Below are positions 1-64,000 of a stretch of DNA of 64,000 bases, one piece after another (positions within the stretch are counted from its first letter, which is position 1; each line of letters begins with the position of its first letter). Origin of the DNA: Mobula hypostoma (taxonomy: Eukaryota); NCBI RefSeq assembly GCF_963921235.1, contig NC_086097.1:102054001-102118000 (forward strand), given 5' to 3'. The translations under genes and the position numbers were made by a program. The notes beneath the pieces were generated by a model. It was not told the DNA's origin, did no database searches, and worked only from the letters and a program-made list of their open reading frames with translations.

Positions 1-427
1 ATATACATTTGATACAGAGAGGAAAGTAATGAAAAAAAAGGCGCCAACACTTATCAAAGTCCAAGTTCTTTGCGCGCTATGTTGGAGCTCAATTCGACTT
101 CAGACGACCACCCAAATTCCGTCGACTCACAGCTCGGGACCACCCTGAGTGATCGACCGGAGCCTCTCCACACGTCCGCGGTCTTCCTCGTCTCTCCTCC
201 GACTCCCCACCAAAACTCAGTCCACAGTCATATCATACAGCATGGTATCCGAAAACAAAATGATACATAACCACCCATTCGCTAATAGAACCCTGTTATC
301 TCATTTTAAAGTAAAACAAACTGTTAGCGCAAACTCTCTTCAGCGTTAAAGCACAACAAAGCCGCATTCCCCAGATTAACATAACAAAGTCGCCATTTTA
401 AATGTAACAAAAGAAAGACCCCGTACA
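1..427. mobile_element. Probable LTR, cut by the window start, inserted in a Rex1-like LINE
   Basis: Non-coding, CpG-retaining sequence ending ...gaccccgtACA with an abrupt junction to Rex1 RT sequence. The other terminus is not visible. Confidence 0.45.
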
Positions 428-1472
428 GTTGTGACCAGGTAAGATCCTCAGAGACCCTGACACACAGGAACTTGAAACTGCTCACTCTCTCCACTTCTGA
501 TCCCTCTATGAGGATTGGTGTGTGTTCCTTCATCTTACCCTTCCTCAAGTTCACAATCAGCTCTTTCGTCTTACTGACATTGCGTGCAAGGTTGATGCTG
601 TGACACCACTCCACTAGTTGGCATATCTCGTTCCTGTACGCCCTTTCATCTCCATCTGAGATTTTACCAACAATGGTTGTATCATCAGCAAATTTATAGA
701 TGCTATTTGAGCTATACCTAGCCACACAGTCATGGGTATTTAGAGAGTAGAGCAATGGGCTAAGCACACACCCCTGAGGTGCACCAGTGTTGATCGCTAG
801 CGAGGATATGTTATCACCAATCTGCACAGATTGTGATCTTCCAGTAGGAAGTTGAGGATCCAATTGCAGAGGGAGGTACAGAGGTCCAGGTTCTGTAACG
901 TCTCAATCAGGATTGTGGGAATGTTGGTATTAAATGTTGAGCTATAGTCGATGAACATCATCCTGACATAGGTGTTTGTGTTGTCCAGGTGGTCTAAAGC
1001 CGCGTGAAGAACCATTGAGATTGCATCTGCAGTTGACCTATTGTGACAGTAGGCAAATTGCAATGGGTCCAGGTCCTGCTGAGGCAGGAGTTCAGTCTAG
1101 TCATGATCAACTTCTCAAAGCATTTCATAACTGTAGATGTGAGTGCTCGCAGGTGATAGTCATAAAGGCAGCTCACATTATTCTTCTTAGGCAGTGGTAT
1201 AATTGTTGCTTTTTTGAAGCAAATGGGAACTTCTGCTCGTAGCAGTGAGAGGTTGAAAATGTCCTTGAATGCTCCCGCCATTTAGTTGGCACAGGTTTTC
1301 AGAGCCTTACCGGGTACTCCATTGGGACCTTCTGCCTTGCAAGGGTTCACTGTCTTTAAAGACAGTCTAACATCGGCCTCTGAGACATAGATTTCAGGGT
1401 TATCAGGTGCAGCAGGGATCTTCACAGCTGAAGTTAAAAGCAGGCATAGAAGGCATTGAGTTCATCTGGTAG
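428..1472 (-). mobile_element. Rex1/Babar-type LINE fragment (RT)
   Basis: ORFs 324..863, 797..1063 and 994..1281 carry [21 protein letters not shown] and [14 protein letters not shown]. Frameshifted. Confidence 0.85.
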
Positions 1473-1638
1473 TTAGGGTGTTTCAGGACGTGATAGAGTG
1501 AGAGGGATTAAAGAGGGAGAGGTGGCGTTACTAATCGGGAAAATGTCTTGGCAGTGCTCCATCGGTACAGACTGGAGAACTTGTCTAGTGAGGCATTATG
1601 GATGGAACAGTAATAAGAGAGGTATTACCACGTTAATG

Positions 1639-2459
1639 CAATTTAATGTGGATAAATGTGAAGTTATCCACTTTGGTGGTAAAAATAGGAAAACAGATTA
1701 TTATCTGAAAGGTGGCTGATTAGGAAAAGGGGAGGTGCAACGAGACCTGGATGTCATTATACACCAGTCATTGAAAGTGGGCATGCAGGTACAGCAGGCG
1801 GTGAAAAAGGCGAATGGTATGCTGGCATTTATAGCGAGAGGATTCGAGTACAGGAGCAGGGAGGTACTACTGCAGTTGTACAAGGCCTTGGTGAGACCAC
1901 ACCTGGAGTATTGTGTGCAGTTTTGGTCCCCTAATCTGAGGAAAGACATCTTTGCCTTAGAGGGAGTACAAAGAAGGTTCACCAGATTGATTCCTGGGAT
2001 GGCAGGACTTTCATTGAAGAAAGACTGGATGAACTGGGCTTGTACTCGTTGGAATTTAGAAGATTGAGGGGGGATCTGATTGAAACGTATAAGATCCTAA
2101 AGGGATTGGACAGGCTAGATGCAGGAAGATTGTTCCCGATGTTGGGGAAGTCCAGAACGAGGGGTCACAGTTTGAGGATAGAGGGGAAGCCTTTTAGGAC
2201 CGAGATTAGGAAAAACTTCTTCACACAGAGAATGGTGAATCTGTGGAATTCTCTGCCACAGGAAACTGTTGAGGCCAGTTCATTGGCTATATTTAAGAGG
2301 GAGTTAGATATGGCCCTTGTGGCTACGGGGGTCAGGGGGTATGAAGGGAAGGCTGGGGCGGGGTTCTGAGTTGGATGATCAGCCATGATCATAATAAATG
2401 GCGGTGCAGGCTCGAAGGGACGAATGGCCTACTCCTGCACCTATTTTCTATGTTTCTAT
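1639..2459 (+). mobile_element. Young 5'-truncated CR1 of the same family as 47689-52069
   Basis: ORFs 1735..2067 and 2040..2369 are almost identical to the C-terminus of ORF 47785..50547. (TTTCTATG)n tail. TSD GTTAATG at 1632-1638 and 2460-2466. Confidence 0.92.
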
Positions 2460-3837
2460 GTTAATGGAGCTACAATACAGACAACCCAACAGACCGTGGG
2501 ATTTAGAGGGACGAATTTCTAGAGAGATCGTAAACTGTTGCATGAAACATAAGGTTGTTTTCGTAGGTGTGTTTAACTTTACACATATTGTGGAAATATT
2601 GTAAAATCCCATATTGTAAAAGGACAAGATGGGATAGAGTTTGTCAAATGTTATCATAAATGTTTCCTTAATCAGTATGTGAACTGCGGTTACGGAATGA
2701 CACAGGGCAGGTGATAGAAGTTTGTGTAGTGATCTTTGCATAGTGATCACAATGCCATTAGGTTCAAAGTAATTATGAAAAAAGATGGGCCTGGTCCATG
2801 TGTTCAGATTCTAAATTGGAGAAAGGCCAATTTTGATGCTATCAGAACGGATCTGGCAAGTGGGGATTGGGACAGGCTGTTTTCTGGCATAGGTGTACTT
2901 GGTAAGTAGGAGGGCTTCAAAAGTGAAAATTTTAACATATAAAACTTGTATGTGCCTGTCAGAATAGAAGGTAAGTATAACAGGTATGGGCAACCTAGTT
3001 TTCAAGAGATATTGAGGTCATGGGTTTTAATAAAAAGTTGTGTTGCAGGTATAGGCAGGTAGGAACAAAGATTGCTTATAGAGTATAAGAAATGCCGGAG
3101 AACACTTTAGAGAGAGAAATCGGGAGGTTGACTTAGCAGACAAGGTAAAGTAGAATCCTAAGGGATTCTGCAGATAATGTTAAGAGCAGAAGGATTGCAA
3201 GGACAAACTTGGTCCTCTGGAAAATCAGAATGGTAATCCATGCATTGAATCTAAAGAGATGGGGGAGATCTGTATTTACTCAGGAGATGGACACAGATTC
3301 TATAAAAGTAAAGAAAACAGCATCAAATTTATGGGCTGCATACATATTGCAGAGGTGGAGATGTTTGCTGTCTTGAGCCAAATTAGGGTGGATCAATCAC
3401 CAGGGTTTCCCTTGGACCCTGTGAGAGGCAAGTGCAGAAATTACAAGGTCCCTAACAGAGATATTTAGTAGCAGGCGAGGTGCTGGAGGATTGGAGAATA
3501 GCTAATGCTGTTCTGCTGTTTAAGAAAGGCTCTAAAAATAAAACAGGAAACTGAGCCTGACATCAGTAATGGGAAAGCTACTGGAAGGTATTCTAAGGGA
3601 CTGGATATATGAGTATTTGGATAGATATAGACTGATCAAGGATAGTCAACATGGCTTTGTGCATGGTAGGTTGTGTCTAACCAATCTTATAGAGCTTTTC
3701 GAGGAGGTTACCAGGAAAGTTGGTGAAGGCAAGGCAGTGGATGTTGTCTACACAGACTTCAGCAAAGCATTTGACAAGTTCCCTCATGAGAGGTTGGTCA
3801 AGAAGGTCCAGTCGCTCAGCATTCAAGATGAGGTGGT

Positions 3838-4450
3838 GTTTCATATCGGTCTGTCTTGAAAGACAATAGGTGAAGCTCATCATCATCTCAAGTTTGGGTG
3901 GAAGGTATGGAGATCCTGAGATGCCCAATCGTCAAGATCCTCCTCTTGGCCTCACCATTGTAGTCTAAGGAAAAGCTTATGTAGCAATACATTTGGCACC
4001 AGCTTGGCTGCATGAGCTGCCAGAAGGATGTTCAATAACGTCCAACCACTCTGGTTTTCCTGTCTGGGTTTACTCCCATAGCCTTCATCTCTTCCGAGGC
4101 TACCCACAAGGCAGTGGCTATTTACCCTTAGTTGGGGATCTGGTTCACGAGCATCAGGGTGTGTCCACACACTGGTGGGCCTGCGTGCTCCATGTGCAGG
4201 AGCCAGACCTCCTCCCCATCCTCTGTAGTTCAGCCCGAGTCCAAAAGGAGTTCAGTTTCTGTGTGTTGCCAGCAAGGAGGCAGTACATGAGGCTTGCTGT
4301 TGGAGAGGCTATATACTGGCAAGGGGAGACTTAGACATTCATCTTTCCTTTTCACAAGACTACTAGCCAGCGGTGGAAGCCGAAAGTGAGAGCGACAAGC
4401 ACTATCCAAAACACTACCACACTAGACACAGCACACAGCCATTTTGACAC
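3838..4450 (-). mobile_element. Non-autonomous ~610-bp retroposon, probably RTE-derived (5'UTR plus 3' tail)
   Basis: Flanked by CAAGATGAGGT at 3824-3834 and 4451-4461, interrupting CR1 RT. No credible ORF. The RTE assignment is by resemblance only. Confidence 0.6.
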
Positions 4451-5080
4451 CAAGATGAGGTAGTAAATTGGATTAGACATTGGCTTTGTGGGTGAATCTA
4501 GAGAGTGGTAGTAGATGGTCAACTCTCCGACTGGAGGCCTGTGACTAGTGGTGTGCCACAGGATTAGTGATGGGTCCATTGCTGTTTGTCATTTATATCA
4601 ACAATCTGGATGATAATGTGATTAACTGGATCACTGCATCGCAGGTTGATACGTTCATAAAGAAAGCTTTTGGCACATTGGTCTTCATCGAGTACAGGAG
4701 ATGAGATGTAATTTTGAAGTTGTATAAGACATTGGTGAGGCCTAATTTGGAACAGTGTGTGCAGTTTTGGTCTCTTACCTACAGGAAAGATGTAAATAAA
4801 GTTGAAAGAGTACAAAGAAAATTTACAAGGATGTTGCCACGTCTGGAAGACTTGAGTTATATGGAAAGATTGAATAGGTTAGGACTTTATTCTTTTGAAC
4901 ATAGAAGATTGAGAGGAGATTTGATAGAGATATACAAAATAATGAGGGGTATGGATAGGGTAAATGCAAGCAGGCTTTTTCCACTGTAACTGTAACTAAA
5001 GGTCATAGGTTAAGGGTGAAAGGTGAAAAGTTTAAGGGGAACATGAATCAGACTCAAGTTTATTTTCACCTGCATGTGAT

Positions 5081-5478
5081 ATATTATGATCAGAGATTAA
5101 GGGACCTAGGGCTTTACTCTTTGGAGAGGAGGAGGATGAGAGGAGACATGATGGAGGTATACAAGATATTAAGAGGAATAGATAGAGTGGACAGCCAGCG
5201 CCTCTTCCTCAGGGTACCACTGCTCAATACAAGAGGACATGGCATTAAGGTAAGGGGTGGAAAGTTCAAGTGGGATATTAGAGGAAGCTTTTCTACTCAG
5301 AAAGTGGTTGGTGCGTGGAATGCACTGCCTGAGTCAGTGGTGGAGGCAGATACACTAGTGAAATTTAAGAGACTGCTAGACAGGTATATGAAGGAATTTA
5401 AGGTGGGGGGGCTATATGAGAGGCAGGGTTTAAGGGTCAGCACAACATTATGGGCCGAAGAGCCTGTGCTGTACTATT
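5081..5478 (+). mobile_element. CR1 3' fragment (family of 53261-54422) inserted in a Rex1 tail
   Basis: ORF 5016..5480 reads DQRLRDLGLYSLERRRMRGD; near-identical to about 54020-54410. Confidence 0.85.
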
Positions 5479-5875
5479 AGCAGCAGCAGGTCAATGCAAT
5501 ACATAATATAGAAGAGAAAATAAAATAATAATAAGTAAATCAATTACAGTATATGTACATTGAATAGATTAAAAATCGTGCCAAAAGCCAGAAATAATAT
5601 ATTTTTAAAAAAGCGAGGTAGTGTTCATAGCTTCAATGTCCATTTAGGAATTGGATGGCAGAGGAGAAGAAGCTGTTCCTGAATCGCTGAGTGTGTGCCT
5701 TCAGGCTTCTGTACCTCCAACCTGATGGTAACAGTGAGAAAAGGCCGTGTCCTGGGTGCTGGAGGTCCTTAATAATGGACGCAGCCTTTCTGAGATGCCA
5801 CTTCCTAAAGATGTCCTGGGTACTTTGTAGGCTAGTACCCACGATGGAGCTGACTAGATTTACAACCTTCTGCAT
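5479..5875 (-). mobile_element. Rex1/Babar 3' end (tail continues at about 5046-5080)
   Basis: ORF 5633..5875 reads HPGHGLFSLLPSGWRYRSLKAHTQRFRNSFF; near-identical to about 32080-32490. Confidence 0.85.
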
Positions 5876-6953
5876 TCATTCAGAGGGTCGTGAGATTGTG
5901 GAATGAGTTGCAGTGCAAATGATATATACAATCTTGATTTCAATGTTTAAGAGAAGTTTGAATAGGTACATTGATTGTAGGGGTATGGTCCCTGTGCAGG
6001 TCAATAAGAGTAGGCATTTTAAATAGCTCAGCACAGACTAGATGGGCCAAAGGTCCTGTTTCTTTTCAATGACTAAATATCGAGAATATAAGATGAAGTA
6101 TCATTGAAAATGAGTCCATAGGTTGTGGGAACCATTCAGTGATGGGGCAAGTGAAGTTAAATGAAGTTATCTCCACTGGTTCACAAGTCTGATGGTTAAG
6201 GGGTAATACAAGGGGCAAAATTAAGGTTGTACAAGTTCTTAAGCACAGTTTGGGAAAGAATTATTTAAAAGAAACTGCATAGTCTGTGGTGCTGGTGGCA
6301 GTTGAAGCAAAAACTGTTAACTAAGTTGTCTTGGTGCTGAGGGCATCTTTGGGTCAGTGCCCAAGCTGTTCAAAAACAAAAACTTATCCTTCAAGGACAT
6401 CCCCATGTTCTATCCCTACCATGTCCAGCATCCCCATTTCTGTGTTTGTTGACAGGAATCAATGAATTATAAAATCACATATTTAGAATAGTATTATCTA
6501 AAATATAAACCTATGCTGTTGAGAACAGAAATAATACAGTATCAAGTGGGTGACCGGAGTATATGCATATAAAATAGTTAATGTTAACAGTGAAATTTTA
6601 AACAGAAGTTAATCTGGTAATGATTAGCCAAAATTTGGTCACTGTCAATTTAGTTAAATATGAAAACAAAACTATGTTAAAATTGTATCGGACAACTGTT
6701 GCAATAATTTTGAAATGACATACAATATTGTCCAGAGGCTATCGTGGAGCAGCCTGGGAAACTTCACGTAAGTATTGTCCTCATCCCCTTAACAGTGTTA
6801 ATCCTATGATGTTTTAATTGGTTTTGGCAATATTGCACAACACTCACAATTTTACTTAGCTCTTCTCATCTCACACAAGTAACAGTATACATTTTGTAAC
6901 AGTATGTAATTTATTTAAAATGACATTTATTAAACAAGCATCCCCACTTTTAG

Positions 6954-7180
6954 GGAGAGAGGGGAACGTCGACTCAGACCATGAGAGGCCTGCGTCGGGC
7001 ATTTTCGTGCCTTACAAGGAGCAGATTGGAAGTCTGTGTGGGGCGCCACTCCTCGCACAGACTAGAGCAATGTGTGATTAAGTGCCTTGCTCAAGGGCAC
7101 AAACACGCAGCCACAGCTGAGGCTTGAACTAGCAACCTTGAGGTAACTAGACGAATACCTTAACCACTTGGCCAAGTGCC
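6954..7180 (-). mobile_element. tRNA-derived SINE with CORE-like domain
   Basis: Minus strand has an A box (TGGCCAAGTGG), a B-box-like GTTCAAGCC, then GTGCCCTTGAGCAAGGCACTTAA (CORE-like). Flanking direct repeat CCCACTTTTAG at 6943-6953 and 7179-7189. Confidence 0.8.
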
Positions 7181-7915
7181 CACTTTTAGAGTACTTTTGA
7201 AAACCGTTACTCACTCGTTCTACATATTCATTACCATCATTGTGTTTTGTATGGTGCTGTATCTTATGCCAATCTAGTGTGAGGGAAACATTTTCATAGA
7301 GCTGCTACTAGATTAGTTCAAATTAGGTCAACATTTTGTTCATCTCCTCTGCATCCTTCTGCCTTCTGTCTCCCATAGTGCTATTGGGAGCTGAAACATT
7401 GACTGTTTATTCATTTACATAGATGCTATTTGACCTGCAAGTTCCTCCACCATTTTGTGTGTGCCACGCTGGAGGAAGCTTGTATTCCAGCAGCAGTCTC
7501 AGTCCCTTCCTCAAATATGAGCTGTCTAGAATTTAGAATTGATCAGCTACCAGGGCTGAATTCCTTTCTCCCGTGTACCAAAGTTAAGGGGCTAGCCATC
7601 TTGCTGGTACCTCTGAGTAACTGTCATTGCTGATTAACTGGACCTTGAACACACGCATCATAGTTTATTTTACTTGTGCACAAGGAGAGCAGCGAGGTCC
7701 CTGTCACCACACTGTTCTGAAGTGAACAGAGAAATGCCATTTTTATACAGGATTGACTGGCAGTTACAAATATTGACCATTTGGTGAGCTGCATATGTTT
7801 CAATTCCTTGCTTGCAGGACAAATCGCCATTCACAAATCAGGTATTAAAAGTTAATAGAAACTACAAGCTGGCAACCAATGATACTTTGAAGTTAGTAAA
7901 GCAATTTCCCCTTGG

Positions 7916-7940
7916 TGTGTGTGTGTGTGTGTGTGTGTGT
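7916..7940. repeat. (GT)n microsatellite
   Basis: Seen directly. Confidence 0.95.
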
Positions 7941-8081
7941 TTCACATCCTTCTGTTTTATTCTTATCTCATCTCCAGTAAGTGAAAATGGCTCCAAGAAT
8001 CTGCTCTGTAAAGGGAGGCTATGCACTTCAGTGATGAATAAATCTTCTCTGCTTCCAGGCGGGTACAGATATCAATTGTAA

Positions 8082-8645
8082 CTGATCTTTCAATGACAAA
8101 CTCTGCCATCATCTTCAGAGATGATGCCTACTCATGTCTAGTCCAGTGTTATACATAACACTCTCACCCCCACCTCCCCCATCATCAGTCCCTCCTGATT
8201 GGTTAGTCCTCATCCAATCAGTCATTTTATGCTGTTGAAGTCAATCCTATAGCCATTACGAATGCAATACTCTGCTACTGCCAATTTCACAATAGCAATA
8301 GGATTGACTTTGGTACATAACTACTGTGTTGTACCAGTGGTTTCTGGGACCATCAGGTGAAGGAAGCCTTTGAAATAAAAACAGAGGAAAAGAATTTTAA
8401 CAAAGATAAAGGTCTTGCTCCAAGTAAGAGCTGGAATTCAATTGTAAACAAGATGGAACAGTGGAAGCCTGATTGGATGAGGACTAACCGTTCAGGAGCG
8501 ACGGATGACAGGAGTATATATTCCAGCGGACTAGATGTGTAGAGGTATTATCCCTGATGAAGATGGCAGAGTTTGTCATCGAAAGATCGGTTAAAGTTGA
8601 TACTTGTGCCTGGCTGGAAGCTTGAGAAGAGCTTATTTATCTCTG
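8082..8645 (+). mobile_element. Penelope-like element 3' fragment with an inverted pseudo-LTR copy
   Basis: ORF 8357..8542 (KEAFEIKTEEKNFNKDKGLAPSKSW) resembles the PLE GIY-YIG C-terminus. 8082-8222 is the reverse complement of about 8468-8590. Confidence 0.8.
8550..8592 (+). ncRNA. Minimal hammerhead ribozyme-like motif in a Penelope pLTR
   Basis: CTGATGA (8554-8560), hairpin GATGGCAG/TTGTCATC, GAAA (8581-8584), then GATC. Helix I is weak. Confidence 0.6.
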
Positions 8646-9104
8646 AAAACATTGGGTACTTTTTCTCTTCAAAGACCTTTCTTGCCTGGGCCCTCTGCAC
8701 TGTGTTTGCAATCTAACTTTGTCTGGATGTTGTTAACCCTTGCCTTGCCACAACTTCTACAGTGTAATCCCAGTTGACAGATTTGGAAAATCTGTTGTAC
8801 TTGTCACTGCCCCGTTGAGCTCTTATAGAGCCAACTGGCTCATACAAGTTTTCTGAGCCTCCCACAGCTGAATTATGGTGGGAAGTTGTGCTTCTGTTGT
8901 ATTTGTGGGTTGCAAAATTTTCCTCAATTACATTCCTAGCATTCAGAAGATCTAGCAGAGCACTAAATTTTCAGTGGGATTAATGTAGATCACTTAGACA
9001 GTTGTGTCTGACTGCACCTTTATTTATTCATTAATTGACGTGCAGTGACTTGGATCCACTCCACTTAGCTTACTATCACAACAAGTCAATAGGAGATGCC
9101 GTTT

Positions 9105-9485
9105 CATAGGCTGTTAACTCAATCCTGGAACATTCGGACAGTGAAGATGCGTACATCAGGGTGCTGTTGACTGTAGCTCTGCATTCAAAACTATCATCCC
9201 CTCAAAGCTAATCAGTAAGCTGCAAGACCTATGATTAATACCTCCTTGTGCAACTGGATCCTCAATTTCCTCACTTGCAGACCCTAGTCAGTTCAGATTG
9301 GCAGCAACATCTCTTCCACAGTCAGCATCAGCACGGGTGCACCACAAGGCTGTGTGCTTAGCCCCCTGTTCTGCTCGCTTTATACTTATGACTGCGAGGT
9401 TAATGCCATAATTACCTTTTGCTGACAACACCACTGTGGTTGGCTGAATCAAAGGTGGTGACAAATCAGCGTAAAGGAGGAAGAT
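9105..9485 (+). mobile_element. Degenerate Rex1/Babar RT fragment
   Basis: ggtgcaccacaaggctgtgtgcttagccccctg and tttgctgacaacacc motifs. Confidence 0.8.
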
Positions 9486-9491
9486 TTTGCG

Positions 9492-10022
9492 GAGGGCAGA
9501 GCTTAGGATGGTGGCACCCTACGGCGACTTCTCTGCTTGCATCTTCAGAGGCAGCTCTATTTCTATCTTTAATATCTCTTTTTTTTCCTTTTCGGGGTTC
9601 TTTTGAAGACCCTGACCCAGTTCTTGGCAGAAATGGGACCTGCTCTTGGGGTCTTACGATCGGCCACCTTTCGGTATCCCAAGGACTCGGCTTAGAAGAC
9701 TAGCACACCTTCAGGGTGCCAGATTTTTGTGGCTTTGGAGGCGGGCGGACTCGAGGCCAGTGCGTCATGGGAGACGGAAGATCGTAAGGAGCGAGCTAGC
9801 TACTGGCTGTGTACCCAGAGACCCAAGTTCTTCAAGCACAGAGCTCGAAAAAAGCGACGCATCCGACTTTTAACACCATGAATTGGCGAGTTATCTTACT
9901 GCACATACTATTTACTACAAATTGCTATAATTTGCACTTTGCACTTTCAGACAGATTTTCAGTAAAGATTTTTACTCATGTATGTGAAGAATGTAAGAAA
10001 TAAAGCCAATTCAATTCAATTT
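9492..10022 (+). mobile_element. Short non-coding retroposon: GC-rich head plus AATAAA-(CAATT)n tail
   Basis: CpG-rich head, no LINE ORF, ends aataaagccaattcaattcaatt. Family not identified. Confidence 0.5.
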
Positions 10023-10029
10023 CATTTCA

Positions 10030-11915
10030 TTCCATTCCTCCCTCCTCCCCAGTTCAACATGTGGATGAACACAGGCTACCACTGTCTACATCCCCTCCTT
10101 GCCCTGCACCTAACATCCACATCTCCAGATACCAACTGCTATCGTTCCAATCTTCACCTTCCACCAGCCCCCACATTCCATCAACTTCCCAGTCATCATG
10201 GACTCACCTTCACTACTGAGGAGATGAGAAGGGCTCTGGGGAAACTCAGACACGGCAAAGAATTGGGACCAGATGGTATGAACCCCCAAGGTCCTGAAGG
10301 AGTGTGCTGAGTAGCTGTGTGGAGTTCTCCAACTCATCTTCAATCTGAATCTCAGCCTGGAAAGGGTCCTGACTATGTGGAAAATATCATGTGTGGTTTC
10401 AGTACCCAATAAGGGCCAACCAAAAGTCTTGAATGCGTACCGTCCAGTGGCCCTGACCTCCCACAACATGAAGACCCTAGAGAGGCTGGTCATGGTTCAC
10501 CTCCAACCCCTGGTCAGATCATCCATCAATCCTCATGCAGTTTGCCTACCAGGAGCACATTGGAGTCGATAAGGTTGTCATCTACCTGCTGTACAGAGCC
10601 TGCTCTCATTTGGATAAGCAGGCAGCACCGTGAGGACCATCACACACAAAATTTCAGCCTGAAACATCGACTGTGCTTTTTTCCATAGTTGCTGCCTGCC
10701 CCGCTGAGTTCCTCCAGCATTTTATTTGTGTGGCTCAGATTTCCGGCATCTGCAGATCTTCTCTTGACTGTGAGGATCATGTTTTTTGATTTCTCAAGTG
10801 CCTTCAATACTATACACCCCTCATTGCTGGGGGGGAAAGCTCAGTTCAATGCAGTTTGGCACTTCCATTGTATCCTGAATAATGGACGAGCTGACTGGCA
10901 GACTGCAGTTTGTGTGGCTTCAGAGCTGTGTGTGAGACATGGTTATAAACAGTACTGGCTCCCTTCCTGTTTGCCCTGTATACCTCGGACTTTAGGTATA
11001 ACACTGAGTCATGTCATCTGTAGAAATTCTCTGATGACTCGGCAATAGTTGGGTGTGTAAAGGGAGGCCAGGAGGATGAATACAGGCCCCTGCTGGAGGA
11101 CTTTCTCAAATGGTGCAAGCTGAATCATCTGCGGCTCAACATCTGTAAGACAAAGGAGATGGTGACGGACTTTAGGAAGACTAAGCCTGCACTGCTTCCT
11201 GTTACTATTCACCTGAATGACATGGATGTGGTGAGGACCTACAAAAGTACCTGGGGGTGCATTTGGATGACAGACCTGAGTGGAACACCAACACAGAGGC
11301 TCTGTACGAGAAGGGGCAGAGTCACCTCCACTTCTTGAGGAGACTGAGGTCCTTTGGAGTATGCTGGCGTCTCCGTTACACGTTCTACCAGTCTGTTGTC
11401 GCCAATACAATCTTCTCTGTTGTGGTGTGCTGGGGCAATGGCATCAACACAAGTGATGCCAACAGGCTCAATAAACTGATTAGAAAGGCTGGCTCTGTTA
11501 TAGGAGTCAAATTGGACACACTGGAGGCTGTGGCAGAACAAAGGACCCTACAGAAAATCCTGAGAATTCTGGATAATGTCTCTCACCCTCTGTATGCCAT
11601 TTGGCTGAACAGAGGAGAACTTTTGGTAATCAACTAAGACAACTGTGCTGCTCCAAGAAGCGCTATATGAGGTCATTCTTACTCTCGGCCCATGGGCTCT
11701 ATAATGAGTTATCTATAGCTGGGAAAGTGATGACCCCCTTGTTAAACTGATTGAGGTAACTTATTTTTTATTCTTTACTTCCCTTCTAATATTTGTTTAT
11801 TTGTATATCTGTCCTCTTGTAATGGTATTATGACACTGTAATTTCCTTTGGGATCAATAAATATCTATATATTGTCCATCCACCTATCTATCTATCTTTC
11901 ATCTACCCATCTATT
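10030..11915 (+). mobile_element. Rex1/Babar-type LINE, second family, with a PLE-tail insertion at about 10641-10766
   Basis: YRPVALTSHNMKTLERL, FFDFSSAFNTI, LHFLRRLRSFGV. Tail gggatcaataaa followed by (tatc)n. The insert is flanked by imperfect ACYGTGAGGAYCAT repeats. Confidence 0.85.
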
Positions 11916-12092
11916 TTTGTTTACACATTGGATTTTACTGATTTTATTCTCCCCTCTTCCATAAGATTAAGTGGGTGGGGGAGAGTCCTAAGTGACGTGC
12001 CCAACGTGATTGGATGGTTTGATGAACATGCTGACACATCCATGCTGATTATTGTAAAATTAAATGTAATAGTGAATTATTGTGTTTTCCAG

Positions 12093-12148
12093 AGAAATTG
12101 AAAATTCTATCTCTCGGAAGAAACAACATAAAGAATTTGAATGGTCTG
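12093..12148 (+). CDS. DNAL1: DNAL1 internal coding exon, 56 nt ((K)KLKILSLGRNNIKNLNGL)
   Basis: tgttttccAG acceptor (12091-12092) and GTaagt donor (12149). Translation matches the LRR segment KNLRILSLGRNNIKNLNGL of vertebrate DNAL1. Phase 1 in, phase 0 out. Too short for the ORF track. Confidence 0.95.
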
Positions 12149-12302
12149 GTAAGTTAATAACAGATTGACTATTTGATTTTAACGTCCTTAATTAAAATCT
12201 AAACTTCTTTCTGTAATGGTGTAGTAAAGTTGGAATCAGGTTTGATATCACTGGCATATGTTATGAAATTTGTTTGGTGTTAGCAGTACCTTGCAATAGG
12301 TA

Positions 12303-12325
12303 GACACACGTATACACACACATAT

Positions 12326-12381
<56 letters not shown>
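12303..12381. repeat. (CA)n microsatellite
   Basis: Seen directly; a long perfect run with an imperfect start. Confidence 0.95.
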
Positions 12382-12384
<3 letters not shown>

Positions 12385-13032
12385 CCCCCCCCCACCTCCA
12401 ATAGTGAGGTAGTGATCATGGGTTCATTGTCCATTCAGAAATCTGATAGAGGAGGGGAAGAAACTGTTCCTGAAACATTAAGTGTGTATCTTCAGGCTTC
12501 CATACCACCTCCTAGATGGTAGCAAAAAGAAGAGGGTACATCCTGGATGATGGGGATTATTAATGGTGGGTGCCACATTCCTGAGCCATTGCCTTTTGAA
12601 GGTGTCATTGATTTAGGGGATGCTCATGCCCAAGATGAAACTGGCTAAGTTTACAACTTTCTACAGTTCTTTCCGATTCCATGCAGTGTCCCCTCCATAC
12701 CAGATGGTGAAACAACCAGTTAGAATGCTCCCTATGGTACACCTGTATAAATTTTTGAGAGTCTTTGTTAAGTCTCCTCAAATTCCAAATGAAATACAGC
12801 TGCTGGTGTGCTTTCTTTGTAATGCATCGATAAGTTGGACCCAGGATAGATCTTCAGACATGTTGACACCCAGGAACTTGAAACTGCTCACTGTTGATCC
12901 CTCGATGAGGACCGGTGTGTTGTCTCTCAACTTTTTCCTGAAGTCCACAATCAGTTCCTTGGTTTAGCATTGAGTGCAAGGTTATTGTGACACCACTCAA
13001 AGAGCTGATCCATCTCACTCCTGTATTCCTTG

Positions 13033-13924
13033 TGTTACGTACCCCGTAACTGGGTTGTCAAACCAACAGAAATGGACCACTCAGTTGGAGTCTGGATTAC
13101 TGGAACTAAGAAAGTTTTATTAAAGAAATAAGCAACACAGTACTCTAATAGTAAGGATATAAATGCAACAGGTTAGCAATGAATAAACACACATGTACAC
13201 AGAACTAGGATAATAGGGTCAATCAGCTCTATCGCAGTCTAGGGATAAAATGTTCAATCACAAGTGACAGAGTTCAGTTTAGTTCAGTTCGCAGTAATCG
13301 CCGTCGTGCCGTTGGAGAGAGGGAGAGAAAACGAATGAATATACAAATCGGATTCCAAACAGACCTTCGATATTCCTCGCAGTTAGCTTTCGGGCGAGCC
13401 CTTTGTAATGTCTTCTGAGGTCACCGACTGTGACCCCTCCGTTCCAGACACGATCGTTCTTCAGCGGTGAACCCGACACCCAGGCAAGGGCGGACACACA
13501 CCAGGTTCCCGCCAACCATATCTTTCCACCCTGTGCGTCTATGGCTGGCCCCGCGACCAGACCTCCAAAACTCGCACCGACTTGCGGGGGCGCACCTCTT
13601 CCAGGGTCTCGTTATCTCGTGGTGTCGTGTGTGTTGTCTTAGCGAACCTGCCCGTTTTTATCCCCCTGCTGGGGTATCGCCTGTCCATCACACTTCAAAC
13701 AGTTCAGGGTTCAAAAGGAGCCAGTCTTGACAGTATTCAGACCGGTGTCTCCTTCCGTTAAACTCTCTCGTCTCTTCATTAACATTTCCAAATGCTACTC
13801 CATTGTCTTACTTATCTCTCTCTCCTGAAGACAGGTGGCAGATCAACTGTTGATCCCACTGGTGCTAGCACAGGACAGTTAACATCTTAGTCTATGTGTA
13901 CTTTTGTAACCCTCTTTCGTCACA
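13033..13924 (-). mobile_element. Solo LTR, 892 bp
   Basis: Termini TGTTACG...CGTCACA. 4-bp TSD CTTG at 13029-13032 and 13925-13928. AATAAA and a TATA-like GATAAAA on the minus strand. CpG-rich. Confidence 0.88.
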
Positions 13925-14959
13925 CTTGTCATCACCATCTGAAATTCTGTTAATAATAGTTGTGTCATTGGAAAATTTATAGATGTGGTTTGAGCTGTGC
14001 GTAGCCACACAGTCATGAGTGTAGAGAGTAGAGCAGTCTGCTAAATGTTTAACCTTGATGTGCACTAGTGTTGGTTGTCAGTGAGTTGTTATTTCTGATC
14101 CACCTTGACTGTGGTCTCCCAATGAGGAAATCGAGGGTCCAGATGCAGATGGAGGTACAGAGGCCCAGGTTTTGGAGCTTGTTAATTAGGACTAAAGGTA
14201 TGATGGTGTTGAATGCTTAGCTGTAAACAATAAACAGCAGCCTGACTTGGGTATTACTACTGCCCAGGTGATCCAAGTCCAAGTGAGAGCCAGTGCAATT
14301 GCATCCACAGTAGACCTATTGTGGCAATATGCAAATTGCAATGGGTCGAGATCCTTCCTTGGACAGGAGTTGATTCTGGCCATGCCCAGCTTCTCAGACC
14401 ACTGACTTCACAGTAGATGTGAGTGCAAGTGGGCAATGGTCATTGAAACACCTCATCCAGCTCTTCTTTGACACGGGTATAATTGTTGCCCTTTTGAATG
14501 GGTGGGAATCTGACTGCAACTGCGAGAGATGGAAGATATCCTTGAAAAATTCCACCAGTTGGTTGGCACAGGTTTTCAGTGCCCTACCAGATGTACCATC
14601 AGGGCCTGATGCCCTGCGAAAGTTCACATTCTTGAAACATGTTCTGATGTCACATTCCGAGACAGAGATCATGGGGTCACCAGATGCTGCAAGAATTCGC
14701 AGAAGTGTAGTTTTATTCTCTCTTTTAAAGCATGCATAAAAGGTGTTGAGCTCATTTGGGAGTGAAGCATCACAGCCATTCATGATGTTAGACTTCGTCT
14801 TGTAGGAAGTAGTAGCCTGCAAACCCTGCCAGACTTTATGTTCATCTCTAACTTCGATATGAATTTTTTTTTTGCTCTTAAAATAGCCTTCCATAGATCA
14901 TACCTGGGCTTTTTGTATAGCTCTGGATCACCAGTCGTGAATGCCACAGATCTAGTTCT

Positions 14960-15685
14960 TTCTTGTGGGTCTGGGAGCTGGGGTTTTGCAGTCTTTTGCC
15001 AGGGAGAAAAGAGGAGAGAAAACATGCAACAGGAGAAGGTGGAGAAGCTTTCTGCTTATATTTTTCGACTCGAGAGGCAGCTAAATTGCTTGCAGCACAG
15101 AGGGGTCATTCAGGCAGCTGAGGTGGATTAGTTAAGAGTGGACCAGATAGCCAGGGGTGCCCAGTCCCAGGACCTGATTGCTTGGGGTCTCCAACAGTCT
15201 CGTAAGACACGCCCGCCCTTCCATCTTTTGTTGAAGCTACCGGGTACTCACCATACTATCTGATGTTTGGGCGCAAGGCCAGGTTGCCCATTGACCTTTG
15301 TTTTGGGACTGACGAGGGCAACTTACCACCAAAGACTTATCTGAAGTCGTGTCTGAACCTGAAGAGTTAGGTGAGGGGGTGCAGAGGTTTCAGAGAATTA
15401 GGATAGGCTGGCCTATGTAGCACCGGGGGAACAGAGTGTGACCCCTAGTGTATTGGGGAGCTATGTCACTGCCTTTCACACCTGGATTAGACTTTGTGTT
15501 TTGCAAGAAGGGCGGCGTTTCAATTCTGGTGGGGACCAACACCCCTCTTGTGAGGAGGTTCGTGAAGGCCTGCAAGCTCCATTATTGAGACAATGGCTTT
15601 GGTTGGAGTTGCAGAACCAGATTCTGTACCGGGTCATGTCACCCCCAGACTGAGGGTGCCAGTCCCTCAGAGCGGCCATTACGTT
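14960..15685 (+). mobile_element. Rearranged Gypsy-type remnant (LTR pieces plus a short integrase fragment)
   Basis: About 15230-15355 reads ATGYSPYYLMFGRKARLPIDLCFG (integrase C-terminal motif); the flanks are LTR-like. Confidence 0.6.
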
Positions 15686-15709
15686 AGCAGTGAAACCTTA
15701 CAGCACGTT

Positions 15710-16184
15710 ACACGAGGATGATTCTGGAAATGAAGGGGTTAACAAATGAGTGTTTAACAGCTTTGGGCCTGTAATCACTGGAATTTAGAAGAATGTGGAG
15801 AGATCTCATTGAAACCTACTGAATGTTGAACGGACTAGATAGAATGGATGTGGAGAGGATGTTTCTTCTAGTGGGGGTATCCAGAACTAGAGGGCACAGC
15901 CTCAAAATTGAGGGTTGACCTTTTAGAACAGAGGTAAGGAGGAATTGTTTTAGCCAGAGAGTGGTGAATCTGTGGAATGCTCTGCCACAGACTGCGATGG
16001 ATGCCAAGTCTGTGGGTATATTTAAGGCAGAAGTTGATCGTTTCTGATCAGTCACAGCATCAAAGGAAATGCTGTGAAGGCAGGTGTATGGAGTTGACTG
16101 GGATCTGGGATCAGCCATAATATAATGGTGGAGCAGACTTGATGGGCTGAATGGCCTAATTTTGCTTCCATGTCTTTTGGTCTT
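15710..16184 (+). mobile_element. CR1 3' fragment
   Basis: ctggaatttagaaga...gtggtgaatctgtggaatgctctgccacag followed by the CR1 3' hairpin and tail. Confidence 0.85.
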
Positions 16185-17329
16185 AAAGCAGTCTTGTAAG
16201 AGCACCTCCTCTTCTCTTGACCATTCCACCTTGTTCATCACCACTGGTGCTGTGGTCTTTAGTCTTTGCCTATACACCAGGAGCAGAAATACAGCCAGGT
16301 GGTAGCTCTTTCCAAAGTATGCTCGTGGGATGCCACTGTAAGCATTCATGACGGTGGTATAATGGTGGTCAAGTGTGTTGGCTCCTCTGGTTCCACAGGC
16401 AATATGTTGGTGGTTCAGAGACTTCTTCAAGCTGGCCTGGTTGAAATTCCCTGTAATAATATGGAAAGCATCTGGCTGTGCAGATTTGTGACTGCTGATC
16501 ACGGTGCTCAGCTCCTCCAGTGCCTGCCAGGTGTTAAATTGAGGTGGAATGTACACCACTACCCGGCTGATGGTGGAAAATGCCCTCAGCAGATAAAATG
16601 GATGAAATTTCAGCAAGATATTCCTGGTCAGCTGGTCAGGACCGAGATAGAACTGCCATGTCTGTGCACCGTGGTGAGTTGATCATAAAGTATACTCCTT
16701 AAAAAGACTGAGTTGTCCTGCCTTTGCAGAGAATGGTGAAGTCATTTTCAGCACTGCATCCAAAATGGCAGGGGTGAACCGTGTTTCCATAAATCAGTGT
16801 ACACAGCAGTCCCTGATGTCCATCTGGTACTGTATTCTTGTTCTGAGGTCTTCAAATTTAGACTGTACATTCACCAGCAAGACAGTTGGGATTAGAGGAA
16901 AAGGAGAGGAGGGGCTGCATCAAAAGCCTCTTGTTTCAATTGCACCTATAGACCGGCTTGGCTTCCATGCTTTCTTAAAGGGGAACTGCACTCACAACAT
17001 GAGTCTGCAGTCTGGGACCTTCTGGATTTGAGTATCGATAGATGTTTTTAAATGTTTTGAAACAATCTGCTTACTGAAGTATGACTGTAACTGTGGATCT
17101 CAACTGTAGTAGTCCTGAATGGGGATATTTGACGATTCTCATCGGAGCTGCACGCAGAGTCGCCACTTGTTGATGCCATCAGGGATAAATTAGGTTAAAG
17201 ACTACAGTGCCATATGGAGCAGAAAGGTCTCCAGTTCAGTTTGTGAGCTTGTTGATTTTTGATAAGGTAGCAGAATCCGCCAACCCCGGATTCAGGACGG
17301 CACCCGCTGACTGACTGAGCAGGAACATT

Positions 17330-18655
17330 TGTCATAGACTCATAGAAGAGTACAGCACAGAAGCAGGCCCATTGACCCATCTAATCAATGCCAAACCATT
17401 TAAGCTGCCTACATCCATTGACCTGCACCGGTACCATAGCCCTCCATACTCCTACCATCCATGTACCTATCCAAATTTCGCTTAAAACGTTGAAATCGAG
17501 TTCGTTTGCACCACTTGTGCTGGCAGCTCTCACAGCCCTCTGAGTGAAGAAGTTTCCCATGATATTCCCTTTAAATTTTTTAATCTTTCATCCTTAATCC
17601 ATGACCTCCAGTTGTTGGCCCACCCAACCTCAGCGTAAAAAGCTTACTTGTATTTACCCTATCTGTACCCTCAAAATTTTGTATACCTCTATCAAATCTC
17701 CTCTCAATCTTCCAAGGAATAAAGTCCCAACATATTCAATCTTTCTTTATAACTCAGGTCCTCCGGACTCGACAACATCCTTGTAATTTTTCTCTGTACT
17801 CTTTCAACTTTATTTACATCTTTCTTCTAGGTAGGTGACCAAAACTACACACAATACCCCAAATTAGGCTTCACCTATCCCATCTCCTGTATTCTGTACT
17901 TTGATTTATGAAGGCCAATGTGTCAAAAGCTTTCTTTACAAACCTATCTACCTGTGACACCACTTTCAATGAATTATGGACCTGCATTCTACCTTTGTTC
18001 TACCACACTCCTAAGTGCCCAACCATTCACTCTGTAAGACCTACCCTGGTTGGTAGTACCGAAGTGCAAAACCTCGTACTTGTCTGGATTAAATTCCATC
18101 TTCCATTTCTCATCCCATTTTGCCAACTGATCCAGATCCCATTGCAAGCTATTGTAGCCTTCCTCGCTGTCCACTACACCCCCAGGCTTGGTGCCATCCA
18201 CAAGTTTGCTGACCCAGTTAACCACATTATCATCCAGATCATTGATATAGATTACAAACAACAATGGACCCAGCACTGATCCCTGTGGCACTCCACTAGA
18301 CACATCTCCAGTCAGAGGGAATCATCTATTACCACTCTTTGGTTTCTTGCGACTGAAACTTCTTGACCAACCTCCCATGTAGGACCTTGTCAGATGCCTT
18401 GTTAAAGTCCCCATAGACAGCATCCACTGCCTTGTCTTCATCGACTTTCTTAGTAGCTTCCTTGGAAAAACGCAATAAGATTGGTTAAACACGACCTACC
18501 ACACACAAAGCCATGCCGACTCTTCTTAGATCAGTCCCTGTCTATCCAAATTCTCATATATCTGGTCCCTTAGAATATCTTCCAATAATTTTCCCACTGC
18601 TGATACCATTCTCACCAGCCTATAATTTCCTGGTTTATTTTTAGAGCTTTTCCCA
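17330..18655 (-). mobile_element. CR1 RT and 3' fragment
   Basis: ORFs 17989..18303 ([22 protein letters not shown]) and 18526..18753 (PGNYRLV). Confidence 0.88.
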
Positions 18656-18828
18656 CCATGAGATAGACTGGAAAATCTAGAGTCCCTTGGACAACATCGG
18701 TGTCGTGGAGAGGGGAGACTTGCAGCATGGGCAACTGCCGGTCTCCCATACAACCTTACCCAGACCTGCGCCCTGGAGACCTTCCAAGGCGCAAATCCAT
18801 AGTCTCACGAGACTAACGGATGCCTATA
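18656..18828 (+). mobile_element. SINE-like fragment with an RTE-type 3' tail
   Basis: Ends atccatagtctcacgagactaacggatgcctat, resembling RTE-clade 3' ends. Confidence 0.5.
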
Positions 18829-18910
18829 TGACGACACAGCACATAATGATGATGTCATATGACACACCACACAATGATGTCATACGTCACAGCACACAAT
18901 GATGTCATAA
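18828..18910. repeat. About 3 imperfect ~26-bp tandem units (cacagcacacaatgatgtcata)
   Basis: atgatgtcata occurs three times, each preceded by caca(g/c)caca. Confidence 0.7.
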
Positions 18911-18984
18911 AGTAAGAGGTGCTCGGTATTCTTATTCTTAGTGGGAGGTCCTACCTCAATCTCAGAAACCCCATATATTAAAAT

Positions 18985-19590
18985 CCAAGCCAATGTGTCC
19001 TCGATTCTCGGGACCGTACACTGGTCGGGGACTGTACGACTGTTCAGAGTTCGATAGTCCACACACTTTCCGTACCTTCCATTCTTCTTCCTGGCCACCA
19101 CTATTGGAGACACATAGGGGCTTCTGGACTCAGTGATGATCCCAGCTTCCTTCAGCTTCCACAGATGCTGCCAAACATCCTCCACCTCTGCAGGTGACAG
19201 TCGCCATGACCTTTCTCTGTCACCTGGATGGTGTGGCAAGTGCTCTTGGAACAACCCACATCAAACTTGTCAGTAGAAAAGACACCTCCCAGCTTCAACA
19301 TTTTCTCTATCAACCTCTTCTTCCAACCTCCAGGTACTGGGGAGTCCCCAAAGTTGAATGACTCAGCAGTCAACTTTCCCTTTTTCAGAGAGAGTTTCTC
19401 CCTGCCTTGTCTCACAAGGATATTAGACATTACTGGCACTGGAAAGAGATACACCATTGGCATTTGCTGCTTGACCCTGAGGGTGACCTCTCTCTCCGAG
19501 GTATTCCTGACAATCAATGTCATCCTGTTCACCTGTACAACTGAGATGTTGACATCCATTGCATTACTTTCATGGACTTTCCCTGTCAAA
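18985..19590 (-). mobile_element. Gypsy pol fragment, inverted relative of 20320-20875
   Basis: ORFs 18880..19254 (ESRSPYVSPIVVARKKNG..CVDYRTLN) and 19152..19589. Confidence 0.85.
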
Positions 19591-19984
19591 ACACTTAGTT
19601 AGTGAAACCTAGTTTGCCTCTAAAAATCCAATGATAGCTCTCCTTTATTCAGATTTCTGAAGGTTACTATTAGTAATTTTTATTGATTACCATTTTAAAA
19701 GTGATTCTTTACCACTCAGGTTATGTTGGCCAACCCATGGATCCAGATTTTCCTCGGACTTCCTTCTGGGCAAGGATGTAATATTTTCACATTCCTCTAT
19801 CCACTGCTATGCCAAAAAGCACGTTCCTAGCCTTCTTGCAATTCTCTTCTGAATCTCTCAGTAGCCTAGGAGGCACTTCCATCCTTCGGTCAGCTGTTCC
19901 AGTACTACTTTCTTGTCAAGTTTTTATCACATCCAATACTTTAAAAAAAAATTTGCACTACTTATTTCATTAAAATAAACCCTA

Positions 19985-22215
19985 TTGTGACAGTAATACT
20001 CCTATTGTAAGTGGGAGGGCAGTAGGAGCCTGAAAGGAGAAAGTTGGAGAGATTTCTGAAAGCAATGCCCTGTGTCCCAAGCTGCTTTTGAGGAAGTGCA
20101 TGGCCACACTGGGCTGGATGATGAGCATAAACAAGGGATGGTGTGATACACCCAGTCCAAACCAGTCGTGTTACAGCCTGGGGAAGTAGCTAGAGTGACA
20201 GGAAGCCCCAAATTTCCCAGAATGCCTGATGCCGAGGTCCTCAGTGGATGTTTTGGAAGACCATGAAGAGGAATCATGCTTACCTGCTATGGTACTGGTG
20301 AGGCCCGAACAGCCAAAGCTCTCGGTTGTACAGGTGAACAGGATGACATTGATTGTCAGGAATACCTCAGAGAGGGAAGTCACCCTCAGGGTCAGGCGGT
20401 ATCTCTTTCCAGTGCCAATAATGTCTAGTGTCCCTGTGAGACAAGCCAGGGAGAATCTGTCTCCATAAAAGGGAAAGTTGACTGCCAAGTCATTCAAATT
20501 TGGGGACCCCCCAGTACCTGGAGGTTGGAAGAGGAGGTTAATAGAGAAAATGTTGAAGATGGGAAGTGTCTTTTCTACTGACAAGTTTGATGTGAGTTGT
20601 TCCAAGAGCACTCGCCACACCATCCGGATGACAGAGGACATCCTGTTCAGAGAAAGGTCATGGCAACTGTCACCTGAAGAGGTGGAGGATGTTTGGCAGC
20701 ATCTGTGGAAGCAGAAGGACTCATCGCTGAATCCAGAAGCCTCTATGTGTCTCCAATAGTGGTGGCCAGGAAGAAGAATGGGAGGGTACAGATGTGTGTG
20801 GACTATCGAACTCCGAACAATTGTACAGTCCCCGACCAGTATACGGTCCCGAGAATCAAGGACACATTGGCTTGCCTGAGTGGTGCGAAGTAGTTCAGTG
20901 TGCTGGACTTGAAGTGTGGGTATTATCAGATACCTATGAGTGAGGCTGACAAAGAGGAGATGGCATTCACATGTCCAGTGGGATTCTTCCACTTTGAAAT
21001 GATGCCCCAGGGCATATCGGGAGCCCTGGTGACTTTCCAGTGTGTCATGGAGAAAACAGTGGGGAATATGAACTTGCTTGAGATGTTCGTTTACCTGGAT
21101 GATCTCATAGTGTTCAGTTCCACATTGGAGGAACATGAAGTGAGGCTACTGAAGGTGCTGGGCTGCCTGAAAGCTGAAGGGTTAAAACTTTCCCTGGATA
21201 TGGGCCAGTTCTGCCAAACATCTGTTAGCTACATTGGGCACACAGTCTCACGGATGGAGTAGTTACAGATCCGTCTAAGATAGAGGCAGTGATCAGATAA
21301 CCAAGGCCCCAGACTGTGAGCTGCCTGCGCTTGTTCCTGGGGTTCTGTGGGTGCTATCAGAGGTTCAAGTGAATCACCCTTTAAATCAGCTTCTGTGTGG
21401 TTACCCTCCCATGGGGAAGAAAGGGAGGCGGGTGAAAGGAGAGGATGGTGAAGATTACCTTAGCTCTTCAGAGCATTTTGTACAAAGATGGGATGCAAAA
21501 TGTGAAGAGGCCTTTCAGTTGCTGAAGGAGGTACTGATGAAAGCACCTGTGCTGGTTTTTGCCGACCCCTGATTGCTATATGCACTGCATACAGATGCCA
21601 GCAGGGAGGGCTTAGGGGGTGTTCTGTATGAGGATCAGGGCACAGGGTTGAGACCTGTAGCGTTTGTCACCCTCTGAGCAAAACAACCCCACACACAAGT
21701 TGGAGTTCCTGGCATTGAAGTGGGCTGTGGTGGATAAGCTAAGTGACTATCTATATGGTGCCAAGTACAAGGTGAGGACTGACAACAACCCATTAACTTA
21801 TTTCCTGACTTCGGTAAAATTGGATGCCACTGGCCATCAGTGGTTGGCAGCGTTGTTTGCCCATGATTTCAGCCTGAAGTACCAGCCAGGGCGTTGGAAC
21901 TTTGATGTTGATGCATTGTCCTGATACGTGCCAGTTTTCCATCATGGGGAAGGCAAAGGAAAGGCAGGGCAGAATCAAGCAGTAGGTCATTTGGGAGCTT
22001 CTGATGGTGCCATTCCACAAGCTTACTGTCACCTGAGTGCTCTGAAAACAAAGCAGTTGCCGGATTTGAGTTCTGGGGAAGTGGCCACCACTCAGTGAGG
22101 TGACCTGTGCATAGATACCGTTTGGTCAGCGATTGCAAAAGGGGACATGGCCCAAGCAGACAAGGTGCAACACTTTACGGTGTCTCTGCTACTGAGAGAA
22201 TGGCCCAGATTCTAT
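19985..22215 (+). mobile_element. Degenerate Ty3/Gypsy pol (RT-RNase H)
   Basis: SPIVVARKKNGRVQMCVDYR, LDLKCGYYQI, VYLDDLIVFS, KLEFLALKWAV, VRTDNNPL. Many stops and frameshifts. Confidence 0.92.
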
Positions 22216-22949
22216 GGTGGGTCAGCATTTTTTTCCTCTATTATTGTGTATTTCATTGTACTGCTGTTGCATGGACAACAAATTTCACAACATATGCCGG
22301 AGAAATTAAACCGGATTCTGATTCTGATCTACTTCTCCACTTTTGCTGAGATGTTGGTACTGTCCTCTGCCTGGTGATTAATAGATTCCAAATACTAATA
22401 TGTGTTTCAGCCATGATCTCTGGCTCCATGCATAGATTCCTATTTTAATCTTTATTTAGCCCAGCCCTCTTACTATCCATTTTTGTTAGTATAGAAGACA
22501 TTGAGGTTTCTCTTGTTAACTTCAACACTCTAAAAGTCGAAGTCAGATTTATTGTCATATGCTCAAGTACTTGCAGCTGCATTCCAGGTACATAGCATCA
22601 TACAAGCAGCATTCATAAGAAAAAGATAAAATAAGCATAAATTATACAGAATTTTTACATGAAAGGATATAATTAGAACAAAAATGTCAATTTTGTGCAG
22701 TGTTCAAAGTAGTAATGCTAAATTGTAGTGATTAAGGCTATGGCAGTTGGTCAGGAATCAAATGTTTGCAGAGAAGTAGTTGGTTCTTAAACTTGGTGGT
22801 GTGAGATTTAATTCTCTGTACCTCCTACCTGATGGTATCTGCAAGAAAAGAAGATGGCTCAGAGTCATCTTCTTTCTCTCTGACCTTTTATTAACTTTTC
22901 CACTTTGTTTTCTATATTTAGCCTGGTGTCTCCATTTGTATTATAAGAC

Positions 22950-23395
22950 CTTAAGATACAGGAGCATAATTAGGCCATTTGGCCCATTGAGTCTGCTCTG
23001 CCATTCCATCATGATGATCCATTTTTCCTCTCGGCCTCAATCTCCTGCTTTCTCGCCTCAAACAATCAAGAATCTATCAACTTCTGCCTTAAATATACCT
23101 AATGACTGGACCTCCACAGCTGTATGTGGAAACAAATTCCATAGGTCCACCACTCTGGCTAAAGAATTTCGTCCTCATCTCCTTTCTAAAAAGATGCCCT
23201 TCTATTTTGAGGCTGTGTCCTCTGATCATAGACTCTCCCACCATAGGAAATATCCTCTCCACATCCACTCTGTCAAGACTTTTCAACATTCAATAGGTTT
23301 CAATTAGCCCACCCCTCATTCTTCTGAATTCTAGTGAATACAGGCCCAGAGCCATCAAACACTCTTCATATGACGAGCGATTCAATCCTGGACAA
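22950..23395 (-). mobile_element. CR1 3' fragment
   Basis: ORF 23089..23289 reads LDRVDVERIFPMVGESMIRGHSLKIEG. Confidence 0.85.
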
Positions 23396-24318
23396 TCTGG
23401 CAATAAAAACCTATCTTTGACCTCTGATGTTTCAGTCTGATGCCATTCAATGGTGTACATGTTCTTTCTTTAGTATTATCTACTGCTCCTATTCCTTTGT
23501 CCATCTTCTACTTATTGCTAATACTGTATGCTGATGCTTTAGACATCTGCTATGAATGTAAAACAGTCATTGGAACATAACGGTGCAGTAAACGTAGGTA
23601 TCAGAATCAAACTTAATTTCAAAAATAAAATCTTTTTTTAATTTTTGGAATATTAGTCTGAAGACAAATAAAGTAACCCAAACAAAATTAGTAGTTTAGA
23701 GCCAGCAAGATACTACCAATTCCAAATTGCCATTAATTTTGCTTTAGTGGATCTATATATATCATACACAAAGCATAATATTTTCAGGCTAATCTACTCT
23801 GAGAAAAGTTTGGAAATACCTGAAGTTGTCATCAGATCACTAATATCCAGAAGCAACATTGGAGCAAATTGCAAACTGTAGCTAGTGGAGCAGTAAGAAA
23901 TTCCAGACTGCAGCTTCAGATTTTCATGTAGGAGACCTTCAGTTTTGTAGAGTGAGTGAGAAAGATTAATACTGCCTGTTTCACAAATGTTACAGCCGCA
24001 AAGTCTACGTCATTTAAATAACAGCACAGCTTCATTCCTGTTCCAAATTTATAAAAGGAATGTCTTATCAATGATAAGAAGAGTCCATAATAATGGGCAT
24101 TTCATTCATTGGATTTTTATTGTATTTATTTAGTTAATATATGAATCATTTAATCTGTCTAGTGGTATCTCTAACTTAAATTCATCTGAGAACGGTTCTT
24201 GGTTACATCTAAATTGCCCATCTCACAATTAAGGGAATACAAATTTAGCATATTCAGTAAACACTTGAAAGATTCAGCAGGCCAGACAACACTTGTGGAG
24301 CAAGAAACAGAATAATGT

Positions 24319-24510
24319 AAACACGAGGAATTCTGCAGATGCTGGAAATACAAGCAACACACATCAAAATTGCTGGTGAACGCAGCAGGCCAGGCAGCAT
24401 CTCTAGGAAGAGGTACAGTTGATGTTTCGGGCTGAGACCCTTGTCAACTGTACCTCTTCCTAGAGACGCTGCCTGGCCTGCTGCGTTCACCAGCAACTTT
24501 GATGTGTGTT
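24319..24510. mobile_element. Penelope-tail fold-back insertion (67-bp inverted arms) with a 13-bp TSD
   Basis: Arms 24356-24422 and 24444-24510 differ at 2 positions. AACAGAATAATGT at 24306-24318 and 24511-24523. Confidence 0.85.
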
Positions 24511-24689
24511 AACAGAATAATGTTTCAGGTCAATGATCTTTCATCAGAACTGGAAAAAGTTGGAAAGCAATATACTTAATTTACAGGTGGAAGTGATTTG
24601 CAAAAGGAATGTTTGAAATTGGATGGAGATTGGGTGACTGAAATGGTGGTAGAGCAGAGGGGAGAGAAGGTTATTCATTACTATCTATG

Positions 24690-25200
24690 TAACTCTCTCG
24701 CTCTCGAGATTGTTGCGAATTCTCAGATCACAGAACTTTGCAGGGTGGGGAAGGAGAGGAGAGGGGGAGCGGTGCGACAGACTTACAATACCATAAATCA
24801 GCGTGTTGTTTTGTTATGGCCTTCCGCCTCGCTGTGAAAAGGGACACCTTTTTTTCCCTCTATTAGAGAGAGAGCCTGTGGCAGGTCGAATTGTTGGGTG
24901 AACAACTAGTTTTTGTCGTACTCCTTATCATGGTCTTTATGGGGGGGGGCCTTGCTATTGCTCGTTTGGTGATTAGAGGGTGCTGATGCTTTTTTGTGAA
25001 AATGGGTGGAAGTAGGGGAGGATTGTTGCTTTGCTGCTTGTGTGTGGGGGGGAGTTGGAGGGGGCTTTGGGGTCTAATGTTCTAACTGTCTTTCATTCTT
25101 TGGGGAACTCCAGTTTTCATGGATGTCTGGGAAGAAAAAGAATATCAGGATGTATATTGTATATATTTCTCTGATATTAAATGGAACTATTGAATCTATT
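24690..25200 (+). mobile_element. Non-coding retroposon with a Rex1-type 3' tail
   Basis: Ends ggatgtctg..aagaatatcaggatgtatattgtata..attaaatggaactattgaatctatt. No LINE ORF. Confidence 0.45.
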
Positions 25201-25737
25201 TTCATAATTTAAACCTCTCCATTTTGATACCAGTCTAATGACTGCACAGCAACCCCTTACAAAACCAATATATCAGAAACATGGTGTCCAGAACTAGAAG
25301 TTGTGCTCCGGATGTTTACCAAACAAATTTTTATTAACATATTTCCATGCGTGGTAACCCAGTCCCCTGAGAAAAAGAACAATATTTAATTCTTCTCTAG
25401 ATTTCTCACCCTAAAACTCTGCATTTCCTTCTTTCTTACTTTCCTTCCTTCTTTTGATGCTCATCTTGTAAAGATGGTTACTTTGTTTATATTAATTTTC
25501 TTTTGTACCTGTCCACTAGCTTTTAGCTATTCTTAAATGTACCTTGCCTTGTGGATTAACTTCAATATTCTGCCAGCTTGCCTATTTTCCTATTTAACTT
25601 TCAAATCCTTTTGCACTGCTAGACTCCACAGGAATGAAATAATTGTTATTTGATCATTAAATGCTGGTACAAAGAAACGAGTGAAGCTTCCTAGCATTAT
25701 GTACATTTGCTGTTGTAATCAGTTTGACTTTCTGCAG

Positions 25738-25864
25738 GAGGCAGTCGGGGAGACATTGGAAGAATTGTGGATATCATATAATTTAATAGAGAAGCTTAAA
25801 GGAATTCATGCTATGAAGCAGCTACAAGTACTATACATGTCGAACAACCTAGTGAAGGATTGGG
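25738..25864 (+). CDS. DNAL1: DNAL1 internal coding exon, 127 nt ([42 protein letters not shown])
   Basis: Lies within ORF 25681..25935. ttctgcAG acceptor, GTacgt donor at 25865. Strong match to DNAL1 [24 protein letters not shown]. Phase 0 in, phase 1 out. Confidence 0.97.
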
Positions 25865-26234
25865 GTACGTTCCATGTCTTTTTTTTTAAGAAAAACTTGC
25901 ATTTCTTCAGAGCATATAATAACATCAAAACATAAAAATGCTTTATCATCAATGAAATATTTTTGAAATACAGCCTCTGTTCTCATGCAAGAAGCAGGAT
26001 GACCGATTTGTGTTTGATGTGATTCAACACTCATGGTTGAGGAATAAATATTGGTCAGTATAGCAGCAAAAACTCACCTAGCGCCCTTCAAAATAGTGTA
26101 AGTTAGTCCTTTATGGGAATATTTGCACTTCACCAGCAAACAATACTGTTTCTTTGGCCCTTAAAGCTATGATTGAGTCTTCCGTACAAAAGTTACTTCT
26201 TAGAAATACCACACAGTAACAGGCCATTCTGATC

Positions 26235-26417
26235 CAACGAGCCTGCACTGCCGATTACACCCACATAATGAATTACCCTACAGATCCATATTCTTCAACG
26301 AGCCTGCACTGCCAATTATACCTATATAATGAATTACCCTACTGATCCATATTCTTCAACGAGCCTGCACTGCCAATTATATCTATATAATGAATTACCT
26401 TACTGACCCATATTCTT
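26235..26417. repeat. 3 x 61-bp tandem repeat
   Basis: Units start at 26235, 26296 and 26357 (caacgagcctgcactgcc...tccatattctt). Confidence 0.92.
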
Positions 26418-29400
26418 TTTACATTATATGTCAATGATTTGGATTATGGAATTGATGGCTTTGTTGTTAAGTTTGCAGACAGTACAAAGATAGGTGGAGG
26501 AGCAGGTATTTTTGAGGAAATAGAGAGGCTACGGAAGGACGTAAACAAATCAGAAGAGTGGGCAAAGAAAAGGCATTTAGAATTCAGTGCTGGGAAGTGT
26601 ATGGTCATGTCTCGGGGTACTTGGAAGGCACATGATAAAATAAGCCATAGTCAGCAGGTTTCCTCGAGGGAAAATCTTGCCTGACAAATCTGTTGGAATT
26701 CTTTGAAATAATAAGCAGCATAGACAAGGGAGAATCGGATGATGTTGTGTACTTGGATTTTCAGAAGGTCTTTGACAAAGTGCCACGCATGAGGCTGCTT
26801 AACAAGCTACGAGCCCATGATGTAACAGGAAAGATTCTAGCATGGATAGAGCAGTGGCTGATTGGCAGGAGGCAAAGAATGGGAATATGACAGGTGGTGT
26901 TCCACAGGGGTCTATGTTGGGACTGATACTTTTTACATTATGTATCAGTGATTTGGATGATGGAATTGATGTCTTTGTTGCAAAGTTTACATATGATATG
27001 AAGATAGGTGGAGGGGCAGGTAGGTTTGAGGAAGTAGAGAGGCTACAGAAGGAGTTAGGCAGATTAGGAGAATGGGCAAAGAAATGGTAGATGGAATATT
27101 GTGTTGGGAAGTGTATGGTCATGCACATTGGTAGAAGAAATGAAAGGGTTGACTATTTTCTAAATGGACAGCCTCCCGGATGGCCATATCTGCACCCGGT
27201 GTGTCGAGCTGCAGCTCCTAAGGGACCGAGTTAGGGAACTGGAGATGCAGCTCGATGACCTGCGCCTGGTCAGGGAGGTGATAGAAAGGAGTTATAGGCA
27301 GGTGGTCACGCCAGGGCCAGGGGAGACAGACAAGTGGGTCACCTTTAGGAGGGGGAAGGGGAGGAGTCAGGTACTAAAGAGTACCCCTGTGGCTGTACCC
27401 CTTGGCAATAAGTACTCCTGTTTGAGTACTGTTCGGGGGGGGGGGGGAACAGCCTACCTGGGGGAAGCGACAATGGCCGTGCCTCTGGCACAGAGTCTGG
27501 CCCTGTGGTTCAGAAAGGTAGGGAAAGGAAGAGGATGGCAGTAGTGATAGAGGACTCTATAGTTAGGGGCTCAGACAGGCAATTCTGTGGTCGCAGGAAA
27601 GAAACTCGGACGGTAGTTTGCCTCCCAGGTGCCAGGGTCCGGGATGTTTCAGATCGAGATATCCTGCAGTGGGAGGGAGAACAGCCAGAGGTCTGGTACC
27701 AATGACATAGGTAGGAAAAGGGAAGAGGTCCTGAAAAAAAGAGTACAGGGAGTTAGGAAGAATGTTGAGAAGCAGGACCGCAAAGGTAGTAATCTCTGGA
27801 TTACTGCCTGTGCCACACAACAGTGAGAATAGGAATAGAATGAGGTGGAGGATAAATGCGTGACTGAGAGTTTGGAGCAGGGGGCAGGGGGCAGGGATTC
27901 AGATTTCTGGATCATTGGGACCTCTTTTGGGGCAGATGTGACCTGTACCAAAAGGACAGATTGCACTTGAATCCCAGGGGGACCAATATCCTGCCGGGGA
28001 GGTTTGCTAAGGCTACTGGGGAGAGTTTAAACTAAAATTGTTGGGGGGTGGGAACCGAACTGAAGAGACTGGGGAAGAGGAGGTTGGCTCACAAATAGAG
28101 CAAGCTTGCAGACAGTGCAAGAGGGAGGATAGGCAGGTGATAGAGAAGGGACGCGCTCAGACTGAAGGTTTGAGATGCATCTATTTTAACACAAGGAGTG
28201 TTGTGAACAAAGTGGATGAGCTTAGAGCGTGGATCAGTACTTGGAGCTATGATGTTGTGGCCATTAAAGACTTGGATGGCTCAGGGACAGGAATGGTTAC
28301 TTCGAGTGTCAGGTTTTAGATGTTTCAAAAAGGACAGGGAGGGAGGCAAAAGAGGTGGGGGCATGGCACTGTTGATCAGAGATAGTGTCACGGCTGCAGA
28401 AAAGGTGGACGCCATGGAGGGATTGTCTACTGAGTCTCTGTGGGGGAGGTTAGGAACAGGAGGGGGACAATAATTTGGTGTTTTTTATAGGCTGCCCAAT
28501 AGTAACAGGGATATTAAGGAGCAGATAGGGAAGCAGGTCCTAGAACGGTGTAATAATAACAGAGTTGTCGTGATGGGAGATTTTAATTTCCCAAATATCG
28601 ATTGGCATCTCCCTAGAGCAAGGGGTTTAGATGGGGTGGGGTTTGTTAGGTGTGTTCAGGAAGGTTTCTTGACACAATATGTAGATGAGCCTGCAAGAGG
28701 AGAGACTGTACTTGATTTGGTATTGGGAAATTAACCTGGTCAGGTGTCAGATCTCTCAGTGGGAGAGCATTTTGGAGATAGTGATCATATTTCTATCTCC
28801 TTTACTATAGCATTGGAGAGAGATAGGAACAGACAAGTTCGAAAAGCGTTTAATTGGAGTAAGGGAAATTATGAGGCTATCAGGCAGGAAATTGGAAGCT
28901 TAAATTGGAAACAGATGTTCTCAGGGAAATGTACGGAAGAAATATGGCAAGTGTTTAGGGGATATTTGTGTGGAGTTCTGCATAGGTGCGTTCCAATGAG
29001 ACAGGGAAGTTATGGTAGGGTACAGGAATTATGGTGTACAAAGGCTGTAATAAATCTAGTCAAGAAGAAAAGAAAAGCTTACAAAAAGTTCAGAGAGCTA
29101 GGTAATGTTAGAGATCTAGAAGATTATAAGACTAATAGGAAGGAACTTAAGGAGAAAATTAGGAGAACCAGAAGGGGCCATGAGAAGGCCTTGACAGGCA
29201 GGATTAAGGAAAATCCCAAGGCATTCTGCAAGTATCTGAACAGCAAGAGGATAAGACATGAAAGAATAGGACCTATCAAGTGTAACAGTGGGGAAGTATG
29301 TATGGAACCTGAGGAAATAGCAGAGGTACTTAATGAATACTTTACTTCAGTATTCACTATGGAAAAGGATCTTGGTGATTGTAGTGATGACTTGCAGCAG

Positions 29401-31777
29401 ACTGAAAAGCTTGAGCATGTAGATATTAAGAAAGAGGATGTGCTGGAGCTTTCGGAAAGCATCAAGTTGGATAAGTTGCTGGGACCGGATGAGATGTAAC
29501 CCAGGCTACTGTGGGAGGGGAGGGAGGAGATTGCTGAGCCTCTGACGATTATCTTTGCATCATCAGTGAGGATGGGAGAGGTTCCGGAGGATTGGAGGGT
29601 TGCGGTTGTTGTCCCTTTATTCAAGAAAGGGAGTAGAGATAGCCCAGGAAATTATAGACCAGTGAGTGTTATTTCAGTGGTTGGTAAGTTGATGGAGAAG
29701 ATCCTGAGAGGCAGGATTTATGAACATTTCAAGAGGTATAATATGATTAGGAATAGTCAGCATGGCTTTGTCAAGGGCAGGTCATGCCTTACGAGCCTGA
29801 TAGAATTTTTTGAGAATGTGACTAAACACATTGATGAAGGAAGAGCAGTAGATGTAGTGTATATGGATTTCAGCAAGGCATTTGATAAGGTACCCCATGC
29901 AAGGCTTATTGAGAAAGTAAGGAGGCATGGGATCGAAGGGGACATTGCTTTGTGGATCCAGAACTGGCTTGCCCACAGAAGGCAAAGAGTGGCTGTAGAC
30001 GGGTCATATTCTGCATGGAGGTCAGTCACCAGTGGAGTGCCTCAGGGATCTGTTCTGGGGCCCTTACTCTTTGTGATTTTTATAAATGACCTGGATGAGG
30101 AAGTGGAGGGATGGGTTAGTATGTTTGCTGATGACACAAAGGTTGGAGGTGTTGTAGATAGTATGGAGGGCTGTCAGAGGTTACAGTGGGACATTGATAG
30201 GATGCAAAACTGGGCTGAGAAGAGGCAGATGGAGTTCAACCCAGATAAGTGTGAAGTGGTTCATTTTGGTAGGTCAAATATGATGGCAGAATATAGTATT
30301 AATGGTAAGACTCTTGGCAGTGTGGAGGATCAGAGGGATCTTGGGTCCGTGTCCATAGGACACTCAAAGCTGCTGCGCGGGTTGACTCTGTGGTTAAGAA
30401 GGCGTACGGTGTATTGGCCTTCTTCAATCGTGGAATTAAATTTAGGAGCCGAAAGGTAATGTTGCAGCTATATAGGACCCTGGTCAGACCCCACTTGGAG
30501 TACTGTGCTCAGTTCTGGTTGCCTCATTACAGGAAGGATGTGGAAGCTATAGAAAGGGTGCAGAGGAGATTTACAAGGATGTTGCCGAGATTGGGGAGCA
30601 TGCGTTATGAGAATAGGTTGAGTGAACTCGGACTTTACTCCTTGGAGCGACGGAGGATGAGAGATGACCTGATAGAGGTGTATAAGATGATGAGAGGCAT
30701 TGATCGTGTGGATAGTCAGAGGCTTTTTCCCAGAGCTGAAATGGTTGCCACAAGAGGACACAGGTTTAAGGTGCTGGGGAGTCAGTACAGAGGAGATGTC
30801 AGGGGTAAAGAGAGTGGTGAGTGCGTGGAATTGGCTGCCGGCAACAGTGGTGGAGGCGGATACGATAGGGTCTTTTAAGAGACTTTTGGATAGGTACATG
30901 AAGCTTAGAAACATAGAGGGCTATGGGTAAGCCTAGTAATTTCTAAGGTAGGGACATGTTCAGCACAACTTTGTGGCCCAAAGGGCCTGTGTTGTGCTGT
31001 AGGTTTTCTGTGTTTCTATGGACAGAAAATATTTAAAAATCTGAGGCACAAAGGGATTTGCAAGTCCTTGTGTGGGATTCCCTAAAGGTTAATTTGCAGG
31101 TTGAGTCTGGTGAGGAAGGCAAATGCGATGTTAGCACTCATTTCAGGACGACTAGAATATAAAAGCAAGGTTGTAATGTTGAGACTTTATAAATCACTGG
31201 TGAAACCTTACTTGGAGTACTGTGAGCAGTTTTGAGCCCCTTATCTCAGAAAGGAAGTGCAGAAACTGGAGAGGGTTCAGAGGAGGTTCATGAAAATGAT
31301 TCCAGGATTAAACGGCTTGTCATATGAAGAACGTTTGATGGCTCTGGGCCTCTATTGAATAGAATTTAGAAGAATGAAGGGGGACCTAATTGAAGCCTAT
31401 CAAATGTTGAAAGGCCTTGTTAGAGTGGATATGGAGAGGATGCTTCCTATAGTGGGACTGTCTAAAACTGGAGGATATAGCCTCAGAATAATGGGGGGGG
31501 GGGTGTCCTTTTATAATGAAGATGAGGAATTTCTTTAGCCAGGGAGTATTGAATCTGTGGAATTCATTGCCACAGGCAGCTGTGAAGGCCAAGTCTTTAG
31601 GTATATTTAAGGCAGAGTTTGATAGATTCTTGATTGGTCAGGGCATAAAGGAATATGAGGGGGAAAGGCAGGAAATTGGGGCTGAGAGAAAAAAATGGAT
31701 CAGCCATGATTAAATGGCGGAGCAGACTCGATGGGCCAAATGGTCTAATTCTGCTCCTATGTCTTATGGTCTTATGA
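26418..31777 (+). mobile_element. Degenerate CR1 (26418-27171 and 31018-31777) split by a younger CR1
   Basis: RT motifs DFQKVFDKVP and GGVPQGSMLG. ttttctaaatggacag continues as atggacagaaaatattt at 31018. Confidence 0.85.
27172..31017 (+). mobile_element. Near-full-length CR1 (most of ORF1 plus ORF2), mutated
   Basis: ORF1 esterase pieces (27164..27544, 27505..27705) and ORF2 EN/RT pieces (28038..28319, 28744..29499, 29566..30459, 30390..30878). TSD ATGGACAG at 27164-27171 and 31018-31025. Confidence 0.93.
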
Positions 31778-31778
31778 T

Positions 31779-31870
31779 CATGTATATCTTTGGAATGTGG
31801 GAGGAAACGAGCACCCAGAGTAAACCCACGGGGAGAACATGGAAAGTCTTTACAGACAGTAGTGGGAAAC
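31779..31870 (-). mobile_element. V-SINE (HE1-like) fragment
   Basis: tctttggaatgtgggaggaaacgagcacccagagtaaacccacg is the reverse complement of a V-domain-like core. Confidence 0.7.
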
Positions 31871-32029
31871 TGTCTACAAATACTAATGAAACATAAGAAA
31901 TGCTGCCTGACCTGCTGAGCTCCTCCAGCATTTTGTGTATATTATAAATACTAATGCAGATTGCAGGTCTCTGAATTCCCTCAGTATCCTGCAGTGTTGG
32001 AAACTGGGGTAAAATCTGTCTTTGGTTGT

Positions 32030-33362
32030 TATTAGAATCAGGTGTATTATCACCAGCATGTGACGTGAAATTTGTTAACTTAGCAGCAACAGTTCAATGC
32101 AATACATAATTTAGCAGAGAGAGAGAAAAAAATAATAAATAAAACATAATAAATAAACAAGTAAATCAATTACGTATATTGAATAGATTTTTTAAAATGT
32201 ACAAAAACAAATACTGTATATTTTTAAAAAAGTGAGGTAATGTCCAAATCTTCAATGTCCATTTAGGATTCGGATGGCAGAGGAGAAGAAGCTGTTCCTG
32301 AATTGCTGAGTGTGTGCCTTCAGGCTTCTGTACCTCCTGCCTGATGGTAACAGTGAGAAAAGGGCATGCCCTGGGTGCTGGAGGTCCTTAATAATGGACT
32401 CTGCCTTTCTGAGACACCGCTCCCTAAAGATGTCCTGGGTACTTTGTAGGCTAGTGCCCAAGATGGAGCTGACTAGATTTACAACCTTCTGCAGCTTCTT
32501 TCGGGCCTGTGCAGTAGCCCCTCCATCCCAGACGGTGATGCAGCCAGTCAGAATTCTCTCCATGGTACAACTATAGAAGTTTTTGAGTGTATTTGTTGAC
32601 ATGCCAAATCACTTCAAACTCCTAATAAAGTATAACCACTGTCTTGCCTTCTTTATGACTACATTGATATGTTGGGACCAGGTCAGATCCTCAGAGATCT
32701 TGACACCCAGGAACTTGAAGCTGCTCACTCTCTCCACTTCTGATCCCTCTATGAGGATTGGTATGTGTTCCTTCATCTTACCCTTCCTGAAGTCCGCAAT
32801 CAGCTCTTTTGTCTTATTGACATTGAGAGTCAGGTTGTTGCTGCGGCACCACTCCACTAGTTGGCATATCTCACTCCTGTACGCCCTCTCGTCACCACCT
32901 GAAATTCTACCAACAATGGTTGTATCGTCAGCAAGTTTGTAGATGGTATTTGAGCTATGCCTAGCCACATAGTCATGTGTATACAGAGAGTAGAGCAGTG
33001 GGCTAAGCACACACCCCTGAGGTGAGCCAGTGTTGATCGTCAGTGAGGAGGATATGTTATCACCAATCCACAACTGTGGTCTTCCAGTTAGGAAGTCGAG
33101 GATCCAATTTACAAGGGAGGTACAGAGGCCCAGGTTCTGCAACTTCTCGATCAGAATTGTGGGAATGATGGTATTAAATGCTGAGCTATAGTTGATGAAC
33201 AGTATCCTGACAGGTGTTTGTGTTGTAGGTGGTTTAAAGCCATGTGGAGAGCCATTGAGATTGCGTCTGCTGTTGACCTATTGCGGCGATAGGCAGATTG
33301 CAATGGGTTCAGGTCCTTGCTGAGGCAGGAGTTCAGTCTAGTCATAACCAACCTCTCAAAGC
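32030..33362 (-). mobile_element. Rex1/Babar LINE 3' part (RT to tail)
   Basis: ORFs 32252..32602, 32609..33142 ([26 protein letters not shown]) and 33151..33372. Confidence 0.9.
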
Positions 33363-35199
33363 ATAAATGCATGTAAGATTATCTGTTTTTGGTGTATCTG
33401 TCTCTGGGCATTCCATTCTTGTGAATCAGTGGAATGAAGTGTGCTGAGACGGGTCCACCAGTCACAATTGTGGAGACCATAGCTGAATTTTTACCCTATA
33501 ATGTGTTTTTTAAAGCTCCAAGGAAATGTTACATTCATACTGGCTTTCTCAGCCCAATTTTAAGCTTGATTAAGCCACTTTGATGTGACTCCATCCTTAA
33601 TCTTCCTTAACCTTTTTTAAAAAAAGGAGCTATTAAGTTAAAAATATTTGAATATAATTATCTAGAAAATAGATTATGATTACAATTTTCTTTCTTGGTC
33701 CTCTGTGTATCTGAAGCATTGGAGCAGGGACAGATATGTACAGTGAGATACAATCCATATGCAACATTATTTCCTGGAAATTCAAGGGTACATATGCAGC
33801 CTGTGCCATCCATAAGCAACTCCTGTAAGAGCAGGCATTCTCAGCCCCTGCAGCACTTGCTTTTTATGTGACCTAAGGGTGATTTCTCAAAGAGTTTACC
33901 AAGAGCTTCTATGAACCCAGTTCAGGTTTGTAGCTTTTGAGTGATTTATTTGCTTGACTTTCCCAAGGCAGCACTTCCACTGAGCTCCCAGCACTTATCC
34001 AGGCCCCATCCACCCACTAATTGTGATTAAATTACTTATCTGGCAAACAAGAGTTCTGGACCATTGTTCCATTTCCACTATGAATGCTGGGAAATTTAAA
34101 TTAAACAAGTATATCTTGAATAAAAATAATAAATTTCTTTCAGTAACAATAACCACGAAGCTAATGGTTTTGCTGTAAAGATCCATCTGAGTTCCAATCT
34201 GCAATTTAAGTTTAGTAAATAATCTAGAATTTAAACAAATCTAGTCATTAGTAATGATACATAATTTCCACCACTATCCCTGGCTATATATAGCAATATT
34301 GTACAGCTGGTCTAATTAGTTTGTTAGGAGATTGCTTACTGCCTCTTGTATAGTCTTTGTATGCTGTTATCACACTGTACTGTATTACAGATTCACAAGT
34401 TTAGCCCTCCATTTTTATGTTGGCTCAGTGCTACTGACATGTTCAATTCCAGTCACAACTCTTGGTCAAATAAAGTGTGCACAAAACAACATCCAAGCAT
34501 GGACCGGAAAAGTGACAAGTAATATTTATGTCAAAGAAATGTAGGCAAGAAGGAATCTAGTCTCTGACCCTTGACAGTTAATAGCATTACTATTGCAGTG
34601 TTTTCACTATCAATGATCTGGGGCTCAGTACTGATGAGAAACTCAGTCCAAGTTTCTAGCACCAAGAAACCAAGGATTTAGGTGCAAGGGAACACCATCA
34701 CATGCAGGTCTTCTCCAAGTCACATGCCATCAAGGCTTTGAAATATATTAGTGTTCCTTCCTTGTAACATTATCCAAATCCTGGGTCCTCCCTATCTATC
34801 TGGATTACTGGAACCAGTATGACTACAATGTTTACAAAGGTGGCTCACTACCATCTTCTCAAGGACAATTAGAGATGGAAATAGACTCTGGAATTGCTAT
34901 AGACATGCAGATCCTGAAAATTAATCTATATTGCTAGGGTAAAGAGGTTTACTGATTATATAATGCCTTGGTGAACATGCACCTGGAGTATTGTGTACAG
35001 TTTTAGTTTATCTTTAAAAAAAAAACAATATATTTGCCATGCAGGAGTGCAGTGGAGATTCACTGGATAAGTTCCAGGGATATCAGGTTTGTTATGAGTT
35101 GAGATGAAGTGGATCTCTGAGGCAGCTCATCACTACCTTCCTGAGCAAAATTCCTGGGGATTCTCTTGGCTGAGGAGTACTAAACTAAGGCTCGGCTTG

Positions 35200-35740
35200 T
35201 TAGAATAAAGGGCTGAGTTGAAACCAGCTGAGAGGGAAGATAGATGGGTGGGGTTGAAGTGAGAAGTTGGGAGGTGGTAGGTAGGAAATGTAAATGGCTG
35301 AAGAAGATGAATTCTGACAGGACAGGGGAGTGGACCATGAGAGAAAGAGGAGGAGGAGGGGCATCAGGGTAAGGTGAAGGTCAGGCAAGGAGAAGAGCAG
35401 GGATAAGAGAGGAGCCACAATGGGGAATGGAAAAAGGAGGGGAAGGGGGTGTGAAATTACCAGAAGTTAGAGAAATCAATATTCATGCTGTCAGGTTGGA
35501 GGCTACCCAGACGGATTGCAAGGTGTTGCTCCTCTAACCTGAGAGTAGCCTCATCGTGGCAGTAGAGGTGACCATAGATTGACATGTCAGGATAGGAATA
35601 GGCAGTGGAATTAAAATGGTTGGCTGGAAAATCCTGTTTGTGTGGGGGCAGCAAAGGTGCTTGACAAAACGGTATCCTAACATGGCTCTTTATTCCTCTC
35701 CAGAGATGCTGCCTGACTCCTGAATTCCTCCAGAATTTTG
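35200..35740 (-). mobile_element. Penelope-like element 3' fragment (GIY-YIG C-terminus) plus an inverted tail piece
   Basis: ORF 35457..35654 reads ANHFNS...RLEEQHLAIRLGSLQPDSMNIDFSNF, followed by a polypyrimidine 3' UTR. Confidence 0.82.
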
Positions 35741-36996
35741 CCCATCAAGACTGCTCTGCCATTTCATCTTGGCTGATCCATTTCCCTCTCAGCCCAAATC
35801 TCCTGCCTTCTCCCCATAACCCTTCATGTCCTGACTAATCAAAAATCTGTCAACCTCTACCTTAAATATACCCAATGACTGGCCTCCACAATGGCCTGTG
35901 GCAACAAATACAAATTCTATAGATTCACCACTCGCTGGCTAAAGAAATTCCTCTTCATCTCCGTTCTAAATGGATGTCCCTCTATTCTGAGGCTGTGCTC
36001 CACAATAGACTATATACAAACTTAGCATTTGTAATATCACAGTAATCACTGCAAATCTTGTGGCATTCTGCATATATAAAGCAGCTATTTAAATGCTTGC
36101 ATTTAAGAAAATGACAGGTTTATGCTCCAGGCGTATTTTTGGCATTTATGTTTGTAGAGCATAAAATTCTCTCACTATCAGTAACATGAGAAGTGTTAAA
36201 TCTCCCTTTTTTGTTCCACTTTCTGCCCAGTGTACAAGGCCAGTTGGCCCCTTGAGACTTCTTTGCCACTTCTCTGACTTTAACTTTGGCTATGCATTCC
36301 TATGTTAGCATTTCAACCCCTTCTCACCCTCCCCCCACCTTCCCACCCACCAACCTTGTCTGACAAGACTCTGTCTACATCTACTTTAAAAGGGTCAAAC
36401 ATTCCTCTTGCAATGAGCTTTGAGGAAAGGGTCCAAAGATTCTTGACCTGCTGAGAGGAAAATATGCACATCATTTGCCTTAAATTCTTAGGCTCTCCTA
36501 AAAGGGGGATGCTTGCTCTTGTAGGTTCTCCCACAAGAGGAAGCATTCCCTGTGTCAGAGCTCCTCAGGATTTTGTATGCAATGTGCAGGAGAGCATAAT
36601 AACCATTAGGCAACTATTTACCCCCTCTGACTTGGACTGCCTTACCTCTTTGAAGAAATATTAATTCCGGTGAGGGTGCAGGTAATGAATTTTTATTTAT
36701 TCATAGGATAGCAATTAGTTACCAATTTCCTTATCAAACTCTCCTCTCCCTCAGCACTGCCCACTCCCTAACCTTGCCACTCCTCTCTATCCCTACCTAC
36801 CCCATCTTTCTTCCCCTTACCCACCTCCTTGCCCTCTTATTCCCCCAGTCAATCCCCTCTACTTGCCCCCAATCTTGCACAGTCACCCACTTCCGACACC
36901 CCCATTGTCAGCTACCCCCCGCCACTCCCTCTCTCACCATCCACCTCAACCCTCTACCTGCACTCAGTTTCTCATAATTGTCTTTGTTGCCTTTAG

Positions 36997-37137
36997 CTGA
37001 GTTTAGCAAGCTAGCCGATCTTCCTAACCTGGTTGACCTTGTATTTGTGGGGAACCCATTAGAAGAGAAGTATTCGTCTGAAGGCACCTGGGTGGATGAA
37101 GCAACAAGGAGACTCACCCGGCTGAAAAAACTGGATG
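36997..37137 (+). CDS. DNAL1: DNAL1 internal coding exon, 141 nt ([47 protein letters not shown])
   Basis: Lies within ORF 36978..37169. ctttAG acceptor, GTatgt donor at 37138. Matches the DNAL1 segment [11 protein letters not shown]...LKKLDG. Phase 1 in, phase 1 out. Confidence 0.97.
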
Positions 37138-38289
37138 GTATGTCAATTAGGCCAATACGTACTTCATAATGGGCATAGAAGGAGGCTGTACTGCCTATTG
37201 AAAATATATGTTAGCTAATGATCCCAAAATGTCTATTAACTATCCTACCCTGATCCTCCCTTTAGTCAGCTGTATGGGGCTGGAATTGCCAGTGGCCTTA
37301 GGATGTGGGGAAAGTATGGGCCTTTACAGTTGAACGCATTGCAACCAATGGTGCAGTTAGGGGCTTGTACGTAAGTGACGCATTGGGAAAAAGCAGCAAT
37401 CTTGGAGATGGGGCTGAAGGAGGGTACTGAAAAAGGAGGAATGAGTTTGTGGATCTAATTTAAAACTAAGATTTTATATCTGAAGATATTGGGATCTGTG
37501 GGTGAAGGGGTTGGATACAAAATTCAATGCAAGCAGTAAATCTTTAGCTTAGTTTATGACAGATATAAAGTAGAAGCCTAGCAGGTTGCAAGTTACAGTG
37601 GTGAGCAAGACCAATCTTAAAACAATACATCTTTAAAACTGCCACACAGTGGTTGAATCAGGTTTATTGATATTCCTTTCTGGCAAGTAAGGGTCACACT
37701 GACTGATTGTTTGCAAAGATGATGAAGGTAGATCTTAGTAATCACCCGGAGGATTTCAGTATGTAGTGTACTATGCATCGTTCATGTGAGATGTAACTCA
37801 TATCTGCTTCACCTGTTGTACAACCTGAAGGCTTCTCAATTCAACAGATGGATAGTGTGATGTCCTTGGACAAAGAGGGAAGGAGGGATCCACTGCCTAA
37901 TCAATTCCTCATGGTGCTCAGGCATTGAAGGCTCTGGCAAGTTCCTCATGGTGCTCTGGCAAGAAATTCTGAAGATACTGGAAATCTGAAGCAACACACA
38001 CAGCAGGTCAGGCAGCACCACTGGAGAGGATTAAACAGTGGATATTTCATGCCCCAACCCTTCATTGGATGAAACATCAACTGCTTACAAAGAGAAAATG
38101 AAGCATGAGGATCCAGTACAGAAAGTCATACAAGGCTGCTGTGAGGTGACCCTGACCTATACAGGAAATCCACACTCAGTGGCCTCTTAATTAGGCACAT
38201 CTGCACACCTGCTTGTTATTGCAAATATCAGCCAATCATGTTGCCATCACCTTAATGCAGAAAATCATGCAGACAGAGTCAAGAGGTTT

Positions 38290-38735
38290 GAGTAGCCTCC
38301 AACTTGATGGCATAAACATCAATTTCTCGAACTTCTGGTAATTGCCCCCCACCCCTTCACCATTCCCCATTCCTGTTTCCCTCTCTCACCTTATCTCCTT
38401 ACCAGCCCATCATCTCCCTCTGGTGCTCCTCCCCCTTCCCTTTCTTACATGATCGTCTACCCTCTCCTATCTGAATCCCCCTTTTCTGCCACTTTATCTT
38501 TTTCACCTATCAATTTCCCAGCTCTTTACTTCACCCCTCGCCCTCTCCCATTTTCACCTATCACCTACTAACTTGTACTTCTACCTCCCCTCCCCTCCAC
38601 CTTCTTGCTCTAACTTCTCATCTTTTTTCTTAAGTCCTGATGAACGGTCTCTGCCTGAAACGTTGACTGTTAACTCTTTTCCATAGATGCTGCCTGGCCT
38701 GCTGAGTTCCTCCAGCATTTTGTTTATGTTGCTTA
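38290..38735 (+). mobile_element. Penelope-like 3' fragment inside Tc1
   Basis: agcctccaacttgatggcataaacatcaatttctcgaacttctggtaa (SLQLDGININFSNFW*), a polypyrimidine tract, and the HHR-containing tail. Confidence 0.85.
38633..38668 (+). ncRNA. Minimal type I hammerhead ribozyme motif (decayed)
   Basis: AGTC-CTGATGA-acggtctctgcct-GAAAC-GTT-GACT. Helix I AGTC/GACT is intact; helix II is imperfect. Confidence 0.65.
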
Positions 38736-39149
38736 TAAAGATTTAGTTGTCATTCAGACCAAACATCAGAATGTAGAAGAAATGTGATCTAAGTGACTTT
38801 GACCATGGAATAAATGTTGGTGCCAGATGGGGTGATTTGAGTATCTTAAACTGCTCATCTGGAATTTTCACACAGTGAATTTTCTCTAGAGTGTACAGAG
38901 AATGGAGCGAAAAACAAAAAGCATCAAGTGAGCAGCAGTTCTGTGGGCAAAAACACCTGTTAATGAGGGAGGTCAGAGGAGAATGGCCTGACTGGTTCAA
39001 GTTGACAGGAAAGTGACAGTAACTCCAATAACAATTTACAACCGTCATGTGCAAAAGAGCATCTCTTCTTCTGGAGAGTGAAGTTCCAGTAAGTGCCTGG
39101 CTGGATGGAGTTCCGAGCTGTGTTCTCAGATCCTATATAGATCAGCTAC

Positions 39150-40097
39150 TTTAAAAAGGTCATAATGATGGTAGCACCTCAGAAAAATAAGGCAGTAACT
39201 GCCAACTGGTGGCTCTGTCATCCATCATCAGGAAGTCGTTCAAAAGGTAGCCTCGCAGACGACCTCGACCCACTGCATTTCACCTACAGCTGAAGTGGAT
39301 CCACAGCAGACACCATCTCTCTGGCCCTAGACTTATCTCTGGGAAATCTGGATAACAAAGACATCTGTGTCAGACTTACGTTTGTTGACCATAGCTCCAG
39401 CTTCAAGACCATAAATTCCATACAAACTCACCTCCAAAGTCCTAGATCTAGGGGGTAACAGGAGGCCAGAATTAAAAAGGGTGATGAATACAGGTCTGAA
39501 GGTGCTATAGTTGAATGCACACAGTATATACAGAATAAGGCAGATGATCTTGTAGCGCAGTTAGAGATTGGCAGATATGAGATTGTGAGCACCTCTGAGT
39601 CGTAGTTGAGAGCTTATCATCCAAGGATATGAATTGCATTAAAAGGACATGCAGGTAGGCATAGGGGGTGGGTGGCTTTATTGATTAAAAAAAATTAAAT
39701 CAAATCCTGAGAAAGAGGTGACATAGGATAGGAAGATGCAGAATCCTTGTAGGTAAAGAAACTGCAAGGGTGAAAAGACCCTGATGGGTGTGATATACCA
39801 TCCTCCCAACCATAGCCAAGATGTGGGCTACAAATTACAACAGGAGGCAGAAAAGGCATGTAAAAAGGGCAATGTTGCAATAATTATGGGGGATTTCAAT
39901 AGGCAGGTAGATTGGGGGATATCAGGTTAGTGCTGGATCCCAAAAGAGAGGGAATTTGTAAAATGTCTATGAGATGGCTTTTTAGGGCAGCTTGTGGTTG
40001 AACACTGTAGGGGAACAGCAGTTCTGGATTGGGTATTATGTAATGATATAGATTTGATTAAGAGGATAAAGGGGCCCTTAGGAGGCAGTGATCATTG
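39150..40097 (+). mobile_element. Rex1 RT fragment (about 39150-39450) followed by a CR1 endonuclease fragment (about 39455-40097)
   Basis: ctcgacccactgcatttcacctac (LDPL.F.Y). Also ggggatttcaat (GDFN), gttctggattgggta (VLDWV) and ggcagtgatcat (GSDH). Confidence 0.75.
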
Positions 40098-40109
40098 GAA
40101 AGGGAACAC

Positions 40110-42425
40110 AGTAGTGTACTTGATATTTCAGTAATATTGTAAATGCATTGTTTGATTAAGCATGCTTTATTTGTTTGCATCTTTCATTATGGGTTATATG
40201 TAAGACGTATGTGACTGGCATACGTCATTACGCCACCATATCACATGGGAATGTCTCACTAAACAAAAGGTAAGAAAATCTAAATAGGCAAGTAACCTGG
40301 GTTCCTGTGTTTTTCTTTCGATTAATTTCTGGAGTCACAAACATTACAGTGGCGACTGAATGATGTACACTGAATGAATGCGCAGTATTTTGAAACAAAA
40401 GAAATAGCCGATGAAAAATGAGCACCATTGTTACTGAGTGCAATATGTGGGAAAGCATACAGTTTGCTTAGAAGTTTAACTGCTCTAACTGAACCCACAG
40501 AAATGAACTTTGCTGATGTCATGAACATAATGCAAGAACATTTAAAACTGAAACCATTGTTGATTACAGAACGCTTTAGGTTTCATAAGCGGAATCAAAA
40601 GGAAGGGGAGTCCATTTCAGCTTATGTGGCTGAATTGAAGAAGTTGAACATTGTCAGTTCAGTAACAGGCTTAATGATGCACTGACAGATCGTTTAGTTT
40701 GTGGAATCTTACAAGAAAGCATTCAAAAATTGCTCCTAACTGAAGCACGACTGACATTTATTAGAGCAGTTGAAATCACTGTAGCAATGGAATGGGCAGC
40801 CAAAGACGCAATTGAGTTGCAGTTGAGAATGAAATTGAGCTCGATCAAAAATACCATTTCTGAACAAAAACCTGCCTGGCCGAACAAACTGTTGTATCAT
40901 TGTGGCAAGGGCTCACATACAACAGACCAATGTAGGTTGATGTCAAACAATAAAACTTTCAGAAAATGCAACAAAGTAGAACACATACAAAGAGCATGTT
41001 GGGCAGACAAAAATAAATGGACTGCACAGGGAAGAGAAAAAGATTAAAAGAAAAGTTGCAGTTTCAAAAAGAGCACTAATCTGCACACTGTTGATGAAAA
41101 CTTTGATTATGATGATGATGATGAGAGTGACTGAGGACTGATTAGCATTTAGATTTACTATATGAAAACTAATAATAGACCAGCAATATGGCTTACACCA
41201 GAAGTGAATTAGGATTCTAATTTCCCTGCAGATATCAAATTAGATAGATAGACAGATTGATACTTTATTGACCCTAAAGGAAATTACGGAAACTAAGAAC
41301 TTGTAGGAAAAAATAACTCCCGTGGGAATGACATTCTTAACAGTGAAGTACAGCAACCAACAAGCCTTGTGTGTTAAAAACAGAGAGCCAGCATTGTAGG
41401 ACTATTTGCCTAAGACAACTACAACTTGATTGGAGATCCATCCACCATTTGCTTGCCACATCCCCTGCAATGGAGTCAACTGAAAGTGAATTAAAAAGGT
41501 CCTGGATGATGCCACAGTAGTGTTCAAGGATGGCATTGGAAAACTCAAACATATCAAGGGTAAAATAGTGCTAAATGAAAATGGAGCCTATGGACAATGT
41601 CAGTCCTCCCAGTACCTAAGAAGGAGGGTCTGTCAGGATCTGTGGTGATTTGAACGTCACCATCAACCCAGTACCTCTGTCCAGGATAGAGAATATTTTG
41701 CAAACCTTTCTGGAGGGAAACAGTTTAGCAAAGTGGACTTAGCTGAGGCCTGCCTACAGCTGACTGGAAGAAGTGTACGTCCATAGCATTTCTCACCATA
41801 CAAAGTCACAAAATCTTTATTGCTCTAATAGGCTTGGTTTTGGAGTAACATCTGCACTGTGGTAGAAACCTGCAAACCAGGTGCTGCAAAGCCTGCCCAG
41901 ACACCTGGTGTTTGGTGAATGACATCATTATTACCAATAAAATGACAAGCAACAGCTCCAAGATCTCAATATTGAGGATTGAAATTATGGCCTCAGAGCA
42001 TGTCACAACAAGTGTGGATTCTTTAAACATTTCAAACCATTGATGCAACAAGTCTGCTGAGAAAATTCAAGCAGTGGTAGCTACCCCAAGGCCAAATGAT
42101 GTGTCAGAGCTGCAGTCCTTTTTAGGATTTGTCAATTACTACAACAGGTTCCTGCCAAACCTGACTACTTTGCTCCATCACTTGAACTCATTACTACAGA
42201 TTAGGAAGAAATGGCAATGGGCAAAGCTGCGTGAGGTGGCTTTCAAAAAGCCAAAGGAAATGTTGATGTCAGACACTGTACTCACAGATTATGATCCACA
42301 TTGTCCACTGAAGCTTGCCTGTGATGCCTCGCCTTGTAGTGTAGGTGCAGTCATGTCACATGTCATGAGTGATGGAAGTGAATGCCCCAGAGCCTTTGCA
42401 TCACATTCCCTTACCAATGCAGAGT
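40110..42425 (+). mobile_element. Degenerate Gypsy element: 5' LTR, PBS, gag, partial pol
   Basis: LTR ends ...cattACA at 40348; PBS-like TGGCGAC at 40350. gag ERFRFHKRNQKEGESISAYVAEL with decayed zinc knuckles. pol LQSFLGFVNYY and LACDASP. Confidence 0.88.
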
Positions 42426-43475
42426 AGCCTCTCTACTTCCTCAAAACTACCTACTCTTCCACTAACCTTCATATCGTCTGCAAACTTTCTAACAAAGCCA
42501 TCAATTCCATAATCCAAATCATTGACATATAACATAAAAATAATCTGTCTCAACACAGACCCCTGTGGAACACCACTAGTCACCAGCTGCTAGTCAGAAA
42601 AGGCTCCCTTATTCCAACACATTGCCTCCTGCCAATCAGCCACTGCTTTATCCATGCTAGAATCTTTCCTGTAATACCATGGGCTCGTAGCTTGTTATTT
42701 CTTCAATGAATTCCAATAGATTTGTCAGGCAAGATTTTCCCTTGAGAAAACCATGCTGACTACAACCTGCTTTATCATCTGCTTCCAAGTATCCTGAGAG
42801 CGCATCCTTAATAATCAACTCCAAAATCTTCCCAACCACTGAGGTCAGACTAATGGACCTATAGTTTACTTTCTTCTGCCTCTGTCCCTTCTTGAAGAGT
42901 GGATTGACATTTGCAATTTTCTAGTTTTCCAGAACCTAGTGATTCTTGAAAGGTATCCCTGCCTTTCCACATCCCGCAAGAAGAGCATTCAAGTAACCTT
43001 CCTGGCATCTCTGCATACCTGGCTGAGCAGATATAAAGAAGGGAAGGTGGGGGGGAAGAGTTTTTCTTTTCTTTTGCTTTCTCTGACTGATGCCTGTCTT
43101 CTATCAAGCCTCAAAAAGCTAAAGCCTCAAGATCACCATTCTGACTCTGTCCACTCAGATGATGGCCATTGCATTTGCCCTGACCTCCTTTAATTTGCTC
43201 TTACTAATCAATCCCAAATGCCAGTTGTTTGTTGGTGAAAGCCATTTTTCCACTGTAGCGACCCGCTGCTGTCTTTCGTACTTGGGCAGTGGAAGTGATT
43301 GAAGTTTCCCCCTCTCAAATTTTAAGATCTCCTGATTGTCTGCTGGTCAAAGCTCTTGTTTGCTGTAGCGAGCCGTCGCTGTCTTTTGTACTTGGGCAGT
43401 GGACCTGATTGAAGTCACCTCCTCTCAAAACTTCCGACATCCAGGCTGGTCGTTGGTCAGAGCTCTTTTTAAAGC
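42426..43475 (-). mobile_element. Internally deleted CR1: 5'UTR and ORF1 start fused to RT
   Basis: ORF 42859..43107 MPGRLLECSSCGMW (ORF1 N-terminal CxxC) joins RT sequence at about 42945. RT motifs SQHGFLKGKSCLTNL and SGVPQGSVL. Confidence 0.75.
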
Positions 43476-43839
43476 AATAATTAAAACATTGAATATGGAA
43501 AGGCCTGGATAGAGTGCATGTGGAAAGGATGGTTCCTATAGTGGGGGTTGTCTAGGAGCAGAGATCATGCCTTAGAATTGAGAGAGGTCCATTTAGAACA
43601 GAGATGAGGACAAATGGTGGTGAATTTGTGAAACTCATTGCCACAGACTGCTTCAGGCCAAGTCATTGGGTATATTTAAGGTGAAGGGTTGATAGGTTCT
43701 GGATAAATCATGACATCAAAGTTTAAGGGGAAAAAGCAGGAGAATGGGGTTGAGAAGGATAATAAATCAGCCACAATGGAATGGCAGAACAGACTTCATG
43801 GGCGGAATTGCCTAATTCTACTCCTAGGTGTTATGGACA

Positions 43840-44595
43840 TGTCACCCCCTCTGTGTAATTGGATCCTTGACTTCCTAACTAATTAAAACAACAATTTGTT
43901 ATGACCTTTTGCTGCTGGTCAGTGTCCTCAGCCCCTTACTTTACTCTGTGTACTCTCAACCATTTGGCTAGATTTTTCTCTAAATCCATCTGCAACTTTG
44001 CACCTGACAGCACAGTGGTGGGCCAGACCTCAAACAATGACAAGACAGTGCAGAAAAGGGATGTAAAGCCAGTAACATGGTATCAAAACAACAGCCTTTC
44101 ATTCTATGTCATCTGGAAACTGACTTCAGGAAGTGGGGTAAAGTACCCTGTCTGTGTCAGTGGTGCTGGGGTGGAAATGCATGTAAATGTCAACAATAAT
44201 TTGTTCTGATCCCGTCTAGTAGCTTCTATGGCTATGAAAGCATGTCAGCTCCTCTTCTTCCTCAGGTGACTAATGAAATTTACATGTTTCTAAAGACCAT
44301 CTCTGGGATTTTGCTGTGTACCAAAAGGTTGAGGATATGTACTACTGGGTTCAAAGGTGGTTTCTATTCCACTGTAATCAGACTCTGAATGGACTCTGTG
44401 TAAAATAAAGATGAAGTCTTGATCTTTTAATCTACCTCATCATGGCCTTTGCACTTTCTCTGTATCAGCAATGTTATGTTTTGTATTCTCTTTTCCTCTT
44501 GCACTACCTCAACGTAATTGCCTATGGAATGGCTGGATATCATGAAGACAAAAATATTTCACTCTCTTGTGGTATGTGGTAATCATAATCTAATT
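43840..44595 (+). mobile_element. Highly degenerate Rex1-type LINE whose tail is the RTE target site
   Basis: ctctgtgtaattggatccttgacttcct and ctcagccccttact motifs. The tail resumes after 52572. Confidence 0.6.
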
Positions 44596-47500
44596 CGTCG
44601 TCGTCATGGCTATCCTTCAAGGTTGAGGAGGATGGTCTTCGCTCTGTTGATCTACTTATGGGCTCTCAAGTGGCTTATGAGTCCAATCTTGGCTTTGAAA
44701 GTTCTTCCGCATCCAGGACAGGTAGTTCTAGATGGCAGATCGAGTTTTGGTTGTTGCTGCCTCTTTCCATTTGCTTCTCTTTTCTTCTAATTCTGCACAT
44801 CTGTTGGCTTCGAAATTTGCTGTTCCTTCTTGGATGATGGCTTGCCAGAGTCTCCTGTCCTTGGCATTGGTTTCCCAATTGTTGATGTCGATGTTACATT
44901 TCTTCATGTTGGCTTTTAAGACGTCTTTGAATCTCTTCTGTTGTCTGCCTCTTTTACATTTGCCTTCTTTAAGCTGGGAGTAGAAGATTTGTTTCGGCAG
45001 ATGTTCGTCCTTCATCCGAACAACATGACCTCTCCATCTCAGTAGGTTCTTGATGACGTAAGCTTCAATGCTTGTTGTTTTTGCTTCACTTAGCACACTG
45101 ACGTTGGTTCTTCTATCTTCCCAGGTGATATTTAAGATGATTCGAAGACAGCGTTGATGGAACTTTTCAAGTGCCTTCAGATGTCATCGGTATGTTGTCC
45201 AGGTTTCTGATGCATACAGGAGCGCTGGGATTATCACTGCTTTGTACACTAACATTTTTGTGTCTGTTCAGATGTCACGATCATGAAAGACTCGGAGATG
45301 TCCAAAAGCTGTTCCAGAACATTGGAGGAGAGTTGACTTCCAAGATATGGAAAGTGGTCCATGTTTTCCAGGGTTATTTCGCCAAGTTGAATTGATGGTT
45401 CTATCAGATTTGTCTCAGTTGGTGACAGTTGATAGGTGATCTGAGTCTTCTTGGCAAGTCCAAGTTTTGTGTATGCACGGTTGAAGGCAGCCAGAATCTG
45501 TTGTAGGTGGTTTTCTGACAGAGCTGCAACACTGTTGTCATCTGCGTATTGGAACTCGATGAGGGAACTCGTGGATGTCCTCGTTTTGGACTTGAGACGG
45601 GCAAGATTGAAAAGTCTGCCATCTGTCCTGTTTCGATTCCCGGGAGTAGGTCGTCCTTGATAATGTGGATGATTGTCACAATAAAGATGGTGAACAAAGT
45701 TGGGGCAATCATGCATCCCTGTTTTACTCCTGATCTAACTTGAAAAGGCACACAGTTACTATTGCTGACCATGACTGTGGCAAGCTTGCCATCGTGGAGG
45801 AGTCTCAGGATTCGAATGTACTTTTCAGGGCATCCATAGGTGGATAGGACATCCCATAGGAGTTCCCTTCATACCAAGTCAAAGGCCTTGGTGAGGTTGA
45901 TGAATGCCATGTACAAAGGTTGAAGTTGTTCACAACATTTTTCTTGTAGTTGTCGCATTGTGAAGATCATGTCGATTGCTCGACGTCTTGGTCTAAAACC
46001 GGCTTGTGTCTCCGGAAGGATCTTCTGGCCTAAAGGCTTGAGCCGGTTGTTCATGATGCGGGTGAGGATCTTTCCTGCTGTTGCTAACAGGAAATTCCAC
46101 GATAGTTTCCGCATTTGGATCGATTGCCTTTCCTTTTGTAGATGGTAACGATTGCTGAGTCTCTAAAGTCTGTTGGTACGTCTTCATTTATCCAGATCTT
46201 GATGAGAAGTTGATTACCTCCAATTTTGTAGACCTCAGCTGGTATTCCATCGAGTCCAGCTGCCTTGTTGTTTTTCAAGGTTTTGATAGCTTCCTTGACT
46301 TCTTCAAGTGTTGGTATTTTGCTTAGTGAGTTGTCAACCGGCTGTTTTGGAATGTTGTTAATCACATTCCTGTCAAATGAGACGGTTTGATTTGGAAGAT
46401 CTTCAAAGTGCTCCTTCCATCTAGAATTGATGTCAGCATTGCTCTTCAGGATGGTTGAACCATCTTTGCTTTTGCGAGGGGCTTGACCGTGAGTGGATGG
46501 GCCAAAAATAGCTTTAGTTGTGTTGAAAAAGCCTCGAGTGTTGTTGGTGTCTGCTAGTTGTTGGATTTCCTGAGCTTTCTTCTTCCACCATTGTTTTTTC
46601 AGGTTTTGGGTGCTCTTCTGGACTGCAGCTTTGCATTCCTGATAGCATTTCCTTTTGGTAGCCAATTTTTGGTCATTTTGTAAGGAAATGAAAGCTTTTC
46701 TCTTTTCGTCGATGAGTTGTTGGAGCAGTTTGTCATTATCATCGAACCAATCCTGATGTTTTTTCATCTTGAACCCAATTGTTTCTTTGCAGGAGGTGAT
46801 GATAGCATTCTTCAATTGATTCCAGTGTTCTTCTACAGATGGTGGGATTTTTTGAGGCAGTTGTTCTTGAAGATTTTGTTGGAACTTCTGTACATGGCTG
46901 ATGTCTTGAAGGATGTCAACATTAAATTTCTTAGTAGTGTTCTGATTTTGGTGTTTCCTTTTAGGCCGAAACTTCATTTTCATGGTGGATGAGATGAGTC
47001 GATGGTCTGTCCAGCACTCGTCGGCACCAGTAACAGCTCTTGTTATCAGTACATCTTGTTGGTCCCAAGATCATACGATGATGTAGTTGATGAGGTGCCA
47101 GTGTTTGGAGCATGGATGGTGCCAGGAGACTTTGTGCCTGTTTTCCTGGCGAAATAGGGTGTTTGTAATCACCAGGTTGTGTTCAGCACATTTGGTGAGG
47201 AGGAGTGTTCCATTGGCGTTGACCTTGCCAACTCCTTCTTTGCTTATTATTCCAGTCCAGAGCCCATGATCTTTCCCAACTCTGGCATTGAAGTCTCCCA
47301 AGAGAATGATCTTGTCGTTCTTGGGAACAGAGGAGAGGATGTGGTCAAGTTGGGCGTAGAAGTTCATCTTTACTTCGTGGCGTGTTGGTTCATGACAAGT
47401 TGGATTCACAGAGTCATGAGACGTTGGTTGATTCCCAGTGGTTGCTCTGTCAGCTTCTGAAGTAGGCTGTTTCAGATGGCAAAACCTACTTCATGGATCC

Positions 47501-47784
47501 TCAGTTGTTCAGGATCAAGTCCTTTCCAGAAAAAGGTGTATTGACCTTGCTCTTCCTTTAGTTGCCCTTCTCCAGCTCTGCGGGTCTCACTCAGAGCAAC
47601 AATGTCAAAGTTGAAGTTTTGGAGTTCCTTGGCAACAAAGGCAGTCCTCCTCTCTGGTCGGTCTGAGTTTGGGTTATCCATCAGAGTTAAAAACATAGAA
47701 ACATAGAAAATAGGTGCAGGAGTAGGCCATTCGGCCCTTCGAGCCTGCATCGCCATTTATTATGATCATAGCTGATCATCCAAC

Positions 47785-50700
47785 TCAGAACCCCACCCCA
47801 GCCTTCCCTCCATACCCCCTGATCCCTGTAGCCACAAGGGCCATATCTAACTCCCTCTTAAACATAGCCAATGAACTGGCCTCAACAGTTTGCTGTGGCA
47901 GAGAATTCCACAGATTCACCACTCTCTGTGTGAAGAAGTTTTTCCTAATCTTGGTCCTAAAAGGCTTCCCCTCTATCCTCAAACTGTGACCCCTCGTTCT
48001 GGACTTCCCCAACATCGGGAACAATCTTCCTGCATCTAGCCTGTCCAATCCCTTTAGGATCTTATACGTTTCAATCAGATCCCCCCTCAATCTTCTAAAT
48101 TCCAACGAGTACAAGCCCAGTTCATCCAGTCTTTCTTCATATGAAAGTCCTGCCATCCCAGGAATCAATCTGGTGAACCTTCTTTGTACTCCCTCTATGA
48201 CAAAGATGTCTTTCCTCAGATTAGGGGACCAAAACTGCACACAATACTCCAGGTGTGGTCTCACCAAGGCCTTGTACAACTGCAGTAGTACCTCCCTGCT
48301 CCTGTACTCGAATCCTCTCGCTATAAATGCCAGCATACCATTCGCCTTTTTCACCGCCTGCTGTACCTGCATGCCCACTTTCAATGACTGGTGTATAATG
48401 ACACCCAGGTCTCGTTGCACCTCCCCTTTTCCTAATCGGCCACCATTCAGATAATAATCTGTTTTCCTATTTTTGCCACCAAAGTGGATAACTTCACATT
48501 TATCCACATTAAATTGCATCTGCCATGAGTTTGCCCACTCACCCAACCTATCCAAGTCACCCTGCATCCTCTTAGCATCCTCCTCACTGCTAACACTGCC
48601 ACCCAGCTTCGTGTCATCCGCAAACTTGGAGATGCTGCATTTAATTCCCTCATCCAAGTCATTAATATATATTGTAAACAACTGAGGTCCCAGCACTGAG
48701 CCTTGCGGTACCCCACCAGTCACCGCCTGCCATTCTGAAAAGGTCCCGTTTATTCCCACTCTTTGCTTCCTGTCTGCTAACCAATTCTCCACCCACACCA
48801 ATACCTTACCCCCAATACCGTGTGCTTTAAGTTTGCACACTAATCTCCTGTGTGGGACCTTGTCAAAAGCCTTTTGAAAATCCAAATATACCACATCCAC
48901 TGGTTCTCCCCTATCCGCTCTACTAGTTACATCCTCAAAAAATTCTATGAGATTCGTCAGACATGATTTTCCTTTTACAAATCCATGCTGACTTTGTCCG
49001 ATCATTTCACCGCTTTCCAAATGTGCTGTTATCACATCCTTGATAACTGACTCCAGCAGTTTCCCCACCACCGACGTTAGGCTAACCGGTCTATAATTCC
49101 CCGGTTTCTCTCTCCCTCCTTTTTTAAAAAGTGGGGTTACATTAGCCACCCTCCAATCCTCAGGAACTAGTCCAGAATCTAACGAGTTTTGAAAAATTAT
49201 CACTAATGCATCCACTATTTCTTGGGCTACTTCCTTAAGCACTCTAGGATGCAAACCATCTGGCCCTGGGGATTTATCTGCCTTCAATCCCTTCAATTTA
49301 CCTAACACCACTTCCCTACTAACATGTATTTCACTCAGTTCCTCCATCTCACTGGACCCTCTGTCCCTTACTATTTCTGGAAGATTATTTATGTCCTCCT
49401 TAGTGAAGACAGAACCAAAGTAATTATTCAATTGGTCTGCCATGTCCTTGCTCCCCATAATCAATTCACCTGTTTCTGTCTGCAGGGGACCTACATTTGT
49501 CTTTACCAGTCTTTTCCTTTTTACATATCTATAAAAGCTTTTACAGTCCGTTTTTATGTTCCCTGCCAGTTTTCTCTCATAATCTTTTTTCCCCTTCCTA
49601 ATTAAGCCCTTTGTCCTCCTCTGCTGAACTCTGAATTTCTCCCAGTCCTCAGGTGAGCCACTTTCTCTGGCTAATTTGTATGCTACTTCTTTGGAATTGA
49701 TACTATCCCTAATTTCTCTTGTCAGCCATGGGTGCACTACCTTCCTTGATTTATTCTTTTGCCAAACTGGGATGAACAATTGTTGTAGTTCATCCATGCA
49801 ACCTTTAAATGCTTGCCATTGCATATCCACCGTCAATCCTTTAAGTGTCATTTGCCAGTCTATCTTAGCTAATTCACGTCTCATACCTTCAAAGTTACCC
49901 CTCTTTAAGTTCAGAACCTTTGTTTCTGAATTAACTATGTCACTCTCCATATTAATGAGGAATTCCACCATATTACGGTCACTCTTACCCAAGGGGCCTC
50001 TCACGACAAGATCGCTAATTAACCCTTCCTCATTGCTCAAAACCCAGTCCAGAATAGCCTGCTCTCTAGTTGGTTCCTCGACATGTTGGTTCAAAAAACC
50101 ATCCCGCATACATTCCAAGAAATCCTCTTCCTCAGCACCTTTACCAATTTGGTTCACCCAGTCTACATATAGATTGAAGTCACCCATTATAACTGCTGTT
50201 CCTTTATTGCACACATTTCTAATTTCCTGTTTAATACCATCTCCGACCTCACTACTACTGTTAGGTGGCCTGTACACAACTCCCACCAGCGTCTTCTGCC
50301 CCTTAGTGTTACGCAGCTCTACCCATATCGATTCCACATCTTCCCGGCTTATGTCCTTCCTTTCTATTGCGCTAATCTCTTCTTTAACCAGCAACGCCAC
50401 CCCACCTCCCCTTCCTTCATGTCTATCCCTCCTGAATATTGAATATCCCTGAACGTTGAGCTCCCATCCCTGGTCACCCTGGAGCCATGTCTCTGTGATC
50501 CCAACTATATCATAATCATTAATAACAATCTGCACTTTCAATTTCATTCACCTTATTACGAATGCTCCTTGCATTGACACACAAAGCCTTCAGGCGCTCT
50601 TTTACAACTCTCTTAGCCCTTATACAATTATGTTGAAAAGTGGCCCTTTTTAATGCTTGCCCTGGATTTGTCGGCCTGCCACTTTTACTTTTCTCCTTTG

Positions 50701-50827
50701 TACTTTTTGCTTCTACCCTCACTTTACACCCCTCTGTCTTTCTGCACTGGTTCCCATCCCTCTGTTGTGAACTAACCTCCTCACGCCTAGCCTCTTTAAT
50801 TTGATTCCCACCCCCCAACCATTCTAG
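47785..50827 (-). CDS. CR1 ORF2p: APE endonuclease plus reverse transcriptase, one +1 frameshift at about 50542
   Basis: ORF 50519..50818 (LCVNARSIRNKVNE) joins ORF 47785..50547 (LKVQIVINDYDIVGITETW...GDFN...QGSVLGP...FADD) if one A is removed. Confidence 0.9.
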
Positions 50828-51759
50828 TTTAAAGTCACCTCAGTAGCCCCCGCTAATCTCTCTGCCAGGATATTGGTCCCCCTAGGATTCAAGTGTAACC
50901 CGTCCTTTTTGTACAGATCACGCCTGCGCCAAAAGAGGTCCCAATGATCCAAAAACTTGAATCCCTGCCCCCTGCTCCAATCCCGCAGCCACGCATTTAT
51001 CCTCCACCTCATCGCATTCCTACTCTTACTGTCGCGTGGCACAGGCAGTAATCCCAAGATTACTACCTTTGCGGTCCTTTTTCTCAACTCCCTTCCGAGC
51101 TCCCTATATTCTCCTTTCAGGACCTCATCCCTTTTCCTACCTATGTCATTGGTACCTATATGTACCACGACCTCTGGCTCCTCACCCTCCCACTTCAGGA
51201 TATCTTGGACACGATCAGAAATATCCCGGACCCTGGCACCAGGGAGGCAAACTACCATCCAGGTCTCTGGACTGCGTCCACAGAATCGCCTATCTGACCC
51301 CCTTACTATCGAGTCCCCTATCACAACTGCCCTCCTCTTCCTTGCTCTACCCTTGTGAGCTACAGGGCCGGACTCTGTGCCGGAGGCACGGCCACTGTCG
51401 CTTCCCCCGGGTAAGCTGTCCCCCCCAACAGTACTCAAACAGGAGTACCTGTTGTTAAGGGGCACAGCCACCGGGGTACTCCCCATCACCTGACTTTTCC
51501 CCTTCCCCCTCCTAGCCGTGACCCACTTGTCTGCCTCCCGTGGCCCCGGCGTGACCACCTGCCTTCCACTCCTCTCTATCACCTCCTCGCTCTCCCTGAC
51601 CAGACGAAGGTCATCGAGCTTCAGCTCCAGTTCCGTAACGCGGTACCTTAGGAGCTGCATCTCGATGCACTTGGCGCAGATGTAGACGTCCGGGAGGCTT
51701 GGAGACTCCAGGGCCTCCCACATCCGACACCGAGAACAGCAAACTGCCCTCACAGTCAT
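50824..51759 (-). CDS. CR1 ORF1p (311 aa): CxxC..CxxC zinc finger/coiled coil plus SGNH esterase
   Basis: CSRC...CAKC, heptad leucines, VIGDSIVR, HIGTNDI, DGLHLN. First ATG at 51759. Confidence 0.92.
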   Translation of the reverse strand: MTVRAVCCSRCRMWEALESPSLPDVYICAKCIEMQLLRYRVTELELKLDDLRLVRESEEVIERSGRQVVTPGPREADKWVTARRGKGKSQVMGSTPVAVPLNNRYSCLSTVGGDSLPGGSDSGRASGTESGPVAHKGRARKRRAVVIGDSIVRGSDRRFCGRSPETWMVVCLPGARVRDISDRVQDILKWEGEEPEVVVHIGTNDIGRKRDEVLKGEYRELGRELRKRTAKVVILGLLPVPRDSKSRNAMRWRINAWLRDWSRGQGFKFLDHWDLFWRRRDLYKKDGLHLNPRGTNILAERLAGATEVTLN

Positions 51760-51799
51760 AACGCCCCTCTCCTCAAATAGCAACAGAAAATGAATGTCA

Positions 51800-52069
51800 A
51801 ACCTTCCTCGCCTCGCCCGCTTCCGCCTAAGCCCGGTGAGCCGAAGCCCTTAAGCCTTCACTCTGCTCCCGGCTCACTCCGTAGCCCGCAAACTACGCTG
51901 CCTGCTCTATGAGGCTTTGTTCCTTTTAAATCTGCCGCGCTGCACTGCCCGACGTCACACGCCTGCGCAGTCCCGCCTCTCAGAAAGCCGTTGGAGAAAA
52001 AAAATCACGAAAATTTCAAAAATGTCTTTCTCGGCACTCCCACTCAGACTGTCAGACTCCTTCTTCGAA
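51800..52069 (-). promoter_or_regulatory. Putative CR1 internal promoter (CpG-rich)
   Basis: GC-box-like 51971-51979, NRF1-like TGCGCAGGCG about 51960-51969, CRE-like TGACGTC 51951-51957, TTTAAAA 51924-51930, ETS-like CGGAAG 51820-51825. Motif matches only. Confidence 0.5.
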
Positions 52070-52779
52070 TCGTACATTCCAGGTTCCAAATTTCATAGTT
52101 TCAGTTCGCGATGTTTTTCGACCACATGATGGTGATCCCTCTGGACGCGGCTTTCTATACAGGATGGGGTGAAACAGACTATTTTTAGGGCACCTTTTCT
52201 AGACCCTTCCCAGCTCAGGATCCTAAATAGGGCTGCTCAGGTGTGAATACTGCTGCCGAACAACTATCCTGCTTCTGTCCAAAAGTTGAGCGACTGAATC
52301 AAGTATTCACCGCTTTTGTGCTGGTACTTGACTAGGAGCTTCCAGCCATCACATTGCCTGCTCCCATCGCCCTCCCTGATCGCCAAAAGACTTGAAGAAG
52401 TGGCCCACAGAGCAAAGATGCCTGTGCATGTATTTGTTTAAAGTGTACTTGATGTTACACTCCAAGAAGCACACGATACTTCATCAACTGATTCCAATGG
52501 CATGGAAACCACGAGGATTAGAGCTGATGGATTTGTTGCAGCCTTCATCCGCCTTCACAGCATAATCTAATTACCATGTATCTGTTGTGAAACAAATGTA
52601 GAAACACTGGTGAATGTACAGAAATCATTTGCGTGCAAAATTAGAGCTGAGAGGTTATAATCATTAAAAACAGGTTAAATGAGGTGGGTCACCAGATAAC
52701 TGATGATCAAAGGATGGCTTTATACAATATCTTGTACCTCAGACTTGTAATGAAAAAGGAAGCCATCAGATTGATTCAA

Positions 52780-54825
52780 AGCAACACCCACAAAATGCTG
52801 CTGGAATAACTGAGCAGGTTAGACAGCATCTATGGAAATGAATAAGCAGTTGACATTTTGGGCCAAGATGCTTCTTCAGGACTGGAAAGAAAGGGAGAAG
52901 ATGCTAGAATAAAATGGGGGGTGGGTGGGGGAAGGAGGCTAGCTAGAAGGTGATAGGTGAAGCCAGGTGGTAGGAAAGATAAAGGGCTGGAGAAAAAGGA
53001 ATCTGATGGGAGAGGAGAGTGGGCCACAGGAGAAAGGGAAAGGAGGACCAGACCCAAGGGGGAGTGATAGGCAGGTGAGAAGAGGCAAGAGGCCAGAGTG
53101 GGGAATTACCAGAAGGAGAAATTGATATTCATATCATCAGGTTGGAAGCTCCCCAGGAGGAAGGTGTTGCTCCTCCACCTGGAGGGCAGCCTCATCGTGG
53201 CACAAGAGGAGGCCATGGACCGACATGTCAGAACGGGAAAGGGAATTGGAATTAAAATGTGGGTGTGATCTGTATAGATTTTAGTAAGGCATTTGACAAG
53301 GTTCCACACGGTAGGCTTATTCAGAAAGTCAGAAGGCATGGGATCCAGGGAAGTTCGGCCAGGTGGATTCAGAATTGGTTTGCCTGCAGAAGGCAGAGGG
53401 TCGTGGTGGAGGGAATATATTCAAACTGGAGGGCTGTGACTAGTGGTGTCCCACAAGGGTCGGTTCTGGGACCTTTACTTTTCGTGATTTTTATTAACGA
53501 CCCGGATGTGGGGGTAGAAGGGTGGGTTGGCAAGTTTGCAGACGACACAAAGGTTGGTGGTGTTGTAGATAGTGTAGAGGATTGCCGAAGATTGCAGAGA
53601 GACATTAATAGGATGCAGAAGTGGGCTGAGAAGTGGCAGATGGAGTTCAACCCGGAGAAGTGTGAGGTGGTACACTTTGGAAGGACAAACTCCAAGGCAG
53701 AGTACAAAGTAAATGGCAGGATACTTAGTAGTGTGGAAGAGCAGAGGGATCTGGGGGTACATGTCCACAGATCCCTGAAAGTTACCTCCCAGGTAGATAG
53801 GGTAGTTAAGAATTTTAGGAAAGCTTAATGGGGTGTTAGCTTTCATAAGTCGAGGGATAGAGTTTAAGAGTCACGAGGTAATGATACAGCTCTATAAAAC
53901 TCTGGTTAGGCCACACTGTGTCCAGTGCTGGTTACTTCACTATAGGAAGGATGTGGAAGCATTGGAAAGGATACAGAGGAGATTTACCAGGATGCTGCCT
54001 GGTTTAGAGAGTATGCATCATGATCAGAGATTAAGGGAGCTAGGGCTTTACTCTTTGGAGAGAAGGAGGATGAGAGGAGACATGATAGAGGTATACAAGA
54101 TATTAAGAGGAATAGATAGAGTGGATAGCTACCGCCTCTTCCCCAGGGCACCACTGCTCAATACAAGAGGACATGGCTTTAAGATAAGGGGTGGGAAGTT
54201 CAAGGGGGATATTAGAGGAAGGTTTTTTATTCAGAGTGGTCGGTGCGTGGAATGCACTGCCTGAGTCAGTGGTGGAGACAGATACAGTAGTGAAATTTAA
54301 GAGACTACCAGACAGGTATATGGAGGAATTTAAGGTGGGGGGTTATATGGGAGGCAGAGTTTGAGGGTCGGCACAACATTGTGGGCCGAAGGGCCTGTAC
54401 TGTGCTGTACTGTTCTATGTTCTAAAATGTTTGGCTGTTGAGAAGTTCAGCTTTTGGCAGATGGAGCAGAGGTGCTGAATGAAGTGATCCCCCAATTTGC
54501 AACGGGTCTGACCAATGTAGAGGAGGCCACATTGGGAGCATCAGACACAATAGATGATCCCAGCAGATTCACAGGTGAAGTGTTGCTTCACTTAAAAGGA
54601 CTGTTTGGGGCCCTGAACGGAAGTGAATGGGCAGGTTGTGGCACTTTGGCTGCTTGTAGGGATAAATGCCAGGAGGGAGATTAGTGGGGAGGGGCGAATG
54701 GACAAGGGAATCATAGAGGGAGCGATCCCTATGAAAAGCTGGTGCAAGGTGGGGGTGTAAGGATATGTTTGGCAAGAGGTCCCTTTGGAGATAGCAGAAG
54801 TTGCGGAGAGTAATGTGTTGGGTAC
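52780..54825 (-). mobile_element. Penelope-like fragment split by a CR1
   Basis: GSFQPDDMNINFSFW (ORF 53106..53339) and AFHRDRSLYDSLVHS (ORF 54569..54775). Decayed HHR tail at about 52848-52885. Confidence 0.8.
53261..54422 (+). mobile_element. 5'-truncated CR1 with an 8-bp TSD
   Basis: ORFs 53259..53828 and 53833..54264. TAAAATGT at 53253-53260 and 54423-54430. Confidence 0.92.
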
Positions 54826-55324
54826 AGTTCAGAAGAGCAAAATTCTTCCCGATGTGTTAGTTGATGTTTATTCCTGAAATTTGCTTATTTCGGTGTTTTT
54901 CTCCCATATCCCAATGACAAGCTGATTGGTAAGGCATCAGTTGCGGTACACTTCCCCAAGTGAAGGTAGTTCGCAAGAGAATTAGTGAAGTTGGTGGGCA
55001 TGTGGCAGAAAATGAGTTACTGGAAAAATAGGTAGGGGAATAGGACTGTTTGGACTCAATGGCTGAATGACTTCCTATGTCAAAAGGAAATATGAAATTA
55101 AAGCCATTCATTGCTTAGTCATTTATGTCTAAGAATGTGGGATTTGGGATCACCTAGAAATCCACAGTTATGCTTCCTACATTATGCTTCAAAGGGACTT
55201 GTGTCTTGCATTCTTCAGTCATGAAATGTGCTGGTTCATCAGTGGATCCTTAAGCTTGAATGAGGAATTGTCAGTTGTCAAATGGCAAACAATTTTCTAA
55301 CTGTGTAATCTTTTGTAAATGTAG

Positions 55325-55368
55325 GGGTGCCTGTCATTAAACAGGTGGAAGAAGAGGCTGAGGACTAA
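55325..55368 (+). CDS. DNAL1: DNAL1 terminal coding exon (GVPVIKQVEEEAED*)
   Basis: tgtAG acceptor at 55323-55324. Phase 1 continues the previous exon. Resembles the DNAL1 C-terminus GTPVIKGDEEEDN. TAA at 55366-55368. Confidence 0.9.
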
Positions 55369-55855
55369 CTCTCACATCACTGAGGCTGATGACCGAAAGA
55401 CCTTCCTATTGCACTTTCTGTATCTTCCTTGCAAGTGAACATTGTGAAGATGATCACAACCTGCAGTCTTTGGAACTTTCCTAGCACGTTGTTGTCATGT
55501 TGCCTATGTGATTTTTTGTTTTGTTGTTGTGTTTGTTGAAACAATGTGATCATCTGAAATCTGCTGGCCAACACTGAAAAACTTCAACCACGAACAGGAA
55601 AATAATAGCTTGAATTACAGTTTTTAAAAAATTTCTACCTTTTATGTGGCAGGTGCGTTAACTGTTTGCCAACATGGTAAACGATTGCTCATTTTTGGTA
55701 AAGCACATGAAATTGCTTTCTTTAAAACTCTTAACAATTGTAATATAAATGAATATTGTTACAATCTAGGCATGTGGTCAATGAATATTATTGGATTAGG
55801 CCCTACCCTTACTTATTGGATAATGCAATAAAACATCAGCTTTTCTCCATGCTTA
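55369..55855 (+). other. DNAL1: Putative DNAL1 3' UTR with AATAAA at 55827-55832 (alternative ATTAAA at 55994-55999)
   Basis: Non-repetitive AT-rich sequence after the stop codon, containing a canonical poly(A) hexamer. The cleavage site is not determined. Confidence 0.6.
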
Positions 55856-56444
55856 TTCCATCAAACAGACATACTTTATAAGTGATATTCTTATTTTTGT
55901 AAAGTGATTTTATCTGTTTTATACAAAATTATTTATCAGAAGAAGATGTACGTGTATGCACAATCTTGTGGAAAATGATTTATTCTGGTAACTATTAAAG
56001 AAGATTAACTTTCTCATGTCTTTCTAATGATTTTTCACCTCCACAACAATGCCCCAATTCCCCCCATCCCCCAGCACCTAATCACTCCTCCTCCCCAACA
56101 ATTTACCCAAAGCCTTTTCACTACTTTTGTAGACTGTCTAGGAGTTGGAATGCATATTATTTTCAAAGTGCAACACTAATTTGGAAACTTTCGGCCCTCT
56201 ATGAAATTTGTATGGCTTGTATTCAGGTGCTGCCAATTACCTCATCTATGCTAATCTTCTATCTGTCTCCTATCCGCATATGTACAGTCAAGTTTTTAAA
56301 TTTGTTGTCCATCCCCAGTGTTTTCCAAAACGTCAATAACATTCATGAACCTGGAGTCACATAAGGGTTTGTACTGGTAAGGATGCTAACTTCCTTTCTC
56401 ATGAGAACTATTACTGATGGTAGTTTATTTAGGTGCCTGAATTT

Positions 56445-56805
56445 AAAGTTCAAAGTAAATTTATTATCAAAGTAGGTACATGTCACCATACACTACTGAG
56501 ATTCATTTTCTTGTGGCCATTTTTAGGAGATGCAAAGAAACACAATAGAATCAGTGAAAAACTACATATGAAGACGAACAAACAACCAATGTGCATAAGA
56601 AAACAAACTCTGCAATTACAATATTAATTAATATTGACAACATGAGCTGTAGAGTCCTTGAAAGCGAGTCCATAGGTGATAGAACAGTTCAGTATTGAAG
56701 TGAGCGAAGTTATCCACGCTGATTCAGGAGCCTGATGGTTGAGGGGTAACAACTGTTCCTAAATCTGGTGGTGTGGGAACTAAGGCTCCTGTGCGTCCTT
56801 CCCAT
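56445..56805 (-). mobile_element. Rex1-type 3' tail fragment
   Basis: gttcaaagtaaatttattatcaaagt...ggagcctgatggttgaggggtaa; similar to about 6100-6210. Confidence 0.6.
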
Positions 56806-57084
56806 TGGCATTTACTGCTTCCTCTCCTGCCTCCCTCCTCTCCACACACATGGCTGTACCACTCCTTTCCGTTTACTGCCAGCTGCCTTATAAAATGATT
56901 GTTAATCATTTAATATCACAGGTCGGGGCAAGAGATTTAAAAAAGAGAATTCACAGGCTTTCAGCTTTTTCCTGGCAGCCTAATCAAATCGCAAATCATT
57001 AGCAAGGGCAAATAAAAATAAGGTAGAGACAAGCAGAGTGGCCATTGTGTGAGTAAATTTCTGGTAAGTTTCTTCTGCATTCCT

Positions 57085-58200
57085 CAAAGATAGACAAAGG
57101 AGAATCAGTAGATGTTGTGTACTTGCATTTTCAGATGGCCTTTGATGTGAGGCTGCTGAACAAGATATGAGCCCATGGTATTACAGGAAAGATACTAGCA
57201 TGGATAGAGACTGGCTGATTTGGAGGCGAAGGAGTGGGGATAAATATGGTTGTCTGCTGGTGATTAGTGGTGTTTCACACGAGGTCTGTGTTGGGACCAC
57301 TTGTTTTTATGCTGTATATCAAAGATGGAATTGATGGCTTTTTGGCCAAGTTTGGTGGAGGAGCAGGTAGTGTTGAGGAAGCAGGGAGGCTGCAGATGGA
57401 TTTAAGACAGATTAGGAGAATGAGCATAGAAGTGGCAGATGGTATACTGTGTCAGAAAGTATATGGTTATGCATTTTGGTAGAAGGAGTAAAAGCATAGA
57501 CTATTTTCTAAATGGGCAGAAAATTCAAAAATCCGAGGTGCAAAGGGTTAACTTGCATGTTGCATCTGTAGTGAAGACAAGTTCAATGTTAGCATTCATT
57601 TCAAGAGGATAAGAGTATAAAAGTTAGGATGTAATGCTGAGGCTTTATAAGGCATTGGTGAGGCCTCACTTGATGTATTGTGATTCTTCTGGTCCCTTAC
57701 TTAAAGATATGCTGACATTAGAGAAAGTTCAGAGGAGATTCATGAGAATAATTTCAGGAATGAAATATCTTACGAGGAGCGATTGATAGCACTGGGCCTT
57801 GCTGGAATTTAGAAGAATGAGGGGTAATCTAATTGAAACCTGTTGAATGTGGAAAGGCTGAGATAGTGAATGTGGAGAGAATGTTTCCTATAGTGGGGAG
57901 AGTCGATGACTAGAGGGCACAGCTTCAGAATAGAGGGATGTCCATTTAGAATAGGGATGAGGAGGAATTTGTTTTGCCAGAGGGTGGTGAAACTGTGGAA
58001 TTCATTGCCATAGGTGGCTGTAGAAGCTAGCTCATTGGGTGTATTTAAAGCAGAGGTTGATAGGTCAGTATGAAAAAGGTTACAAGAAGAAGGCAGGAGA
58101 ATGGGGTTGAGAGGGAAAATAGATCAGCCATGATGAAATGGTGAAGCAGAGTCAATGGGGCAAATGGCCTAATTCTGCTCTTATATTTTCTGGTCTTAAC
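57085..58200 (+). mobile_element. Degenerate CR1 3' half
   Basis: SVLGPLVFMLYI, aggcattggtgaggcctcac and the CR1 tail. Confidence 0.82.
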
Positions 58201-58811
58201 TTTGCTATGTCCTGTTACAGGTAAGCTGTCACCTCTCTGCAATTTTAAACAGTTTTCTTGCTCTTCTAAGGGTCCCTGACACAAGATGTCAAATTCCCAC
58301 ACTTGATGCCTAACTAGACAAGTGCTTCCAAAATTTTCTGTTTTGGATTAAATTTCCAGCATCAATAAATGTTTTGCTCCAATGAGGTGAATAAGATCTT
58401 CCTCCACCTAGTCCTGATGAGCATGCAGAATTGAACCATCTGATAGGGATCTTTCAGTAGGTGGCCACTCCACATATTCACTCTCCTTACTGTTTAACAC
58501 AGAGGAGGAGAATTCGGCCATTCAGTCCATCGAGTCTGCTCTGCCATTCCATCATGGCCGGTCCCGGATTCCACTCAACTCCATACACCTGCCTTCTCGC
58601 CATGACTGAACATGAAACTGTCAACTTCTGCCTTAAATGTACCTACAGACTTGACCTCCAAGTGCTGTCTGTGGCAGAGCATTCCACAGATTCATCGCTC
58701 AAATGTTGTTTTGTGGCATGTTACCAGGGCAAAGGAACTCTTTCCTTGACTTTAAAGGATTTTACAGCAAGGAAGACATTCAACCAGTGTGCTCCATCTT
58801 GGGATCAATAA

Positions 58812-60570
58812 AAGTGGGAAGGGTAGGCAGGCCTGTGGCTCAGAAAGAAAAGGGGGAGAAGTGGCGAGCTGTGGTGATAGAGGATTTGATAGGAAAACAG
58901 ATAGGAGGTTCTGTGGAGAAGAATGAGATACACAGATACTCAAATGAAATGTTACCTCCCGGGTGCCAGGGTCTAGGACGCCTTTGGAAGAAGGTGGACG
59001 AACTTGTGGCACAATTAGGGATTGGTCAGTAGGATGTTGTGGGCATCACTGAGTTGTGGCTGAAATAAGGCTTTAGAAGGGAGCTTAACCTCAAAGTATA
59101 TACTTTGTATCGAAAGGATAGGTGGTGGTGTGGCTCTGGTGGTAAGAGATAGAATTACATCTTTAGAAATAGATGACATAGGGTCAGAGAATGTTCAATC
59201 TTTGTGGGTGGAGTTCAGAAACAGCAAGGGTAAAAAAACGCACCATTATGGGAATCATATAGGCCTCCAAATAGCAGCCAAGATGTGGGGTTGAGATTGC
59301 AAAGGGAGCTGGAAAAGGCATGTAATAAGAGTAATGACACAATTGTAATGCAGGACTTAAATATGCAAGGGTTTTGGGAAAATCATGTTGGTGTCAGATC
59401 ACAAGAGAAAGAATTTGTTGAATGACTATGGGATGGACTTTTAGAGCAGTTTGTGCTTCAGCTTACCCGGGGAAAGGCTATCTTAGACTGGGTGTTGTGC
59501 AAAAATCCAGATGTTATTAGGGAGCTTAATATAAAGGAACCTTTAGGAGGCAGTGATCATATGATTGAATTCATATTGCAATTTGAGAGCGAGAAGCATA
59601 ACTCAAAAGTATCAGTATCACAATGGGATTTACAGAGGCATGAGAGAGGAGCTTGGCCAGGTGGATTGGAGGTGGATATTGGTGGGGTTGACAGCAGAGC
59701 AGAGATGGCTCAAGTTTCTGGGAATAGTTCACAAGGTGCAGGATAGATATGTCCCAGAGAAGAAGTTGTTCTCAAGTGGTAGGGCTAGGCAACTGTGGCT
59801 GACAGGGGAATTTAAGGACTGCATAAAAGTGAAGGAATGGGCTTAAGGTAGCAAAAGTGAGTTGGAAGTTGGATGATTAGGAAGCTTTTAAATTCCAACA
59901 AAAGACAACAAAAAAGCTGAAGAAGCAAGAAGATGAAATGGGGGGAAACTAATAAGCCAATAATATAAAGCAGGATACTAACAGTATTTTCAGTTATATA
60001 AAGAGTAAAAGGGAGATGAGAGTTGATAATGGGGCACTGGAAAATGATGCTGGTGAGATAGGTATGGGGGACAAAGAAATGGCAGATTAACTTAATGGGT
60101 ATTTTGCATCTGTCTTCACTGTGGAAGACACTAGCAGTGTGCCACAAGTCCATGAGTGTCAGGGAGCAGGAGTGAATGCCGTTGCACAAAGGAAAAGGTG
60201 CTAGGCAAACTCAAAGGTCTTAAGGTGGGTAAGACACCTGGATCAGATGGACTACATCCCAGAGTCCTGAGAAAGGTTACCGAGGAGATAATGGATGCAT
60301 TGGTCATGATCTTTCAAGAATCACTTATTCTGGCATGGTCCCAGAGTACTGGAACATTACAAATTTCACTCCATTCTTTAAGAAGGGAGGAAGGCAAAAA
60401 AAAAGGAAATTAAATGTCAGTTAGCCTAACCTCAGTGGTTGGGAAAGTGTTGGAATCTATTAAGGATGAGGTTTCAGGGTACTTGGAGACTAATGATAAA
60501 ATAAGTCAAAGTTAGAATGGTTTCCTTAAAGGGAAATCTTGCTTGACAAATCTGTTAGAGTTCTTCATCT
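58812..60570 (+). mobile_element. Degenerate CR1 (ORF1 remnant, EN, linker, start of RT)
   Basis: RAVVIEDLI, TRGKAILDWVL, LGGSDH, KTPGSDGLHPRVL. Confidence 0.82.
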
Positions 60571-60600
60571 TATGAGGTTGTGGTATTATCTTGGATTGAG

Positions 60601-63600
60601 TAGAACATAGAAAACCTACAGCACAATACAGGGCCCTCTGCCACAAAGCTGTGCCGAACATGTACTTACTTTAGAAATTACCTAGGGTTACCCATAGCCC
60701 TCTATTTTTCTAAGCTCCATGTACCTATCCAGGAGTCTCTTAAAAGACCCTATCATATCCACCTCCACCACTGTCGTCAGCAGCCCATTCCACACACTCA
60801 CCACTCTGTGTAAAAATTTACCCCCGCGTAAAAAAAACTTAGCCTGACATCTCCTCTGTACCTACTTCCAAGAACCTTAAAACTGTGCCCTCTCATGATA
60901 GCCATTTCAGCCCTGGGAAAAAGCCTCTGACTATCCACATGATCAATGCCTCTCATCATCTTATCAGGTCACCTCTCACCCTCCCTAGCTCCAAGGAGAA
61001 AAGGCCGAGTTCACTCAACCTATTCTCATAAGGCATACTCCCCAATCTAGGCAACATCCTTGTAAATCTCCTCTGCACCCTTTCTATAGTTTCCACATCA
61101 TTTCTGTAGTGAGGTGACCAGAACTGAGCACAGTACTCCAAGTGGGGTCTGACCAGGGTCCTATATAGCTGCAACATTACCTCTTGAGTCCTAAACTCAA
61201 TCCCATGATTGATGAAAACCGATGTACTGTATGCCTTCTTAACCACAGAGTCAACCTGCGCAACCGCTTTGAGTGTCCTACGGACTCGGACGCCAAGATC
61301 CCTCTGATCCTCCACTCTGCCAAGGGTTTTATCATTAGTACTATATTTCTGCCATCATATTTGACCTACCAAAATGAACCACCTCACACTCATCTGGGTT
61401 GTACTCCATCTGCCATTTCTCAGCCCAGTTTTGCATCCTATCAATGTCCTGCTGTAACCTCTGACAGCCCTCCACACTATCACAACACCCCCAACGTTTG
61501 CGTCATCAGCAAATTTACTAACCCATCCCTCCACTTCCTCATCCAGGTCATTTATAAAAATCACAAAGAGAAGGGGTCCCAGAACAGATTCCTGAGGCAC
61601 ACCACTGGTCACCGACCTCCATGTAGAATATGACCCGTCTACAACCACTCTTTGCCTTCTGCGGGCAAACCAATTCTGGATCCCCAAAGCAAAGTCCCCT
61701 TGGATCCCATGCCTCCTTACTTTCTCAATAAGCCTTGCATGGGGTACCTTATCAAATGCCTTGCTGAAATCCATATACACTACATCTACTGCTCTACCTT
61801 CATTAATGTGTTTAGTCACATTCTCAAAAAATTCAATCAGGCTCATAAGGCACAACCTACCTTTGACAAAGCCTTGCTGACAATTCTTAATCATAATATG
61901 CCTCTCCAAATGTTCATAAATCCTGCCTCTCAGGATCTTTTTCATCAACTTACCAACCACTGAAGTAAGACTCACTGGTCTGTAATTTCCTGGGCTATCT
62001 CTACTGCCTTTCTTGAACAAGGGGACAACATCTGCAACCTTCCAATCCTCTGGAACCACTCCTATCCCCATTGCTGATGCAGAGATCATTGCCAGAGGCT
62101 CAGCAACCTCCTGCCTTGTCTCCCACAATAGCCTGTTTTACATCTCATTTGGTGCCAGAGACTTATCCAACTTGATTATCTAAATGGAGTCAAGTTAGGA
62201 AAAGGGGAAGTACAATGAGATCTAGGTGTTCTTGTACATCAGTCACTGAAAGCAAGCATGCAAGTACAGCAGGCAGTGAAGAAAGCTAATGGCATGCTGG
62301 CCTTCATAACAAGGTGAATTGAGTATAAGAGCAAAGAGGTCCTTCTGCAGCTGTACAGGGCCCTGGTGAGACCACACCTGGAGTACTGTGTGCAGTTTTG
62401 GTCTCCAAATTTGAGGAAGGACATTCTTGCTATTGAGGGAGTGCAGCGTAGGTTCACAAGGTTAATTCCCGGGATGGCAGGACTGTCATATGTCGAAAGA
62501 TTGAAGCAACTGGGCTTGTATACTCTGGAATTTAGAAGGCTGAGAAGGGATCTTATTGAAACATATAAGATTATTAAGGGATTGGACGCGCTGGAGGCGG
62601 GAAGGATGGGTGAGTCCAGAACCAGAGGCCACAGTTTAAGAATAAGGGGTAGGCCATTTACAACGGAGTTGAGGAATAACTTTTTCACCCAGAGACTGGT
62701 GGATATATGGAATGCTCTGCCCCAGAAGGCTGTGGAGGCCAAGTCTCTGGATGCTTTCAAGAAAGAGATGGATAGAGATCTTAAAGATAGCGGAATCAAA
62801 GGTTATGGGGATAAGGCAGGAACTGGATACTGATTGTGGATGATCAGCCATGATCACAGTGAATGGCGGTGCTGGCTCGAAGGGCCAAATGGCCTACTCC
62901 TGCACCTACTGTCTATTGTCTATTGTCTGTTGATGCTTTCCAAAAGCTCCAGCACTCTTAATGTCTATATGCTCAAGCTTTTCAATCCACTGTAAGTCAT
63001 CCCTACAATCGCCAAGATCCTTCTCCGTAGTGAACACTGCAAAGTATTTATTAAGTACCTCCACTATCTCCTCCAGTTCCATACACACTTTTCCACTGTC
63101 CTATTCTCTCACATCTTATCCTCTTGCTCTTCACATACTTGTAGAATGCCTTGGGATTTTCTTTAATCCTGCTCACCAAGGCCTTCTCATGGCCCCTTCT
63201 GGCTCTCCAAATTTCATCCTTAAGTTCCTTCCTGCTGGCCTTATAATCTTCTAGATCCATCATTACCTAGTTTTTTGAACTTTTTGTCAGCTTTTCTTTT
63301 CTTCTTGACTAGATTTTCAACAGTCTTTGTACACCACGGTTCCTGTACCCTACCATCCTTTCCCTGTCTCATTGGAACGTACCTATTCAGAATGCCACAC
63401 AAATCCCCTGAACATTTGCCACATTTCTGCCATACATTTCCCTGAGAACATCTGTTCCCAATTTATGTTTCCAAGTTCCTGCCTGATAGCTTCATATTTC
63501 TCCTTGCTCCAATTGAATGCTTTTCTAACTTGTCTGTTCCTATCTCTCCAATGCTATTGTATAGAATTATGATCACTATCTCCAAAATGCTCTCCCACTG

Positions 63601-63763
63601 AGAGATCTGACACCCGACCAGGTTCATTTCCCAATACCAGATCAAGTACTGCCTCTCCTCTTGCAGGCTTATCTACATACTGTGTCAGAAAACCTTCCTG
63701 AACACACCCAACAAACTCCACCCCATCTAAACCCCTTGCTCTAGGGAGATGCCAATCAACATT
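60601..63763 (-). mobile_element. CR1 of the 27172-31017 family, interrupted at 62177-62929
   Basis: ORFs 60956..61315, 61355..62128 and 63051..63263 closely match 28744..30878. Confidence 0.92.
62177..62929 (+). mobile_element. 5'-truncated CR1 related to the 47689 family, 5-bp TSD
   Basis: ORF 62366..62833, (ATTGTCT)n tail, TTGAT at 62172-62176 and 62930-62934. Confidence 0.9.
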
Positions 63764-64000
63764 TCTTCTTCTTCATGTGCCTTGCTTGGGCAATCATGGC
63801 ACTCCACATTGAACGATCCCACACAGCGTCAATGATATCTCGCACATTTAGATATGTTAGTTCTTTCACAGTGTCCATATATTTTCTTCTTTGCCTTCCT
63901 CTTCCGTGTTTCCCAGGCTTATGGCCTTGTAATGTAAGGCATTCTGTTTCTCCCTTTCTGATGACATGGCCCAGGAATTTAAGTTTCCTCTCATTTAATG
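63764..64000 (-). mobile_element. RTE-clade LINE 3' end (continues beyond the window)
   Basis: Minus strand encodes GKHGRGRQRRKYMDTVKE...DRSMWSAMIA, followed by a (GAA)n tail. Confidence 0.7.

Follow-up and report, generated by a model that had tools for sequence, protein, structure and literature searches.

In coronavirus ORF1a/1b and retroviral gag-pol (PMC5009743; accession numbers denote here the excerpts of each publication on which we draw) the enzyme is encoded in the -1 frame, a slippery heptamer lies in the register of the upstream ORF, and that ORF ends soon after the site. The heptamer U_UUA_AAC is among the most shift-prone on mammalian ribosomes, and G_GGA_AAC is listed with it (PMC5009743). 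In the nsp2 -2/-1 shift of the arterivirus PRRSV a short, unstructured, low-complexity motif follows the shift site; it is C-rich, is bound by nsp1beta/PCBP, and is preceded by a spacer of 10 nt in the wild type, with an optimum of 9-11 nt (PMC4937337).

Among LINEs, human L1 (PMC2881922) and silkworm SART1 (PMC3708506), the two tested experimentally, make a bicistronic RNA in which ORF2 depends on translation of ORF1, and both reinitiate to give free ORF2p, SART1 having a UAAUG overlap. The view of LINE ORF2 translation is generalized from these two elements, and PMC3708506 calls that translation unclear. A -1 frameshift is stated for ORF2 of the APE-type LINEs TRE5-A and TRE3-A of Dictyostelium, where the shift is known from a review statement only (PMC5911963); the word frameshift is absent from the text of PMC3159450. 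For Paramecium LINEs +1 frameshifting or reinitiation has been suggested in the portions of the literature covered. In two-ORF Penelope-like elements ORF1 can be frameshift-separated from the reverse transcriptase, with a pseudoknot indicated (PMC8557442), and some Penelope-like elements carry the same esterase as CR1 ORF1 (PMC3905857).

No report of frameshifting in CR1 was found in the literature searched, a scope that leaves outside it the 1990s papers on chicken and turtle CR1 and the Repbase notes, which may mention the idea. Term searches gave no occurrence of frameshift in the main text of a 2026 CR1 survey, as far as it was covered, and none of CR1 in the first 300,000 of the 449,034 characters of the 2016 frameshifting review PMC5009743. 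In excerpts of other CR1 papers frameshifts are mentioned solely as mutational.

The CR1 LINE described here, an element abundant in vertebrates, has the U_UUA_AAC heptamer, identical to that of coronaviruses, in the register of ORF1 and the enzyme ORF in the -1 frame. In contrast to the coronavirus and gag-pol sites, no downstream hairpin or pseudoknot-like fold is predicted, the stop codon abuts the heptamer, and the element is a non-LTR retrotransposon in which no protease was detected. With PRRSV it shares the order of shift site, 10-nt spacer and short unstructured motif, but the motif is G-rich and not C-rich, the heptamer is another, the binder is only putative, and only the -1 frame reaches the enzyme. 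TRE5-A and TRE3-A are likewise APE-type LINEs, though of an unrelated clade and host. The bicistronic arrangement is shared with L1 and SART1, whereas the SART1-type overlap was found in one of nine CR1 lineages. Penelope-like elements belong to a different class.

Organization of the CR1 copy and its junction

The window is a stretch of 64,000 nt from Mobula hypostoma. The features of its CR1 copy are as follows; the nine lineages are those defined in the next section.

47689..52070, minus strand: full-length CR1 LINE copy of about 4.38 kb (5' ends of sister copies at 52070-52071, 3' ends at about 47688)
51760..52070, minus strand: 5' UTR
50824..51759, minus strand: ORF1, 311 aa, from the ATG at 51759 to the stop at 50824, with a Cys zinc-finger-like N-terminus and an SGNH/GDSL esterase, ending EVTLN-stop
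50840..50842, minus strand: in-frame TGA, two codons 5' of the heptamer codon, at which the ORF2 frame closes
50827..50833, minus strand: slippery heptamer U_UUA_AAC, invariant in nine of nine lineages
50824..50826, minus strand: stop codon of ORF1, abutting the heptamer on its 3' side, TAG in the window copy (TAA in five of nine lineages, TAG in four)
50817..50826, minus strand: 10-nt spacer of fixed length, made of the stop and seven variable bases (lineage table and published consensus rows)
50807..50816, minus strand: conserved G-motif GGGGG-N-N-G(GG), a candidate frameshift stimulator (five G columns and one more G in nine of nine lineages)
50576..50826, minus strand: AUG-less, charged transframe linker to endonuclease motif I (NARS at 50575)
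50541..50543, minus strand: private 1-nt insertion, near 50542, breaking ORF2 in the window copy (base absent from other runs)
47785..50547, minus strand: remainder of ORF2, APE endonuclease and reverse transcriptase, 920 codons open (Pfam PF03372 and PF00078)
47689..47784, minus strand: 3' UTR with a short hairpin and 8-nt terminal repeats (repeats in sister copies)

CR1-clade LINEs end in a hairpin and short tandem repeats instead of poly(A). The window element has a 3' end of this kind, without poly(A), together with an ORF2 encoding APE endonuclease and reverse transcriptase and an ORF1 with a Cys finger and SGNH esterase. The esterase was matched by Pfam PF13472 (E=1e-17), and the Cys columns are conserved. 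By eye, the regions around the junction are similar to rows that carry the label LINE/CR1 in the portion of the PMC13343379 supplement that was covered. A Pfam scan of the element found no protease domain, and a fusion protein would therefore have to work uncleaved.

The copy interrupts a decayed RTE-like LINE (52072-52100 and 44728-47688, minus strand) within endonuclease motif I; the flanks read MKFGTWNVR and TLMDNPNSDRPERRTA and join as MKFGTWNVR-TLMDN, and no clear target-site duplication was found at the insertion. Its 5' UTR contains a TTTAAAA word at about 51930-51920 (minus strand) preceded by a CRE-like TGACGTC, and two published shark CR1 rows have similar TTTAAA words in their 5' regions, in the excerpt covered. 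On the opposite strand a broken, 5'-truncated CR1-like reverse transcriptase fragment of a different family occupies 53256-54264 (plus strand).

ORF1 of the window copy ends GAG GTG ACT TTA AAC TAG, so that T TTA AAC stands in the X_XXY_YYZ register. From the heptamer the -1 frame reads FKLEWLGGGNQ and onward to LCVNARS, with Asn at codon 86 and no Met. The first-pass annotation had described this arrangement, and its particulars were borne out on reading the minus strand: the heptamer at 50833-50827 in the correct register with the stop at 50826-50824, the upstream TGA at 50842-50840 closing an ORF2 frame without ATG before LCVNARS, and a downstream G-run, here six G from 50816. The one nearby ATG (50822) belongs to the +1 frame and is followed by a stop after eight codons. 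Elsewhere in eight elements the heptamer occurred once in 31,128 nt; this rarity and its fixation at synonymous sites across lineages make it more than a chance occurrence.

The fusion of about 1,320 aa that had been predicted holds for the intact copies L090 and L092 (311 + 1013 = 1,324 aa) and fails for the window copy. The open -1 frame spans 1015 codons in L090 and L092 and 997 in L116. In the window copy it stays open for 104 codons only, and the other 920 lie in a different frame; because of its private insertion, which the first-pass annotation had missed, this copy is unable to make the full fusion.

Conservation of the junction at the nucleotide level

A junction search of the genome G000 gave 1,974 candidates, of which 40 were scored and 30 taken, including the window copy. 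Heptamer and stop are kept in 28 of these 30, one has a Met before motif I, and in 20 the first Met is at codon 215, deep within the endonuclease. The 30 copies are 97-100% identical and therefore show ancestry, not selection. Eight families of the same genome (A to H) were assembled from searches with divergent ORF1 proteins together with 40 longer stretches; the linker and tail of family E served to separate it manually from B. A ninth lineage is the metagenome locus L061, with 34% ORF1 identity; it was one of three loci read among 18 from a metagenome scan, the other two (L062 and L083) being rejected. Among nine loci from a genome scan for distant relatives none was evidently CR1, and scans of viral sequences gave two weak loci. 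Over the last 230 nt of ORF1 the DNA identity between clusters is 59-79%. The nine observations are not independent, as the lineages are related and eight come from one genome, and L061 is the single locus of non-circular DNA evidence from other species. Several copies (L050, L106, L107, L120 and L127) look mosaic: their ORF1 end belongs to one family, their linker or 3' tail to a different one, which suggests recombination or template switching between CR1 families.

In a column table of the nine lineages, which excludes copies without TT and TA at the anchor, none of the seven heptamer columns varies, three synonymous positions among them, and neither does the TA of the stop. Five residues (A, G, T, H and D) occur at the codon preceding the Leu, yet its third base is always T. 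Other invariant Leu columns nearby use three to four codons, and Asn columns two. Taking all columns of ORF1 and ORF2 whose residue is invariant in at least seven lineages, a single codon is used in 2/82 six-codon, 2/96 four-codon and 17/131 two-codon columns; the two six-codon cases are L310 (TTA) and S284 (AGT). The four-codon cases are ORF1 T229 and G236, at about 51075 and 51054 (minus strand) and seven codons apart; this pair may mark another RNA element under constraint, or may be due to chance.

Heptamer and stop are retained in 71 of the 85 distinct G000 junctions. The 14 exceptions are single-base changes or deletions, and eight of them fall in the old, decayed family G. Synonymous variation of the heptamer, which the first-pass annotation had named as evidence against frameshifting, is fixed in none of the nine lineages, and the alignment of CR1 junctions that it had called for shows TTTAAAC-stop and the -1 phase kept in all of them. 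The heptamer thus lies in the ORF1 register, the -1 frame is open and coding, and synonymous sites are conserved, as at canonical -1 frameshift sites. Judged from these alignments the junction signal is real and under nucleotide-level selection.

A conserved G-motif at fixed distance

In all nine lineages GGGGG begins exactly 10 nt past the heptamer and is followed three columns on by one more G; the invariant G columns include synonymous positions of the -1 frame. Searching the PMC13343379 supplement by the G-motif alone gave at least nine rows in the portion covered, seven of CR1 and two of unrelated G-rich L2. The heptamer or its truncated end lies upstream in all seven CR1 rows, at 10 nt in six.

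No pseudoknot had been recognized by eye in the first reading, and folding likewise gave no structure downstream of the heptamer: four local folds did not stand above shuffled sequences (z = 0.18 to 0.85), and no shared fold was present in representatives of the nine lineages, with folding tools that lack an explicit pseudoknot model. Long-range pairing with the 3' UTR of the luteovirus type was also considered and rejected. The 3' UTR was the best partner in 0/18 copies and there was no covariation; its pairing ranks in the top 1-2% of windows in family A and the top 23-33% in D and E. Families with different tails keep the same G-motif, which disfavours pairing with the far 3' end. Synthetic constructs show that quadruplexes can stimulate frameshifting (PMC5009743), but a two-tier form is predicted on the G-run in only three of the nine representatives, and we rejected a G-quadruplex as the general stimulator.

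What is found is a conserved, unstructured motif at a fixed spacer of about 10 nt, as in the arterivirus. Given the lack of a local fold or 3' pairing and the PRRSV-like geometry, we infer that a bound factor is the likeliest stimulator, the adjacent stop adding a pause. That the G-run acts through a bound protein is a tentative choice, falling a little short of an even chance; a two-tier G-quadruplex or an unrecognized pairing would be the alternatives.

Breadth across species

The esterase motif lies within 40 residues of the C-terminus in 76 of the 120 ORF1 homologues listed, and 70 of these 76 end in Leu-Asn. Named homologues come from rays, sharks, coelacanth, frogs, turtles, squamates and a bird. 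Immediately before LN, a residue that has no T-ending codon (E, K, Q, M or W) stands in only one of 79 proteins; by cluster the count is 0/24 against a background of 16% (p=0.014). A second clade of esterase-bearing ORF1 proteins (P0108, P0118 and P0124-P0145), one member of which bears the label snow crab, has xGN as its end in 15 of 24 cases (QGN in 12) and FFR in two. At the protein level the xGN ends are compatible with G_GGA_AAC, and the xGN and FFR ends suggest switches to other slippery heptamers.

In the first 400 characters of the cells of the PMC13343379 supplement, at least 23 rows carry the heptamer followed by TA, 17 of them at ORF1 ends by eye; these rows were selected by the heptamer and are circular as evidence for it. 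The codes of the 17 were taken to stand for alligator, crocodile, bowfin, frog, chimaera, coelacanth, sharks, rays and, in a row labelled Crack, one teleost.

Natural in-frame fusions were looked for and set aside: there were three longer proteins, and the one ORF1-endonuclease join (P0121) looks like a single-copy accident or a gene model. Another CR1 ORF1 with an LN end and 59% identity to the query (P0024) has the database label Pseudomonas SGNH hydrolase, probably through contamination.

Alternatives to frameshifting

The linker from heptamer to motif I is 35-110 codons long and varies in sequence by lineage, and it is in the -1 frame wherever the copy is intact. Termination and reinitiation of the L1 and SART1 type likewise predicts that the -1 frame is open from the stop. 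In that model the ribosome would restart in the -1 frame on a codon overlapping the ORF1 stop, independently of AUG; the heptamer and G-run would then act as a signal for reinitiation or be relics. This has the precedent of both LINEs tested, and human L1 ORF2 tolerates loss of its AUG (PMC5009743). An AUG upstream of the endonuclease had been named as a finding that would count against frameshifting. As a shared feature it is absent from five of the nine lineages (A, B, C, D and L061), while the single copies L049, L050 and L123 carry a Met before motif I; it is present in the other four, at positions that are not conserved (codon 18 in E, 38/41 in F, 15 in G and 3/19 in H), and in these four reinitiation could operate because of those AUGs. 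In family H (L115, L125 and L126) the ORF1 stop overlaps an in-frame ATG (UAAUG) after an intact heptamer, with an upstream in-frame ATG besides, and a published consensus labelled catshark has the same overlap in the excerpt covered. Family H could use both frameshifting and SART1-type reinitiation.

The overlap is absent, however, from the window copy and eight of the nine lineages, where the codon overlapping the stop is GAA, GAT, AAT or ATT. Reinitiation also leaves unexplained both the conservation of an in-register X_XXY_YYZ and the apparent change of heptamer in the second clade. The reinitiation signals of caliciviruses are located 5' of the stop, whereas the UGGGA-like word of the G-motif is 3' of it. 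Reinitiation is the main rival to frameshifting; we regard it as an improbable general route to ORF2.

ORF2 might instead be translated from a spliced or internally initiated RNA, the TTTAAA serving as a TATA-like box and the TAG as an acceptor; TTTAAA does occur in CR1 5' regions too, and CTAG is acceptor-like. But the stop is TAA, not TAG, in five of nine lineages, there is no polypyrimidine tract upstream of the junction, and 0/12 joints have canonical intron ends at the junction in contigs of four runs whose RNA status is a guess. A shorter RNA would still be AUG-less in five of nine lineages, and we consider this origin very unlikely.

That Leu-Asn is kept for the esterase fold, L310 and N311 being among the most conserved residues of ORF1, and that the heptamer is a coincidence of codon use, is scarcely credible: this reading is already largely refuted by the codon-use data above, including the fixed T of a variable preceding codon, and the second clade ends in GN instead.

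Proposed mechanism and its implications

Programmed -1 frameshifting at U_UUA_AAC, giving an ORF1p-linker-endonuclease-reverse transcriptase fusion of about 1,320 aa, is on the comparative sequence evidence the highly probable reading. The suggestion of the first-pass annotation that ORF2 is reached in this way is supported by the heptamer, stop and phase in all nine lineages. Most ribosomes would terminate at the ORF1 stop and yield abundant ORF1p. A minority would shift back by one base, with tRNA-Leu moving from UUA to UUU and tRNA-Asn from AAC to AAA, and would read on as EVTLN-LEWLGGG; the adjacent stop and the G-run 10 nt downstream would probably aid the slip. Placed just outside the mRNA entry channel, the G-run would stall the ribosome through a bound factor. 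The fusion would set the ratio of ORF1p to reverse transcriptase and, as with Gag-Pol, its ORF1p portion would bring it into the RNP.

It is possible, though we would not call it probable, that the reverse transcriptase of vertebrate CR1 elements, from cartilaginous fish to crocodilians, is produced as a Gag-Pol-like fusion to ORF1p, through a -1 shift switched on by a protein bound to the G-run. If so, CR1 would offer, within the genome, a G-rich counterpart to the protein-stimulated frameshift of arteriviruses, and the host or ORF1p would gain a translational switch over transposition. A structure-free G-motif at fixed spacing would point to a new class of frameshift stimulator.

The whole signal occupies about 30 nt and is directly testable. 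If frameshifting does operate, the CR1 enzyme would be a fusion to ORF1p made at a set ratio. Annotations of ORF2 that begin at the first Met (codon 215 in the window element) would then miss endonuclease motifs, and assays of CR1 retrotransposition would have to retain an intact junction.
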